A DNA stretch of 64,000 nucleotides from an uncultured cyanobacterium (GTDB lineage Bacteria > Cyanobacteriota > Cyanobacteriia > Pseudanabaenales > Pseudanabaenaceae): the NCBI GenBank assembly GCA_963703315.1, contig OY969811.1, positions 2,208,001 through 2,272,000 on the forward strand, read 5' to 3'. Below are positions 1 to 64,000 of this stretch, piece by piece. Both the position numbers and the translations under genes were made by a program. Below the pieces are notes generated by a model. It was not told the origin of the DNA. It searched no databases and saw only the letters and a program-made list of their open reading frames with translations. How positions within the stretch are numbered: position 1 is the stretch's first letter; every line of letters starts with the position of its first letter.

Positions 1-83
1 GTGGTAAAGCCAGCATTTCTAAGAGTTCCCGTTAGAATTTCTGCCTGAGTTAATGTGTCTTCAACTATTAAAATTGTACTCAT
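1..83 (-). CDS. CheY/PilH-like single-domain response regulator, 5' part only (runs off the window)
   Basis: My translation of the minus strand from the ATG at 83 gives MSTILIVEDTLTQAEILTGTLRNAGFT, a typical receiver N-terminus. It lies directly downstream of a PatA-type regulator, as in cyanobacterial pix/pil taxis operons. Confidence 0.8.
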   Translation of the reverse strand, partial: MSTILIVEDTLTQAEILTGTLRNAGFT

Positions 84-117
84 ATTCTAAAAATTTTCCT
101 TGATTTTGTTCAGCGAA

Positions 118-1332
118 TTAATTAGTATCGGATATCTGCAAAAACTTACGCAGGATTTGCAAGACTTTGATAGGGTCAGGAGGTTTGCTCAAAAAGTCTG
201 ATGAGCCAGCCATTTTTGCCCTCACTCGATCAATGACCCCATCTCGTCCCGTCAAAATTACAATCGGGATTTCTTGAAATGTAGTAGTTTTGCGTAAAAA
301 GGTACATAGTTCATAGCCATTAGTATTTGGCATGATTAAATCCAGAAAGATCAAGTCTGGTTTGCGTTGCAATAAAGTACTGACACTCTGGAGAGGTTCT
401 GTAATTCCCAATACCTCATATCCTAAAGGTTCTAAAATACGGCGCATTTCGATCTCAACTTGAGGGCTATCATCAATGCAAGCAATTAAACCTCGATGTT
501 TAGTTTCATTAGGCTTGTCGGGAATCTTCCATTTAGGTGATGTCCAATCCGAAATTTCCTGAAAAGCAACAATTCCATCTACTACTAGGGGTAAGAGCGA
601 TCGCATCACGGCAATCATCGAACAATGCATAATCGCCGATAAATCCCAGAGAGTATTTTTACCATTCAGAATTTTCTTTAAAGTGTTATAGGTTTTACTA
701 CTGATTGCCTCCGCATTGAGCATCACATCTAACTGATCGGGATTAGCAATATAGGCTACTAAATCAAAGGAAAAACCCTGAATCATGTTCTGTACATGGG
801 AAAGCCCTGCCTGTTGCCACTTTTGCTGCGCGGCGACAATACTATCTAAGGTCTGTATCGCTGAGAGCGCCACAATAGGCTTAAACGAGAGGGCATCTAA
901 AGGATTCCACGATGACTTGGGTTGTTTCTGCTCACTGAGACTATAGAAAACCTCATGAATACTGGACTGAATAATCGCTCGCGCCTGTTCTGTCGTCAGT
1001 TGGTGCGCCTGAATCGCTTTCTCAATAACCCTGATCTCCCAAGCTTCAGTCGTTGGGTCAGCACTTTCCAGAAGTTCGTTAATATTTATGTTTTGAGAAT
1101 TTTGACGAATTGCTCTTGCCAATCGCCGCACGCGATGCTTACCACCTGTAGCATATACCAATCGCCCCAGATAGAAATATATATGCCAAATCGGATCTGA
1201 TGGATTGTCTCCAGTTACTACTAATTCACCAGTAGCTTGCTGAAACAAAACGTGTAAATGCTTCAAATCTTGAATAAACTTAGGAAGTGACTGCGTTGAT
1301 GTGTCCACTGGGCAAGGTCTGGTAAGTAGCAT
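118..1332 (-). CDS. PatA-family response regulator (PATAN/DUF4388-like N-terminus + C-terminal REC)
   Basis: N-terminal ATGELVV...WHIYFYLGRLVYATGG motif; C-terminal REC (IACIDDS, PDLIFLDLIMP, SSDFLSKP). Confidence 0.85.
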   Translation of the reverse strand: MLLTRPCPVDTSTQSLPKFIQDLKHLHVLFQQATGELVVTGDNPSDPIWHIYFYLGRLVYATGGKHRVRRLARAIRQNSQNININELLESADPTTEAWEIRVIEKAIQAHQLTTEQARAIIQSSIHEVFYSLSEQKQPKSSWNPLDALSFKPIVALSAIQTLDSIVAAQQKWQQAGLSHVQNMIQGFSFDLVAYIANPDQLDVMLNAEAISSKTYNTLKKILNGKNTLWDLSAIMHCSMIAVMRSLLPLVVDGIVAFQEISDWTSPKWKIPDKPNETKHRGLIACIDDSPQVEIEMRRILEPLGYEVLGITEPLQSVSTLLQRKPDLIFLDLIMPNTNGYELCTFLRKTTTFQEIPIVILTGRDGVIDRVRAKMAGSSDFLSKPPDPIKVLQILRKFLQISDTN

Positions 1333-1463
1333 TTATAATCAATATCGAGAATCACATACTAAAGGCATATTGATTGCCTTTACTCATTATCTATAGTTCC
1401 CTGTTTTCTGCTAATTGTTTACTGTATTTAAATATATTTTTGAATATATATTTAAATATATAT

Positions 1464-1622
1464 TTTAGGACTTACAGGGCTTTGCACAGCATTAAAAATT
1501 TCTCTGTACCACTTAAAGTCTCAATAAACGATATGCAAGAAAACCTCGAAACCCGCATTTCATTGTCGTAGGGACAATTCATGAATTGTCCCTACATTTC
1601 GTCATTTTGCGTAAGCCCTAAA
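1464..1622. mobile_element. MITE-like element with internal GTAG-type REP palindrome
   Basis: Termini TTTAGGACTTAC (1464-1475) and GTAAGCCCTAAA (1611-1622) are inverted repeats with 1 mismatch. The internal palindrome GTAGGGACAATTCATGAATTGTCCCTAC (1568-1595) is perfect. Confidence 0.6.
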
Positions 1623-1795
1623 TTTATCAAGAGAATACAAAAAGAAATTACCAAAAGAATAATAAGATAATTATTGGATAGTTGTTGTTTAAGCAACATT
1701 ACAAGTCATTTTAGAAGCATAACTATAGCATGAACATTAATTTTTGCTATGAATTATTCCCTTTCCCCCAATAAATAGACACTACAAAGTCAAGA

Positions 1796-1867
1796 ATTGG
1801 TGATGCGGGGCAAAGCCCCGCATCACCAATAAATCTGTAGCGCAGGAGCAGTGTGCGCTACAGATTT
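1796..1867. repeat. Two adjacent intergenic hairpins
   Basis: ATTGGTGATGCGGGGC-AAA-GCCCCGCATCACCAAT is followed by AAATCTGTAGCGCA...TGCGCTACAGATTT. Confidence 0.8.
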
Positions 1868-1953
1868 AAATCTAATTTTTAATTGTGCCGAGGTGCTTAA
1901 CTTAAAGTTGAATTTACTTTAAAGATATTTAGATAGAAACTTTATAATTTTTT

Positions 1954-3585
1954 GTGGTTGAGCCTATGTATGCTAGTAGTCGAGAAGTACCAATCGAACA
2001 GGCGATCATCCGCAATCCTCTCATAATTTCCGCAGATGCAACCATTGCCGATGCGATCGCCCTCATGAGTGCCAGCAGTCAAACCTGTCACTTATCTTGT
2101 GATATCGACTCAGAAGCAAGTTTGCAATTAGCTCATGCTCAAAACAGTTGCATTTTAGTAACGGAGGGAAAAAAATTAATTGGCATTTTGACTGAGCGTG
2201 ACTTAATTAAATTTTGTGGTCAGCATAATGACACTGAAAATACAACTAAAAGTTTAGGGCAGAATCTCATCGAAACAGCGATCATCGAAGTGATGGTTTA
2301 TCCAGTCTATGCCCTATTGGAGTGGGAATTTACCGACATACTTGTACCAATCAATCGGTTTCATCGCTATAAAATTCGCCATTTACCCCTAGTGAATGAT
2401 CAAGGGGAAGTTGTCGGTTTACTCACCCATGAGAGTTTACGACAATTGCTCCGTCCCGTTGATATGTTGCGGTTGCGCCGTGTCAGTGAGGTATTAGTGA
2501 CACAGGTAGTCCATGCACAACCGACAGATTCAGTTACTAAGATTGCGAGCTTGATGGCAGAACAAGTTGTGAGTTCTGTAATCATCACAGAAACAAGAGA
2601 TGGAAGTTTGTTCCCTTTAGGAATTATTACTGAAGGAGATATCGTTCAATACCTTGCTCTAGAGATAGATCTCACGACAACACCAGCGCAAATAGTCATG
2701 AGTTACCCAGTTGCCTCTGTGGGAGCAGATGAAACCCTGTGGGCAGTACGAGAGATTATGCAGGAACGGATGATTAATCACTTAGTCGTCATTGGTACAA
2801 ATGGACAAATGGAAGGAATTGTGAGCCAGAGCGATCTGCTCAAGACCTTGCAACCTAATGAGATTTACAAATTAGTCTCGAGTCTAGAAAATAAGATGTC
2901 GAGGCTAGAGCAGGAGAAACTAGAGCTGTTGCAGAGTCGAAATAAATTATTGGAGAGTCAAGTACAGGAGAGTAATGCAGCGCTCATTGATGGCAACAAT
3001 ATATTTCAGCAATTTGCGGAAAACAATCGCGGGGCGATCGTGATTCGTGATGTTAGTTCTGGCAAGTTCTTGTATGTGAGTCCTGCATACGCCGAAATAT
3101 GGGGTAAGTCCTGTGAAAGCTTATATGAAGATCCTCAGTCTTGGATGATGTCTATTCATCCTGAAGATAGCGATCGCATTATTCAAGGCTACACATCAAA
3201 AGCAAATACTGGTTTTTTTAGTGAAGAATATCGAGTTGTTCGTCCGAATGGACAAATATGTTGGGTATGGGGAAGATATTTTCCGATTAAGAATGCCTAT
3301 GGAGAAACCTATCGGATTGCCGCAATTATTGAAGATATTAGCGATCGCAAATATGCCGAAATAGCCTTAATGCAGCGTAAACAATCCGATGAGTTTATTG
3401 CCAATATGAGCCGTGAACTACAGACACCGCTCAATGATATTTTGGGGATGTCTGAAGGTTTACTAGATGGTGTATTTGGGGAGCTTAATGAACAACAGCA
3501 GCGATCGCTATCTCTAATCCAAACTAGTGGTCAGCGTTTATTAGAGTTAATTAATAATGTTTTAAATGTCAGCGACTTATCATAG
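1954..3585 (+). CDS. CBS-domain (two pairs)/PAS/degenerate HisKA protein, no HATPase (pseudo-kinase)
   Basis: CBS motifs (LIGILTERDLIK, IRHLPLVN, LGIITEGDIV, EGIVSQSDLL); PAS/PAC (YVSPAYAEIWG, IHPED, EYRVVRPNG, EDISDRK). The H-box reads NMSRELQTPLN and the protein stops at the end of the DHp helices. Confidence 0.8.
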   Translation: MVEPMYASSREVPIEQAIIRNPLIISADATIADAIALMSASSQTCHLSCDIDSEASLQLAHAQNSCILVTEGKKLIGILTERDLIKFCGQHNDTENTTKSLGQNLIETAIIEVMVYPVYALLEWEFTDILVPINRFHRYKIRHLPLVNDQGEVVGLLTHESLRQLLRPVDMLRLRRVSEVLVTQVVHAQPTDSVTKIASLMAEQVVSSVIITETRDGSLFPLGIITEGDIVQYLALEIDLTTTPAQIVMSYPVASVGADETLWAVREIMQERMINHLVVIGTNGQMEGIVSQSDLLKTLQPNEIYKLVSSLENKMSRLEQEKLELLQSRNKLLESQVQESNAALIDGNNIFQQFAENNRGAIVIRDVSSGKFLYVSPAYAEIWGKSCESLYEDPQSWMMSIHPEDSDRIIQGYTSKANTGFFSEEYRVVRPNGQICWVWGRYFPIKNAYGETYRIAAIIEDISDRKYAEIALMQRKQSDEFIANMSRELQTPLNDILGMSEGLLDGVFGELNEQQQRSLSLIQTSGQRLLELINNVLNVSDLS

Positions 3586-3613
3586 AGGGGCGGCGCTTCG
3601 CGCCGCCCCTCTA
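3583..3613. terminator. Palindromic hairpin between convergent genes
   Basis: TAGAGGGGCGGCGC-TTC-GCGCCGCCCCTCTA lies between the stops of the CBS protein and murF. Confidence 0.6.
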
Positions 3614-3615
3614 AA

Positions 3616-5001
3616 TTATTGCCAAGTCTGACGAAATGCTTTGACCACTTGATCCATACCGACAGAACGAGAAGCTTTAAATAGAATCCGATCGCCTTTT
3701 TCCACTTTTTGTAAGAGGGTCTGCGTGATGTCGTCATAGGAATTACAGGCGATCGCATATTGGAGTGAGCCATTTGCACCCGCTAGAATTGCATCAGCCT
3801 CACCATCTGCCAAAATAATCGCTCCTTCTATTTTCAAATTACCAAGCTCTTTGCCTACTTGCTGATGTAAATGAGTAGACATTTCTCCTAGTTCTTTCAT
3901 CGTGCCGAGTACAGCCCAATGACGTTTAGCAGGCATATCCGCTAACTGTCGCAAAGCCGCTAACATTCCTTCAGGTGAGGCATTATAGGTTTCATCAAGA
4001 ATGACCACATCTTGAGGCAATTCGTATAACTGCGCTCGACCAAAGGGAAGATCTAATTTGTCAATTCCTTGCGTGGTTTTATGCCAATCAAGATTTAGGG
4101 CTTTGAGAACTGCTAAACCTGCCAAAAAGTTCAAAGCATTATGAATGCCGGGTAAAGGTAAATCCCAAGATAAATCACCGACATGAAGCCGATCATTAAT
4201 CAGTTCTCCATTAACATCACCAATACCCAATCCATAAGTAATCGTTTTACCTTGCCAAACCTTACTGGCGGTTTCTAATAATAGGGGATTGCTCGCATTG
4301 AGAACTGCTGTGCCATTTGCGGGAGTCTCGGCAAGTAGCTCACATTTGGCTTGGGCGATCGCCTCACGCGAACCCAATCTACCAATATGTGCAGTCCCCA
4401 CATTTGTGATCACACTTACCGTCGGTAAAGCTGTTCTGGCAAGGCGGGCGATTTCCCCTAAGCCGCGCATTCCCATTTCAACTACTACAAAATCATCGCG
4501 CTCTGGGGCGATCGCTAATAAAGTTTGGGCAACGCCAATGTCATTATTATGATTGGCTTGGCTTTTGTGAACTTGTTTATTGGTTGAGACATAGCCAGCC
4601 AACATACTCGCAATAATTTCTTTAGTTGTGGTTTTGCCCACCGAGCCTGTTATTGAGACTACGGGTCGAGAAAACTGCGATCGCCACCATCTTGCCAAAT
4701 CCTGATACGCCGTGAGGGGATCACTGACTGCAAGCAGGGGTAGTCCTTGCGCTGCTTCAGAATTTGCCCACTCATGAGTCACGATCGCCGCCACCGCACC
4801 CTGAGCAATCACCTGTGCCACAAATCCATGACCATCAAAATTTTCGCCAGTTAATGCCACAAATAACTCGCCAGCTTTGAGCTTGCGGCTATCGGAAACA
4901 ACACCCCTAATTTCTATATTGTCCTGTGCGTTTTCATCAATATTAGATACTGTTGCCGATGTAATGGCGATCGCTTGGCTGATCGTACAAATAAAGGTCA
5001 T
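3616..5001 (-). CDS. murF: UDP-N-acetylmuramoyl-tripeptide--D-alanyl-D-alanine ligase
   Basis: DSRKL..GELFVAL.GENFDGH, ITGSVGKTTTKE, EMGMRGLGEI, DETYNASPEGM, KASRSVGM. Start placed at MTFICT (5001) rather than 5091. Confidence 0.95.
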   Translation of the reverse strand: MTFICTISQAIAITSATVSNIDENAQDNIEIRGVVSDSRKLKAGELFVALTGENFDGHGFVAQVIAQGAVAAIVTHEWANSEAAQGLPLLAVSDPLTAYQDLARWWRSQFSRPVVSITGSVGKTTTKEIIASMLAGYVSTNKQVHKSQANHNNDIGVAQTLLAIAPERDDFVVVEMGMRGLGEIARLARTALPTVSVITNVGTAHIGRLGSREAIAQAKCELLAETPANGTAVLNASNPLLLETASKVWQGKTITYGLGIGDVNGELINDRLHVGDLSWDLPLPGIHNALNFLAGLAVLKALNLDWHKTTQGIDKLDLPFGRAQLYELPQDVVILDETYNASPEGMLAALRQLADMPAKRHWAVLGTMKELGEMSTHLHQQVGKELGNLKIEGAIILADGEADAILAGANGSLQYAIACNSYDDITQTLLQKVEKGDRILFKASRSVGMDQVVKAFRQTWQ

Positions 5002-5156
5002 GCTGGATTTTTTCTGTTCTGATCTGATCTGTTCTATTCTGAGCTTAAGATACATTGCTTCACATAGCAATCTGAAATGATTGATAACCAAAAAGAGTTG
5101 TGAAAGGCGTACCCGTAGGATGTGCCTTTCACAACTCTTTTTGGATTGCGATATTA

Positions 5157-6257
5157 TCAGGCTTCAGGTAGCACATCAGCACTAAACATTTCACTCAAAG
5201 CCGTGAGATAGGGGAGAAATGCTTGAATATGTTGCTCATCAAGATAAATATGCATTGCTTGATTAAGTAGTCTCAATAGAGTCCGCACCAGTTCCCAACT
5301 AACTTTTAGCGGTGGATAGAGCATGATGCAAAGGGGAAAAAGTTCTTGCTGAATTGCCGAGACACTTTTTTCTAGTACACATAGGCAGAGATACACTTGA
5401 AACATCTCAATATCACGCAGGCTGGAAATCCGCACCTGTGGTGAACTCAATACGCCGCTATGGCATTGATAGTCAGAATACATAATTAGGGTTTTCTGAG
5501 CAACCTGACGCGCAATCTCACTAGTTAGGGGTAGCAGATGGCGCACAGACTCTAGAGCAATGTCGTTGTAATCTAGATTGGCTGCCGCCTCATAGGAGCG
5601 CTGCAAGGGCATATAGAGATGATCATCGATAACTTTGAAGTACGAGTTCACCATTAAGCGCTCAAGGGATGGCAATGAATCAAGGAGCATTTGTCCACTG
5701 TAATGGAACTGCATACTCACAAAGCCAATCACGCGCGGATCAACTGATGTATATTTTTGGCGAATTTGACCGACCCCTTGGGCGATCGCTACAGATAATT
5801 GTCCAACAGTCGGTAATTGGGTATAGCTTTCGAGTTGCAGATTCCCCTCACTATTAGTCAAATTGATATTGATCAGGCGCGTTTCTGCATTCTCTGTATA
5901 AACCTTGAGAGCTTGCTCCAATAAAAAGCGTGAATCCGTCGCAATTTGCCAAGGATCGATGAGATCTGTAGAAATACCATGAGATTTTAACTGTCCCATC
6001 AGCAAATTCTCCGTCTTAGCCCATGCTTGAGCGCTAGAAAACCGTAAAGCTTGCAATAAACTTGCGGCGGTTGCAGCACGGCGTTCTGGACAGAGAATCT
6101 CTTCCAAATTATTAGATTTAACATCTTGTTTAGAAGAATCTGCTTGCAGATTTTGAATATATTTCTTTGCCCAAATATTTGCTAAAGAAGGCACAGAAGC
6201 AGTTGCCGCACTATTAAAATCATGAGTTAGATTATCTACAAGCGTGGGTCTGATCAT
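5157..6257 (-). CDS. Hypothetical protein with a C-terminal phycobiliprotein/globin-like domain lacking the chromophore Cys
   Basis: The segment LLPLTSEIARQVAQ...ISSLRDIEMFQVYL...LYPPLKVSW aligns by eye with allophycocyanin alpha ([13 protein letters not shown]...[13 protein letters not shown]...MYKSLGTP). Confidence 0.5.
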   Translation of the reverse strand: MIRPTLVDNLTHDFNSAATASVPSLANIWAKKYIQNLQADSSKQDVKSNNLEEILCPERRAATAASLLQALRFSSAQAWAKTENLLMGQLKSHGISTDLIDPWQIATDSRFLLEQALKVYTENAETRLININLTNSEGNLQLESYTQLPTVGQLSVAIAQGVGQIRQKYTSVDPRVIGFVSMQFHYSGQMLLDSLPSLERLMVNSYFKVIDDHLYMPLQRSYEAAANLDYNDIALESVRHLLPLTSEIARQVAQKTLIMYSDYQCHSGVLSSPQVRISSLRDIEMFQVYLCLCVLEKSVSAIQQELFPLCIMLYPPLKVSWELVRTLLRLLNQAMHIYLDEQHIQAFLPYLTALSEMFSADVLPEA

Positions 6258-6624
6258 TTAGTTGCGATGGTTTCTAATATGTAAAAAATTTTATTAAATT
6301 ATTCCCATTATATTTGTTCAGCCTTAGATAATTGGGGTTTAATTAAAAATATTTATCAAGATTAGATAATTGTTCAAGATTTCGGGCAGTGCGCCATCAA
6401 TTCTGGAGTGAAATCAGGATTAACTAGAATAGGACTTCTACCAACTCGCAAAAGTGTGACCACACTTTTGTGGGTTAAAAATCAAGCCTTACAAGAGTTT
6501 TCAGAGCTAAAAATGGCATAGCTATTTTTAGCTCTGGGTATTACGCAACATGGCGATCGCTAAATTTAAGCTTTTTAAATTATTTTGGTATTTAACAACG
6601 AAATGTAAATACTGACAGTAAAAT

Positions 6625-6660
6625 CTAATCATCGCCCTAATCATCGCCCTAATCATCGCC
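6625..6660 (+). repeat. Tandem repeat (CTAATCATCGCC)x3
   Basis: Three exact 12-bp copies end 25 bp upstream of the baseplate gene ATG. Confidence 0.95.
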
Positions 6661-6685
6661 AAATTCACTTAAAAGGCATTGTGTA

Positions 6686-8896
6686 ATGACGAAAGAGTTT
6701 GATTTTCTGCCAAATTTACCAAAATCAGATCTAGACGATCGCACCTTTGAGGAATTGGTGAACGAATGTTTATTGAGGATTCCGCGATATTGTCCAGAAT
6801 GGACAAATTATAATCCCAGTGATCCTGGTGTGACGCTGATTGAGTTATTTGCATGGCTGACCGATCAGATGTTAATGCGGTTTAATCAATTACCGCGCCG
6901 TAACTATGTTGCTTTTTTGGAATTGTTAGGGATTCGCTTACAACCACCTGCCCCTGCCCAAACAGAAGTTACTTTTTATCTGAGTGCTTCTTTACCAGAA
7001 GCCTATACTATTCCTGTAGGGAGTGAAGTGGCAACCCTAAGAACAGAAACAGAAGAGGCGATCGTCTTTAGTACCGATCAACCATTAGTGATTGCGAAAC
7101 CTCGGATTTTGCATCTATTAGCCGCCCCCAGAGCCGAAGAGAGTCCTGAATTCTTACGGGATTTGCTTTTAGATGTATGGACAGAAGATCGTGAAGAAGG
7201 CTGGTCGGGACAGGAAATAGCACTATTTAGTGATCCCCCGCAACCAAATAATTGTTTTTATGTAGTTTTTGATGGAGCGCAGCCGACCGATGGGAATGTC
7301 ATTGCACTCAAGTTTAAAGGTGAATCAGCAACAACTACAGGGATTAATCCGAATAATCCCCCAAGATTTTGGGAAGCGTGGGATGGCAATGCATGGAAAC
7401 CCATACTTCAAAAAGAGAGTGACGATCGCACTAAAGGATTTAGCTTTAGTGAAATAGCCAATGAAGGAGTAAATCCTTTACAGGGAGCCGAAGTCATCTT
7501 TCATTTGCCCCTAACATGGAATGTGGCACAGTTTTCTACCTATCGCGGGCGCTGGTTGCGTTGTAGTTATGTCGAACCGACTCCTAATCAATCTGGCTAC
7601 AGCCGATCGCCTCATATTATTGGCATGAATGCAAGGGCGATCGGCGGAACTGTCAAAGCTACTCAATGCCATGCGATCGCTAACGAAGTTTTAGGTGAGA
7701 GTACAGGCAAGGCAGGGCAGGTTTTTCAATTATTAAATAGTCCCGTTTTACCGAGGCAAGCTGATGAATACTTGCTAGTTACGCCCCCTGTCGGGTTACC
7801 GCAAATCTGGCAAGAAGTGGCGGACTTTTCGGAATCTACGGCTAACGATTTACATTACATTATTGATTCCATCTCTGGAAGTATTCAATTTGGTCCTTTT
7901 GTGCAAACGCCGAATTACCAGAGTCAGCACACCTTACAACGCTTCCGAATTCAAGGCGAACCGATGAAGAGGGTTTCTGCTGAGGGCATCAACGCGATCG
8001 CCACCAATGCCAAAGTTAGTGGTACTCAATACGGAGCCGTTCCACCGAAAGGCGCAATTATCCAAATGGTAAAATATCGCACGGGTGGCGGATTTCGCGG
8101 TAATGTTCAGCGCGGCAGCATTCGCATTAGTAAAAATGCGATTCCTTACGTGGCAAGTCTGACCAATCATATTTCGGCTACTAATGGTGTGGATGCCGAA
8201 TCCCTTGATGACGTGGCAGTGCGTGTACCCAAAATGCTCAGAACTCGCGATCGCGCGATCACCCAAACTGATTTTGAATATTTGACATTGGTGGCAGGGG
8301 ATGGTGCTGTCGCAAGGGTGAAGTGTTTACCCTCTAGACGCAAAGAAGAGGCAGGAATTGTGAGATTAATGGTTGTGCCTAAAGTGAGAACTGAAAGCAT
8401 CGATCAAGGTCAAGGTATTGCCCCTGATCAATTTATATTGACTCCCAGACTGAGCGAGACAGTATTAGCGTATCTCGATGAACGGAAGATGCTCGGTGTC
8501 CAGATTCAACTAGAACAACCTGAATATGTGGGGGTTTGTGTGCAGACGGAAATAGCATTAGAAGCAGCTTACAGTAATCCTCAAGTTCAGCAAGATATAA
8601 TTAAACAACTCAAAATACTTCTCTATCGCTTTCTCAATCCAATTACAGGTGGAGTTAATGGTCAAGGTTGGGAATTTGGTCGTCCTGTCTATCCATCTGA
8701 TATTGTCAAACTATTACAAAATTTTCAAGGTGTGCGCTTTTTAGGTACAGTGCAGTTATTCGAGTTGCGGTATGAAAGTGGTGAATGGGTGCGAAGACTT
8801 GCACCACAAACAATCATCGATCCCAGTCCATTTGGTTTGATCTGTTCTTGGCGTAGCCCACGCTTGCGCTCTAGCCATGTCATCAATATTGTCTAA
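6686..8896 (+). CDS. Putative baseplate assembly protein (baseplate J/wedge-like) of a contractile injection system
   Basis: LDDRTFEELV...IPRYCPEWTNYNPSDPGVTLIELFAW; YRTGGG..GNV; RDRAITQTDFEYL; GWEFGRPVYPSD. These motifs are characteristic of eCIS baseplate assembly proteins. Confidence 0.9.
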   Translation: MTKEFDFLPNLPKSDLDDRTFEELVNECLLRIPRYCPEWTNYNPSDPGVTLIELFAWLTDQMLMRFNQLPRRNYVAFLELLGIRLQPPAPAQTEVTFYLSASLPEAYTIPVGSEVATLRTETEEAIVFSTDQPLVIAKPRILHLLAAPRAEESPEFLRDLLLDVWTEDREEGWSGQEIALFSDPPQPNNCFYVVFDGAQPTDGNVIALKFKGESATTTGINPNNPPRFWEAWDGNAWKPILQKESDDRTKGFSFSEIANEGVNPLQGAEVIFHLPLTWNVAQFSTYRGRWLRCSYVEPTPNQSGYSRSPHIIGMNARAIGGTVKATQCHAIANEVLGESTGKAGQVFQLLNSPVLPRQADEYLLVTPPVGLPQIWQEVADFSESTANDLHYIIDSISGSIQFGPFVQTPNYQSQHTLQRFRIQGEPMKRVSAEGINAIATNAKVSGTQYGAVPPKGAIIQMVKYRTGGGFRGNVQRGSIRISKNAIPYVASLTNHISATNGVDAESLDDVAVRVPKMLRTRDRAITQTDFEYLTLVAGDGAVARVKCLPSRRKEEAGIVRLMVVPKVRTESIDQGQGIAPDQFILTPRLSETVLAYLDERKMLGVQIQLEQPEYVGVCVQTEIALEAAYSNPQVQQDIIKQLKILLYRFLNPITGGVNGQGWEFGRPVYPSDIVKLLQNFQGVRFLGTVQLFELRYESGEWVRRLAPQTIIDPSPFGLICSWRSPRLRSSHVINIV

Positions 8897-8907
8897 AGCT
8901 TAAAACT

Positions 8908-9960
8908 ATGGCTCAAAAAAGTAAGCTCCAAGCGCTAAGTGTTCGTTTGATTTCGATGAAGGCTCCTGAGGCAAATGAAGACACCCTTGCCAGTGCTGAT
9001 CGCGCTGACCTGAATCAAAATAATCAGCGATCACCTATTATAAATTGCAAATTAGTAGTCAACCCCAGTGAACCTAGCGAAATTGTCGTTAAGCTTAAAA
9101 ATGCGAGTAATCGATCGCTTTTAACGAGCCTACAAGTCGATGGTGACTTCCCTAGTCAATGGCTCCAAATCGGGATGGAAGGGAATGAGTTGCCACCATA
9201 TTCAGAAATGGAAGCAGTCCTCTATTTTCAAGTGCCTGTGGACTTTTTTGAAAATCAAGAGGCGATCGCTCACAGTCAGCCCCTCACAATTAACTATCAG
9301 GGTCAGCTACAGGTTTATGGTGGTTATGCTGGTTCCCCATCAGATATCAGTGGAACTTCGAGATTAGAACTATTTGACATTGAACCATTTCAACTATATG
9401 TCCGTCCCCATAGTTTATATCTAGACTTCCTGCCCGATGCTTATCGCGAAGTTGACTTTGTGGGCAGGATGCTAAAAATATTTGAAGAAACCCTCGAACC
9501 CGATGTGCAGATTCTTGATTCACTCTGGGCTTATCTTGACCCGATGTTAGCACCTGAAAGTATGTTACCGTTTCTATCGCATTGGGTAGGCTGGGATCTT
9601 GCGCCGACTTTTAGTGTGGAACGTCAGCGCTATTTAATTAAACAGGCGATGCAAATCTATCGTTGGCGCGGCACACGTAGAGGATTGCGCTTTTACATCC
9701 ATTTATTTACAGGTTTACCTCTTGACGAACATTTGCCTGAATCAGAAAAACATATCAGTATTTTTGAAATTACAGGGCGAGGCTTTGTTTTAGGTGAAGC
9801 CGAACTTGGTAACAATGCCTCAACGGGTGGTGGTAGACCGTTTCATTTTGTGGTGAGGATTCGTAACGATTTACAAAATAGCCTCGATTTACCGCTAATT
9901 CATCAGATTATTGAACGTGAGAAACCTGTTTTTTGTACTTACGATCTAGAAATCAGTTAA
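8908..9960 (+). CDS. Phage tail protein (P2 gpI-like) with N-terminal Ig-like extension; CIS baseplate component
   Basis: YLDFLPDAY, YLDPMLAPESMLPFLSHWVG, YRWRGTRRGL, IIEREKPVFC; starts 11 bp after the baseplate gene. Confidence 0.85.
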   Translation: MAQKSKLQALSVRLISMKAPEANEDTLASADRADLNQNNQRSPIINCKLVVNPSEPSEIVVKLKNASNRSLLTSLQVDGDFPSQWLQIGMEGNELPPYSEMEAVLYFQVPVDFFENQEAIAHSQPLTINYQGQLQVYGGYAGSPSDISGTSRLELFDIEPFQLYVRPHSLYLDFLPDAYREVDFVGRMLKIFEETLEPDVQILDSLWAYLDPMLAPESMLPFLSHWVGWDLAPTFSVERQRYLIKQAMQIYRWRGTRRGLRFYIHLFTGLPLDEHLPESEKHISIFEITGRGFVLGEAELGNNASTGGGRPFHFVVRIRNDLQNSLDLPLIHQIIEREKPVFCTYDLEIS

Positions 9961-10020
9961 TTTGTGTGGTGCTTTGCACCACACAAATTAACCTTCTCAC
10001 CCTCTATTGATAAAAGTTAT

Positions 10021-11460
10021 ATGAACGATTTTCCCTATCCCGAAATTCAGTCCTTTGAACGGCTACAGGTATCTGATGGCTTGATGATTAATAGCGAACG
10101 CTGGCGACTCGCCCACGAATATCATCAGCAACGTCAAAATGTCCAGTATCAGTCTCTATTTTTACCAGGGATTATTTGCGGTTTAGGAGTTGCCCCGATC
10201 TCTGCACCTGCGGACTTACCAGCCAAATACCGAGATGGGCGTTGGGTACAAATCCAACCTGGTATGGCGATCGACCTGCAAGGCAATTTTATTGTCGTGC
10301 CACAGCCTCTAGATTTTCGGATCTCGACATCAGCCTACGATCGCCAAATTGAAACAGTTTATCTCGTTCTTAGTTATGTCGATCCCGCTAAACTCAAGCG
10401 TTCTAATAGTAATGAAATCTTAGTAGAAACCTTTCGGGTCAATGAGAAAACTGATCTGCCCCTTGATACAGATATTGAAATTTGTCGGATCGCGATCGCG
10501 GAAGGGAAATTAGAAATTCAAAAACCTGTGGATGTGTTTGCGCCCAAAATTTCTCAGTTAGATCTGCGCTATCGGCTCCAAGCTCAACTTCGTCCTCAAA
10601 ATGCGGTAAGGATTGCGTGTTTTATCAACCAACAAGATCAACAGAGACTAATTCAGCAAAACTTTCATTTCCTTGGACAGTCATTACCCAGTCTCGCCCC
10701 TAGTCTTAGTTTGGTTCAACCCATTGGCAACCTCGATCTGGATACAGAACTAACCCTCGATCATCTCAAGTCTTATCATCTAATTTATCTAACCTATACT
10801 CAAGCCTTAGCTCTCAATGATTCTACCCAATTAGCTTTACGGGAATATATAGAGACTGGAGGCATGATTTTAGTGGAAGTATCAATTCGGAATAGTCGGT
10901 TAGAAAAGCTGTTAGAAATTCAGAATGAGTTACAAGATGCTCAAAACAGATTGAGCAAAACCATGCACAATAGTCAGATCAATAATACTTCTGATCAAAC
11001 TAGCGTTCAAGCAGAATTGCAATCTGAACTAGAGGCGATCGCGATCGAAATCACTTCCTCTACCCAAGATTTTTTAACTACTCTTAGCGATCGCCTTCCT
11101 ATAGAAGCATCAATGCCAACTTTTGCCGATTTAGAGCGTACCCATCCTCTGCGTAGTCAACCATTTCTCTTTCCTGAGCTATCGGCAACCATTGAGCAAC
11201 CACTTCAAATCATGAGCAGTGATGGCATCATGATCATCTTCGGTGAACTATCATCAATTTGGGGTGGACAGTCTCAACAACTCCTAACCAGAGAAACAAT
11301 CAGGAATAGTCAAGAATTAGGTATTAATATTCTCAACTATGCAACTCAACGCTATGTAATGCATAATGCAATGTGCGTGAATCCTGCATATCACAGTCTT
11401 GAACTTAAACCTGAAGACGACAAGCGGCGCATTACGAATATGGTAGATCAACTTCCATAA
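10021..11460 (+). CDS. CIS tail-fibre-attachment-like N-terminus fused to a DUF4159-like C-terminal domain
   Basis: N-terminal ERLQVSDGLMI...EYHQQRQ...GIICGLGV...IQPGMAIDLQGNFIVVP; C-terminal ALREYIETGGMIL, HPL, ELGINILNYA. The ATG at 10021 is preferred because the 9964 start runs through a hairpin. Confidence 0.65.
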   Translation: MNDFPYPEIQSFERLQVSDGLMINSERWRLAHEYHQQRQNVQYQSLFLPGIICGLGVAPISAPADLPAKYRDGRWVQIQPGMAIDLQGNFIVVPQPLDFRISTSAYDRQIETVYLVLSYVDPAKLKRSNSNEILVETFRVNEKTDLPLDTDIEICRIAIAEGKLEIQKPVDVFAPKISQLDLRYRLQAQLRPQNAVRIACFINQQDQQRLIQQNFHFLGQSLPSLAPSLSLVQPIGNLDLDTELTLDHLKSYHLIYLTYTQALALNDSTQLALREYIETGGMILVEVSIRNSRLEKLLEIQNELQDAQNRLSKTMHNSQINNTSDQTSVQAELQSELEAIAIEITSSTQDFLTTLSDRLPIEASMPTFADLERTHPLRSQPFLFPELSATIEQPLQIMSSDGIMIIFGELSSIWGGQSQQLLTRETIRNSQELGINILNYATQRYVMHNAMCVNPAYHSLELKPEDDKRRITNMVDQLP

Positions 11461-11527
11461 AGTCTTTAGACATTGTTAATTACTCAAGTTCAATTAATCC
11501 AGTATCTATAGCTAAGGTTATCTATCT

Positions 11528-12898
11528 ATGTCTTCGATTCGCCAGATTTTTCCTCTTGTTTTAAGCATCCAAATTACGGTCGCAGTTGGCATCACGGGTT
11601 GGGTTTCTTTTAATAGTAGTGAGCGTGCTGTCAGTAAACTAACCCGTCAGCTTTGCGACAATTTGAATTATCGGGTTGAACATCAAATCCGTTCTTATCT
11701 AAAAGAATATATACAGGTTAATCAATCAATGACGATCGCTCTTAGTACTAGCAGTATCAATCTTAATGATATTAATCAAGTTCAGAAAGAGTTATTTAAT
11801 AAGTCCAAAGAACTGAATAAGCAAAATGTTTTATATTATGGCAATGAAAGTGGCACAATGGCTGGGCTTGAACGCTATAATGACGGCAGATTTCAACTAC
11901 GCATTAGAGAAGATGCAAATAGTCCTAATCGCCCCAGCTATGAACTAAGCAATAATGGGGAGAGGGGGAAATTGCTCATGACTGAAGTATATGATCATCG
12001 ACGTAGACCTTGGTATATTGCTGCTAAAGCATCAGGCAAGGCGATCTGGGGACCTATTTATGTAAGTGTTCCTGAGATTGAATTATCTAGCGCTAGAGCC
12101 ACACCAATTTACAAAGCCAATGGTGAGTTGCAGGGGGTATCAGGTATTAATGTTCCCCTGAAGCAAATCAAGCAGTTTATGCTGCAAATTCGTCCTTCTG
12201 AGCAATGGAATATATTTTTGGCTGAGGGAAATGGTGATTTAGTGGCAACCACTTCTGAAATCCCTATTTTTGAGAAGGATGGTAATGTATTTAAGCGTTT
12301 TGGTCTTGCTGAAAGTAAAGATCCGCGCCTACAGGCGGCTAGTCTAGCGATCCAAAAACAATTTAATGGACTACAGAATCTCCAAGATTCGCAGATAGTT
12401 GAATTTGAGTTTAATAGTGCAAAATATATCGTGATCACGCGCAAATTAGACAAAGAACTCCAACTAGATTGGTCGGTAGGGCTGATTGTACCAAAATCAA
12501 TTTTTATGCAAGAGATTGATACCAATAACCAAGTTACACTAATTATTATTGTGATTCTCCTCGGTATAAATATTGTGATTGGCTTAGTGATTGCGACATG
12601 GCTATTGCGTCCGATTAAAAATCTGATGACTGCGGCAAAGGAAATCGAAGAAGAATCTTTTGAACCTGAAAAATTAGCCGCAGTTGCTCAACGTAAAGAT
12701 GAACTGGGGCAGATGGCACGAGTATTTCAAGAAATGGGAAGTACGATCTCTGAACGTCAAAATGGTATGAAAAGCCAACTCACGAAACTACGTGCTGAAA
12801 AGGATGAAGCTAAAAAAGCGGCGATCGCTTCCCAAATGGGACAGACTAATTCATTGCAATCCATTTTGAATCGTTCTAGGGATGCTCGCAATAAATAG
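11528..12898 (+). CDS. Membrane dCache-HAMP sensor with no enzymatic output domain
   Basis: TM, periplasmic Cache-like region (YDHRRRPWY, WGPIYV), LDWSVGLIVP, second TM, HAMP (RPIKNL...DELGQMARVFQEM), then only about 50 aa of coiled coil. Confidence 0.85.
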   Translation: MSSIRQIFPLVLSIQITVAVGITGWVSFNSSERAVSKLTRQLCDNLNYRVEHQIRSYLKEYIQVNQSMTIALSTSSINLNDINQVQKELFNKSKELNKQNVLYYGNESGTMAGLERYNDGRFQLRIREDANSPNRPSYELSNNGERGKLLMTEVYDHRRRPWYIAAKASGKAIWGPIYVSVPEIELSSARATPIYKANGELQGVSGINVPLKQIKQFMLQIRPSEQWNIFLAEGNGDLVATTSEIPIFEKDGNVFKRFGLAESKDPRLQAASLAIQKQFNGLQNLQDSQIVEFEFNSAKYIVITRKLDKELQLDWSVGLIVPKSIFMQEIDTNNQVTLIIIVILLGINIVIGLVIATWLLRPIKNLMTAAKEIEEESFEPEKLAAVAQRKDELGQMARVFQEMGSTISERQNGMKSQLTKLRAEKDEAKKAAIASQMGQTNSLQSILNRSRDARNK

Positions 12899-12954
12899 GA
12901 TATACGTTGCAGATTCTGTTTTAGGAATACCCATCAACACTAAAAAATAAGGCG

Positions 12955-15126
12955 ATGTCAGTAAATCAAATTGGCTTAGAAATACCTCAAAAGGAATTAA
13001 ATTTTAAAATTGGGGCTGCAAAGAATTCTTTTCCTGTTGTTGTTATTAATGATAGCAATCAATTTGCTAGCTTTCAAATTGAACTGATTGCTGCGGGTGC
13101 AGATATTCAAGAAGTTGGTTATGAATGGTATACGATTTCTCCTGATGTGAGCGTGAAGATTCCTCCAGGAGATTTAGTGGAGTTTGTCGTCTCGATTATT
13201 GAAACGCCGATCTCAGGTTTTACGGGGATTATGAATATTACAGTGCGAGCTTTTTCCATCGAATTAAGGGAAGAGAATCGTGAAGTTTTACGCATTAATC
13301 TCCAAGAAGGCGCAGGGCGATCGATTCTCAAAGCAGAAATACCGACCCAAAAACTCCAAGCTCTTCCCCTTGATGATCTAGAAATCCCCATTTTAATTAG
13401 TAATCCTAGCCAACAGAATACTAATGTCACTTTAACTTGCCGAAATCTCCCAGATTCATGGTTTCTAAGAGGTAATACGCAGCAGTTGGCGATTAAGGCA
13501 GGGGCGCAGTCTCGGACTTCATTTATCTGCACTTTACCCTTTGACCAAGAGGCGATCGCGCAGTCCTATCCCTTTACGATTGATATTTCTCATACCAATG
13601 GTTTACCCTCACAATTGTCATCGAGCTTAGATGTACTTCCTAAAGGTGAGCTAGCTGTCCTCTGTGCATCGAAGTTACAGACTATACCTGCTAAGAGATC
13701 GTGGAAATTGTGGTGGAAATTTTGGCAATCATCGCCAGCGATATTTAACTTAACTGCCGATAATGCTAGTAATTTGCCACAAAAGATGAATTTTGACCTA
13801 GAGAATGTTAACTCTAGTGATTACGAAGACTTCTCATTTGAAGTATCACCTAATGATGTAGAAGTTGCGCCCTTCAGTAAAACTGATCTCCAACTCCAAA
13901 TTGATAAATCACGACCTTGGCTGGGTAAAGCTCAGAAGCTAAATCTCTTAGTCAAAGCCAACTGGCAAGACACAAGGGTGAACACCATTGATGAAGTACA
14001 GGCGATCGAGGTCGTTGTTAAACCTGTAGTTCCACCTTGGTTACTAATTCTCATTCTGGCGATCATTTTCTTTTTTACGGGCTTGCTATCTAGTTTTAAT
14101 CCTAATAATCCGTTCTCACCACATCAAGATGCTGTAACATCCGTGCATTACGATGGTACTGGTAATCAGGCAATTAGTAGTTCTAACGATCGCACCATCC
14201 GTAGGTGGAATGTTGCAGGATTTTATCAACCCTTTGTAGGACTTGATCTAGGCACTTTGACCGAAGCTAAAAAAGCAATTCGGACTGTGCGCTATCGTCC
14301 TGTCAGTAATGATTTAGTCGCGATGGGGCTAGAAAATGGCGAAATTCAGATTTTGGAACATCAATCTGAGAGTAAAAAGCCGATCGCGACATTTATCAAT
14401 CAAGCTGACGATCGCGTGTTTGATTTGGAATATACCCTTGATGCGAGAAATCTATTTAGTGGTCATGGTAGTGGCACAGTGTTGCGATGGGATCTCCAAA
14501 ATTTATTTACCAATCCTCCCACTCAGGCAAGTCAGGTTAAAAAATTTGACTTTGCGATCAATGCGATCGCCTTAGTTGGTCAAGATGACAGCACTTTAGC
14601 GATCGCTGGACGCTATAACCAACTTGTTCTCTGGAATTGGGTAAATAACACCGTCAAACTAATTACCTATCCTAATGCTGGTGGACAAGATAATTACATC
14701 CAGAGTATTGCCGTACCAGATCGCCAGCGTAATTTACTGGCTACGGCTGATACTCAAGGCTATATGTCTGTTTGGGATCTCAGTACTTGTTTGCAAAGCG
14801 ATCGCCCCTGTCAATTGATCGACATTTGGAAAGATGCTCATAACGGCAAACCTGTGCGATCGGTCGCCTTCAGTTCCCAAGGTTGCTATCTAGTAAGTGG
14901 TGGTGATGACGGACAGACAAAACTATGGGCGCTTACGCCTAAGGGTAAACGCACTGGTGATATGAATGGCAAGACTCTAGATACAAGCTCTTCTGCTGTC
15001 AATGCTGTCGATATCCACTTGACTACAAAAGATATTTTGACTATCAGTGGTACATCAGGGGGCAGGGTTCTTGGGCAGAAAACAGAACGCCTTTTTCAAT
15101 TAGGATGTGATTCGCAAAAGCAATAA
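12955..15126 (+). CDS. Bitopic membrane protein: Ig-like repeats - TM - WD40 propeller (candidate CIS membrane anchor)
   Basis: Beta-rich N-terminal repeats (ISNPSQQNTNVTL..LPDSWF, YPFTI); hydrophobic PWLLILILAIIFFFTGLL; WD40 repeats (HQDAVTSV, SSSNDRTIRRWN, VRSVAFS, SGGDDGQTKLWAL). Confidence 0.75.
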   Translation: MSVNQIGLEIPQKELNFKIGAAKNSFPVVVINDSNQFASFQIELIAAGADIQEVGYEWYTISPDVSVKIPPGDLVEFVVSIIETPISGFTGIMNITVRAFSIELREENREVLRINLQEGAGRSILKAEIPTQKLQALPLDDLEIPILISNPSQQNTNVTLTCRNLPDSWFLRGNTQQLAIKAGAQSRTSFICTLPFDQEAIAQSYPFTIDISHTNGLPSQLSSSLDVLPKGELAVLCASKLQTIPAKRSWKLWWKFWQSSPAIFNLTADNASNLPQKMNFDLENVNSSDYEDFSFEVSPNDVEVAPFSKTDLQLQIDKSRPWLGKAQKLNLLVKANWQDTRVNTIDEVQAIEVVVKPVVPPWLLILILAIIFFFTGLLSSFNPNNPFSPHQDAVTSVHYDGTGNQAISSSNDRTIRRWNVAGFYQPFVGLDLGTLTEAKKAIRTVRYRPVSNDLVAMGLENGEIQILEHQSESKKPIATFINQADDRVFDLEYTLDARNLFSGHGSGTVLRWDLQNLFTNPPTQASQVKKFDFAINAIALVGQDDSTLAIAGRYNQLVLWNWVNNTVKLITYPNAGGQDNYIQSIAVPDRQRNLLATADTQGYMSVWDLSTCLQSDRPCQLIDIWKDAHNGKPVRSVAFSSQGCYLVSGGDDGQTKLWALTPKGKRTGDMNGKTLDTSSSAVNAVDIHLTTKDILTISGTSGGRVLGQKTERLFQLGCDSQKQ

Positions 15127-15151
15127 TGTCCTGTGCAAAGCACAGGACATT

Positions 15152-15264
15152 ATTGCAAAGCAAGAGTTAGCTAGTACAAATCAAAACCCAGAAGATGAGT
15201 GGCGGCGCGAAGCGCCGCCACTCATCTTCTGGGTTTGTGTCCATAGCAAAAAAAGTTTTGCTAT
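15152..15264. mobile_element. MITE-like element, ATAGCAA-terminus family, with central hairpin
   Basis: Central perfect hairpin AAACCCAGAAGATGAGTGGCGGCGC-GAA-GCGCCGCCACTCATCTTCTGGGTTT. The flank GAGTTAGCTAGTACAAA matches the reverse complement within 60449-60561. Confidence 0.7.
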
Positions 15265-15381
15265 GTCACTTGTGCGGAAAAGTCAAGAATGAAACAAGAA
15301 ATTTTTATATGATTGATACTTGCGGTGTTTTCAGTAGTAAACTTACGCATACAAAGCATATAAGGCACTATGTAAACCAAT

Positions 15382-15588
15382 ATGTATCCTTCAGATCCTA
15401 ATTCTAATTCTAATCCTCAAAAACCTTCTTTTCTTGAAGAGATTCGTAGAGGTTGGGAGTGGGCAATCTTCTCCATTAAAGTTTTGAGCCGTGTTGGTAG
15501 TCCCATTGAACTCGCACAGACTATTTTTAACTCTATTAAAATTTTAGTAGTTCGTACACTCAGGCAATGGGGATTTGGAGGTAAATAA
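15382..15588 (+). CDS. Small hypothetical protein (68 aa)
   Basis: ATG-initiated ORF ending 3 bp before the hydroxylase start, with a GGAGG inside its 3' end that could serve as the next RBS. Confidence 0.55.
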   Translation: MYPSDPNSNSNPQKPSFLEEIRRGWEWAIFSIKVLSRVGSPIELAQTIFNSIKILVVRTLRQWGFGGK

Positions 15589-15591
15589 TCT

Positions 15592-16179
15592 ATGTTTAAG
15601 AATGCGACAGATTATGAATTTACACAGATGCTGGAGGCTAACTGGCAAGTAATTAGGCAAGAATTAGAGCAGATTAACCAGAAAAATTTTCTAGATTGGC
15701 CTGAAAAGTATCTCTATGGTCAAGGTTGGAAAACTTTTGGGCTATATGGTTTTGGCATGAAGCTTCATAAAAACTGCCAGATCTGTCCAGAAACAACTAA
15801 GTTGTTGGAACAAATTCCGAATATGGTAACGGCTGGGTTTTCTTCTCTTAACGCAGGAACACATATTGCGGCACATACTGGCTATCCTGATGGAGTTCTG
15901 CGCTGCCACTTGGGCTTAATTGGTTGTGATGGCTGTAGTTTGAGAGTTGGTGATGAAGTCAGAAATTGGCAAGAAGGTAAATGTCTTGTGTTTGACGATA
16001 CAACCGAGCATGAGGCTTGGAATCGGAGCGATCGCACAAGAGTTGTTTTACTAATTGATTTTAAGAGCGATGATTTGCTAGCTCAAGAGATAGAAGACAA
16101 GAAAAAACAATCTGGTAAAGGCTTATGGCAAAACTTCAAGTCCTTATTGTCTGGCTCAAAATCTGGAAATCCTGAATAG
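15592..16179 (+). CDS. Aspartyl/asparaginyl beta-hydroxylase family Fe(II)/2OG dioxygenase
   Basis: LEANWQVIRQE, CPETTKLLEQIP, AGFSSLNAGTHIAAHTG, LRCHLGL, WQEGKCLVFDDTTEHEAWN, RVVLLID. Confidence 0.9.
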   Translation: MFKNATDYEFTQMLEANWQVIRQELEQINQKNFLDWPEKYLYGQGWKTFGLYGFGMKLHKNCQICPETTKLLEQIPNMVTAGFSSLNAGTHIAAHTGYPDGVLRCHLGLIGCDGCSLRVGDEVRNWQEGKCLVFDDTTEHEAWNRSDRTRVVLLIDFKSDDLLAQEIEDKKKQSGKGLWQNFKSLLSGSKSGNPE

Positions 16180-16204
16180 GCGATCGGGTATTTTAGCGAG
16201 TTTA

Positions 16205-16371
16205 GGGCATAGCATTCCCAAATTAAAATTATCTAAGTAGCTCAGCATAGTTAAAACCCAAAAACAAAGCTTGTGCCGCCCGCGTAGCGGGCGGCACAAG
16301 CTTCTAGGTTTTAAGTTTACTTATGCCTAGCTACTTAGAAATTTATAGATTTTTGTGGGAATGCTATGCCC
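16205..16371. mobile_element. Nested palindromic elements (outer REP arms, inner AAGTAGCT-terminus element, central hairpin)
   Basis: Outer inverted repeat GGGCATAGCATTCCCA / TGGGAATGCTATGCCC; inner CTAAGTAGCT (16233)...AGCTACTTAG (16338); core AAGCTTGTGCCGCCCGC-GTA-GCGGGCGGCACAAGCTT. Confidence 0.75.
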
Positions 16372-16438
16372 CTACATGAGGATTATTGTCTTATAACTAT
16401 AGGCTATTATACTTATATACTAGTTAAAAGCAGTCTGC

Positions 16439-19387
16439 ATGAGAATTTCCCGTAAGCGATCGTCGCCATTTTTCAATGTTCCCTTAAGCTGGGTATTAGT
16501 AGTTCCATTAATAGTGCAGATTGTTGGTGTGATTGGGCTAGTAGGATATTTCTCCTATCGTAGTGGACAAACAGCATTAGAAAATATGGCAAATCGGGTG
16601 AGGGATCAAGCAAATAGCCGTATTCGTGACCATCTCAATACTTCTTTAGCAATTCAACGTCAAGCTGTTGCCCTTAGCCAAATTGCCATCCAAAACGGTA
16701 ATCTTAATATCAATGACTTTGAGGAATTACAAAAATACTTTTGGAAACAAATCAATTTATCGCCATCTTTAGGTTCAATTTACTTCGCCAATGAAAAGGC
16801 AGAAATGATTGGTTATGGAAGATTACTAAGTCAAGAGGCGATCGATCAAACTAGACAGCTAACTGGTGAAAATTTAATGATGGGAGAAGTGGTTCTACTC
16901 AAGACCACACCTCAAGCCCGAAACAATCGCAAATACTATTTAGTCAATGCTCAAGGTAAAGCCAAAAAACTATATGGAAATTTGCCAATCGATAATCGTA
17001 CTACCAGATGGTATCTCGCTGGCAAAGCAGCTACGAAGCAAACTTGGTCGCCTATCTATGTATTTCAAGATGCACCAACTTTAGGACTGAATACGATCGC
17101 ACCTGTAAAAGATGCCACAGGAAAATTTCAAGGAGTATTGAGTAGTAGCATTCGTTTATCGGCAGTTAGTACTTTTTTAAATCAACTAAATTTTTCACCT
17201 TCAGGACAAACCTTTATCATTGAACGCTCTGGCGATCTTGTTGCCTCATCAACACTAGAAATTCCCTATGTGCAGAATTTAAAGGAAAAGCCAGCACGTC
17301 TATCTGCAAGCAGAAGTCAAGATTTTAGAACAAGGTTAGTCACTTCTCAATTACAACAAAAATATAGTGATCTTCGGCAAATCACAACTAGGCAGCGCTT
17401 AGAAATAGATTCCGAGAATAATAAGTTATTTGCACAAGTGGAGCCTTATCAAGATGGTTTTGGTCTTGATTGGTTATTGATAACAGTGATTCCTGAGTCT
17501 GACTTTATCTCAGAGATTCAGACAAATGCAAAACAGACAATTATGTTAGGTGGATTCATTCTATTGGTAATCACTGGAATTGGGATCTTCACTGCCCGTT
17601 GGATTTCCCGTCCAATTTTACAATTAAGTCAAGCTAGTGAATTGATTGCCCAAGGAAATTGGCAAGAGCCTTTACCAGAAAAAATGGCGATCGCTGAACT
17701 TCAGACTTTATCAAAATCATTTAATGTGATGGCGAGTCAGCTTTATCAATCTTTTGATCGAGTGGAAACAGAGCTACAGGAAAATAAACACTTTCTCCAA
17801 CAAGTTGCCGATCACTCTGCCCAAATTCTGTACATTTTAGATCCAGTGCATTGGGTGAATCTATATGTTAATCGTCAGTCTTTGAATATTTTAGGCTATG
17901 AACCTTCAGAATTTATGCAAGGCGGTTCTCAGTTCTTTAACGAAATCTTACATCCTGATGATATGCCGCTTTTATTACGGAATATGGATTATTGGAAGAT
18001 TGCCCAAGATGGAGAAGTCTTGACCTCTGAATATCGGATGCGACATAAAAATGGTAATTGGATCTGGCTGCGATCGCAAGAAGTGGTGTTTGCTAGAGAT
18101 GAGAATGATCATGTAATCAAAATTTTGGGGACTGCTCAAGATATTAGCGATCGCAAACAGATAGAACTAGCATTGGAGGAAGCTAAAGAAGCCGCAGAAG
18201 CCGCTACTCAAGCTAAAAGTGATTTTCTGGCTAACATGAGTCATGAACTGCGTACTCCCATGAATGGGGTGATTGGGATGACCCAAATTTTGGCAACTAC
18301 GCCTCTAACAGAACAGCAACAGAAATTTGTGAAAACCATTCGAGACAGTGGTGATGCGCTCTTGAGTGTGATTAACGATATTCTTGATTTTTCTAAAATT
18401 GAATCAGGAATGTTGGAGATAGAAGAAAGAGCTTTTGTTTTGGAAGATCTGGTGAGTACAGTTTGTAAGTTATTAGAAAGTCAAGCGATCACCAAACAAA
18501 TTCACATCCAATATGTGATCGCTCCTGATATTCCCACTACAGTAATTGCTGATCAAGCTCGTTTACGCCAAATCTTGCTCAATCTAGTGGGTAATGCGGT
18601 TAAATTTACGCAACATGGTCAGGTGGCGATCGCAGTCAATGGCGATCAGGTCGGAGAGCAGTATCACCTAAAGTTTGCGATCGCCGATACAGGGATTGGC
18701 ATTGAAGGCGATCGCATTGATAAATTATTCCAACCATTCACCCAAGCTGACGCTTCCATTAGTCGCAAGTATGGTGGTACGGGTTTAGGACTAGCCATTA
18801 GTAAACGTCTGGTTGAACTGATGGGCGGAACAATTTGGGTCGAGAGCTTCGGTCAAGTTGGTGGTAATCCGACCTTAAATTGGCGACCAGAAATAGTAAC
18901 TCAAGGTTCAATATTTTATTTCACGATCTCCGTATCAACTATTTCCACAATATCAACTATTTCCACAATCCAAACCAATCAAGATTCATCAGACAAGGTG
19001 GCAATTGATCGCCAAATGGCACAAAAGTTTCCTTTAAAAATTTTGCTAGTCGAAGACAACAAGGTTAATCAGATGGTCGCCTATTTAATGCTTGGACAGC
19101 TTGGATATCAAGTTGATACTGCTAGTAATGGTTTAGAAGCGATACAAGCAGTTCAAGAGCAAGCCTATGATTTAATTTTAATGGATTTACAAATGCCTGA
19201 AATGGATGGATTGACTGCCACAAAGGCGATTCGCACCCAGTTAATGAGTCAAGCTCGCATCGTGGCAATGACTGCCGATGCTCTCCCCGAAGATCGCCAA
19301 GCTTGTTTGGAAGTAGGCATGGATGACTTTATTGCGAAACCAATTGATATCCAAGCATTAATCAAGTTAGTAAGTACCTCACTATAG
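16439..19387 (+). CDS. Hybrid sensor histidine kinase (dCache-HAMP-PAS-HisKA-HATPase-REC)
   Basis: FLANMSHELRTPMNGVIG, RLRQILLNLVGNAVKFT, DTGIG, YGGTGLGLAIS, REC LILMDLQMPEMDG. Confidence 0.95.
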   Translation: MRISRKRSSPFFNVPLSWVLVVPLIVQIVGVIGLVGYFSYRSGQTALENMANRVRDQANSRIRDHLNTSLAIQRQAVALSQIAIQNGNLNINDFEELQKYFWKQINLSPSLGSIYFANEKAEMIGYGRLLSQEAIDQTRQLTGENLMMGEVVLLKTTPQARNNRKYYLVNAQGKAKKLYGNLPIDNRTTRWYLAGKAATKQTWSPIYVFQDAPTLGLNTIAPVKDATGKFQGVLSSSIRLSAVSTFLNQLNFSPSGQTFIIERSGDLVASSTLEIPYVQNLKEKPARLSASRSQDFRTRLVTSQLQQKYSDLRQITTRQRLEIDSENNKLFAQVEPYQDGFGLDWLLITVIPESDFISEIQTNAKQTIMLGGFILLVITGIGIFTARWISRPILQLSQASELIAQGNWQEPLPEKMAIAELQTLSKSFNVMASQLYQSFDRVETELQENKHFLQQVADHSAQILYILDPVHWVNLYVNRQSLNILGYEPSEFMQGGSQFFNEILHPDDMPLLLRNMDYWKIAQDGEVLTSEYRMRHKNGNWIWLRSQEVVFARDENDHVIKILGTAQDISDRKQIELALEEAKEAAEAATQAKSDFLANMSHELRTPMNGVIGMTQILATTPLTEQQQKFVKTIRDSGDALLSVINDILDFSKIESGMLEIEERAFVLEDLVSTVCKLLESQAITKQIHIQYVIAPDIPTTVIADQARLRQILLNLVGNAVKFTQHGQVAIAVNGDQVGEQYHLKFAIADTGIGIEGDRIDKLFQPFTQADASISRKYGGTGLGLAISKRLVELMGGTIWVESFGQVGGNPTLNWRPEIVTQGSIFYFTISVSTISTISTISTIQTNQDSSDKVAIDRQMAQKFPLKILLVEDNKVNQMVAYLMLGQLGYQVDTASNGLEAIQAVQEQAYDLILMDLQMPEMDGLTATKAIRTQLMSQARIVAMTADALPEDRQACLEVGMDDFIAKPIDIQALIKLVSTSL
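18933..18968 (+). repeat. In-frame 18-bp tandem duplication (STISTI linker)
   Basis: TATCAACTATTTCCACAA occurs twice, between the HATPase and REC domains. Confidence 0.9.
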
Positions 19388-19650
19388 CAATCAGAGGTTT
19401 GTTGCCCCACCTTCGGTGGGCAGCAAACCTCTGATTACTTGAAAATCACTAAGTAGCTGGGCATAATTAAAAAAACAAATCCAAAAACTGTGGCGCACGC
19501 TGCGCGTGCGCCACAGTTTTTTGGGTTTTATATTTAATTGCAGACAGCTACTTAAATATAAGTAGCTGTCTGCAATTAAATATAAAATGTGGGATGGGCA
19601 TCTTGCCCGTCAACAGACTAGAAGCCTGTTCCACTTAACAATTAAGCAAC
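19388..19650. repeat. Cluster of palindromic/MITE-like elements
   Basis: Hairpin at 19388-19437; AAGTAGCT-terminus element at 19449-19555 with core AAAAACTGTGGCGCACGC-TGC-GCGTGCGCCACAGTTTTT; a second head-to-head copy from 19560 carries GTGGGATGGGCATCTTGCCCGTC. Confidence 0.7.
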
Positions 19651-19665
19651 TTTGCAATTTGCCCC

Positions 19666-20298
19666 ATGACAATGACCACTCCTAACGATGTCTATACCCT
19701 TGCTCAATGGCTAGCTGGTGACCATAGCAATTGGGAACAGGCGATCGAAAATCCACCATTTTTTGCCCATATCCGTGTCGGGATTCGCGCTTTGCCTAAT
19801 CCCATCAGCGAAGATGGCGTATGGCTATTTCTCGAACAAGCCTATGACTATGAGCTAAATCATCCCTACCGCACGGCTGTATTGCATCTCATCTATGCCA
19901 ACGATCGCATTGAAATGGTTAACTATAGCCTCAAAAATGCGGCAACCTTCTTTGGTGCTAGCCGAGATCTGGCACTCCTTGCTGGACTGAATGCTGCGGC
20001 GATCGACAAGCTTGAAGGCTGCACGCAATGGGTACAACGTGCTGATGAAAAAACTTTTAAGGGGAATGTCGAGCCTGGCAAAAAATGCTGCATCAATCGC
20101 AAAGGTGTAGATACCTATCTCACCATTGAGTTTGAAGTCACTGAAAATAGTTACAGCAGCCTTGATCGGGGCTATGACGTAGTAACCGATGAACGGGTAT
20201 GGGGTTCAGTGGCTGGGGCATTTGAATTCACTAAAAAAGCCAGCTTTAGCGATGAAATTTCTATAGGATCTACTCCTATAGGTATAATAAACTCCTGA
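19666..20298 (+). CDS. CpcT/CpeT-family phycobilin chromophore lyase
   Basis: LAQWLAGDHSNWEQAIENPPFFAHI, EQAYDY...PYR, LEGC, G.VEPGKKC, SLDRGYD...RVWGS..G.FEF. Confidence 0.9.
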   Translation: MTMTTPNDVYTLAQWLAGDHSNWEQAIENPPFFAHIRVGIRALPNPISEDGVWLFLEQAYDYELNHPYRTAVLHLIYANDRIEMVNYSLKNAATFFGASRDLALLAGLNAAAIDKLEGCTQWVQRADEKTFKGNVEPGKKCCINRKGVDTYLTIEFEVTENSYSSLDRGYDVVTDERVWGSVAGAFEFTKKASFSDEISIGSTPIGIINS

Positions 20299-20417
20299 GA
20301 AATTAGATTTTTTGAATTTTTAACGCTGTTTCAACAGTGCCGAACTTTTAAAAAATCTAATCGCCCAGAGCTTTCTAAGTAAGAAAGCAAAACTAGTGTG
20401 AGCATTAAAGGTGTAAT

Positions 20418-21692
20418 TTGAAAGTCCTCGTAGTTGGCAGTGGCGGTAGAGAACACGCCCTCGCTTGGAAACTCCTACAATCTCCTAATATTGATCGAGT
20501 CTTTTGCATACCCGGCAATGGCGGTACGGCAACTATGTCCAATTGCCAAAATGTTTCCTTAAGCATCGATGATTTTGAAGGGATTTTACGGTTTGCCCAA
20601 GTCCAAGGTGTTGGGTTTACCATAGTTGGTCCCGAACTGCCGTTAGCACTTGGCATTGTTGATTATTTTCAAGCCGAAGAGTTACCGATTTTTGGTCCTA
20701 CCCAAGAGGGCGCAAAGATCGAAGCAAGCAAGTCTTGGGCAAAGACGCTGATGGAAGAGGCAAAGATCCCCACGGCTGCTAGTGCCACATTTCAAGATCT
20801 AGAAGCTGCCCAAGCATATATACAGTCACAGGGCGCACCAATCGTAATTAAGGCAGATGGTCTAGCTAGTGGTAAGGGTGTAACTGTCGCCATGACCCTC
20901 GAAGAAGCGATGGACGCACTCGATCGCATTTTTGCGGGACAATTTGGCTCCGCAGGGGAAACTGTGGTAATCGAGGAGTTCATGATCGGACAAGAGGTTT
21001 CTGTCCTCGCGATTACTGATGGCAAAACGATTCGTCCTTTAGTGCCTGCTCAAGATCATAAGCGGCTTGGTGATGGGGATACAGGTCCCAATACAGGCGG
21101 TATGGGAGCCTATGCCCCTGCGCCGATCGCTACACCTGAGTTGATGGCAAAAGTACAAACACAGATACTCGAACCTGCGATCGCGGCTTTGAATGCTAGA
21201 GGTATTGATTATCGCGGCTGTCTCTATGCAGGGTTAATGGTGACACCTGAAGGCGAACCCAAAGTTGTCGAGTTTAACTGTCGGCTTGGCGATCCTGAAA
21301 CTCAAGCTGTATTGCCATTACTAGATACAAATCTGGATGATTTACTGTTGGCTTGTGTGGAAGGTAGACTGGCTGAATTTCCACCACTGCAATGGAAAAA
21401 CCAGTCTTCAGTCTGTGTTGTCATGGCGGCAGGTGGATATCCTGACAAAGTAGAGACAGGGCAGTTTGTCACAGGTATCGGCAAAGCTGAAGATTCAGGG
21501 GCTTTTGTCTTTCAGTCTGGAACTAAACTCAAAAATAATGCCCTTGTGACCAATGGCGGTAGGGTGATTGGGGTTACGGCTCTGGGTGAGGACATTCGTA
21601 CAGCGATCGCTAATGTCTATAGCGCTGTCGATTTTATTGCCTACGACGGGATGTATTACCGCAAGGACATTGCTAGCAAAGCCATCACCTAA
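20418..21692 (+). CDS. purD: Phosphoribosylamine--glycine ligase
   Basis: KVLVVGSGGREHALAW, PGNGG, KADGLASGKGV, QDHKR..DGDTGPNTGGMGAY, EFNCRLGDPETQ. Confidence 0.97.
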   Translation: MKVLVVGSGGREHALAWKLLQSPNIDRVFCIPGNGGTATMSNCQNVSLSIDDFEGILRFAQVQGVGFTIVGPELPLALGIVDYFQAEELPIFGPTQEGAKIEASKSWAKTLMEEAKIPTAASATFQDLEAAQAYIQSQGAPIVIKADGLASGKGVTVAMTLEEAMDALDRIFAGQFGSAGETVVIEEFMIGQEVSVLAITDGKTIRPLVPAQDHKRLGDGDTGPNTGGMGAYAPAPIATPELMAKVQTQILEPAIAALNARGIDYRGCLYAGLMVTPEGEPKVVEFNCRLGDPETQAVLPLLDTNLDDLLLACVEGRLAEFPPLQWKNQSSVCVVMAAGGYPDKVETGQFVTGIGKAEDSGAFVFQSGTKLKNNALVTNGGRVIGVTALGEDIRTAIANVYSAVDFIAYDGMYYRKDIASKAIT

Positions 21693-21723
21693 AAAAAGAC
21701 CGCGCTAGGCGCGGTCTTTTTTT
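21691..21723. terminator. Bidirectional intrinsic terminator-like hairpin
   Basis: AAAAAAAGACCGCGC-TAG-GCGCGGTCTTTTTTT lies between convergent stops. Confidence 0.75.
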
Positions 21724-22229
21724 TAATCAGCCATGCTGAGATTTACCGTAATTGTCAACCTTAACGATGAATCAGTATTAGAATCATGAACTTGCTGTAA
21801 ATACCGCTCGCCAATTGGCTCAGTCAAAACCCGTGATAGCAACTGTAAAAGTTTCGATGCGCCATTACTAATTTCTTGACTAAATGACTCTGAAAAGGAT
21901 TCAGAGGCGATCGCTAAATTTGTGGGAGCAGCTTGATAATTTAGGTTCGTAGAGCTAGTGTTACTAACTTGAAGCGATCGATTGCTATAGCGCCGTAAAA
22001 CTACCTGCAAGTTATTTTTAGTCACGCGATCGCCAAAAGCTTCTGACAGTAATTGCCACAATTTATAACCAACATCACGAATATAAGCCGCATCATAGCC
22101 AGCCTTTTCCGCAATCTCAGAATAGGTTTTACCCTCCCAAGTCTGACGAAAGATTGCCTCTTGAATTGTACTAAGGCTCTTATTTCCCAAAACAGAATCT
22201 ACGATATTGAGTGCGTCATCAATATTCAT
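21723..22229 (-). CDS. Stand-alone winged-HTH protein of the type found N-terminal to cyanobacterial NB-ARC/AAA-WD40 proteins
   Basis: LSTIQEAIFRQTWEGKTYSEIAEKAGYDAAYIRDVGYKLWQLLSEAFGDRVTKNN; a GAGGA RBS precedes the ATG at 22229. Confidence 0.65.
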   Translation of the reverse strand: MNIDDALNIVDSVLGNKSLSTIQEAIFRQTWEGKTYSEIAEKAGYDAAYIRDVGYKLWQLLSEAFGDRVTKNNLQVVLRRYSNRSLQVSNTSSTNLNYQAAPTNLAIASESFSESFSQEISNGASKLLQLLSRVLTEPIGERYLQQVHDSNTDSSLRLTITVNLSMAD

Positions 22230-22309
22230 CGTTTTCCTCACAATCCACTAATGATTACTGGTTACTGATATCTATACATCTGTCCTTTTTTGATAAGAGC
22301 GAGTTGGAA

Positions 22310-22404
22310 TATAGTGTTTCACGTTCTAGTGAAGTACGGTATTGTTTCCCCGCCGAAGGTGGGGAAACAATACTCTGTAACTCGCTTACTTGAAAAGCAC
22401 TATA
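22310..22404. mobile_element. MITE-like element (GCCGAAGG-loop family)
   Basis: Core GTATTGTTTCCCCGCC-GAA-GGTGGGGAAACAATAC. The flanks CTAGTGAAGTA and CTTGAAAAGC recur in inverted orientation at 29899-29975. Confidence 0.65.
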
Positions 22405-23010
22405 AACTTAATTTTATTTAATTCTAATCTTGATTTTAGGTGGGAACTTTCTAACTAAATCTCCATCTAGTTAGGCAAACAAACTTATAGTTTGTCCTCA
22501 ACACATTTACACAATCTTGATCACATTATTTCCCAATCAAATAATTAGAATTATTTCTCAATCCACAATTACTCAACACCCTTCCGTTAAACTCGCTAGA
22601 TATTTTCAAAAGGCAGACTAGATAACAATTTGTTTTCTATGTTTTACAAGTTAACATAGTTTATTTAAACTGGTTATGCATAACAAGTGTATAGATGTAA
22701 CCCGCAAAAACATTTAATAGCAAGCTTCTCAGGGATTGTCATACTTTTTCATCTTAGTTCAAACTTGTTTTTAACGATAAATATGCCGATATTTCATGAC
22801 ATCAATCAAGGCATTAACAAGCAAGTTCTGGGAACAGAAAAAGTCTGATCTTTTTTTCTAGCATTTTCTGACAAAAACAAAATTGAGTGGCGGCGCTTCA
22901 AGGTATTTCCCTGATACAGCACTTTGCGCTGAATGAAAATCTCTCTGTATTACTTGAAACATCAATAGGTTGTAATCTGGATTTAGTGCAATATCTTTTC
23001 GCAAGTAGTT

Positions 23011-24405
23011 ATGGCAAGCAACAAAAAAGAAGTGTTGGTGTTGGGTTTAACTTTAGCCATCTGTGGTGGATTGGCTACTGGGGGCTTTTTTCTCTTTGGG
23101 AGAGGAAAAGCTACCGATAACAACCCTCTGTCCGTCAGCAATACTAATTTTGACTTGGCAGCACGCAAAAGCGAAGGCGAAAAGTTGTTAATTACGGCGG
23201 AATCCAATCCTGAGAAAGATGCCGCGATCGCCGCTTTTAACAAAAAAGATTACCCCACCACCATTGCAAAACTCGAAGCGTCCCTCAGCAAACAGCGTAG
23301 TGATCCTGAAGCGCTGATTTATTTGAATAATGCCAAAATCGGCGATCGCCCGTCCTTAGAAATTGCTGTGAGTGTGCCAATTGGCGGCAATCTGAATGTG
23401 GCTAAGGAAATATTGCGCGGTGTCGCTCAAGCCCAAAATGAAGTCAATAGTCAGGGCGGCATTAACAGTGTGCCACTGAAAATTGAGATCGTTAATGATG
23501 ACAATAAAATTGAAATTGGCACAAAGGTAGCTCAAGCCCTAGTACAGGATCAAAGTGTCCTTGCGGTGATTGGGCATAACTCCAGCGAAGTATCCATTGC
23601 CGCCATCCCCACCTATCAAGCGGGAGGATTAGTGATGATTTCCTCGACCAGCACTGCCAAAGAACTGTCAGGAGCAGGTAGCTATATTTTTCGGACAGTG
23701 CCAAGTGTGAGATTTCAGGCTGACTCACTATCTCAATATGCAGTCAAGAAGTTAAATAAGAAAAATATTGGTATTTGTTTTAATTCAGAAGCCAAGGCTA
23801 GTCAATCCCTCAAAGAGGAGTTTACTGCCGCCATATTTGCCGATGGCGCAAAAATTAGTCGGATCAGTTGTGATTTAGCTAATCCTAATTTCAATGCGGA
23901 TAAGGTCATTGAGGATATGTTGAGCGATCGCGTTGATGCCCTGTTGTTATCCCCTGGTGTCGAAAAAATCGAAAAGGGCATCGAAATCGCCATTATTGCC
24001 AGAAATCGTCTGTTATTGCTGGGTGACTCAACTCTGTATACTTTCAAAACTTTACAACTAGGGCAAGGCGCGATCGACGAAATGGTGCTAAGCATACCTT
24101 GGCATCCAGACTTTTTGCCCAATAATCCATTTGCTGGTAACGCGGTCAAGCTATGGGGAGGCGATGTCAACTGGCGCACGGCAACTAGCTACGATGCGAC
24201 TCTCGCGATCATCGGTGGCTTACGCAAAAGTAATACCCGCGAAGGAATCCAACAAACCCTATCCAGCAATAGCTTCGAGCTTGATGGAGCAGCAGGAAAA
24301 ATTACCTTTCAACCATCAGGCGATCGCGCTAATGCTTCGATTTTGGTGAAAGTTAGTAAAGGTGGGCGATCGGGTGTTGGCTACGACTTCGTACCAATTC
24401 GCTAA
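23011..24405 (+). CDS. Branched-chain amino-acid-type (LivJ-like) periplasmic binding protein with N-terminal membrane anchor
   Basis: DPEALIYLNNA, IAVSVPIG, EILRGVAQAQ, VIGHNSS, YIFRTVPS, WRTATSYDAT; no permease gene adjacent. Confidence 0.85.
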   Translation: MASNKKEVLVLGLTLAICGGLATGGFFLFGRGKATDNNPLSVSNTNFDLAARKSEGEKLLITAESNPEKDAAIAAFNKKDYPTTIAKLEASLSKQRSDPEALIYLNNAKIGDRPSLEIAVSVPIGGNLNVAKEILRGVAQAQNEVNSQGGINSVPLKIEIVNDDNKIEIGTKVAQALVQDQSVLAVIGHNSSEVSIAAIPTYQAGGLVMISSTSTAKELSGAGSYIFRTVPSVRFQADSLSQYAVKKLNKKNIGICFNSEAKASQSLKEEFTAAIFADGAKISRISCDLANPNFNADKVIEDMLSDRVDALLLSPGVEKIEKGIEIAIIARNRLLLLGDSTLYTFKTLQLGQGAIDEMVLSIPWHPDFLPNNPFAGNAVKLWGGDVNWRTATSYDATLAIIGGLRKSNTREGIQQTLSSNSFELDGAAGKITFQPSGDRANASILVKVSKGGRSGVGYDFVPIR

Positions 24406-24406
24406 G

Positions 24407-24459
24407 GGATTCTGCTTTTTTGTAGCGCGGCTTTGCCGCGCTACAAAAAAGCAGAATCC
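24407..24459. terminator. Long perfect hairpin between convergent genes
   Basis: GGATTCTGCTTTTTTGTAGCGCGGC-TTT-GCCGCGCTACAAAAAAGCAGAATCC. Confidence 0.7.
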
Positions 24460-25136
24460 TAACTGTTGTCATTTTGGCTTTCAGTTAGCCATTTGCGAAC
24501 AGCACGCACAATCCTCGTACTATTTTCCGTTGATGACATCTGGAGAAAACTTCCAAGTACATCCCCAGAAATCATCGTGAAAATCGCACTAAATTCACAT
24601 TCAACGTAAGCACCATCTTGAAGTTGAAAAATTTTTACACTGTTATTTTTATAGCGCCATACTTCTGAGATGCCCAACTGCTGATATACCTTAAAGCTTC
24701 GAGTACTGGAATTAGTAATGTCAACTTCAATGATTAAATCTGGTGGTGGATCTACAGCAATATCTATTCTGTTACCTTGAATGCGATCGGCGTTTTGAAT
24801 GTAAAAGCTAGAGTCTGGCTCGGCTCCTTTCTTGGTGTCATTGCAATTTAGAGTAATCGAGCCAAATTCTTTTAATGGTAAATCTAGCTCCTCAGCTAAA
24901 ACCCCAACGATTCGAGCTAATAAACGATTAATTGCCTCATGAAGATCTGACGGCATCCGAATTTCTAAAACTCCTTGGTCATAAACTAACCGCACCGAAC
25001 TGCGATCGCCTATATCAGCCAGCATCGCTTGATAAGTTTGCCAACTAATATTTGACAGCACAACGTTGCCAGTAACTTTGTCAGTAATGTCTGGTGCAAT
25101 TTGTTCGTTTGGGTAAGCTTCAAGAGCGATCGGCAT
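24459..25136 (-). CDS. Uma2 family PD-(D/E)XK endonuclease-like protein
   Basis: ISWQTYQAML, RLVYDQGVLEIRMP..LHE, GAEPDSSFYI, PPDLIIEVDIT, YQQLGISEVWRY. Confidence 0.9.
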   Translation of the reverse strand: MPIALEAYPNEQIAPDITDKVTGNVVLSNISWQTYQAMLADIGDRSSVRLVYDQGVLEIRMPSDLHEAINRLLARIVGVLAEELDLPLKEFGSITLNCNDTKKGAEPDSSFYIQNADRIQGNRIDIAVDPPPDLIIEVDITNSSTRSFKVYQQLGISEVWRYKNNSVKIFQLQDGAYVECEFSAIFTMISGDVLGSFLQMSSTENSTRIVRAVRKWLTESQNDNS

Positions 25137-25221
25137 AAAAACAATTTGTCTGACACTCTAGATAGTTTACTGCAAATACAAAATAGAGGCGGCGCATTGC
25201 GCCACCTCTATTTTGCTGTGA

Positions 25222-26478
25222 TTATGCTTGGTATTTTTTGAAAACTAAAGTTACGTTATGACCACCAAAACCAAAGGAATTAGAAGTCGCCACGTTAATC
25301 GTCATCGGACGCGATTTATTAGGAACATAATCGAGATCGCACTCAGGATCAGGATTTTCCAAATTCATCGTCGGTGGGGCAATGTCATTATGCACTGCCA
25401 AAACTGTTGCTACTGCCTCAATACCACCTGAGCCACCGAGTAAATGACCTGTCATCGACTTAGTAGAGCTAACCGCAACCTTATAAGCATGATCGCCTAA
25501 AACTTTCTTGATTGCCTTTGTCTCGGTCTTATCATTGGCGGCGGTGCTTGTACCATGAGCATTGATATAGTCCACCATCTCAGGAGTGATGTCGGCATCT
25601 TTCAGGGCTAGCGACATCGCTCTGATTGCCCCTTCACCATCGGGTGAGGGCGAAGTCATGTGGTAAGCATCACAAGTACAGCCATAGCCAACGATCTCGG
25701 CATAGATTTTGGCTCCGCGTGCTAGAGCATGATCGAGATTTTCAATGATTAAGATTCCTGCGCCTTCACCCATCACAAAACCATCACGCTCTTTATCAAA
25801 GGGGCGTGATGCATGGGCAGGGTCATCATTACGTCGCGACATGGCACGGGCTGAGGCAAACCCAGCAAATCCTAGGGGAGTAATCGCGGCTTCAGTACCA
25901 CCACAAATCATTGCCTGAGCAAAACCACTTTGCACCAAACGAAATGCATCACCGATCGCATTAGATCCAGCCGCACAAGCAGTCACGGTGCAGGAGTTTG
26001 GTCCCTGTGCGCCCGTATGAATTGCTGTCAAACCTGCCGCCATATTACCGATCATCATCGGAATCATAAATGGACTGCAACGAGATGGACCTTTAGTACG
26101 AATAATTTCGTGCTGATCTTCAAGTACTTGTAAGCCGCCAATCCCTGTGCCTAGCAACACGCCAATTTGGGCAGCATTGATTGGTGTAATTTCCAGATTA
26201 GCGTTACGCAATGCTTGAATACTGGCACTTACGCCAAATTGAGCGAACCGATCCATGCGTCGCGCTTCTTTAGCGGCAATATAAGTAAGAGGATCAAAAT
26301 CTTTGACTTCGCCACCAACTCGACATTCATGGTCAGTGGTATCAAAGCGAGTAATTTCGGTAATCCCGTTTTTGCCATCGACTAGACCTTGCCAGTATTC
26401 TTCGACCGTGTTACCGATCGGTGTGATTGCACCTAGTCCAGTGACAACGACGCGAGAGAGGGGCTGAGGATTTTGCAT
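25222..26478 (-). CDS. fabF: Beta-ketoacyl-ACP synthase II
   Basis: RVVVTGLGAITPIG, TACAAGSNAIG, YINAHGTST, STKSMTGHLLG, SNSFGFGGHN. Confidence 0.97.
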   Translation of the reverse strand: MQNPQPLSRVVVTGLGAITPIGNTVEEYWQGLVDGKNGITEITRFDTTDHECRVGGEVKDFDPLTYIAAKEARRMDRFAQFGVSASIQALRNANLEITPINAAQIGVLLGTGIGGLQVLEDQHEIIRTKGPSRCSPFMIPMMIGNMAAGLTAIHTGAQGPNSCTVTACAAGSNAIGDAFRLVQSGFAQAMICGGTEAAITPLGFAGFASARAMSRRNDDPAHASRPFDKERDGFVMGEGAGILIIENLDHALARGAKIYAEIVGYGCTCDAYHMTSPSPDGEGAIRAMSLALKDADITPEMVDYINAHGTSTAANDKTETKAIKKVLGDHAYKVAVSSTKSMTGHLLGGSGGIEAVATVLAVHNDIAPPTMNLENPDPECDLDYVPNKSRPMTINVATSNSFGFGGHNVTLVFKKYQA

Positions 26479-26650
26479 TTCGTTTGGAATCAGTAAGGTT
26501 CAATATCATCTCTGTAGTCATCAGAAATGATGTATACAGATTTTGTCTAGCTTTAAAGATGGGACTTTTGCCTTGTTTTTGACAAGACAAAAATTTTATA
26601 AAAGAAAAGCTTTGTCGCTAGGCAACAAAGCTTTGATCTTAAACAATTGC

Positions 26651-26890
26651 TTAAGCAGCTTGTTTGCTATCAATGTAATCAACAGCATTCTGAACAGTGG
26701 CAATCTTTTCTGCCTCTTCGTCAGGGATTTCAACGCCGAATTTTTCTTCCAGAGCCATAACTAATTCGACGGTATCGAGAGAGTCAGCGCCAAGGTCGTT
26801 CGCAAAGCTAGCTTCAGGCTTAACTTCGGCTTTATCAACGCCTAATTGGGATGCAACGATGTCTTGAACTTGCTCAAAGGTACTACTCAT
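26651..26890 (-). CDS. acpP: Acyl carrier protein
   Basis: [20 protein letters not shown]; lies upstream of fabF. Confidence 0.98.
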
Positions 26891-27090
26891 TTACTTATAC
26901 TCTGCTTACAACCGATAAAACTTTTTAGCGTTTTTAATTTTATCGGATAAAGGTAGCTGTATATACACGATCGCTAAGTATCCTGTATAAAAATCAATTT
27001 TTTGCCAATTTTTTAGATCTACGATTAAGTCACAAATTGCCTTATTTATTTTGATGGCGCGGCGAAGCCGCGCCATCAAAAATCGGTTTT

Positions 27091-27966
27091 TTATTTTATG
27101 GCAAAGTCCTTACTGGTTTTAATTTGCCTAATTAAAAATAGTCCTGCAACCGAATTGCCGATCGCATCAAGGGCAGGGCTGTAGCAGGCGATCGCTGCTT
27201 GATTGGGGATGATTGATAGTAATGCGCCACTGACGCTAGATTTTGAGGGTAAGCCAATATCGTGGGCAAATGCCGCAGAAGCACCATACATTCCACATTG
27301 GGTCATGATATCTAAAACAATTTGAATATGGGGTGATCGCACTGGCTCTAGTTTTGGATCAATTAACAAAGTGCCAAGTTTTGCCAAATCCTGCACATTA
27401 CCCCGCAAACAACAGATTTCTTCATAAACAGCAAGGGCTTGACGAGGATAAGCAATAATTCCTAAGGAATTTAGCTGCTCCGCGATCGCTAAATTCCGAC
27501 GATTAGGCACGGATCGCACAGAATTGAGCATTTCCAGATCGAGTGTCAAATTTGCGCCCGATCGCTGATTTAGCCAGTTTTGTAAAATTTCATAGGATGG
27601 CAATAATGAGCAAAGCGCGATCGCCCCACTATTAATCATTGGATTTTTCGGCTTACTATGCGGAATTTCGTTAAATGCGTCCGATGTTGGTTGGCGATCG
27701 ACAATTGCCAACACAGGAGCAAGACCCTGTGTTTCCAGTAAATACAACAGCAAAAATGGCTTAATCACGCTCATTAATGGAAAATTTTGGTTAATATCAC
27801 CTGCGGCTATTTGCTCACCCTGATCGTTATTGAAGTATCGGTGAATCGCGATCGCCATCAGATCTGGATTAGCTTCAGCCAATAGGGGAATATAAAGCGG
27901 TAATTCTCCTTTACGTGACTCTTTTTTCGCTAATTGTAGCCATCTTTGCAAATTGTTTTTGAACAT
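27091..27966 (-). CDS. glsA: Glutaminase
   Basis: YIPLLAEA, FPLMSVIKPF (SxxK), PKNPMINSGAI, CGMYGAS, GLPSKSSVSG, SPALDAIGNSVAG. Start placed at MFKNN. Confidence 0.88.
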   Translation of the reverse strand: MFKNNLQRWLQLAKKESRKGELPLYIPLLAEANPDLMAIAIHRYFNNDQGEQIAAGDINQNFPLMSVIKPFLLLYLLETQGLAPVLAIVDRQPTSDAFNEIPHSKPKNPMINSGAIALCSLLPSYEILQNWLNQRSGANLTLDLEMLNSVRSVPNRRNLAIAEQLNSLGIIAYPRQALAVYEEICCLRGNVQDLAKLGTLLIDPKLEPVRSPHIQIVLDIMTQCGMYGASAAFAHDIGLPSKSSVSGALLSIIPNQAAIACYSPALDAIGNSVAGLFLIRQIKTSKDFAIK

Positions 27967-28234
27967 AAAAACTAGCGATTTGCGATCGCCTAAACAACAA
28001 TATTTTTGTTTTAGTGACAGGTATGACAAGTCAAATTAAATTAGACAAAATCTAGGCAAAATATCGCAATTACCAATAAGACGCAAGAATTTAGATTAGG
28101 TCAATTCCTTACTCACTATACTTTCTATCAACTTGTTGAAAATATCCACTAAATATCCTCTTGATATTCCCTTTGACATATCAGAGTAACAAGTTTAACC
28201 TTATACATAGGTGTAAAAGAGGTTCATTTGCAGA

Positions 28235-29857
28235 ATGTTTAAGAGTACAAAATCGGTTGTTTCTTTAGGCTGTCTATCTTTTATCGCAACTTTGTCTTTA
28301 GCTCCCCAGCTAGCTCATTCAGGAACAACAGTACCGATCCTCGATAACGATCAGTACAAAGAAGTAAAGTCAGATCCCCTGATTCAAGCGCAAAATGTCA
28401 CCTCTGTATCACAACTCAGTGACGTGAAGCCAACCGATTGGGCTTTCACCGCTTTGCAATCCCTCGTTGAACGCTACGGCTGTATTGCAGGATACCCAGA
28501 CCGTACCTATCGTGGTAAACAAGCCACTAGCCGCTACGAATTTGCCGCAGGTTTAAATGCTTGCCTCGACAAAATTAATGAAATTATCTCCGCAGGGTTG
28601 GCTGATAAAGTTAGCAAAGAAGATTTAGCCACTCTGCAAAAACTCCAAGAAGAATTTGCGGCTGAACTGGCTACCCTACGTGGTCGTGTTGATGCCCTCG
28701 ATGCCAAGACTGCCAAACTCGAAGCACAACAGTTCTCAACTACTACCAAACTCAGTGGAGAAGCGATCTTCTCAGTAATCGGTGGTACTGGGGGACCGTC
28801 AGATGGGCGATCAAATGTGATCTTTGGCGATCGCGTTAGACTTGTCCTCAACACCAGCTTCACAGGTAAAGACCTATTGAGAACTCGACTGGAAGCTGGC
28901 AACATATTTACTGGCACTTCTGGTGTTTCCACTGTGCTTGGAACCAATACCGCCAGAGTTGGTTACACTTCTGGAGCCGAGGCTACTCCAAATACTGCCT
29001 TGCTAAATCTTTTATTCTACAGATTTCCCGTCGGTGACAAGGCAAATATCTTTGTGGGACCTGTGGCTGCCCCCGACGATTTCTTCACACAAATTAGTCC
29101 CTTTGCATCAAGTGGACAGGGTTCTATTTCTAGATTTGGGCGCTTTGATCCCTTCTATCGTATTGGTAGTACAAGTTCTCTATTTGGGATTGATTACAAA
29201 TTTGATGACAAGGTAAATCTGCAAATTGGCTATAGTGGTGGCACTGGTAATGGTACTGCTAGTGCTGCCTCAACTACTACTGGACTGTTTGGTGGAACTA
29301 ATTCGATCGCCGCTCAATTGGTATTCAAGATTAGTAACAATCTCGATACATCGATCGCTTACGCCAGAAGCTACCTATCCAGTAACTCCCTGAACACTTC
29401 ACTAACAAGCACTGAGTCTATAAACAGCAGTTCCATTACAGGTATCACTACTGATTTGATATCTGGCAACCTCGTTTGGAGAATTACTCCTTCTGTAACT
29501 TTCAACACATCAGGAACATTTATTTTTGCTAATAGCGTTAACTCTAATGCAGGTACTACCTTTACGAGTTGGCTAGCAGGTTTAAGTTTTAATAATCTAT
29601 TTAGTGAAGGTAGCACTGGCGGAATCATCTTTGGACAACCACTCAAGAGAAATTCCGTGAGTGGAACTGCTACCGTTGGCACTAATACTGGTAGACCAAT
29701 TGACACAACTCCCTATCACTTGGAGCTTTTCTATCGCTATCAACTGACTAAGAATATCAGCATCACCCCTGGTGTTTTCTGGATCTTTAATCCTGAAGGT
29801 GCTAGTGCTAACCCCACTGCCACTGTTGGTCTAATTCGCACCACATTTTCTTTCTAG
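28235..29857 (+). CDS. SLH-domain cyanobacterial outer-membrane porin (iron-uptake/OprB-type)
   Basis: VTSVSQLSDVKPTDWAFTALQSLVERYGCIAGYPD, QFSTTTKL.GE, LNTSFTGKDLL, C-terminal RTTFSF. Confidence 0.93.
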   Translation: MFKSTKSVVSLGCLSFIATLSLAPQLAHSGTTVPILDNDQYKEVKSDPLIQAQNVTSVSQLSDVKPTDWAFTALQSLVERYGCIAGYPDRTYRGKQATSRYEFAAGLNACLDKINEIISAGLADKVSKEDLATLQKLQEEFAAELATLRGRVDALDAKTAKLEAQQFSTTTKLSGEAIFSVIGGTGGPSDGRSNVIFGDRVRLVLNTSFTGKDLLRTRLEAGNIFTGTSGVSTVLGTNTARVGYTSGAEATPNTALLNLLFYRFPVGDKANIFVGPVAAPDDFFTQISPFASSGQGSISRFGRFDPFYRIGSTSSLFGIDYKFDDKVNLQIGYSGGTGNGTASAASTTTGLFGGTNSIAAQLVFKISNNLDTSIAYARSYLSSNSLNTSLTSTESINSSSITGITTDLISGNLVWRITPSVTFNTSGTFIFANSVNSNAGTTFTSWLAGLSFNNLFSEGSTGGIIFGQPLKRNSVSGTATVGTNTGRPIDTTPYHLELFYRYQLTKNISITPGVFWIFNPEGASANPTATVGLIRTTFSF

Positions 29858-29898
29858 ATAAACTGCCCCTGAGAAAGTCATACTTCTATGACTTTCTT

Positions 29899-29975
29899 AC
29901 AGAGCTTTTCAAGCAAGTTACCAAGGATTGTTTTCCCGCCGAAGGCGGGAAAACAATCCTCTACTTCACTAGATG
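29899..29975. mobile_element. Second copy of the GCCGAAGG-loop MITE-like family
   Basis: GCTTTTCAAGCAAG...AGGATTGTTTTCCCGCC-GAA-GGCGGGAAAACAATCCT...TACTTCACTAG. Confidence 0.65.
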
Positions 29976-30023
29976 TTAGTATTTTTCTCAGTTCTTGTAC
30001 CCAATTCCTAAGCAGCGAATCTT

Positions 30024-31040
30024 ATGTTCACATTAGATAATCCTCTCGTCATGCTATACGCAAGATTAATTGGATGGACTCTATTAGGATATGTCTTAGG
30101 AAAACTGCTACCCAAGATTTTTACAACTTATCTTGGCAAAGCTTTACTATTTGTGGGGGTTCCTATCAGTATTGTTTCGTTTTTACGACAAGCTGATCTA
30201 TCAGGCTGGATTATTATTGCACCAACAACCGCATGGATTGCCATTATGGTTGGTGCGGGCTTGGCTTGGATCTGGATTGATTTAGGCTTAAGCGACGAAA
30301 AATTTAAATCTCTATCGAGAGGAATTTCCTACGGAGATAGACCTACTGATTCAAATTCAAGTGCTGTCATTCATGAAGAGAGTGCTTGGTCGGGACCAAC
30401 TCAAGGTAGTTTTTTGCTGGCTATGACTCTAGGCAACACTGCCTTTATGGGATACCCCGTTAGTTTGGCGTTAGTTGAACCTCAATATTTCGCTTGGTCA
30501 TTATTTTATGACCTAATTGGCTCAACGATCGCTTCTTATTCAGTGGGTATTGCCCTTGCAAGCCATTATGGCAGGACTTCCAATAATCAAAAGCGTCCCA
30601 ATCCATTTATATCTATGGCAAAGACTCCTGCCCTGTGGAGCTTGCCCATTGGTCTAATTATGAAATTTATTCCCCTGCCCACTTTCATTACCACTAGCAT
30701 GAGTAACCTTGCATGGACAACCGTTACCCTATCTTTGGTGATGATTGGAATGCAACTAAGCCAACTGCGATCGCTGGGAAATATCAAAAAGGCTTTGACT
30801 TGTCTTTCCATCAAGATGCTGCTGACACCGCTAGTTGTTGGTACAGGATTGATGTTTTTTGGGATTACTGGTGGGCCACGTATGGCTCTGGTGCTGCAAA
30901 TGGCAATGCCTCCAGCTTTCTCCACTCTCGTTATTGCTCAAGCTTACGATCTTGACCGTGATTTAACTGTTACAACCTTAGCTTTTGGTGTAGTTATTCT
31001 ATTGTTCACCATACCTATTTGGTTATGGTTATTCTCTTAA
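30024..31040 (+). CDS. AEC (auxin efflux carrier) family transporter
   Basis: Multi-TM protein with GNTAFMGYPV, IKMLLTPL, VLQMAMPPAFSTLVIAQAYDLD. Confidence 0.88.
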   Translation: MFTLDNPLVMLYARLIGWTLLGYVLGKLLPKIFTTYLGKALLFVGVPISIVSFLRQADLSGWIIIAPTTAWIAIMVGAGLAWIWIDLGLSDEKFKSLSRGISYGDRPTDSNSSAVIHEESAWSGPTQGSFLLAMTLGNTAFMGYPVSLALVEPQYFAWSLFYDLIGSTIASYSVGIALASHYGRTSNNQKRPNPFISMAKTPALWSLPIGLIMKFIPLPTFITTSMSNLAWTTVTLSLVMIGMQLSQLRSLGNIKKALTCLSIKMLLTPLVVGTGLMFFGITGGPRMALVLQMAMPPAFSTLVIAQAYDLDRDLTVTTLAFGVVILLFTIPIWLWLFS

Positions 31041-31047
31041 TATTCCT

Positions 31048-31181
31048 ATAGCAATGCAAGTTTTGCTTAAGGCATAAAACCCAAGAAGTGAATTGCGGCG
31101 CTTCGCGCCGCAATTCACTTCTTGGGTTTTGAATTATTAAGTAGGTGGACAAAAGAAGCCGTGCAATGCACGGCTTCTTTT
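31048..31181. repeat. ATAGCAA-family element plus a second hairpin between convergent genes
   Basis: AAAACCCAAGAAGTGAATTGCGGCGC-TTC-GCGCCGCAATTCACTTCTTGGGTTTT, then AAAAGAAGCCGTGC-AAT-GCACGGCTTCTTTT. Confidence 0.75.
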
Positions 31182-31183
31182 GG

Positions 31184-32191
31184 TTAGATATAAAATTGTG
31201 AGACACTTTGAATTACATCAAAATACCTATTTACTGAATTCTCATTATCAAAATAAGCAAAAATATAAAGATTGTCTCCAACAAGCTTGATCCCCTCTTT
31301 AATAAATACAGAAGAAAATGTCGTGCAATTATGAACTTCTGGTCCAGTATCTTTTTCCTCTAGAGAATACAAGCCTTTCAAAACACCATTGCTGCAAGCA
31401 TACTCAAGTTTAGCGATGATGTCATCTTGGTTAGTAACATTTTGCAGCTTAAACCTAAAGTCAATAGTAGAGACTCCATCGTAGGGAATAATTGTGTAAT
31501 TGACAGCAAAATTCTGTTCGTTTAAAAATGAAAGCAATCTTAATCCTGCTTTTTCCAGAGTGCAAGTCTGCCGTTTTAAAGTGTTAAATTCTGGCAGTTT
31601 ATAGCTTTGGATATTATGTACTACATTTACATCACTATCTATAATTCCAAAAGTGTTGTGAATGAAATTTGCGAATGGCACATAGGCATTCACAGTACAG
31701 GAGCCATAGGAAATAATACTTAATTCCTTGCTAAATTCTTTCTCATTAAAGCCATAAACAATTGTCTTGTCTGCATTAACAGATGTGGCGGATATAACCA
31801 CTAGTTTTGTATTGCCAGTGATATAGGATTCACAGCAATCCCTTCTCTGGGCGTACTTTCCTGAACATTCTAAAATGATTTCAGGAACACCAAGCCAAGA
31901 CATCTGCATTGTGCTGCCAGATGTGTATTCTATTGTAATTTTCTTGCCATTAGGAGTCAGAAATAGCAAGTGATTCCCACTTAAGGAAACTTGATATTGA
32001 TCAAATAAAACTGCTCTATCAGCATGAATAATTTCAAAGGCTTGATCAATGTTGAGATAATCATCATTGATGTATGTAATCACAAAATCGGAATCATCGT
32101 AACGATCTAGCCAATACTTGAGTAAGTGTAAGCCAAATCTACCAAAACCGTTCATACCTGTAACGATTTTCTTTTGTGCTTTATCTAACAT
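31184..32191 (-). CDS. Divergent glyceraldehyde-3-phosphate dehydrogenase-like protein
   Basis: Rossmann motif GMNGFGRFG; ILECSG; VVISA; YGSCTVN (catalytic Cys); VVH; VSTIDF; YFDNE. Confidence 0.8.
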   Translation of the reverse strand: MLDKAQKKIVTGMNGFGRFGLHLLKYWLDRYDDSDFVITYINDDYLNIDQAFEIIHADRAVLFDQYQVSLSGNHLLFLTPNGKKITIEYTSGSTMQMSWLGVPEIILECSGKYAQRRDCCESYITGNTKLVVISATSVNADKTIVYGFNEKEFSKELSIISYGSCTVNAYVPFANFIHNTFGIIDSDVNVVHNIQSYKLPEFNTLKRQTCTLEKAGLRLLSFLNEQNFAVNYTIIPYDGVSTIDFRFKLQNVTNQDDIIAKLEYACSNGVLKGLYSLEEKDTGPEVHNCTTFSSVFIKEGIKLVGDNLYIFAYFDNENSVNRYFDVIQSVSQFYI

Positions 32192-32473
32192 TAAGATCTA
32201 TAGCGTATTTTTCCCTTTACCTAAATTCTACAACAATTTTTTGCTTTATACACTTCAGCTAGATTAGAGGATACTAAGAAGCTTGAAAAATATCATTGAT
32301 TAATGGTATTCAGCATTTTGTTGTATTTTATATTTCGGCATCCTTCTGTAAGAATTTAATAATGTTTTCTCTGAATTATAAAATTGGCGATCGCTCCGTA
32401 AAACATTTGCCAAAAAGCACTTAGCGTGTTTTTATAACCCTATAATCAGGATGTTCGATTTTGCATATTCACT

Positions 32474-32578
32474 TACAGCGCTTTGCGCTTAAACCCAAAC
32501 CAAGAAATTTTTTGAAAGTGTTGCTTTGCAACACTTTCAAAAAATTTCTTGTGGTTCGTTTGATCGGCAATGGCTGTA
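32474..32578. mobile_element. MITE-like element with TACAGC...GCTGTA ends and a central hairpin
   Basis: Core CAAGAAATTTTTTGAAAGTGTTGC-TTT-GCAACACTTTCAAAAAATTTCTTG. Confidence 0.6.
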
Positions 32579-32621
32579 AGTTTGATCGTATTCACCTAGC
32601 TTGATTTCGTGCCAAGAATCT

Positions 32622-33992
32622 ATGCGCCGTCGTAAATTTAATCAGTTATCCCTGTTTTTAGCAAGTTTGGGTCTATCAGCTTGTAGCAATTCCTCGGCTT
32701 TATACAGTCGGAAACAAGAAAAAAGTTCCAAGTTTAGACTCTGGTGGATTCAGAGCTATTATCCTGCGGAAACTGAAGCAATTTCGCAGATTGTTGCCGA
32801 GTGGGAACAGGCAAACAATATTAAGGTAGAAATCACCTTTTATAATGACGGCGCAATTAATCGGGATGCGGAAAATGCACTCAATAATGGTAGCCCTCCC
32901 GATATCTTGTTTAGCAATACCGCAGAATTTTCTCTTTTTCCGAGATTAGCATGGGAGAACAAACTGGCTGATATTTCTGATGTGATGCAGCCCGTCAAAG
33001 ATTTGTTTGCTCCCAGTGCTTTGCAAGCCGTGTCATACAAAAATGGTACGACCAATAAGCGCAGTTACTATGCCGCACCGATTGTCGAATCTACGGTTAG
33101 CATTCACTATTGGCGAGATTTACTTGCCGAAGTGGGGTTAAGCGATACCAATATACCTAAGGATTGGGATGGATTTTGGAAATTCTGGGAAATTGCTCAG
33201 GTTCGAGCCAGAAGTAAAGGCAAAAAAGAAATCTATGGTCTTGGATTACCCATGTCTCCTGAAGCCAACGATACGATTTCTACATTTGAGCAGTTTCTTG
33301 AGGCTTATGGCGTACAACTTCTTGATGAAAATGGTGCACTCAAACAAAACGATCCCAACGTTAGACAAGGGATTGTGAAAGCTTTGACTCAATATGCTGG
33401 TTTCTACAAGGATCAGTTTGTGCCTCCTAAAGCTGTGGAATGGACAAGTGCTGATAACAACCAAGTGTTTCTCAGCCGCAATGCATTTATGACCACTAAT
33501 CCTGGGCTATCTATTCCTGTTGCTCAAAAGTTTGATGCAGAAGTATATAACAAAAAGCTAGTTACAATGGAATGGCCAAATTCTCCTAGTGGCAAGCCTC
33601 TCAATAATCTAGTTGCAGTGAAGCAAGCGGTTATTTTTGCTGATTCTCCCAATCAAGCTACAGCCAAAAGCCTCTTGTCACATATTATTAAACCAACTAA
33701 TTTATTGGCATATCTCAAAGGTGCAGGAGGTCGGTATTTGCCTACTATGCCGCAGTTGTTAGAAGATCCTTACTACAAAGACTCTCAAGATCCTCATGTT
33801 TTGAGTGTAATTAAGCAGTTTCAAAATACTCAGTCCTTTTATACATCTAAAAACCCTGCTCACTCTAATGTAGGCGCTCAACAGGTATGGGGTAAGGCTA
33901 TTAAATCAGTTGCTCAAGGATCTGCTTCACCTGAACAAGCTGCCGATAATGCGATCGCCCAGATCAAAGATATTTATACCCAGTGGAAATGA
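32622..33992 (+). CDS. Sugar-type ABC solute-binding lipoprotein (Tat-like signal)
   Basis: MRRRKF signal + LSAC lipobox; PPDILFS, IHYWRDLL, IPKDWDGFW, SPEQAADNAIAQIK. Start placed at the ATG at 32622. Confidence 0.85.
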   Translation: MRRRKFNQLSLFLASLGLSACSNSSALYSRKQEKSSKFRLWWIQSYYPAETEAISQIVAEWEQANNIKVEITFYNDGAINRDAENALNNGSPPDILFSNTAEFSLFPRLAWENKLADISDVMQPVKDLFAPSALQAVSYKNGTTNKRSYYAAPIVESTVSIHYWRDLLAEVGLSDTNIPKDWDGFWKFWEIAQVRARSKGKKEIYGLGLPMSPEANDTISTFEQFLEAYGVQLLDENGALKQNDPNVRQGIVKALTQYAGFYKDQFVPPKAVEWTSADNNQVFLSRNAFMTTNPGLSIPVAQKFDAEVYNKKLVTMEWPNSPSGKPLNNLVAVKQAVIFADSPNQATAKSLLSHIIKPTNLLAYLKGAGGRYLPTMPQLLEDPYYKDSQDPHVLSVIKQFQNTQSFYTSKNPAHSNVGAQQVWGKAIKSVAQGSASPEQAADNAIAQIKDIYTQWK

Positions 33993-34067
33993 GTAATTAG
34001 TTTTGATGGTTACCCTTGGACTGTGGAACTATCGCTACAAAAGACATAACAAAAATGAGAGTGCAAG

Positions 34068-37043
34068 ATGCTTAACCTGATCAAAAAACGTTTGCTGCTT
34101 CAACTTGTCGGCTACTTTTCAATATTGTCGATTGTTACAGTTTTACTTGTAGCGATTAGTGCCAATGTTCGTAGTCGTGATGCTCTCAAGCGATCGGTAA
34201 TTGACCGATTGGGTGTGGCAACATCACTGAAAGAATATCAAGTAAATCAGTGGGTTGATAATCAGCGTCGTGATGTCATTTTCATGACGCAATTGCAAGA
34301 TATCATTAACAACTCGGAAATTGCTTTCACTAAAGATAAAGAATCTCCTGAATTTAAATCAGCGCTAGAATCGATCAGGAAATTTATGACAGATGTGTCT
34401 GCGGTAAAACCAAATATTCGGCAGATTTCTATCCTTAATAATAATGGAATTGTGATTGTTTCTACAAATAAAGAGAAGGAAGGAAAGTATCAATCTCTAG
34501 GTAATACAACTACCTACCTTACTCGTGACCAGTCACGGATCGCGATTCCTAATTTTTATATTTCGCCAATTACAGGTAAGGCGGCAATGACTTTTGCGGC
34601 AATTCTAGCCAATAAATCGGGTGCGGCTAATGGAGTTGTGGCTATTGATCTGGATCTCCAAGGTGTTGATGATATTATTCGAGAACGGACAGGGTTAGGT
34701 AATAGTGGCGAAACCTATTTAGTTGGGAGATTGCCATCCAAAAATATTCTGATTTCTGGCACAGGGGCTAATAGTAAAGAAGTAGAAAAGGGGATTAAGA
34801 GCGATAGTATTGCGGCGGCGGCTAGAGGTGAAGATGGCGAAGGTAATTATGACAGTTATAAAGGTGTGCCAGTCTTGGGCAGCTATGTATGGCTTGACAA
34901 CTTGAATCTAGCTTTAATTGCGGAAATGTCACAAGCAGAAGCCTTTGAGCCTGCCGATCGCCTTGCTCGCGATATTCTATTAATCGGATTGAGTTCCGCA
35001 GGTATTTTACTGACGGCTGTATATTTGATTGCGCGGCGTATTTCGCAACCAATTTTGGTGATTGCCGATGCGGCAAACCAAGTTTCTGCTGGCAATCTTA
35101 ACGCTCAAGCGGCTGTACTGACTGAAGATGAAATTGGGATTTTGGCGATCGCGTTTAATCAAATGACTGCCCAGCTCAAATCTTCAGGTGAACAGCTAGC
35201 AGATTATAGTCGGACTCTGGAACAGAAAGTCGAACAGCGCACCAGTGAAATCAAAGCGATTATCGATAATATGGTGGATGGCTTAGCCGTAGTCGATGCC
35301 GAAGATCGGATTACTCAATTTAACCCTGCGATCGCGGGCATGATTGGCGTGAGTAGTAAAGCGATCGCGGAATCTGAGAACTATAGCCAAATATTTAAGG
35401 CTGAGGAAATCACTAATCTCATCATCAATACTAGAGCCAATCCTAAACAGGTATTTAGTGAAGAGTTTTCCCTGCCTGATCGCCGCATTGGTAAAGCTGT
35501 TGCCACTTCTATTTTTAGAGAAAATGTATCAGAAGAAGTGCAAGTGGAAGAGAATTACTTAGGTACTGTAATTTTGATTCGGGATATCACGGCTGAAAAA
35601 GAAGTGGATCGCATGAAGACCGACTTTATCTCGACAGTATCCCATGAATTGCGAACACCATTGACCTCTGTACTTGGCTTTGCAAAACTGATTCAGAAAA
35701 AATTAGACGAATCAATTTTCCCATTAATTCAAACCGAAGATAAAAAGATTAAGCGAAGTATTCGTCAAGTTACGGAAAATATTGAAATTATTGTGTCTGA
35801 AGGTACACGTCTTACAAAACTGATTAATGAAGTTCTGGATGTCGCCAAAATTGAAGCTGGTAAAATGCAATGGAATATGCAGAATTTATCAATTATAGAA
35901 GTAATTGATCGAGCATTTTCAGCAACTTCAGCCCTTTTTGATCAGAAAAGTTTAACGCCTGTCCGAGAAATCCCTTCAGATTTGCCAAATATCGAAGGTG
36001 ACAAAGATCGCTTGATTCAAGTGGTAATTAATTTAATCTCGAATGCTGTGAAATTTACCGAAAAAGGCTCTGTTACCTGTCGAGTACAGCAACAGGATCA
36101 AACAATTGTGGTTAGCGTCATTGATCAAGGTGTAGGAATTTCCGAATCTGATCAACCCAAAGTATTTGAAAAATTTAAACAGGTTGGTGACACTTTAACG
36201 GATAAGCCTCAAGGCACGGGTTTAGGCTTGCCCATATCTAAGGAAATTATTGCTTATCATGGTGGTAAGATTTGGGTAGAGAGTGAACTTGGTAAAGGTA
36301 GTACTTTCTCCTTTTCGTTACCGATCGCCACTGAGAAAGATCTAATTCCTTCCATCAATTTCGACACCCTGATTGAACAACTCAAGAAGAAAGTATCCTC
36401 GGATCGACAAGCCGATAGTGCTACTCATAGTGATGCGCCCAAGAAGATTTTGGTAATTGATGATGATGCCAGTATTCGCAACTTACTCAAGCAAGAATTA
36501 GAGGCTAAGGGCTATATAGTTCAAGAGGCGGAAAACGGGCATGATGCGATCGCCAAAGTCCGTGAGAGTCGCCCTGATTTAATTACGCTTGATATCATTA
36601 TGCAGGGTATTGGTGGTTATGAAGTAGCGGCAATTCTCAAATCTGATCCTGCCACTTTAGATATTCCAATTATCATCGTATCTGTAATAGAAGATAAAAA
36701 ACAGGGCATACATTTGGGAGTCGATAGCTATGTCACTAAGCCTCTAGATATGGCTGTATTGATGCGCGAGGTAGAAATTCTGCTATCTCATAAAAATACT
36801 GGCACAGGTAAAAAGATTTTGATTGTTGATGATGATTTAATCTCAATCAATCTTTTAATGGAAATGCTCCAGAAACAAGGCTTCATTCCTTCAAACATCT
36901 CTAGTAAAGATGACTTAAAGACTAATGCGATCGCTGCTCAACCAGATGTGATCATTGCCAGTACCAAGCTCGCTGCGACAGTTCAATCTCTTCGTGCGGA
37001 GAGAGAATTGGGACACATTCGGTTCTTGCTGATTGTTGATTAA
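34068..37043 (+). CDS. Hybrid sensor kinase (Cache-HAMP-PAS-HisKA-HATPase-REC + degenerate REC)
   Basis: [51 protein letters not shown]. The final REC reads QPDVIIAS, without the phospho-Asp. Confidence 0.93.
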
Positions 37044-37057
37044 TATTGCTGTTAATA

Positions 37058-37140
37058 ACCCCTCCCTAGCCATCCCCTTGCAAAGAGGAGGGAACAATAT
37101 TTCTAGTTTTCCCCCTTTGCAAGGGGGAATTAAAGGGGGT
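37058..37140. repeat. C-rich/G-rich double-hairpin dispersed repeat
   Basis: ACCCCTCCCTAGCCATCCCCTTGCAAAGAGGAGGG...TTCCCCCTTTGCAAGGGGGAATTAAAGGGGGT lies between convergent genes. Confidence 0.65.
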
Positions 37141-37188
37141 TTTTAAAACTTGTTGTACATGGTACTCCTTTAGCGGGGAAACAATACT

Positions 37189-38784
37189 TCACATCAGTTG
37201 GGCAACAGGCGCATTACTTAATAATTTTTGATTAGTTAATAAATCTAGAACTGTAATTTGTAAGGTTCGCTTTTCATCAACTTGAAAAGAAACCTTAATG
37301 CGATCGCTACCTGTTTGACCAAGGGGATCAAGCTTAGCAATTACTTTACTATTTTCATTGAGAATCTGCACTGCAACTTGTTTACCTTCTAAAACACGGG
37401 TAACAAGTCTTTGATCTTCAAAATAAACTTCCACATTAGTTTCGCCTAACTCACCGATGACTAGCTCAATGCTCGGCTGCTCAGGAACAGATGCACCCAG
37501 TGTAAGTTCTACGGGCTTTTCTAAGGGATAGGTTACACCAGATTTCACAATGGTATGCCAATTATGTTTTTTGTAGCGTTTATCCCAATAGCGCACACCA
37601 TAGCTGTGATAGAGAAAATCTTTCAATTCCCAACCTTGAGAAATTGCTCCATGCGCGATCGCCTCAAAGGGTTTATTTGCTTTCACTTTTTCGATAGAAA
37701 AATGTCGTAACGCCCATTCCTTCACCGCAGGGATTTGGGAAGTACCTCCCACTAGTAAAACTGCATCAATTTGGTTTAGATCAAGATTTTGACGGGTTGC
37801 TTGCTGCCGAATTCGATCTAGAGCGCTATCTAGATTTGCAAAAAATTTCTGTTGTTCGAGAATTTGATTTAATTGCGATCGCGTCAAAGTCAACTCGTAA
37901 GATTCAAAGGTTTCGTCATTAAAGTAAACTTCTGTAGCCGATTCGGTGCTAGAGAGCGCGATTTTAATGCGTTCAGCTAAACGGGTGACGAGAGAATTTT
38001 TGGGTACTCCTAATTCCTTATGGAAGTAATCAATCATCCAATTATCGATATCAATTCCACCAAGATTTTGTCCAGTTTTAGCGAGGACTTTGGCAATTTG
38101 CGAATTTTGATTGTTTGATGTGGAGGTATTTTTAACTGTGCGATCGCCCCATTTCAATAAAAAGCCAAGTGGTGATTTGGGTTGGTTAGGTTGAGTTTGA
38201 GCAAAAGATAATTTTACTAAGGATAAATCTAACGTGCCACCGCCAAAATCTACTACTAATAGAGTTTCACCACCATCATTAATGCCATAGCCTAAAGCCG
38301 CCGCCGTTGGTTCATCAATAATGCGTACTTGATTTATGGTTAACTTCTCGCAGATTTCGCCGAGCCAATGGCGATAGGACTCAAAGCTATCAACAGGAAC
38401 TGTAAAAATTAGTGAATCCACATCAGGCAAGCGATCAATAATTCTTTTTAAAAACCATTCGCCCACTAACTCAAATTCCACTTCGCGCCCATCAATTTCT
38501 GGCACAAACATCGTCATATTAGAACCGATCGCTCGTTTAAAAGCCTTAAAAAATCGCGGTTCGCCTTTGGTGTTTTTATTATCCAATCCGCGATCGCTCA
38601 CTTCCTGACCAATTAGCACCTGCTCTTTGTTAGCATCCTGCACATAGACAAAGCTAGGAATTAACGGTGGATTATCAGCCATGAGGTGGCTATAGTCAGA
38701 TATCTTGACTGTTTCTATCTCACCATTCTCATTAATTCTCGCAACAACCGTATTACTGGTTCCAAAATCGATCGCATATTCCAT
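37189..38784 (-). CDS. Hsp70 family protein (DnaK-like, short C-terminus)
   Basis: AIDFGTSNT, IIDEPTAAALGYG, VVDFGGGTLDLS, LGGIDID, LLVGGTSQIP. Confidence 0.9.
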   Translation of the reverse strand: MEYAIDFGTSNTVVARINENGEIETVKISDYSHLMADNPPLIPSFVYVQDANKEQVLIGQEVSDRGLDNKNTKGEPRFFKAFKRAIGSNMTMFVPEIDGREVEFELVGEWFLKRIIDRLPDVDSLIFTVPVDSFESYRHWLGEICEKLTINQVRIIDEPTAAALGYGINDGGETLLVVDFGGGTLDLSLVKLSFAQTQPNQPKSPLGFLLKWGDRTVKNTSTSNNQNSQIAKVLAKTGQNLGGIDIDNWMIDYFHKELGVPKNSLVTRLAERIKIALSSTESATEVYFNDETFESYELTLTRSQLNQILEQQKFFANLDSALDRIRQQATRQNLDLNQIDAVLLVGGTSQIPAVKEWALRHFSIEKVKANKPFEAIAHGAISQGWELKDFLYHSYGVRYWDKRYKKHNWHTIVKSGVTYPLEKPVELTLGASVPEQPSIELVIGELGETNVEVYFEDQRLVTRVLEGKQVAVQILNENSKVIAKLDPLGQTGSDRIKVSFQVDEKRTLQITVLDLLTNQKLLSNAPVAQLM

Positions 38785-38862
38785 TATTTTTAATCCTTAG
38801 CACCAAAAGAAATGTAGATTTCATTTCACCTAAAAATTTAAACCGATAGACAAGCCAAGCCT

Positions 38863-39228
38863 TCAGCGTAGGTATCTGGTAAGAAACTCTAGTTGATTAT
38901 GCATATCTTGATCTGTTTTAGATTCAATAATTTTCATCAAGCCACGTAAGCGATCGCCAACTGCCGAAATCTTCTGTTGAATCAAAATAATCCCCGCATG
39001 GCTTTGACCACTGCCAATCAACTCAGTATGTAGTTGCATAAAATCACCAACATTACAACTACATATCACCCTTCCTTGAACAGATGCCCACTCAAGTTGT
39101 GCTTTGTCTGGTAAGCCTTCCCTATGTACATCAGAAACTGTAATTACATCTATATCACGAGAACGTAAAGCCCCTACTAATGCAGCTGACATTGTATCTT
39201 CATCAAGATATAAGCGAATTTTACTCAC
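38863..39228 (-). CDS. DUF5615 PIN-like putative toxin
   Basis: LYLDED, ALRSRDIDV, D..QLEWA...GRVICSCNVGDF, HAGIILI; overlaps the DUF433 gene by 4 bp. Confidence 0.85.
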   Translation of the reverse strand: MSKIRLYLDEDTMSAALVGALRSRDIDVITVSDVHREGLPDKAQLEWASVQGRVICSCNVGDFMQLHTELIGSGQSHAGIILIQQKISAVGDRLRGLMKIIESKTDQDMHNQLEFLTRYLR

Positions 39229-39524
39229 TTAGACACCTGCTGACTGTAATGGAGTTCCATTAATCTTTCATACTCAGAATCATCTACAGCTAAAATATGA
39301 TCAACCTCCTCTCTATTAGCATGATAATAAGTAAGCGCAGCATAGACTTGTGTAAGAGTTAAATGTTCAATTTCACGTGCGATATCCTCTGCGCTTAGTC
39401 CTGATTTCCACAAAGTAGCAATGCGTCCAACTGTAACACTTGTACCTGCAATGCGAGGACGATTTCCACCAATATCTGGGGCGCGGACGATAAGTGTACC
39501 AATATCAACAATAGTTGTCGTCAT
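39225..39524 (-). CDS. DUF433 putative antitoxin
   Basis: PDIGGNRPRIAGTSVTV, GLSAEDI, LTLTQVYAALTYYHANREE. Confidence 0.9.
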   Translation of the reverse strand: MTTTIVDIGTLIVRAPDIGGNRPRIAGTSVTVGRIATLWKSGLSAEDIAREIEHLTLTQVYAALTYYHANREEVDHILAVDDSEYERLMELHYSQQVSK

Positions 39525-39567
39525 AGTTTTAGAAGTCCTGTTGTTTGATTTATTAAAATTTAATAGA

Positions 39568-40050
39568 TTAATCTAATGGCAAATAATCTGTATCTAAAAC
39601 TTGTTCTATTGTAAATGGGCTAGTTTCAGGAAAATCATATATGGATAAACCTGTCTCAATTGATGCCATTTTGTGAGCAGTTTGATAGCATTCTGAAAAT
39701 ACTTCTTGATAGTAACGTTGTAGACTAGGACTACGTTTAAAGGCTTTTTTTAAGCGATTACGATGTTCAAAAATGGTTAATAGCCAACTACGCGATCGCA
39801 ACTGTGACTGATAACAATATTTTAATAAATGCATCAAAATTATTTCTAAATTACTCTCAAGCGCATCTCTTTGACTCCCACTCATATCATCAAGTTCTTC
39901 TAATAAATTAGGAATATCAAGTTCTGTTAATTTACCTTCTCGCAAAAGCTGCATCATCGTTTCAACCCATAGACAATAGTCTTGATTGTAGATATCGATA
40001 TTTTCCGTAGGTAATGGTGACAAGACTGCATCGGTAATTGTAAGGTTCAT
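39568..40050 (-). CDS. DUF29 family protein
   Basis: YNQDYCLWV, LDIPNLLEELDDM, LMHLLKY.YQ, SW..TI.EHR, SPSL, PFTIEQVLD.DYLP. Confidence 0.92.
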   Translation of the reverse strand: MNLTITDAVLSPLPTENIDIYNQDYCLWVETMMQLLREGKLTELDIPNLLEELDDMSGSQRDALESNLEIILMHLLKYCYQSQLRSRSWLLTIFEHRNRLKKAFKRSPSLQRYYQEVFSECYQTAHKMASIETGLSIYDFPETSPFTIEQVLDTDYLPLD

Positions 40051-40161
40051 GGATCACGCTCCTGTAGCTACTTGTTTTCAGTATAGCTATAGCTAAACAT
40101 AAAAGAAAGAGGGTGGCGGTGCGAAGCGCCGCCACCCTCTCTGGTTTTACGCTATATTTAC

Positions 40162-41037
40162 TTAAACTGATGCAGGGGCTTTCGTCAAAAATTTGCCGTA
40201 AAGAATGGCAGCAAATCCAGTGATATACATAAATAGACTATAAATTGCCGCAGGAATAGCCATGTCTTGATTGTTGAGGATTCCTGCCGCGATCGCGATT
40301 GCTAAAGTTCCATTTTGAATACCGACTTCGATCGCTATACAGATTTGTTGAGCAGGATTGAGCTTGAGTAATTTACTGATTCCCCAACCTGCTGCCATAG
40401 AAGATAGATTGAGCAGCACTATGCCGAATCCTGCTTGCAGAATAAATTCAGGCAATTTATTCCATTCACGAATAACCAGAATCAAAATAATTAAAGCGAG
40501 AAAGGCGATCGCCAGACGACTGGTAACTTTTTCTAAACTGTGAGCTAGTTTTGGGAATTGATAATTTATATACATCCCAATAGCGATCGGGATAATTGTA
40601 ATTAAGAAAATCTGCCCCATTGTCGTTCCAATTGGTAGAGCAATTGTGGCACTTTGTCCCATAAAGTAATTGAGCGCCAAGTTTGCTAATAGAGGAATTG
40701 TCACAATTGTAATCAGGCTACTAAATACGGTCAGGGTCACGGATAGCGCCACATCACCACCTGCTAAATAAGTGATCATGTTTGAAGATACGCCCCCTGG
40801 AGCGATCGCAATTATCATTAGTCCTACAGCGATCGCAGGTGGCATTTTCACGATTTGGGTAATCACAAAACCAATGATCGGCAACATCACAATCTGACTA
40901 AACAAGCCCACTGATACCGCTTTGGGATATTTCGTGATTCGTTGAAAATCCTCAAATTTAAGCGACAGTCCCATGCCTAGCATAATTAAGGCTAAAGCAA
41001 TTGGGAGAATGAGAGTTGTGAAAATACTTTCTTGCAT
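40162..41037 (-). CDS. Bile acid:sodium symporter family protein
   Basis: ALIMLGMGLSL...DF, APGGVSSN, GDVALSVTLT, IEVGIQNGTLA, PAAIYSL. Start placed at MQESIF. Confidence 0.92.
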   Translation of the reverse strand: MQESIFTTLILPIALALIMLGMGLSLKFEDFQRITKYPKAVSVGLFSQIVMLPIIGFVITQIVKMPPAIAVGLMIIAIAPGGVSSNMITYLAGGDVALSVTLTVFSSLITIVTIPLLANLALNYFMGQSATIALPIGTTMGQIFLITIIPIAIGMYINYQFPKLAHSLEKVTSRLAIAFLALIILILVIREWNKLPEFILQAGFGIVLLNLSSMAAGWGISKLLKLNPAQQICIAIEVGIQNGTLAIAIAAGILNNQDMAIPAAIYSLFMYITGFAAILYGKFLTKAPASV

Positions 41038-41089
41038 CTGACTTTTGTAGAAGTAATTGGAAAAGTAGGGCTTACGCAAATTAAAAACT

Positions 41090-41190
41090 GCCCTCATCCC
41101 CCAACCCCTTCTCCCTGTCTGGGAGAAGGGGAGTAAGAAATTTTTCTTGTTCCCCTCTCCCTCTCTGGGAGAGGGGCTAGGGGTGAGGGT
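41090..41190. mobile_element. CCCTCACCCC-type dispersed inverted-repeat element (intergenic copy)
   Basis: GCCCTCATCCCCCAACCCCTTCTCCC...GGGAGAAGGGG...CCCCTCTCCC...GGGAGAGGGGCTAGGGGTGAGGGT. The same family occurs inside priA. Confidence 0.8.
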
Positions 41191-41191
41191 C

Positions 41192-42046
41192 TTAGGAACT
41201 AATTCGCATACTGATATCGAGCCAGTGCGATCGCGTGACCATTGCGGAAGTAGAAATATAATCCACGCCTAACTCGGCAATTTGAGCAATTGTTTGCAGC
41301 GTAATATTTCCTGAAGCTTCAATTTTAGTATGGGAACTATGCTGACGGATAAGGGCGATCGCCTCGCGCATGGTTTCCACTGGCATATTGTCTAGCATAA
41401 TCACATCAAGATTTAACTGCACAGCTTCTTTTACTTGCAAGATTGATTCCGTTTCCACTTCAATGGATGTTGTAAAGGGAATATTTCTGCGTACTTGCTG
41501 TACTGCCTCAGTAATGCCACCTGCCGCCGCAATATGATTATCCTTAAGCATCACCGCATCATCTAAACCATAGCGATGATTGATTGCACCACCGACGAAT
41601 GTGGCATATTTTTCTAAGATTCGCATCCCCGGAATAGTTTTGCGAGTATCGACTAGATGGGTTTTAGAATTGGCGATCGCCTTGACATATTCTGATGTTG
41701 CACTGGCAATCCCCGACAAGCGCATCACCAAATTGAGGGCAACCCGTTCACCCATGAGTAAGGTGGCGAGATTGCCTGTAATTTCCGCTAGCAGATCGCC
41801 AGATTTTACAGGGTTACCATCTTGGGCGATCGCCACAAAATTTACCGATGAATCTAATAACTGAAAGACTCGAGCCGCCACAGGTAAACCTGCCACTACA
41901 CCATCTGCCTTGGCAATCCATAATGCTTTGCCAATGGGTGCATTACCATCAGGAAATAAACCATTAGTGCTGCGATCGCCGCGTCCAATATCTTCACGCA
42001 ACCAGTCTTCAAGAAGTGGATCTAAAACAATAAAGGGAGGAAGCAT
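41192..42046 (-). CDS. nadC: Nicotinate-nucleotide pyrophosphorylase (carboxylating)
   Basis: EDIGRGD, ERVALN, SGIAS, DTRKT.PG, HRYGLDDAVMLKDNH, IMLDNM, EASGNI. Confidence 0.96.
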   Translation of the reverse strand: MLPPFIVLDPLLEDWLREDIGRGDRSTNGLFPDGNAPIGKALWIAKADGVVAGLPVAARVFQLLDSSVNFVAIAQDGNPVKSGDLLAEITGNLATLLMGERVALNLVMRLSGIASATSEYVKAIANSKTHLVDTRKTIPGMRILEKYATFVGGAINHRYGLDDAVMLKDNHIAAAGGITEAVQQVRRNIPFTTSIEVETESILQVKEAVQLNLDVIMLDNMPVETMREAIALIRQHSSHTKIEASGNITLQTIAQIAELGVDYISTSAMVTRSHWLDISMRISS

Positions 42047-42150
42047 AAGCTATATATTTTAAGATGATTATACAGTTATACAAGTCAGCCTAAAATTGGG
42101 AAAATTCTTTCTGCAAAGGAGCGTTGCAGCGCAACGCTCCTTTGGGTTTA

Positions 42151-42933
42151 TTAATAATCGTAAGGGTTTTTAGGCTCGGCGATCGCCGTAATATTATTGG
42201 CGACAATTACAACTTGACGCTTGCCATCGGTAGTTTCCACATCCGCTTGACCTTCTATTTGCAACCAGCGATCGGGGGGATAATTGGTACGACTTTCGGT
42301 GATTTTGATAGGGAGACTGATGGGATACACATCGGCAGCGCAGCAAGTAATCACAAAGCGCGTTAGTAGAAATGTATTGTCGGGCTGATCGGGCGCATGG
42401 ACAACGAAGCCAGTAATTTTTACCTTCTGTCCTTTATAAGCATCAGGTTCAGGATAGGCACTGATGGTGCGTACCCATTCTACGAGAGTGCGCTCCTCAG
42501 GACGATTGCTAGCTCGAAAAGATTTAGGAATAGTTCTCGCATCGGCAATATTTTCAATGACACCACGATGGATCGCTTTTTCGCTAGTGAATGGGCGAGG
42601 ACTGATGAATAAGGCGATAATCGCCACAATCAAAAGCAAACTACTGCTCAGGGATGGCTTAATCAGGGTGACGTGTTGTTGCTGATTAGTATAGGCATAG
42701 CGTTTGCGTTGAGCCACGCGCCAAGCCTCGCTACCACCCACGACCAACAAGCCAATACCCGCGATCACCGTCAAAGGGATGTAGTTGGGATGCACTAACA
42801 AGAACAGTTGTCCAGATAGCCAAAGTTTCGTCAGCACGATTCCCCAAGCGGTGATCGCACAGGATTCTAGCCAAGGCAGAAATTTTTGCCAGTAGGTGTG
42901 AATAAGCGAAGGATTAGCGGATCGAGGGGACAT
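42151..42933 (-). CDS. TIGR03943/DUF1980-type membrane protein
   Basis: LLVHPNY, YPEPDAYKGQKVKITGFV, LTRFVITCCAADVYP, D.WLQIEG, EPKNPYDY. Confidence 0.85.
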   Translation of the reverse strand: MSPRSANPSLIHTYWQKFLPWLESCAITAWGIVLTKLWLSGQLFLLVHPNYIPLTVIAGIGLLVVGGSEAWRVAQRKRYAYTNQQQHVTLIKPSLSSSLLLIVAIIALFISPRPFTSEKAIHRGVIENIADARTIPKSFRASNRPEERTLVEWVRTISAYPEPDAYKGQKVKITGFVVHAPDQPDNTFLLTRFVITCCAADVYPISLPIKITESRTNYPPDRWLQIEGQADVETTDGKRQVVIVANNITAIAEPKNPYDY

Positions 42934-43055
42934 AGGTAAGTATTGCGATATTGCTATTAGAAATTGGTTGGGACTTATACAAAAGAATTATAAGCTCGGC
43001 ATCATTAAATCTAAAACTTGTGGCGCAAGCGCCACAAGTTTTAATTACGCCTAAA

Positions 43056-44249
43056 TTATGCAGACAAAATGATGATTTGCTGCTTTTGGAGCGATCGCAC
43101 ATCTTCTAAACTTGCCTCAACGGACTGCAAAATCTGCGCGACAGTTTTACCTTGATGTTGAGGATCATCACTAGCTAAGAGGAACTTCCACGCCGCATCA
43201 CTAATCGTCACTAATTGATAGTTGTAGTCAAAGAAGTTCGTACTATCGCGCCAGCCGTAAATACAGGGACTAGGAGTAGGAATAGCTGCTAATAGTTCGT
43301 CATCAATTTGCCAAGTTTGCTTCGCGATCGGTGGACGACCTAAAAAGAACTCATAATGGGAAATCGTGTGGGGATCAAGGACTTCAATCAGGCGATAGCG
43401 CTGACGTTCGGTGAGATGTTGCGATCGCTCAATTAGGTCAGGGGCTTTATCAAGCAAACGATTTAAGTCCCATACTTGAGGATTAGAGAAACCAAGAAAT
43501 TCTAAACCTGAAGCATCAATTAATTCAAAGAGAGTATTTACATTGTAATTAATTTCTTGGGGATGCACATACATATCCGCAAAACAAGCATCTTGACGAT
43601 TTTCATCTGCCCAGCGCTCTTGCTCACGGCGACGCAGGGCATTAGTTTCAGGCAGATTGGCGAATATTTCTCTACCAATTTTCACACCATCGACATAATC
43701 GCCACGCTGATCACCTTGCAATAAGGCGATCGCCTCTTGCATCAACCGAATTTCCCAACGACCTAATTCACCATAGACAAAAATATGCAGTAAGCCTCCA
43801 TCAGCTAACTTACTCGCTAATGCCTGAATACCACGAATGGGGTCGGATGTGTGATGCAGCACGCCTACCGAGTTAATCAAATCAAATTTGCCTTCGAGTT
43901 GGTCAGCATCAAACAAACTAAGGTGATGGAATTCAACTCTGTTTGCCCCTGATCTTTTGCAGCGCTCCTTGGCAACAGCAAGGGTTCCCTCACTCAGATC
44001 GATACCGACAACGTTTGCTTCGGGATTGAGATGGACTAAGTATTCTGTACTTACGCCCGATCCACAGCCAGCATCAAGAATCCGAATATTATCTTTAGCG
44101 GGTTTGCGTCCAGTGCAAAAACTATAGGCAGCTTGCCAATTCCAACGCCAGTTATAACCGGGAGGTGGCTCATCAAGGATTGGTTCTGGAGGAAAGGGAT
44201 AGGTATTATAGAGACTGGCAACGGCGGCGCTGACCTTGGGATCTGACAT
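43056..44249 (-). CDS. Class I SAM-dependent methyltransferase (conserved cyanobacterial)
   Basis: LYNTYPFPPEP, ILDAGCGSG, GIDLS, FDLINSVGVLHH, FADMYVHPQE. Start placed at MSDPK. Confidence 0.88.
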   Translation of the reverse strand: MSDPKVSAAVASLYNTYPFPPEPILDEPPPGYNWRWNWQAAYSFCTGRKPAKDNIRILDAGCGSGVSTEYLVHLNPEANVVGIDLSEGTLAVAKERCKRSGANRVEFHHLSLFDADQLEGKFDLINSVGVLHHTSDPIRGIQALASKLADGGLLHIFVYGELGRWEIRLMQEAIALLQGDQRGDYVDGVKIGREIFANLPETNALRRREQERWADENRQDACFADMYVHPQEINYNVNTLFELIDASGLEFLGFSNPQVWDLNRLLDKAPDLIERSQHLTERQRYRLIEVLDPHTISHYEFFLGRPPIAKQTWQIDDELLAAIPTPSPCIYGWRDSTNFFDYNYQLVTISDAAWKFLLASDDPQHQGKTVAQILQSVEASLEDVRSLQKQQIIILSA

Positions 44250-44375
44250 AAATAAATTTTTTAATTGTTTAAATCTTTTAGGAATATAAACCACAAAGGT
44301 ACAGCGACACAAATTTGAAATATAGCAAGTTTAATCTCACCTTATGTATAGCAAAAGAAGGGAAAGAAAGGACGT

Positions 44376-44582
44376 GCTGCGAACTCCACTCGCGCATTAA
44401 AAAATTTACCTCGCTATTTGGAGTTTATTGAGGCTTGTGTAGTTGTTCTCATTGAGAGAAAAACATCTGTTGTTTATACACAAACCCATTTGGCTGTGAA
44501 GCGCAAAGGGCGACCAATTCCGATGAATGATGTTTGGATTGCGGCGCAATCACCTCCAAAACCCGATCGCCTATTCCCTTAA
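44376..44582 (+). pseudogene. VapC/PIN toxin internal fragment
   Basis: My translation is AANSTRALKNLPRYLEFIEACVVVLIERKTSVVYTQTHLAVKRKGRPIPMNDVWIAAQ. There is no 5' start (in-frame TAG at 44349), and homology ends where the double-HIP1 repeat region begins. Confidence 0.8.
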
Positions 44583-44654
44583 ATTAAACAGCGATCGCAA
44601 CTCAACACCCACAAACGCGATCGCCTATTTCTACCAACATCAAACAGCGATCGC
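44561..44654 (+). repeat. Double-HIP1 cassette-boundary repeat, copies 1 and 2
   Basis: CCGATCGC-CTATTCCCTTAAATTAAACA-GCGATCGC (44563-44598) and GCGATCGC-CTATTTCTACCAACATCAAACA-GCGATCGC (44617-44654). Confidence 0.9.
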
Positions 44655-44733
44655 TTAACCAGAAACTCAATCTAGATCGCAAAACTTATATACTAAGGAA
44701 TACAATTAGATTAGTAACATTCAAATAACGAAT

Positions 44734-44934
44734 ATGCTACAAACTCTTTGGGCTACTGTTCAAAAAGGAAAAATTGAGTTGTTAGAGGCTTCAGAACTGG
44801 CAGAAGGGACAAAGGTATTAGTGACTGTACTTTCTGATGACTATGAGTCCGAGTTTTGGCTTCGGGCGAGTCAGACATCACTTGATGCAGTTTGGAATAA
44901 TACTGAGGATGATATCTATGCCCAATCACTCTAA
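44734..44934 (+). CDS. Small antitoxin-like protein
   Basis: WATVQKGKIELLE...EGTKVLVTVL...SLDAVWNNTEDDIYA; directly upstream of, and overlapping, the PemK-like gene start. Confidence 0.7.
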   Translation: MLQTLWATVQKGKIELLEASELAEGTKVLVTVLSDDYESEFWLRASQTSLDAVWNNTEDDIYAQSL

Positions 44935-45248
44935 AAACATCATCCATTTTAGTTCGATATCCATTTTCAGATTTGTCTAAAGCGAAGGTTCGTCCTGCGG
45001 TTATTGTCAATGCACCACATAACTCTCAAGATATTCTAATTGTGCCATTAACCAGCAAAACAGGCTCTTTGCTTGATGTAGAGTTTGTCCTTGCTGACTG
45101 GGCGGCAGCAGGACTTAATGTTGTTACAGCAGTTAAGCGTGGTATCTATACTGTAAATGGAAGTTTAGTTATTAAGACTGTTGGGAAGTTGGCTGATGTT
45201 GATATTGAGAAACTTGAGCAATCTTTGAGAACTTGGCTAGGTTTATAA
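44918..45248 (+). pseudogene. PemK/MazF-family toxin, apparently frameshifted near 44945
   Basis: ATG 44918 gives MPNHSKNII and stops at 44978. The shifted frame gives ILVRYPFSDLSKAKVRPAVIV...ILIVPLTS. Removing one base restores a typical full-length PemK N-terminus. Confidence 0.75.
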
Positions 45249-45255
45249 TTACAAT

Positions 45256-45290
45256 CCGATCGCCTATTTCCCACATTAAACAGCGATCGC
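45256..45290 (+). repeat. Double-HIP1 cassette-boundary repeat, copy 3
   Basis: CCGATCGC-CTATTTCCCACATTAAACA-GCGATCGC begins 7 bp after the PemK stop. Confidence 0.9.
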
Positions 45291-45367
45291 TTAAACGGTC
45301 AAAATCTTACTTTCAAGTTGGTTTATAATTGTTAAGTATATTTCTACTTTATAGAGGCGCAGAGTAT

Positions 45368-45589
45368 ATGAGGTACTGGGAAAGTCTAGATGCTATAGAA
45401 AGAGAACCTTATAAAGTGAGTGGTGCTTGGGTATTTCGGAAAACGAGAGTTCCAGTTTCGGCTTTGTTTGAAAATTTGCGGGATGGTGCAACAGTAGAGG
45501 AATTTTTGGAGTGGTTTCCGCCTGTGCAGCGATCGCAAGTTGAGGCTGTCCTGAACTATGAGCTTGATATGTTGGCTGAGGCAGCTTAG
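45368..45589 (+). CDS. DUF433 putative antitoxin
   Basis: IEREPYKVSGAWVFRKTRVPVSALFENLRDGATVEEFLEWFP. Start placed at the ATG at 45368. Confidence 0.9.
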   Translation: MRYWESLDAIEREPYKVSGAWVFRKTRVPVSALFENLRDGATVEEFLEWFPPVQRSQVEAVLNYELDMLAEAA

Positions 45590-45592
45590 ATT

Positions 45593-45910
45593 ATGAGAAT
45601 TCTTTTCGATCAGGGAACTCCTGTACCTTTGCGGCAATATTTGATAGAACATTCTGTGACAACAGCCTATGAAGAGGGTTGGTCTAATCTGTCGAATGGA
45701 GATCTGCTCAAATCTGCTGAAGATAAGGGATATCAAATATTTGTGACAACGGATAGAAATTTACGCTATCAACAGAATTTGAGCGATCGCCAGATTGCTA
45801 TTGTTGTTTTGCTCTCCACCTCATGGCCAAAAATTCGGACGCAGACTGAAAAAGTTTGTGGTGTTATCAATGCAATTGAAATAGGCGATTATACTGAAAT
45901 CTCCATCTGA
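45593..45910 (+). CDS. DUF5615 PIN-like putative toxin
   Basis: MRILFDQGTPVPLR, GWSNLSNGDLL, FVTTDRNLRYQQNL; starts 3 bp after DUF433. Confidence 0.88.
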   Translation: MRILFDQGTPVPLRQYLIEHSVTTAYEEGWSNLSNGDLLKSAEDKGYQIFVTTDRNLRYQQNLSDRQIAIVVLLSTSWPKIRTQTEKVCGVINAIEIGDYTEISI

Positions 45911-45954
45911 TTTACATGGCAACAATAGAGATCACCACTCACCACCCACAAAAC

Positions 45955-45990
45955 CCGATCGCCTATTCCCTCAAATCAAACAGCGATCTC
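45955..45990 (+). repeat. Double-HIP1 cassette-boundary repeat, copy 4
   Basis: CCGATCGC-CTATTCCCTCAAATCAAACA-GCGATCTC, preceded by CACCACCCACAAAAC like copies 1 and 2. Confidence 0.88.
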
Positions 45991-46053
45991 CACTCATATC
46001 CACAAACCCATACAATTAAATAAGAATTTAGTAAGTACCCCAAAATATACACA

Positions 46054-47889
46054 ATGTCACAATCTAAACCTAAACTACTATTTGAATCGGTAGATTTTGA
46101 CAATTATCAATGGAGAGAGGTATTAGACCAAACGAGTCAAAAGCAATGCACGAATTACAGTGAGGCATTTAGGGCAAAAGCCTATCAGTTATCTAATGAC
46201 ACTGTAGCTCAAGATGTTTTTATGTTTTTGAGTGAGATTACATCTGTTGTGATGGAGCCACTAGAAACACAAAACACGTCCTATATTGTCAAGGTAATAT
46301 CTGAGTCATTATCTGAAAAACACCTTTCGATATTACGTGAGTTAGTGGGTAAAATTGATGATCCTGAAATGAGAGCAAGGGTAGCTGATATTCTTTGGAT
46401 TTGCAGAAAACAAGATCCAGATCTAGGTAGACCAATCAAAATGGCTAAAGAAGCACTAAAAGCATATCTTCAATCAGCTAGAAATCTTGAGAACGTAGAC
46501 GACTGGACAAAATGTTTTACAAGACTAAAACGAGCTGCACAGTTAGCCCCAATAATTGATGGCAAAAAAAAGACTGAAATGCTCCGAGAGGTTGTTGGAT
46601 ATATCAATGAAGTTATTTGTCGCTATGAACTTGTTCCCAATGAGTTTTTAACTGGATGTGTAATGGAAGTATTGCAAGAAGATTTGAGCAAAAGTCTTAC
46701 TTCTTTATCATCGGATCTGTCAAATACAGAACAATATGCAGTGGTTGCTGCAAAAAAAGCATTGATTGCTGACAGCATACAAAATTATCACCAAACTTTT
46801 TATCAAAAAATAGCATATCTTCAGATAGAAAGTAAATGGCATAAGATAGCTAAAGATAAAGATGCTGAACGTAATACAAAAATGCAGATAGGAGAAGTCC
46901 ACGTTTGGTATGCTGAACAGGCATTAGTTGTGAATGAGCCTAATTCTTACTCAGTAGCTGCTGGTCGAATTAAAGAGGCAATCGAAACTTTTCAAAACAT
47001 TGAAGATACATTTGGACGAAGATCAGATTCTTCCGAACGCATTCAAGCTTTACACAAGCAGATGCTCGCTTACCAGAAGAAATCTATGTCACAAATGGTT
47101 AGTGTTCCCCTCACTGAACCAGAAAAATTTTGTGAGCAAGAGATGCAAAAACAGGCAAGAGATTTAGTTAAAGGAAAGAATCTACGTGATTCTCTGTATG
47201 TTCTAGCATTTCAATATCGACTAATTTGCAAAACTGAAGATCTCCAAGAAAAAGCAAAGTCTCATTTAATTCCAAAAGATTTTATTGATGAAGAAGGAAA
47301 AACAAAAGCTATTAGCGGAATCGATAAGGATGATTTGAAGGACACGATGTTCAATAATTTAAAATTTTATCAGCGTTGGTATGGACTAAATTTTATTGTG
47401 CCTGCTTGCCGACAGATTTGTTCTGAACATGATGTAACTCTAGAAAATTTGTCTTTTATTGTCCAAGAAAACCCATTTATTCCAAAAGGACGTGAATTTC
47501 TATATTTAAAAGGTTTAATAGCTGGCTTGCAAGAAGATCCAGTAATTGCTGCACATCTACTGATTCCACAACTAGAAAATTCTCTACGTCATATTTTAAA
47601 GGAGAAGAGTTTTATCACATCCAAGAGAGAGACAGTTCAGGATGATTTTCTTCTTCATGAAGTTTTAAATACACCTGATTTGATTCAGGTTTTAGATAAG
47701 GACATAATTTTTACTTTAAAGGGATTATTAGTTGAACGAATGGGATCTAATCTTAGAAATGAGGTTTGTCATGGATTATTGAATTATGGTCGATTTTTCT
47801 CACCTGAACTAGCATATCTCTGGTGGCTAACACTTTTCTTGTGTCTTGTACCAACTTATAGCCATTGGGCTGATGAGAACAAAGAGTAG
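46054..47889 (+). CDS. DUF4209-like protein with C-terminal HEPN-type RxxxxH motif
   Basis: RARVADILW; NPFIPKGRE; AAHLLIPQLENSLRHIL; GSNLRNEVCHGLL; YLWWLTL. AT-rich, with no HIP1 seen. Confidence 0.75.
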   Translation: MSQSKPKLLFESVDFDNYQWREVLDQTSQKQCTNYSEAFRAKAYQLSNDTVAQDVFMFLSEITSVVMEPLETQNTSYIVKVISESLSEKHLSILRELVGKIDDPEMRARVADILWICRKQDPDLGRPIKMAKEALKAYLQSARNLENVDDWTKCFTRLKRAAQLAPIIDGKKKTEMLREVVGYINEVICRYELVPNEFLTGCVMEVLQEDLSKSLTSLSSDLSNTEQYAVVAAKKALIADSIQNYHQTFYQKIAYLQIESKWHKIAKDKDAERNTKMQIGEVHVWYAEQALVVNEPNSYSVAAGRIKEAIETFQNIEDTFGRRSDSSERIQALHKQMLAYQKKSMSQMVSVPLTEPEKFCEQEMQKQARDLVKGKNLRDSLYVLAFQYRLICKTEDLQEKAKSHLIPKDFIDEEGKTKAISGIDKDDLKDTMFNNLKFYQRWYGLNFIVPACRQICSEHDVTLENLSFIVQENPFIPKGREFLYLKGLIAGLQEDPVIAAHLLIPQLENSLRHILKEKSFITSKRETVQDDFLLHEVLNTPDLIQVLDKDIIFTLKGLLVERMGSNLRNEVCHGLLNYGRFFSPELAYLWWLTLFLCLVPTYSHWADENKE

Positions 47890-48022
47890 TTCTAGGAAAG
47901 AATACTCATAACTCTCTTTTCGTATAGAATCTATAGGTTTATATCTGCATGGGAGTATCTAAATTTCATCAGTAAGAAGATGCTACATAGTCCATCTATT
48001 TTTACACGTCTGAAACATTGAT

Positions 48023-48460
48023 TTAAACTTTGGTTTCCTCATCGTATTCATTCTCATCCTCATCATCTTCATTCTCATTATCTTCATCCTCATCTTGAGT
48101 ATCAGAAGGAATATTGAGAACCCAATTACTTGAATCTAGAGCTAAAAACAAAGCATCTTTCCAGCTAACAGACGTATTGTAACCATTTTTATGCTCAACT
48201 AATTCTTTCAAAAGACTTTGTTTAAAACGACACTTGATAGAAGTTAAGCTTTCTTGTTTAACTTTACCTATACTGAGAAAGTCTTGAAGGATATTAGCTG
48301 AAGAAACTAACGGGTTATACGAATTTTCATCAAGAATCTGTTCCATCAGTTCATCGTACGAGAAATGAATTTCGACGGATGCCTTTTCTTCAGCCGATTG
48401 AACTAATGTAGATATTGGCACTGAGAACCAGATTGTTTTACGCTTTTCCATATTGAGCAA
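48023..48460 (-). CDS. Hypothetical protein with acidic C-terminal tail
   Basis: 145-aa ORF ending QDEDEDNENEDDEDENEYDEETKV; no family recognised. Confidence 0.55.
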   Translation of the reverse strand: MLNMEKRKTIWFSVPISTLVQSAEEKASVEIHFSYDELMEQILDENSYNPLVSSANILQDFLSIGKVKQESLTSIKCRFKQSLLKELVEHKNGYNTSVSWKDALFLALDSSNWVLNIPSDTQDEDEDNENEDDEDENEYDEETKV

Positions 48461-48650
48461 GAATTAAACAGTATTGATACTTTGGGAAATTTATCTCAAG
48501 TAATGATCATTACAAAAAAGTTACGCTCTTTGGCATCGGAAGACCGCCCTAATCACAAGATTGTAAACTTTTTCAAAGTCACCAAGATGATTATCACACT
48601 AAATTTGATTATGTTAACCTAAAAATGCTTTGCCTACAAAAACGATCAAA

Positions 48651-48911
48651 ATGTCAACTAATAGCCCAATCATATTTGCTGAAGAATTAGCCAATGAGCT
48701 AGACAAAATCCCTGAACAATATTGGTCAAACCTTTTGCAGATTATTCGTTTGTTTCGTGAAAGCGTTACCCCAGTATCAGAAAGCCATTCTCAAGATCCT
48801 GCGATTATCGAAGCGATCGAAGATTTAGGGCTTGTCCATGCCATGTTAGAAGTTAAGGATGAAATGCCTCTTAGTCTCCAAGAAGCACTTGCTGAAATGG
48901 AAAGAGCATGA
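48651..48911 (+). CDS. Putative antitoxin
   Basis: LLQIIRLFRESV...IEDLGLVHAMLEVKDEMPLSLQEAL; ATGA overlap with the RelE gene. Confidence 0.7.
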   Translation: MSTNSPIIFAEELANELDKIPEQYWSNLLQIIRLFRESVTPVSESHSQDPAIIEAIEDLGLVHAMLEVKDEMPLSLQEALAEMERA

Positions 48912-49177
48912 ACGTCAATTATCTTCCCAGTTTTCTGAAAGAACTTAAAGCTCTTAGAAGTACACCTTACTTCAAACCCATAAACACACTCGTATTTGAG
49001 GAAATCCCTAAACTTGCTGGGTTGGCAGATATCAAAAATGTCAAAAAGCTACAGGGGTATGAAAATGCTTATCGAATCAAAGTAGGAGATTATCGAATTG
49101 GCGTGATCTTTGAAGATGAAACCGTTACATTTTGTAGAGTATTGCATCGCAAAGAAATTTATCGCTATTTTCCATAA
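48908..49177 (+). CDS. RelE/ParE family toxin
   Basis: SFLKELK, VKKLQGYENAYRIKVGDYRIG, RVLHRKEIYRYFP. Confidence 0.92.
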   Translation: MNVNYLPSFLKELKALRSTPYFKPINTLVFEEIPKLAGLADIKNVKKLQGYENAYRIKVGDYRIGVIFEDETVTFCRVLHRKEIYRYFP

Positions 49178-49232
49178 ACTAAACCTCTTGCTGCCGCGTA
49201 AGCAATACAAACTAGATAAGCTAGAGCAATCA

Positions 49233-49532
49233 TCACAATGCTTGCTCTAGCTTGCCAATCTTAACCAAGAGATCCTTTCGCAACTCACATAAACTAAACC
49301 ACTCAAACAGATCCATCTCATCCCCTAATGCTCCTGATTCAAATTGTTTTTGAAACTGATGAGAATCAAGCCTATAGTTCTGTTCAAACTTGCTAATATC
49401 ACGGTCATAAACAGCTAATTTCTGTCGATGACGATTTAACATTACATTGAGTAATTGACTCAGAATCCGATCTAAATCGTTGCGATCGCTACAATTTGCA
49501 TTAAGTAGCTCTAATTTATCTAATGTATTCAT
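49233..49532 (-). CDS. Small antitoxin-like hypothetical protein with no adjacent partner
   Basis: KFEQNYRLDSHQFQKQFESGALGDEMDLFEW resembles a motif seen in small cyanobacterial TA-associated proteins. Start placed at MNTLDK. Confidence 0.55.
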   Translation of the reverse strand: MNTLDKLELLNANCSDRNDLDRILSQLLNVMLNRHRQKLAVYDRDISKFEQNYRLDSHQFQKQFESGALGDEMDLFEWFSLCELRKDLLVKIGKLEQAL

Positions 49533-49582
49533 GGCATATACACATAACTCATTTAACATTATACCAACGGTATTTTTGCCTA

Positions 49583-49615
49583 TAAAAAAGGCGGCGCAAT
49601 GCGCCGCCTTTTTTA
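49583..49615 (-). terminator. Terminator-like hairpin after chlH
   Basis: TAAAAAAGGCGGCGC-AAT-GCGCCGCCTTTTTTA lies 3 bp past the chlH stop. Confidence 0.75.
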
Positions 49616-49618
49616 GTT

Positions 49619-52600
49619 TTACTCTACACCTTCAATGCGGTCTTCGAGTTCTTGATATAGCTCACGCAATCTATCCAGATTCTCTTCGCTGGTTTCCCAA
49701 TAGCCGCGACCATTGACTTCTAGAAGAGTACCGACAATCTTACGGAACGAATTGGGGTTGAGATTTTTGAGGCGATCGCACATCTCTTTATCGTTTACAT
49801 AGACATCATTGACATCTTCGTAAACCCAGTTATCCACTGCTCCAGCCGTCGCTGACCAGCCCATTGTGTTCACAAGGCGCTTGGAGATTTCGCGTACACC
49901 TTCATAACCACTCTTGAGCATTCCCTCATACCACTTGGGATTGAGAATCTTGGTGCGGGTATCGAGGCGGACTGTCTCAGTCAGGGTGCGGACTTGAGCA
50001 TTGGCGGTGGTGGTGTCAGCGACAAAAGAGGCAGGTTTTTTGCCATCTTTGCGGAGACTACCAACGAGCTTAGTGGGGTCAGAGTCGAAGTAGTGGGATA
50101 CATCGGTGAGACTGATTTCTGACGAGTCCAAATTCTGGAAGGTCATGTCAACGGTCTTTAGTGATGCTTCGTAAAGCTGACGCTGTTGGGTGTTGCTGAC
50201 ATTGCCACCAAAGGCGAAGGACTTGCGCGATAGATACATCTGTTGCAATTCTTCTTCGTTTTCCCATGTGCTGTTTTCTACAGCGAGGTTAACGTTAGAG
50301 GAATAGGAACCCGATGAGTTACTGAAGACGCGAGTTGCCGCTTGGTTAATGGTTAAACCAAATTCTTCTGCTTGGGCGATCGCGTGTTTGCGGACAAAGT
50401 TCATTTCCAAAGGTTCATCGGCTTCGGCTGCCATTCTCACGGCGCGATCGATCAAGTCCATTTGATTAACGAATAGGTCACGGAATACGCCTGAACAGTT
50501 GACGACGACATCAACGCGAGGTCTACCAAGTTCTTCGAGAGGAGTTAACTCCAAGCGATTAATGCGTCCAAGAGCATCGGGCATGGGCTTCACGCCGATC
50601 ATGCAGAGAACTTGAGCGAGGGATTCGCCATAGGTCTTGATGTTGTCGGTTCCCCAGAGGACGACAGCGATCGTTTCGGGATAGACTCCATTGTTGTCTT
50701 GACGCTGACGCTCCAAAAGGCGATCGACTACGGTTTTCGCTGCTTGCACTGCGGCACTCGTAGGGATCGAGTTAGGATCGAGGGCGTGCATATTCTTGCC
50801 AGTGGGCAGCACGAGGGGATTACGGATCGGATCTCCCCCTGGGCTAGGAGTGATGTAATCGCCTTCGAGAGCTTTAATCAATCCGCCGAGTTCATTGTCA
50901 GCAACAACTTGTTTGAGACAGAACTCTAGGAATTCAAACAGAGGCTTGATGTCGTCTTTATTAATATTGGGATAGCCATTCTCTTGGAAAACTTCAATCC
51001 AAGGTTCAGTTTTACCCATTCTAAAGAAGTTGAGAACTGAGAGTTTAGAAACTCTGCCATCGTCATCAGCTTTTGCTTTGACCAATGCACCTACGGCTTT
51101 ATTCGCTAAAGCACGGATGTTTGCCAAGAGTTCCACATCGGCGTAAATACCCTTGTCGCTGGATTTGTAGAGTTGCTCGATATCGCACCCGATCGCTTCA
51201 CAGATGATTCGCAACAGAGACTTCATGTTATCTTCGGGGCGATCAAAACTGGCGATGCTAGTCAATACATCGGTGACATCTTCCACTTTGGGAGGTTCGC
51301 CAACAACGTGTAAGCCGCAAGGGAGAACGCGGGATTCGATTTCCATCAGCTTGTTGTAAACCTGACCGATGACATTATCGCGCTCTTCTAGATCCATTTC
51401 CTTAGCGTCTTTTTCAGGAAGAGTTACGTCTTTGTCCAAATTGACCAGACGCACCTTATCCATAATCGTGTTGGTGATTTGGATACCACGACCACCGAGG
51501 CGCAAATCTTTGTAAGACGCAATCAGTTCACTCAGTTCCTGCAAATTACGGCTCAAGCCAGCATTTTCAGGCGCAGGGGTGATGTAGCTGATGATCGTGG
51601 CATAACCGCGTCGTTTAGCGATCGTGGCTTCGGAAGGATTGTTGACAGCGTAGTAATAGATGTTGGGCAAAGCGCCAATTAAACTATCGGGATAGCAATC
51701 GCCCGACATTCCTACTTGCTTTCCTGGCATAAATTCCATTGAGCCATGAGTACCGAAGTGGAGGACGGCATCGGCTCCCCAGATATGGTTGAGATAGGTG
51801 TAGTAAGCGACAAAGCCGTGATGGGGGGATGCAGACTTGCTAAAGAGCAAGCGCATGGGGTCGCCTTCATAGCCAAAGGTGGGCTGGACACCTACGAAGA
51901 TATTTCCATATTGCTTACCGTAAATGAGCAGGTTCTGTCCATCGGAATTGAGATGTCCAGGGGCAGCACCCCATTGTTCGATAATGCGATCGACGTAGGG
52001 AGTATTGGCTTCATATTCGGGAACGGACATCTTGTAAGCAACGTTCAGTTCAGGACTGCCAACCATGGCTTCAGGATTGTGCAAGATATCGGACATCATG
52101 TCGTGGGATGTTTTTGGCAAACCTTGCACATCATAACCATTGTTGCCGAGAGCTTCTACGACCTTATGAATGGAAGAGAATACATCCAAATAGGCGGCGG
52201 TTCCAATATTGCCTTTATCAGGAGGGAAACTAAAGATCGTGATGGCAAGTTTCTTTTCATGGCGGGGCTTGCGGCGGAGATTTGCCCACTTGATCGCACG
52301 GTTGGCGATGGTTTCAAGGCGATCGCCTAAAGCATGGGAACGACCAGTCGCACTATCACGCCCCGAAAGCACAATTGGATCGAGTCCGCCATCAAGCTCA
52401 GGCAAAGCAACTTGTAATGCTACTTGCACAGGATGCAAACCAAGATCGCTATCTTGCCATTCTTCCGTAGTTTGGAAAACGAGGGGCAGGGCTACCATAT
52501 AGGGACGGTTGAGCTTTTCGAGGGCTTCGATCGCTTTTGGATGATCTTGCTTAGCAGGACCTCCAACGAGGGCAAAACCTGTCAGTGAAACGACGCTATC

Positions 52601-53623
52601 CACGATCGCCCGATCCTTTTGCTTAGGATCGTAAAAATATTCTTCAACTGCCTTTGAGAAATCTAAGCCCCCATTGAATACAGAAATGACTCTAGCCCCA
52701 AGGGATTCCAATTCCTGCACCATCGCCACATAATGCGCGTCATCGCCTGTGACTAAGTGCGTTCTTGCCATCAACAGCCCCACACATGGCGCAAGGGGAT
52801 CTTTCATGTCATCGGGAATATCGGTACGGGCATTAAACCATGCCAAATAATCGGCAGTAGTCTCGAACATTTTGGGCGCGAGAGGATGCCATAGCCCCAT
52901 ATCTAAATAGGTGACAGGATCTTTAATAATTAGAGTCCCCGAACCCGTCTCCTTTGCCCTTGCTTTGACACTGGGCAAATAATTTTGCGCCAACATCAAC
53001 AGGAAGTTTTCCAGATTTTCGGTCGATCCGCCTAGCCAATATTGGAAGCTCAACATAAAGTTACGAGCATCCTGCGCCTTATCCATTGGCATATATTTGA
53101 GAATCTTGGGCAGGGTCTGTACGACCTTGAGCATACTGTCTTGAAAAGAACTGCCCGATTTCTCTTTGCGCTTCCGCATGAACTGAGCGATCGCACTCTT
53201 AGACTGTCCCAGATTTTCCATGCTGAAGCTACCCATTTTATTCAGGCGCATCACCTCTGGCATCGATGGGAATACTACACAAGCGGATAGGCGATCGCGG
53301 TGGGGCTGCACTGCCTGAGCAATCTTAGTTGCCATATCATCGATAAAAATCAACGAAGCAATAAACATATCGGCTTCAGCGACATCATCTTTAAAGGCTT
53401 CATAATTTTCGGGGCTACGCAACTCTTCGATTAAATAACCACTTACCTCGATCGCTAGGTTAGGGTTGTTCTTATTAATTGACTTTACAGCCGCCGACAT
53501 AGCGCTCTGATATTGGGGTTCCAGCACTACATAGACCAACTTCATTAAGACCCGACCCTGTAGATTTTCGGGAATGATACGTCTACCAGATAATGTTGCG
53601 ATCGGTGGCATAGAAGTGAACAT
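49619..53623 (-). CDS. chlH: Magnesium chelatase subunit H
   Basis: [63 protein letters not shown]; 1334 aa. Confidence 0.98.
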
Positions 53624-53812
53624 GCAGTCTCCTTAAATTACAGTCTTGATTTTTGGGAATTTTATGTATTGCGTTTGGTTATATTTTGGCAAAACTGTTA
53701 CATAGAGCAACAATTAGCAACTAAAGATTTATACCTATTCATTATTTAATACCAGACAACCATTACAGTGGTTGATTTTGGGCAGTAAATGCAATAATTT
53801 GAAATTGATTTG

Positions 53813-53830
53813 TTTACATTTCGTTACATT
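53813..53830. promoter_or_regulatory. HLR1 (RpaB-binding) direct repeat
   Basis: TTTACATT-TC-GTTACATT exactly fits (G/T)TTACA(T/A)(T/A)-N2-(G/T)TTACA(T/A)(T/A) and lies in the divergent chlH/Tic20 spacer. Confidence 0.75.
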
Positions 53831-53953
53831 TCTTAATCTTCATGATGGCAAAACGTAAACATTTCTTAAATATCTTACGTGTTGCGATTCCTCATTTATG
53901 GAGCGGTGATCGCTATAATGCCAATAAATGCCCTGAACTCAAAGGAAATCTTT

Positions 53954-54463
53954 ATGAATTGGCAGCAAACTGCAACACCTTTACATCGCTTTTATAGTTG
54001 CTTGCCTTACCTATTGCCAATGTCGGCGGGCGTGATTTATGGAGCCGTTTTATTTCAGCAGTTCCCTTTGCTGATCTTTCCTTTTATTCCCTTTATTTGG
54101 ATATATGGCAATGTGTTGTCATTACCACTAGTTCCTTTCTTGGGATTAACGGGTGAATTTTTCTTGTTCATGGGGCTATATTTTTTGGTAGTAAGAGATT
54201 CTCGTGTTCCTCATTTTATTCGCTTCAATACAATGCAGGCATTATTAATGCAAATTGTGTTGTTTATTGGTCAAGTTCTCTTTCAGTTTCTTGAACAATT
54301 GGCAAATGATGCTTTGCCATCATTACTAAGTAACACTTTTGCTAATACGATATTCATCGGGTTAACACTATTAACTGGATATGCGGTTTACCATAGTTTT
54401 AAAGGTGAATATTCCGATATCCCTACGCTTTCTCAAGCTGCATCCTTTCAGTGCGAAATATAA
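53954..54463 (+). CDS. Tic20 family membrane protein (Ycf60-like), copy 1
   Basis: SCLPYLLP, LVVRDSRVPHFIRFNTMQALL, GEYSDIPTLSQA; an AAGGA RBS precedes the ATG at 53954. Confidence 0.88.
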   Translation: MNWQQTATPLHRFYSCLPYLLPMSAGVIYGAVLFQQFPLLIFPFIPFIWIYGNVLSLPLVPFLGLTGEFFLFMGLYFLVVRDSRVPHFIRFNTMQALLMQIVLFIGQVLFQFLEQLANDALPSLLSNTFANTIFIGLTLLTGYAVYHSFKGEYSDIPTLSQAASFQCEI

Positions 54464-54538
54464 CTGAATTCATAATATTTAATCGTTTGTATTCATGCTA
54501 TAGCGCTTTTCAAGCAAGCGAGGAAAAAGAAATAACTT

Positions 54539-55042
54539 ATGGTAAGACGTAGTTCAGTTGATTATTTAGATAGGCTATATGCTAGTTTGCCTTACTTATT
54601 GCCAGTGACCGCAGTAGTAATTTTTGGTGCATTCTTGTTTCTTCAGTTCCCCCCATTGACAATAGTCTTTTTACCAATCTTCTATCTAAATAGCATCTTA
54701 TCAATTTCCATCATAGATTTTATTTCGATTCGTTTTGTGGCTTGGTTTTGTGTATTTCTTTTGGTGGTAAGAAATTACAAGGTACATCACTTTATCCGTT
54801 TCAATGCGATGCAAGCATTACTGTTAGATATAATCGTTGCCCTTGCAGGGGCAATAACTGAGCTTTTATCTGTAATTCTAGGGAAGTTAGCATTTTTCCC
54901 TTTTGTGCTTCAGATTATTGCTAGCGTTACTTTCTTGGGCATAACGGCTGCATTTATCTACGCAGTATTTGAGTGTATTCGTGGCAATTATGCTAATAAA
55001 ATCCCTGTTGTTTCTGATGTTGCTTCCTCTCAAACCTATTAA
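54539..55042 (+). CDS. Tic20 family membrane protein, copy 2
   Basis: DRLYASLPYLLP, VVRNYKVHHFIRFNAMQALLLDI, GNYANKIPVVSD. Confidence 0.9.
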   Translation: MVRRSSVDYLDRLYASLPYLLPVTAVVIFGAFLFLQFPPLTIVFLPIFYLNSILSISIIDFISIRFVAWFCVFLLVVRNYKVHHFIRFNAMQALLLDIIVALAGAITELLSVILGKLAFFPFVLQIIASVTFLGITAAFIYAVFECIRGNYANKIPVVSDVASSQTY

Positions 55043-55105
55043 ACCAGAGCAAAAACTGTAGCGCACGCTGCGCGTGCGCTACAGTTTTTTGGAGTTTGCG
55101 CCTAG

Positions 55106-55975
55106 CTACTTAATCTGAGCCGATATAAATCTTTCAATACCTGAATAGTCTTGATGAGTTTGGATGTTTTTGTAATCGCCATTTTCCTGTAATAGCGATC
55201 GCACAATTTCCGATTGACCTGCCATCATTTCAATAATCCAAAAACCACCAGAAATTAAATATGCTGGTGCAGTATTGACTAACTCACGAATATCATCAAG
55301 TCCATCATCTCCGCCGTCAAGTGCTAAATGTGGCTCATGATTTTTTACTTCGGGCTGTAAATTTAAAACTTCATAGCTTGGAATATAGGGGGGATTAGAA
55401 ACCATGCCTGCCAGTTTATTTTGCAGACCTAATTTAGCTAATGGCTCAAACCATTTACCATGATGGAAATGTATTTTCTGGTTATCATTGTTTGCGTTTA
55501 ACCTAGCAATTTCTAAGGCAGCCTCACTGCAATCAACCGCATAAATTTGGGCTTGCGAAAAATGTTTGGCTAAGCCGATCGCGATCGCACCACTACCAGT
55601 TCCTAAATCTACCCAGATACCATTTTGATAAATTTCATCTTGGCAATGCTCAGCAATAATATCGATAATTAATTCGGTTTCAGGACGGGGAATTAAAACG
55701 GCAGACGTGACTTGTAATTCTAAATTGCGCCATGTAACGGAGCCTACTAAATACTGCACAGGAATGCGATCGCTTAATCTTTTTTGCCACAATTGATCGA
55801 GTTTAGTTAATAATTCAGGCGTAATTTTTTGTGAGATATTAGGCGATCGCAATCTTAAGTCCAATTTATCTAAGTAAGTTAGCCGTAAAACTAGCCAATC
55901 AAGTTCATATATAGGTACGTCATGTTGCTTTGCTGCTAGAAGACTGCGATCGTACCATTCCCAGAAATTCATCAT
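55106..55975 (-). CDS. prmC: Release factor glutamine N5-methyltransferase
   Basis: PVQYLVG, VLIPRPETE, DLGTGSGAIA, SNPPYIP, EPHLALDGGDDGL. Start placed at MMNFW. Confidence 0.95.
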   Translation of the reverse strand: MMNFWEWYDRSLLAAKQHDVPIYELDWLVLRLTYLDKLDLRLRSPNISQKITPELLTKLDQLWQKRLSDRIPVQYLVGSVTWRNLELQVTSAVLIPRPETELIIDIIAEHCQDEIYQNGIWVDLGTGSGAIAIGLAKHFSQAQIYAVDCSEAALEIARLNANNDNQKIHFHHGKWFEPLAKLGLQNKLAGMVSNPPYIPSYEVLNLQPEVKNHEPHLALDGGDDGLDDIRELVNTAPAYLISGGFWIIEMMAGQSEIVRSLLQENGDYKNIQTHQDYSGIERFISAQIK

Positions 55976-56016
55976 TAATTCTCCTAAACAAAAGGCTCGC
56001 ATTGCGAGCCTTTTGT

Positions 56017-56163
56017 TTATTTTTTGCGCTTGTTCATGTCTTCGAGATAAGCCTGTTGGTAATTCAGAAAGCTGTTATGCCATTCTTGAAAACGGCGATC
56101 GCCATCACGTACCAACATTTGACGATACTTTTCCGAAGAAACGTATGATTTTGAAGTTGACAT
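56017..56163 (-). CDS. Small hypothetical protein (48 aa), below the ORF-track cut-off
   Basis: MSTSKSYVSSEKYRQMLVRDGDRRFQEWHNSFLNYQQAYLEDMNKRKK; co-oriented between serA and prmC and bounded by hairpins on both sides. Confidence 0.55.
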   Translation of the reverse strand: MSTSKSYVSSEKYRQMLVRDGDRRFQEWHNSFLNYQQAYLEDMNKRKK

Positions 56164-56218
56164 AATGCTTATCCACTAAACTTCGCTTAGATGGTAACGT
56201 ATTGCGTCACCATTTAAA

Positions 56219-57802
56219 CTATAGCTTTACTACAAAAGCATCAGTTACGCCTTGAATATGCACAATTTCATCAAGCAAACCGCTAGGTAAAGGATCGTCA
56301 ATATTCAAAACCATTACTGCTTCACCGCGTACCATGCGACGACCGACTTGCATACTGGCAATGTTGACATTGAAGTTGCCTAACAAGGAACCGATCCGAC
56401 CGATAATCCCTGGCATATCGCGGTGCAGAGTCAACAACATATAGTGAGTTGGAGCAACGTTGATCGGGAAATCATTGATGCTGATAATGCGGATTTCTGA
56501 TTTGCCGAGCAATGCACCTGTTACCGACTGCTGACCTTGACTACCATGAGCCGTCAAATGGATGGAGCCACTGTAATCTTCAACGGAAGGATCGCGGGTT
56601 TCAGTAACCCGAATACCACGCTCTTTCGCTTCGATACTAGCGTTGACGAAGTTAACGCGCTCACGCAAGGCAGGCGATAGCAAACCTTTGAGAGCCGCTA
56701 CGACAATGGGCTGACTTTCGCTGTTAGCGATTTCACCTTGGAGTTTGACATCAAGGTTATCCACACGCCCCCCTGCCAATTGTCCAACCAAGTTGCCCAA
56801 CATTTCTGCAAGTTGCAGATAGGGCTTGAGTTTTTGCCAGACATCAGGGCGCAATCCAGGGATATTTACTGCCGATCGCGCAGGTAAACCAAGCAGGACA
56901 TCACGAATTTGTTCGGCAACGTCAACTGCCACATTGGTTTGGGCTTCTTCGGTCGATGCACCGAGGTGAGGAGTCAAGATCACATTTGCGCCGAGTTCGC
57001 GTAAGCCAGAATCAGCTTCTAGAGGCTCGTTTTCAAATACATCAAGGGCAATACCTGCAATTTTGCCACTCTTGATTGCTTCAGCCACTGCCACTTCATC
57101 AATGATGCCGCCTCTAGCGCAGTTAATGATTCTGACACCATCTTTCATAATCGCAATGCGATCGGCGTTAATTAGATGGGCGGTTTCCTTGGTTTTGGGT
57201 AAATGCAACGTGATGTAATCAGCTTCACGCAACAAAATTTCTAGCTCAACTAGATGCACACCTAATTTCTCAGCACGCTCGGCGGTCAAGAATGGATCGT
57301 AGGCGAGAATCCGCATTCCTAAAGATTTAGCAACGGTAGCTACGTGGGAACCAATTTTGCCTAAACCGAGAATACCAAGGGTTTTCTTGTAAACTTCTAC
57401 ACCCGTGAAGCTTTTACGATCCCACTTACCACCCTTAAGTGAGGAGTTCGCCGCAGGGATAAAGCGCGATAGAGACATCATCATGGCGAGGGTATGTTCC
57501 GCAGCAGCGATCGTATTACCCTCAGGAGAGTTAACAACCACAATTCCCATACGGGTAGCGGTGGGAACGTCTACGTTATCGACCCCAACACCAGCACGAC
57601 CGATGATTTTGAGGTTTTTGCCAGATTCGATCGCTTCTTTGGTAAGTTTTGTACCAGAGCGAATCATGATTGCGTCATATTCAGGAAGAATTTGGATGAG
57701 TTCTTCAGGGCTGAGAGTAGTTTTTACGTCAACGGTGGCGACTTGAGAGAGGATATCGATACCAACTTGATCGATGGGGTCAGAAACGAGAACTTTGGGC
57801 AT
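56219..57802 (-). CDS. serA: D-3-phosphoglycerate dehydrogenase
   Basis: IIGRAGVGVDNVD, GILGLGKIG, INCARGG, TPHLGASTEEAQ, C-terminal ACT (DMPGIIG...NIASMQVGR). Confidence 0.97.
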   Translation of the reverse strand: MPKVLVSDPIDQVGIDILSQVATVDVKTTLSPEELIQILPEYDAIMIRSGTKLTKEAIESGKNLKIIGRAGVGVDNVDVPTATRMGIVVVNSPEGNTIAAAEHTLAMMMSLSRFIPAANSSLKGGKWDRKSFTGVEVYKKTLGILGLGKIGSHVATVAKSLGMRILAYDPFLTAERAEKLGVHLVELEILLREADYITLHLPKTKETAHLINADRIAIMKDGVRIINCARGGIIDEVAVAEAIKSGKIAGIALDVFENEPLEADSGLRELGANVILTPHLGASTEEAQTNVAVDVAEQIRDVLLGLPARSAVNIPGLRPDVWQKLKPYLQLAEMLGNLVGQLAGGRVDNLDVKLQGEIANSESQPIVVAALKGLLSPALRERVNFVNASIEAKERGIRVTETRDPSVEDYSGSIHLTAHGSQGQQSVTGALLGKSEIRIISINDFPINVAPTHYMLLTLHRDMPGIIGRIGSLLGNFNVNIASMQVGRRMVRGEAVMVLNIDDPLPSGLLDEIVHIQGVTDAFVVKL

Positions 57803-57971
57803 AACGATTAAAAAATGTACCAGTGCCTATAGCGGGAGAGTTGCGGCTACGTTCTAACTTTATATAAACGCAATATTTTCCGCAGTCTAGACACACTAAG
57901 ACCACAATAATTGCTTACGTCATTAATATTAAGGCAAAATTAAGTAATCTACAAAAGCATCTCCAGAAAAC

Positions 57972-58012
57972 CAGAAGATGAGTGGCGGCGCAAAGCGCCG
58001 CCACTCATCTTC
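57972..58012. repeat. Hairpin nearly identical to the core at 15184-15236
   Basis: AGAAGATGAGTGGCGGCGC-AAA-GCGCCGCCACTCATCTTCT. Confidence 0.85.
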
Positions 58013-58072
58013 TCAAAACTTGCACTGCTATAGAATTATTGTTCAACACCAACTCTAGACTGGGGAGACAGT

Positions 58073-58846
58073 ATGATCGGTCAGTATTTGCTGATTTTTG
58101 CGGCGGCTTTGTTGGCGGGTGGGTTAAATGGCATTGCAGGGGGCGGTAGTTTTATCTTGTTTCCCGTATTAATGTTTGTGGGGCTGCCGCCAATTCCTGC
58201 CAATGCCACTAATTCGATCGCTTTATTACCCGGGACATTAGCCAGTGCAGGAGCCTATCGTCATGAATTTACTAAGGATCGGCGATCGCTGATTCAGGTT
58301 TGTGTGTTAGGCGCGATCGGCGGATTGGTGGGAGCAATTTTGCTTTTAAAAACCCCACCTGTAGTTTTTTTACGGATCTTGCCCTATCTGTTACTGACCG
58401 CGACCTTAGCCTTTGCCTTTAGCAAAAAATTAACTGCTTGGGTAGAACAGAAACAAGAACAATTTGCAAGGCTGAAGCAATTACGAACCGTATTAATTAC
58501 GATTTTGCAATTAGTTGTAGCAATCTATGGGGGGTTTTTTGGCGGCGGCATGGGCATTTTATTCCTTGCCTCCTTTGCGCTTATGGGCATGACCAACATT
58601 CATCGGATGAATGCTTACAAAACCCTATTAACTAGTTGCATCAATGCGATTACTGTGATTCCCTTTGTGATTGCAGGGGCAATTCTCTGGCAAGAAGGGG
58701 CGATCGCGGCGATCGGTGCAGCGATCGGTGGCTATGTCAGCGCTTACTTTGCCCAAAGAATAGCCCCTATTCTAGTACGTCGCTTTGTGATTGGCGTTGG
58801 CTCAGCTATGACTATCTATTTTTTTGTTAAAAGTTGGCTGGCTTAA
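58073..58846 (+). CDS. Sulfite exporter TauE/SafE family protein
   Basis: AGGLNGIAGGGSFI.FP, ANATNS, YGGFFGGGMG, NAYK; multi-TM. Confidence 0.9.
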   Translation: MIGQYLLIFAAALLAGGLNGIAGGGSFILFPVLMFVGLPPIPANATNSIALLPGTLASAGAYRHEFTKDRRSLIQVCVLGAIGGLVGAILLLKTPPVVFLRILPYLLLTATLAFAFSKKLTAWVEQKQEQFARLKQLRTVLITILQLVVAIYGGFFGGGMGILFLASFALMGMTNIHRMNAYKTLLTSCINAITVIPFVIAGAILWQEGAIAAIGAAIGGYVSAYFAQRIAPILVRRFVIGVGSAMTIYFFVKSWLA

Positions 58847-58941
58847 AATTAGGTGTTCAATTGTAAGAATCTTGTTAAGATTATTGAGGCAAATATAGCC
58901 TTAGCTCGTGATTCTCCGTAAATCCAACAGAATTAACTAGA

Positions 58942-60041
58942 TTGGCTCTACCAAATTCTCGAATTAAAGTATTTTTCTTAAGCATCGCCACGATCGCCTC
59001 TGTTGTGGCACTCACCGCAATGTATCTAGAACGCGATGAACTGGTTTATATCAGTCTCGCGGTCATCTCTAGCATCATTCTGCCAATTCTCTTACCGCCA
59101 TTCCTCAAGGCGATCGCTAACTCTCCATTAGGGAAGAAATGGGATATTACCCTATCTAGTATTTTGGCTGGTGTGGCGATATTCATGGCTGCCCATGTCA
59201 CCGAGTTTGATTTTGCCTTTGCGCGATGGTTTGACAGTTTGAAATGGGATGCGTTAGGTGCAGTTGGACAGATCTTAATTGCGATTTTGGCGGTATGGGT
59301 AGCTTGGCGACAAAATCAAATTTCCGAAAGCTTGACAGGACAGCAAAATGTCATCACTCAACAACAAACTATTGATGCTTATTTTCAAGGTATTTCTGAC
59401 CTAGTTCTCGATCCTCAAGGTCAATTGGAAGACTGGCCCCAGAAAGGGCGATCGCTCAAGCCCGAACCGCCGCCTTGCTCGGTGGTTCTGATGCTGATGG
59501 ACGCGCTAAAATTGTCCGCTTTCTATCGAGTGCCAATCTATTAACTCCACTGAAACGAGATGGCTTGCTCGGTCGTCCGATTCTGGATGGTACGGGTGGT
59601 TATGTAGTCGATCTGGCAAATGGAGTACGGGTCGTCAATTTAGGTATGATGCTAGCTGGGCGTGATATTGACAATACCGATTTGCGAAATGCAGATTTAA
59701 GTGGCGCGAACTTACTCAAAACCAATTTTAGTAACTGTGATCTCACTGGCTCCAATTTTGGTGGTGCAATCTTGGTCAAGGCAAATTTTCGTGGTGCAGA
59801 TCTCAGTCGAGTCAAAATGTTTTATGGCAATCTGGAAACTGCTACGCCCCGCGATCGCACCCATCTACCGAACTTCGAGACAGGTGAATATACGGGCGCA
59901 GTGGTAGAAGATGCGGACTTTAGCAAAGCGATCGACCTATCCGAAGAAACCCGCAAATATCTTTGTGCTTGGTGTGGTAAAAAATCTCGTAAAACTATTC
60001 CTGGAGGTTGTGAAGATGTACCAAACAGATTGGGACGCTAA
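58942..60041 (+). pseudogene. Membrane-anchored pentapeptide-repeat protein split by a 1-bp frameshift near 59440
   Basis: Frame 1 reads ...QQQTIDAYFQGISDL...LEDWPQ. The shifted frame continues ERAIAQARTAALLGGSDADGRAKIVRFLS...DLRNADLSGANL. One base appears missing in CCCCAGAAAGG. Confidence 0.8.
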
Positions 60042-60078
60042 AAAAGTAAAGTTCTCGTACTACCAAAACTTTACTTTT

Positions 60079-60399
60079 ATGAGAAGAGCGATTGCCACAG
60101 TTCTCGGCTTACAAGTAGCAACTCTATCCATACTACCCAGTAAAATCTTGGCAGAGACCCAAGCACCTTTAGCAGAAGATACTCCCGAAGAAGTTTTACG
60201 GGCAGAAATCTACACCGATGCGCGATCGCCTATTGATGGCAAACAATTAAGTGCTGCCGAATATACGGAACTCATGGAAAAGTTGCGATCGCTTGATCAT
60301 ATTCCTCCCGAAGATTTAGTTTCCCCCAAGGTAAGAGAAGTAATTGGTTTATTAAAACTGCGTAAATTCTTAAAGCAGTTCATTCCATTTATTCCATAG
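60079..60399 (+). CDS. Conserved cyanobacterial hypothetical protein with signal-like N-terminus
   Basis: EDTPEEVLRAEIYTDARSPIDGKQLSAAEY...LLKLRKFLKQFIPF. Start placed at MRRAI. Confidence 0.75.
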   Translation: MRRAIATVLGLQVATLSILPSKILAETQAPLAEDTPEEVLRAEIYTDARSPIDGKQLSAAEYTELMEKLRSLDHIPPEDLVSPKVREVIGLLKLRKFLKQFIPFIP

Positions 60400-60448
60400 C
60401 CCGTATAGTTAGCTTGTACCGCCCGCTAAATAGGCGGTACAAGCTTAT

Positions 60449-60561
60449 ATAGCAAAAAAAGTTTTCTTAGGACAAAAAACCCAAGAAGAGAGTTGCGGCG
60501 CGGAGCGCCGCAACTCTCTTCTTGGGTTTTAGTTTGTACTAGCTAACTCTTTTTTTGCTAT
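60449..60561. mobile_element. Complete ATAGCAA-family MITE-like element
   Basis: Perfect 13-bp TIR ATAGCAAAAAAAG / CTTTTTTTGCTAT in a TATA context; core AAAACCCAAGAAGAGAGTTGCGGCGC-GGA-GCGCCGCAACTCTCTTCTTGGGTTTT. Confidence 0.8.
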
Positions 60562-60786
60562 AACCCACATTCCGCTCTTATTTTACTGAAAAAAATATTT
60601 AGAAAACAAATCCTTATACAGTAAGTATTTTGGGCTTTCGTCAGAAAAATACCACTATCTTAATATTGTCAATAATGACGTACTAATAGGAGTCATTATC
60701 ATTAATTTTCCAGAAAATCGCTGAAACCCTCATTGTCTCGTTGTAAATATTTTTAGGCCTCCATTACGAGCGGAATGTGGGCTATA
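60559..60786. mobile_element. Non-autonomous element (MITE) with 19-bp terminal inverted repeats
   Basis: TATAACCCACATTCCGCTC ... GAGCGGAATGTGGGCTATA (1 mismatch), with an AT-rich non-coding interior. Confidence 0.75.
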
Positions 60787-60795
60787 AGAGACAAT

Positions 60796-63345
60796 TTACA
60801 AAATAGTCAGTGGATCGACATCGATCGCTACTCTTACAGCTTTAGAATTAACTAGCATTCTCAACTCTTCTAAACTTGGTACATTAGGTAAAATTTCGGG
60901 CATAAACTTTAATAAGATTTGCCAGCGATAACGATTAGCGACTTTAGCGATCGTGGCGGGAGTTGCGCCTAATATATCCCAATTATTCTCTAATTGGCGT
61001 AAATATTCGGCTAATTCATTGGCTGATTTTTCTACAGCTTCTGCATTCTCACTACTCAGATGAATCAACACCATTTGTCCCTTAGGTGGATAGTGCAACG
61101 CCTCTCGCATTTCCAGTTCTGTTTCCATAAATTCATCAAGGCGATAGTTTTGGACTGCTTGCATGGCGGGATGTTCAGGGGTATAGGTTTGCATGATCAC
61201 TTTGCCATCTTCTGCACCACGACCTGCGCGACCTGCCACTTGGAGCAAGGTTTGGGCGGCTCTCTCCCCTGCGCGATAATCTGAGAAATTCAACAATCCA
61301 TCGGCGGACACGACACCCACTAGAGTTACTTGCGGAATGTCTAAACCTTTAGTCAGCATTTGTGTCCCCACTAGTAAATCAGCATCACCTGCACGGAATT
61401 GATCGATGAGCAGTCGATGTTGATCTTTGTTGCGAGTGGTGTCACTATCAAAGCGGATCAGACGGATCTGGGGAAATAGTTTCGCGAGTTCCTGTTCTAC
61501 TTTTTGCGTGCCACTACCAAAATGCTTAAAATAGGGCGAACCACATTCGGGACAGAATTTTGGCTGAATCATGGTGTGGTTGCAATAGTGGCAGCGTAAA
61601 TGCGCTGATTTTGGTTGATGAGCAGTGGTCACAATGGGATCGTGATAGGAGAGGGAAACGTCACAATGCGGACATTCAGCGACATAACCGCAGGAACGGC
61701 AAGATACAAAGGTGCTATAGCCACGTCGATGAATAAAGAGAATCCCTTGCTGTTTAGCTTCTAGCATTTCAGCGATCGCCCCTTGTAACTTGCGACTGAA
61801 AATTGAGTAATTCCCTTCTTTAAATTCATCCCGCATATCCACGATTTCAATCGGTGGCATCGCTTTATTGCCAATGCGATTCGGAAGTTCGAGATAGGTT
61901 AACTCACCTGATTTGTGAGCAAAGATCATTTCCGCCGAGGGAGTTGCCGAACCCATGACAAGGGGGACATTCTCTAGCTGCGATCGCCATTGGGCGATCG
62001 TGCGGACATGGTAACAGGGCTGAGGTTGATCCTGCTTGAAACTATTATCATGCTCCTCATCCATAACGATTAGACCCAAATTGCCCAATGGTGCGAATAT
62101 TGCCGATCGCGTACCAATCACAACCTGTGCTTCCCCTGTGAGCATCAATCGCCATGTATCAAAGCGTTCACCCTCTGACAATTGGCTATGATAGACATTC
62201 ACCTTCGCATCCCCAAATCTGGCTCGAAATCGGTCTGTCAGTTGCGGAGTTAAGCCAATTTCAGGAACCAGCACTAGCGCCGACTTTCCTACTGCGAGGA
62301 CAGGGGCGATCGCTTGCAGATATACTTCGGTTTTGCCTGAACCTGTGACTCCATGCAGTAGCAATTGTGAGGAATTGGGAGCGGCGATCGCCTGTAAGAT
62401 CGCTTGCAAAGCAACATCTTGATCGGGGGTTAAATCTTTGGGGCGATCGCGTTTGACGACATGGCTTTTGCCACCTAAACGGAGGACTTCTTGTTTAGAA
62501 ATTACCACATACCCTTTATCTGCCAGATTATGAATTACGGAACTAGTCGCTTTCGCCAGTTTGCCTAATTCTATTTTTAAGCATTCTCCCCCCTGAAGTT
62601 GTAAGACCTTGAGAACTTCCATTTGTTTAGAACCTAATTTGTGATCAGGTTCTTTTAATAAAGCCACAATCTCTTCATACTTAGGTTTAGGTCGGTTAGG
62701 AAGTTCTAATACTATTTCAATCCATGCTAATTTTTGTAATTCTTTTAAGCCCGAACTTGTATATCTGCCTAACTTTTGATAAACATAGCGGCGACTAATG
62801 CCCTTAGGATTATGGCGATGCTCTTGTAAAAAGTCCCAAACCATTTGCGCCGCTTTGGAAATTGCCCTCACCCCTAATCCTTCTGCCCTCACCCCTAACC
62901 CCTCTCCCAGAGCGAGAGGGGAATTAAAATCTTGCTCCCCCTCTCCCAGAGGGAGAGGGGGCTGGGGGGTGAGGGTCTTAATTCGATAATGCGATTGATC
63001 TAACAATTTCGGTGGTAGAGCCGTTTTGACGACCTGCATTACAGGTGTACGATAGTAATTAGCAGTACGGATCAGCATTTGCCAATAGGTCTTGGGAAAA
63101 ATTCCTGAACTAACCACCGCAATCACGGATTTAATCTCTGCATCCCCAATTTGCGAAGTGTCAGAAACTTGTAAAGCGATCGCCCCCACCTGACGGCTAC
63201 CTAAAGGAACACTAAGAATATCACCAACTTGAATATCGAGATCATCGGGTATGCGATAGGTTAGTAAATCATCAATACCAATACAATCAACGATTACACT
63301 CACAAAGCGATCGCTCTTTCTATCATTCAAGTCAAATAGTTCCAT
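60796..63345 (-). CDS. priA: Primosomal protein N'
   Basis: LLHGVTGSGKTEVYL, LVPEIGLTPQL, DEEHDNSFKQ, GSATPS, Zn-finger CRSCG..ECPHC..CHYC..CPECGS, GTQMLTKGLD, QVAGRAGR, DVDP. Start placed at MELFD. Confidence 0.97.
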   Translation of the reverse strand: MELFDLNDRKSDRFVSVIVDCIGIDDLLTYRIPDDLDIQVGDILSVPLGSRQVGAIALQVSDTSQIGDAEIKSVIAVVSSGIFPKTYWQMLIRTANYYRTPVMQVVKTALPPKLLDQSHYRIKTLTPQPPLPLGEGEQDFNSPLALGEGLGVRAEGLGVRAISKAAQMVWDFLQEHRHNPKGISRRYVYQKLGRYTSSGLKELQKLAWIEIVLELPNRPKPKYEEIVALLKEPDHKLGSKQMEVLKVLQLQGGECLKIELGKLAKATSSVIHNLADKGYVVISKQEVLRLGGKSHVVKRDRPKDLTPDQDVALQAILQAIAAPNSSQLLLHGVTGSGKTEVYLQAIAPVLAVGKSALVLVPEIGLTPQLTDRFRARFGDAKVNVYHSQLSEGERFDTWRLMLTGEAQVVIGTRSAIFAPLGNLGLIVMDEEHDNSFKQDQPQPCYHVRTIAQWRSQLENVPLVMGSATPSAEMIFAHKSGELTYLELPNRIGNKAMPPIEIVDMRDEFKEGNYSIFSRKLQGAIAEMLEAKQQGILFIHRRGYSTFVSCRSCGYVAECPHCDVSLSYHDPIVTTAHQPKSAHLRCHYCNHTMIQPKFCPECGSPYFKHFGSGTQKVEQELAKLFPQIRLIRFDSDTTRNKDQHRLLIDQFRAGDADLLVGTQMLTKGLDIPQVTLVGVVSADGLLNFSDYRAGERAAQTLLQVAGRAGRGAEDGKVIMQTYTPEHPAMQAVQNYRLDEFMETELEMREALHYPPKGQMVLIHLSSENAEAVEKSANELAEYLRQLENNWDILGATPATIAKVANRYRWQILLKFMPEILPNVPSLEELRMLVNSKAVRVAIDVDPLTIL
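62864..62976. mobile_element. CCCTCACCCC-type element inserted in-frame in priA
   Basis: GCCCTCACCCCTAACCCCTCTCCC...GGGAGAGGGGGCTGGGGGGTGAGGGT, translated as TLTPQPPLPLGEGEQDFNSPLALGEGLGVRAEGLGVRA. Confidence 0.85.
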
Positions 63346-63365
63346 ATTGTTCAATCGGTAGTGAT

Positions 63366-63944
63366 TTAAAGGGCATGAATCACATTGGTAACTACACCCC
63401 AAATATGGAAATCGGTATGTTCATCGATCTCAATTGGTTTAAATTCTTTATTCTCAGGCATCAGCCACAACTGATTGAGATCTTTGCGAATCCGTTTGAC
63501 GGTTAATTCTCCATTCACAACGGCAATCACCACATGACCATCATTTACTTCAATCGAGCGATCGACAATCAACATATCATCAGGATGAATTCCTGCATCC
63601 TGCATTGACTCACCAACTACACGCACAAGAAAGGTGGTATCGGGATGTTTGACAAGATGACGATTGAGATCGATATTGTCATCAACATAGTCTTCGGTAA
63701 TTGTCGGGATACCTGCGGCTACAGGGTTGAGATACAGAGGTAGGCTGATTTTAGTTTTTTGTTCGGGTTTGAAGATGGATTGGACAGTTGTACCTAATTC
63801 GATTTCTTGAGGTGCTTTGTGCGCTAAAGCTGCCAAAATTTCGTCAGCAATTCTGATTGGCAATCGCACCGCCTTGGTTGCTTCACCATACTTTCCCGTC
63901 CCTTGGGGGCGACCTGCACCTTCTCGTTTTCCTCCGCGTGGCAT
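63366..63944 (-). CDS. UmuD-like S24 autoproteolytic protein
   Basis: N-terminal RGGKREGAGRP; cleavage site VAAG; IDLNRHLVKHPDTTFLVRVVGESM (Ser); GELTVKR (Lys); IWGVVTNVIH. No LexA HTH. Confidence 0.85.
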   Translation of the reverse strand: MPRGGKREGAGRPQGTGKYGEATKAVRLPIRIADEILAALAHKAPQEIELGTTVQSIFKPEQKTKISLPLYLNPVAAGIPTITEDYVDDNIDLNRHLVKHPDTTFLVRVVGESMQDAGIHPDDMLIVDRSIEVNDGHVVIAVVNGELTVKRIRKDLNQLWLMPENKEFKPIEIDEHTDFHIWGVVTNVIHAL

Positions 63945-64000
63945 AACCTTAACTCCGAATTGATCCGAATTTACTTTTGACAGCGATCGCTAGAATAATC

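What the first reader, a model, noticed from the sequence alone, without database searches (positions are those of the whole stretch)
44340..47889. Toxin-antitoxin/defence cassettes delimited by a double-HIP1 repeat: candidate integron-like array without an integrase
Seen: four same-orientation copies of (C/G)CGATCGC-CTATTYC-N-AAACA-GCGATC(G/T)C, with 19-22 bp between the two HIP1-like octamers, at 44563, 44617, 45256 and 45955. They fall only between gene modules: [VapC fragment] R R [antitoxin+PemK] R [DUF433+DUF5615] R [DUF4209/HEPN]. All modules are on the + strand, and a TACAAT/TATAAT hexamer follows each boundary (44701, 45324, 46011). I did not see this repeat elsewhere in the window, including at the TA pair at 38.8-39.5 kb. 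Established: HIP1 has been proposed as a recombination-promoting site in cyanobacteria, but its function is unresolved. Inference: the repeat acts as a cassette attachment/recombination site that lets small defence modules be gained, shuffled and lost.
Basis: partly seen in the sequence, partly recalled or inferred. Interest (0 to 1): 0.85.

Follow-up and report, generated by a model that had tools for sequence, protein, structure and literature searches.

The report
HIP1 repeat-jointed toxin-antitoxin cassette arrays
In this cyanobacterium and its relatives, short tandem repeats built on the common HIP1 DNA word act as joints between small toxin-antitoxin and defence gene cassettes that are swapped and reordered between strains and species, like an integron but with no integrase beside it.

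Summary
The four 'double-HIP1' copies are pieces of directional tandem tracts: two alternating ~27-bp units, each a HIP1-type octamer plus a G-free spacer. In 23 arrays from this genus, 108 of 122 inter-tract segments fall into 26 shared cassette types (mostly toxin-antitoxin pairs, median 92% identical). All keep one polarity relative to the tract (428/428 matches), and their order is random (75 distinct of 79 adjacencies). Near-identical strains differ by whole cassettes; both clean gain/loss junctions cross over in a 7- or 17-bp interval holding the HIP1 core. The locus is a hotspot at the chlH 3' end (tract in 20 of 25 genomes with long flanks); its last slot holds different anti-phage systems. 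The layout recurs with other unit sequences in other cyanobacterial families. No integrase lies near; attC and dif tests fail. Best reading: host recombination of incoming DNA using HIP1 tracts as joints; the enzyme is not shown. Not found in ten literature searches. The scan earlier noted a sister HIP1 joint elsewhere in this genome (e1-5267858, a different 37-bp repeat).

The parts
43056..44312 (-). SAM-dependent methyltransferase, left flank; not a fixed neighbour of the array
   Evidence: Pfam; chlH not within the fetched flank (3.5-16 kb) of this gene in 20 of 20 relatives
44374..44548 (+). 175-bp remnant of the vapC (PIN) gene of cassette K17, cut at both ends; its 3' end is joined straight into tract 1
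   Evidence: blastn to 4 intact copies, 89-93%; PIN hit on an intact copy
44551..44680 (+).
44681..45250 (+). Cassette K1: -10 hexamer (44701), 66-aa putative antitoxin (44734-44934), pemK/mazF-like toxin gene (44918-45248, frameshifted near 44944)
45256..45290 (+). Tract 2: a single X unit (copy 3)
45291..45927 (+). Cassette K2: -10 hexamer (45324), DUF433 (45368-45589) + DUF5615 PIN-like (45593-45910)
45928..45990 (+). Tract 3: Y + X units, last tract of the array (copy 4)
46054..47889 (+). Terminal-slot defence gene, 611 aa, DUF7380 + DUF4209, PADLOC PDC-S39; an R-x4-H motif (RNEVCH) near the C-terminus fits a HEPN nuclease (motif meaning recalled)
   Evidence: E 5e-176
48023..48460 (-). 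145-aa ORF with acidic C-terminal tail, no family hit
48630..49177 (+). RelB-like/ParE pair; a 94% identical copy follows the sister array 60 kb upstream in the genome
49233..49559 (-). 108-aa ORF (weak TumA/PDC-M44A hit below cut-off), common but variable next to chlH
   Evidence: skipped by one metagenome contig
49582..49615 (.). Bidirectional terminator-like hairpin at the chlH stop; a small dispersed family (14 strand-hits)
49619..53623 (-). chlH (Mg-chelatase H), the fixed right anchor of the hotspot; synonymous identity between species rises towards its 3' end

Best explanation
The tracts are directional joints of a gene-cassette system. SHOWN: each cassette is a 480-780 bp self-contained module (usually a TA pair with its own -10 hexamer) whose homology to copies in other species starts and stops at a tract; a genus-wide pool of at least 26 types is arranged in random order at fixed polarity; whole cassettes are present or absent between near-identical strains with crossovers in an interval holding the HIP1 core; tract copy number changes by whole 53-55 bp dimers; the array sits at the 3' end of chlH with a last slot for one larger anti-phage system. 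INFERRED: the exchange is done by host machinery on incoming DNA (natural transformation). One side of the incoming fragment is anchored by long homology (a shared cassette at ~92%, or the chlH 3' end), and the tract supplies a second, short joint that tends to resolve at the HIP1 core. Because the tract is not a palindrome as a whole, only one orientation is possible; because every tract is equivalent, order is random; because units are degenerate, arrays are not quickly deleted. TA addiction may help keep cassettes in place (inference by analogy with integrons).
For: Homology blocks end at tracts across the genus. Shared pool, polarity 428/428, 75 of 79 adjacencies distinct; 4 repeated adjacencies against 4.09 expected by shuffling, no position bias, p 0.30. 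61 of 65 segments from 21 metagenome loci match the same pool, none reversed. A 1731-bp two-cassette indel has a 7-bp shared interval GATCGCC, and the empty form is in two assemblies; a 1120-bp one-gene indel has a 17-bp interval holding HIP1; two dimer indels have 14- and 23-bp intervals holding the core. Fourfold-site identity to other species: cassettes 0.82 (1583 sites, 21 genomes), rpoC2 0.50, metH 0.49. chlH fourfold identity climbs from ~0.5 to 0.79 towards the array; rpoC2 and metH show no such slope. Recombination signal inside 4 of 4 cassettes tested (p 0.0005-0.019). Cassette-linked tract similarity reaches only the first unit on each side. comEC, dprA, recA have open frames. Pattern absent from viral contigs and no plasmid match.
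Against: Homology between neighbouring tracts is short: longest exact match median 17 bp, aligned median 71 bp at 89% (125 pairs), marginal for plain RecA recombination (thresholds recalled). Only 2 clean cassette junctions and 2 unit-number junctions were mapped, and the HIP1 core is the most conserved part of the unit, so intervals tend to hold it anyway. icd, next to a tract cluster in this genome, shows no 3' gradient and is high throughout (0.61-0.75), so high synonymous identity is not unique to cassettes. The first ~55 codons of chlH are also high (0.85). Cassette copies were picked as best BLAST hits, which inflates identity. Only 19 of 108 TA markers lie near a tract. Competence of this organism is not tested. 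One intact-looking tyrosine recombinase is core in the genus (46 of 47).
Confidence: 0.6

Rival explanations
1. The joints are true site-specific recombination sites, cut at the HIP1 core by an unlinked host enzyme (as XerCD acts on pdif modules): the genus-core 507-aa double-domain tyrosine recombinase, or an unknown HIP1-directed nuclease or recombinase.
For: The 1731-bp indel resolves in a 7-bp HIP1-core interval although a longer perfect match lies one unit further on. Most cassettes begin right after an X unit's closing HIP1 (78% of left-hand units). The 507-aa protein is the only PF00589 hit over cut-off in the genome, shows the R-K-H-R-H-Y residues in its C-terminal domain (motif recalled) and is in 46 of 47 genus genomes. 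PMC4390886 cites evidence for HIP1-linked site-specific recombination and for SDR5 insertion inside HIP1.
Against: The gene lies 500 kb from the array. Outside the genus it was found (E<=1e-40) in 1 of 10 tract-positive and 12 of 175 other genomes (not found with this query is not absence). No 11-6-11 symmetry above shuffles and no attC. 8231 HIP1 sites in the genome would need a further specificity signal. Variable tract lengths (1-56 units) and random order fit a non-specific process.
Confidence: 0.22
2. The tracts are a selfish or mutational minisatellite that spreads in tolerant accessory DNA; TA modules gather at ordinary MGE-free hotspots by recombination in flanking genes, and the repeat only marks the boundaries.
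For: The chlH gradient fits double recombination at flanking core genes (PMC5635113). Units are more alike within a tract (0.747) than within an array (0.716), as slippage would give. Several other tract subtypes occur at about 15 sites, some beside single genes. Most TA genes have no tract.
Against: Does not explain fixed polarity of each cassette relative to the tract, a closed pool of cassettes with tracts on both sides, random order, or clean gain/loss junctions inside tracts. The left flank of the chlH array differs in almost every genome, so a double crossover in two fixed core genes is not available.
Confidence: 0.14
3. A relic integron array (CALIN) whose attC sites have decayed.
For: Cassette size, TA content and co-oriented sites resemble chromosomal integrons; cyanobacteria do carry integrons (PMC4889954).
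Against: 0 of 148 tracts hold a complementary RYYYAAC..GTTRRRY pair; no IntI over cut-off; single-strand folds pair only HIP1 with HIP1; sites are tandem and of variable copy number; the system is turning over now between 99% identical strains.
Confidence: 0.03

Closest known systems
Chromosomal integrons and CALIN arrays (PMC4889954, Introduction and passages; PMC12614218, abstract)
   Same: Arrays of small cassettes rich in TA pairs, separated by co-oriented related sites; shuffled order; uptake by natural transformation proposed.
   Different: No IntI, no attI/Pc found, no attC hairpin or boxes; the joint is a variable-number tandem repeat; no position bias in the array; cassettes carry their own -10 hexamers.
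dif modules / pdif sites of Acinetobacter plasmids (PMC13141974, passages)
   Same: Modules, often TA pairs, shuffled by unlinked host functions; site length ~28 bp.
   Different: pdif sites are 11-6-11 XerC/XerD sites in alternating, inverse orientation and allow inversion; here all sites are direct, tandem, without 11-6-11 symmetry, chromosomal, and no inversion was seen.
MGE-free hotspots diversified by recombination at flanking core genes (PMC5635113, passages); core defence hotspots (PMC10250203, search listing only)
   Same: Fixed locus beside a core gene, high turnover of defence genes, recombination signature in the flanking gene, no integrase.
   Different: Here only one flank (chlH) is fixed, and an internal repeat divides the cargo into single exchangeable cassettes; 'repeats' does not occur in the main text of PMC5635113.
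HIP1 and HIP1-linked recombination: smtB excision, Synechococcus 7002 plasmid recombination, SDR5 insertion, HIP1-enhanced transformation (seen only as cited in passages of PMC4390886 and PMC13756078)
   Same: Crossovers or insertions at HIP1; link to DNA uptake.
   Different: Those concern single dispersed octamers; no tandem HIP1 tract or cassette array is described in the passages read ('tandem' 0 hits in PMC4390886 and PMC5861425).

Membership tests
Integron / CALIN | Integron integrase gene intI beside the array (required for a complete integron) | tested here: not met
   TIGR02249 best hit 32 bits against cut-off 265, 500 kb away; the only PF00589 hits are at 1.754 Mb and a weak one at 4.368 Mb
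Integron / CALIN | attC sites with R''/R' boxes forming a single-strand hairpin | tested here: not met
   0 of 148 tracts with a complementary RYYYAAC..GTTRRRY pair (box motifs recalled); folds pair HIP1 with HIP1 only
Integron / CALIN | attC call by the IntegronFinder covariance model | not testable with these tools
   Model not available; Rfam scan of 4 array loci gave 2 chance hits far below gathering score
Integron / CALIN | Array of cassettes between co-oriented sites, shuffled and shared | tested here: met
dif module (pdif) | 28-bp site of 11-bp XerC arm, 6-bp spacer, 11-bp XerD arm | tested here: not met
   Best arm complementarity 4-8 of 11, same as shuffled tracts
dif module (pdif) | Sites alternate in inverse orientation | tested here: not met
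   All tracts on one strand in 23 of 24 stretches, one single-link exception; 0 reverse tracts in 21 metagenome loci
dif module (pdif) | Recombination by host XerC/XerD | not testable with these tools
   A Xer-like 507-aa gene exists (below XerC/XerD cut-offs); needs genetics
MGE-free hotspot with flanking recombination | Variable cargo beside a core gene, no integrase | tested here: met
MGE-free hotspot with flanking recombination | Raised recombination in the flanking core gene | tested here: inconclusive
   Synonymous identity gradient in chlH absent from two controls, but this is an indirect measure and icd is high throughout
MGE-free hotspot with flanking recombination | The same two core genes flank the interval | tested here: not met
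   Left flank differs in nearly every genome
CRISPR array | Near-identical repeats separated by short unique spacers, Rfam repeat family | tested here: not met
   Units are head-to-tail and ~72% alike; intervals are 0.5-0.8 kb genes; no Rfam family
MITE / REP | Terminal inverted repeats or a stable stem-loop beyond the core word | tested here: not met
   Spacers hold 0.3% G; only 7-9 bp HIP1 stems on the C/A-rich strand

The most novel reading that the evidence does not exclude
Cyanobacteria have an integrase-free counterpart of the integron, spread over several families: tandem HIP1 tracts are dedicated recombination joints at which a HIP1-directed host activity (probably tied to methylation and natural transformation) inserts, removes and reorders defence cassettes from a community pool. 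This would be a concrete function for HIP1 and a native, programmable gene-stacking site.
Probability: 0.4. Interest if true: 0.93.

Novelty: categorically new. Interest (0 to 1): 0.84.

Why it matters
It is a cassette-shuffling architecture that fails the defining tests for integrons and dif modules yet behaves like them. It ties the unexplained HIP1 word to an observable recombination product and makes the question testable with one construct (marker between tracts, HIP1 core intact or changed, in recA, methylase or recombinase mutants). The tract is also a search handle for new defence genes: the last slot at chlH holds Gabija, Lamassu, Shedu, PsyrTA and PDC systems, and 18 of 36 slot proteins had no PADLOC hit. 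If the mechanism proves to be plain RecA recombination, the finding drops to a new variant of MGE-free hotspots, but the repeat-jointed pool would remain undescribed in what I could search.

Tried and rejected
Aligning the methyltransferase-chlH interval across relatives failed because that gene order is not conserved (0 of 20); I anchored on chlH instead. G-quadruplex idea: G4Hunter scores equal those of spacer shuffles (median 1.52 both); the canonical pattern is in 48 of 103 tracts against 16% of shuffles, so not adopted. Rho-utilisation sites: rejected because cyanobacteria lack Rho (recalled, not tested). TetR-integrase-like gene at 4.367 Mb beside another tract subtype: below the PF00589 cut-off, TetR-fused, next to a desaturase; treated as coincidence. 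Full sigma-70 promoter scan: 18 sites against 16.6 in shuffles, no enrichment; only -10 hexamers are enriched (20 of 26 cassette 5' ends, 3 of 26 3' ends, 32% background). 'Last tract is longest' is not significant (p 0.10). icd as a second gradient test was negative. Read laying: tract-to-tract 'joints' have short sides and come from other copies of the repeat, so they are not evidence of excision; lack of cover over K1 in run X2 is not used as evidence. No relative of the DUF4209 protein in the metagenome scan. No pattern hit in viral contigs, no plasmid match. L310 (beside a Csm6-like gene) looks like a CRISPR array with HIP1 in its repeat and L313 has tracts on both strands; neither is counted as an array. 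Two indels of 42 and 15 bp in a helicase gene (L097/L318) are ordinary duplications without GATC, and three alignment ends between near-identical loci lay outside tracts. No structure or complex prediction was run.
Full report
1. Observation. The window is G000:C1:2208001-2272000 of a complete 4.57-Mb genome, 42% GC, with 8231 HIP1 octamers; an earlier scan note calls it Pseudanabaena (not checked by me). A strict pattern finds 10 copies genome-wide, 4 here and 6 in one cluster 60 kb upstream.

2. What the repeat is. The copies belong to tandem tracts of two alternating units: X begins CCGATCGC-CTATT and ends AAACA; Y begins GCGATCGC-CCCT and ends AAAC. Among 521 units, 497 have a period of 25-29 bp and the spacers are 43% C, 39% A, 18% T and 0.3% G (the detector asked for G-free spacers, so the G figure is partly by design). 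Tracts hold 1 to about 56 units. With a looser definition G000 has 34 tracts of two or more links, against 0, 0, 1 and 1 in four shuffles that keep HIP1 words intact. Three tracts fell in long ORF calls and were dropped; 21 of the other 31 have one of 108 TA markers (six Pfam families) within 800 bp. By intergenic gap: 19 of 29 with a tract against 157 of 2546 without (odds ratio 29, p 3e-16). The converse is weak: 19 of 108 markers lie near a tract.

3. A shared, shuffled cassette pool. BLAST of the array against 48 genus genomes gives blocks that start and stop at the tracts (window ~44549-44566 to 45290 for K1; ~45251-45259 to ~45988-46011 for K2) at 86-92% identity. I took 24 stretches, chosen because they matched the window's modules, plus own-genome arrays; one had no tract. 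In the other 23, 108 of 122 inter-tract segments fall into 26 types (median identity 92%), all 428 matches are in the same orientation relative to the tract although genes face either way, and 75 of 79 adjacent pairs are distinct. Four repeated adjacencies match the 4.09 expected from shuffling within arrays, and type does not predict position (p 0.30). Types are mostly TA pairs (ParE/RelE, YoeB, HicAB, BrnT, PemK, PIN, MNT-HEPN, DUF433/5615, DUF6883/4926) plus Uma2 and DUF29. In 21 metagenome loci, 61 of 65 segments match the pool, none reversed; some of these loci overlap or equal genomes already used, so this is only partly independent. A -10 hexamer lies in the first 110 bp of 20 of 26 types, against 3 of 26 at the other end and 32% in intergenic background.

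4. Breakpoints. L095 (G050) and contigs L317/L333/L336 are 99.6% identical over 7.9 kb but differ by cassettes K7+K10. The empty tract is a clean chimera of the left and right tracts with a 7-bp shared interval, GATCGCC; it is in two separate assemblies, and 7 bp is too short for a k-mer mis-join (the last point is inference). L320 and G045 differ by a 1120-bp one-gene cassette with a 17-bp interval holding HIP1. Two more pairs differ by one dimer (55 and 53 bp; intervals 14 and 23 bp, both with the core). Of 16 pairs examined, identity also ends inside tracts in L092/L328, L092/L327, L327/L328, L148/L321, L148/L326 and L150/L332; three ends lay outside tracts and two small coding duplications had no GATC. 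Four events are too few to prove a HIP1 preference, since the core is the most conserved part of the unit.

5. The locus. The methyltransferase-chlH order is not kept in 20 relatives, but chlH is a fixed right anchor. Of 41 stretches examined, 25 have 9 kb or more of flank and 20 of these carry a tract 1.3-5.6 kb beyond the chlH stop; 5 shorter contigs carry one too; none is reversed. Arrays there hold 0 to 5 or more cassettes, the left flank differs in nearly every genome, and the slot between last tract and chlH holds Gabija (G060, G001), Lamassu (G009), Shedu (G023), PsyrTA (G061), PDC-S49 (G048) or, here, PDC-S39; 18 of 36 slot proteins hit PADLOC. In one metagenome run, contigs at depth 119-159 match the DUF4209 gene at ~99% and one joins the ParE end to the chlH end. 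This array is decaying: vapC is a doubly cut remnant and pemK is frameshifted.

6. Gene flow. Fourfold-degenerate identity between G000 and other species is 0.82 in K1/K2 genes, 0.50 in rpoC2, 0.49 in metH, but 0.73 in icd (cassette copies were the best hits). In chlH (35 genomes) all-pair identity rises from 0.46-0.54 in the 5' half to 0.79 in the last 80 codons; rpoC2 (0.45-0.63) and metH (0.44-0.57) are flat apart from their first codons, and icd has no gradient. A PHI-like test finds recombination within 4 of 4 cassettes. Same-cassette copies share tract sequence only in the adjacent unit on each side (p 0.006, 0.002), and units are no more alike within an array than between genomes (0.716 both), which points to a genus-wide pool with crossovers or conversion inside tracts.

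7. Reach. The exact X unit is nearly genus-specific: 10 and 12 hits in the two genus genomes, one hit each in 2 of 399 others. A generic triple-HIP1, G-free pattern hits 15 of 15 genus genomes and 10 of 185 others. Of 16 stretches fetched from 10 outside genomes, L298, L300, L302, L303, L308 and L309 show co-oriented tracts between TA modules. In G082 and G103 (family f22) the array again ends with a long tract, variable genes (an MrcB-HNH nuclease in G082) and the chlH 3' end (71% identical protein), with other unit sequences. In G504 it ends with a restriction-modification pair and glutamate synthase.

8. Enzymes. No integron integrase. The one tyrosine recombinase over cut-off is 500 kb away, core in the genus and does not follow the tracts outside it (1 of 10 against 12 of 175). 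comEC, dprA and recA are intact. No attC boxes (0 of 148), no dif symmetry, no Rfam family. Against plain RecA exchange, neighbouring tracts share only 17 bp exactly and ~71 bp at 89%; hence my reading of one long anchor plus a short HIP1 joint, which resembles homology-facilitated illegitimate recombination in transformable bacteria (recalled).

9. Literature. Ten full-text searches of the open library returned no description of tandem HIP1 tracts delimiting cassettes. Seen: PMC4889954 (Introduction, passages), PMC12614218 (abstract, outline), and passages of PMC13756078, PMC4390886, PMC5861425, PMC3184786, PMC13141974, PMC5635113 and bioRxiv 10.64898/2026.09.22.753630. No supplements were read; subscription papers, including the original SDR paper, were not searched, so an earlier mention cannot be excluded. 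The scan's note e1-5267858 reached a similar 'joint' reading for another repeat in this genome; I confirmed that repeat flanks a GmrSD gene and differs in sequence but did not test its other claims.

10. Verdict. That the tracts are joints of an exchangeable cassette pool is well supported (about 0.9). The mechanism is inferred: host recombination on incoming DNA 0.6, unlinked site-specific enzyme 0.22, passive marker 0.14, relic integron 0.03. It works like an integron array, is not a member of the integron or dif-module families, and I rate it categorically new with interest 0.84.

Noticed in passing
G000:C1:2188.3-2198.1 kb (L001 4300-14100): A larger sister array with the same X/Y tracts 60 kb upstream of the window: Uma2, DUF6883/DUF4926, YoeB pair, DUF2283 pair, BrnT pair, two ParE pairs, DUF2513, a 1189-aa helicase-methyltransferase, then a RelB/ParE copy 94% identical to the window's.
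   Followed up: yes
G000:C1 ~61k, 484k, 1370k, 2731-2747k, 2809k, 3021k, 3457k, 3472k, 3586k, 3671k, 4290k, 4367k, 4510-4522k: Other G-free HIP1 tract subtypes with their own unit sequences, mostly beside TA pairs and often at the 3' ends of core genes (pfl, acnB, ftsH, ftsX, icd); possibly separate cassette pools.
   Followed up: partly
L131:1157-1180 and 3146-3180: The 37-bp HIP1-starting direct repeat around a GmrSD gene (earlier finding e1-5267858) is present, contains G, and is a different sequence from the X/Y tract; similar copies lie at 2731-2747 kb.
   Followed up: partly
L130:5115-6638 (G000 1.754 Mb): 507-aa tyrosine recombinase with two integrase domains, core in the genus; outside the genus only the C-terminal ~300 aa matched.
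   Followed up: partly
L126:5586-6833: TetR fused to a degenerate integrase-like domain, divergent from a fatty-acid desaturase.
   Followed up: no
L232-L261 (icd): Monomeric isocitrate dehydrogenase was found in 35 of 48 genus genomes with this query and has unusually high synonymous identity (0.73 median), hinting at lateral spread.
   Followed up: no
L313:4614-5285 (G149, another family): Cassette K10 (DUF6883/DUF4926) at 92% identity over 672 bp in a different family.
   Followed up: partly
L316:5770-6000: A Merismopediaceae homologue of the DUF4209 gene is preceded by three HIP1-like words about 30 bp apart; the two other homologous loci (L314, L315) have no tract.
   Followed up: partly
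window 49582-49615: Dispersed perfect hairpin at the chlH stop; one metagenome contig joins the ParE end directly to it, skipping the 108-aa ORF.
   Followed up: partly
window 38863-40050: DUF433/DUF5615 pair and DUF29 gene without any tract.
   Followed up: yes
L320 (oriented 4109-5229): A 325-aa TPR-like gene as a 1120-bp cassette between ~50-bp direct repeats holding two HIP1 words: cargo is not only TA.
   Followed up: partly
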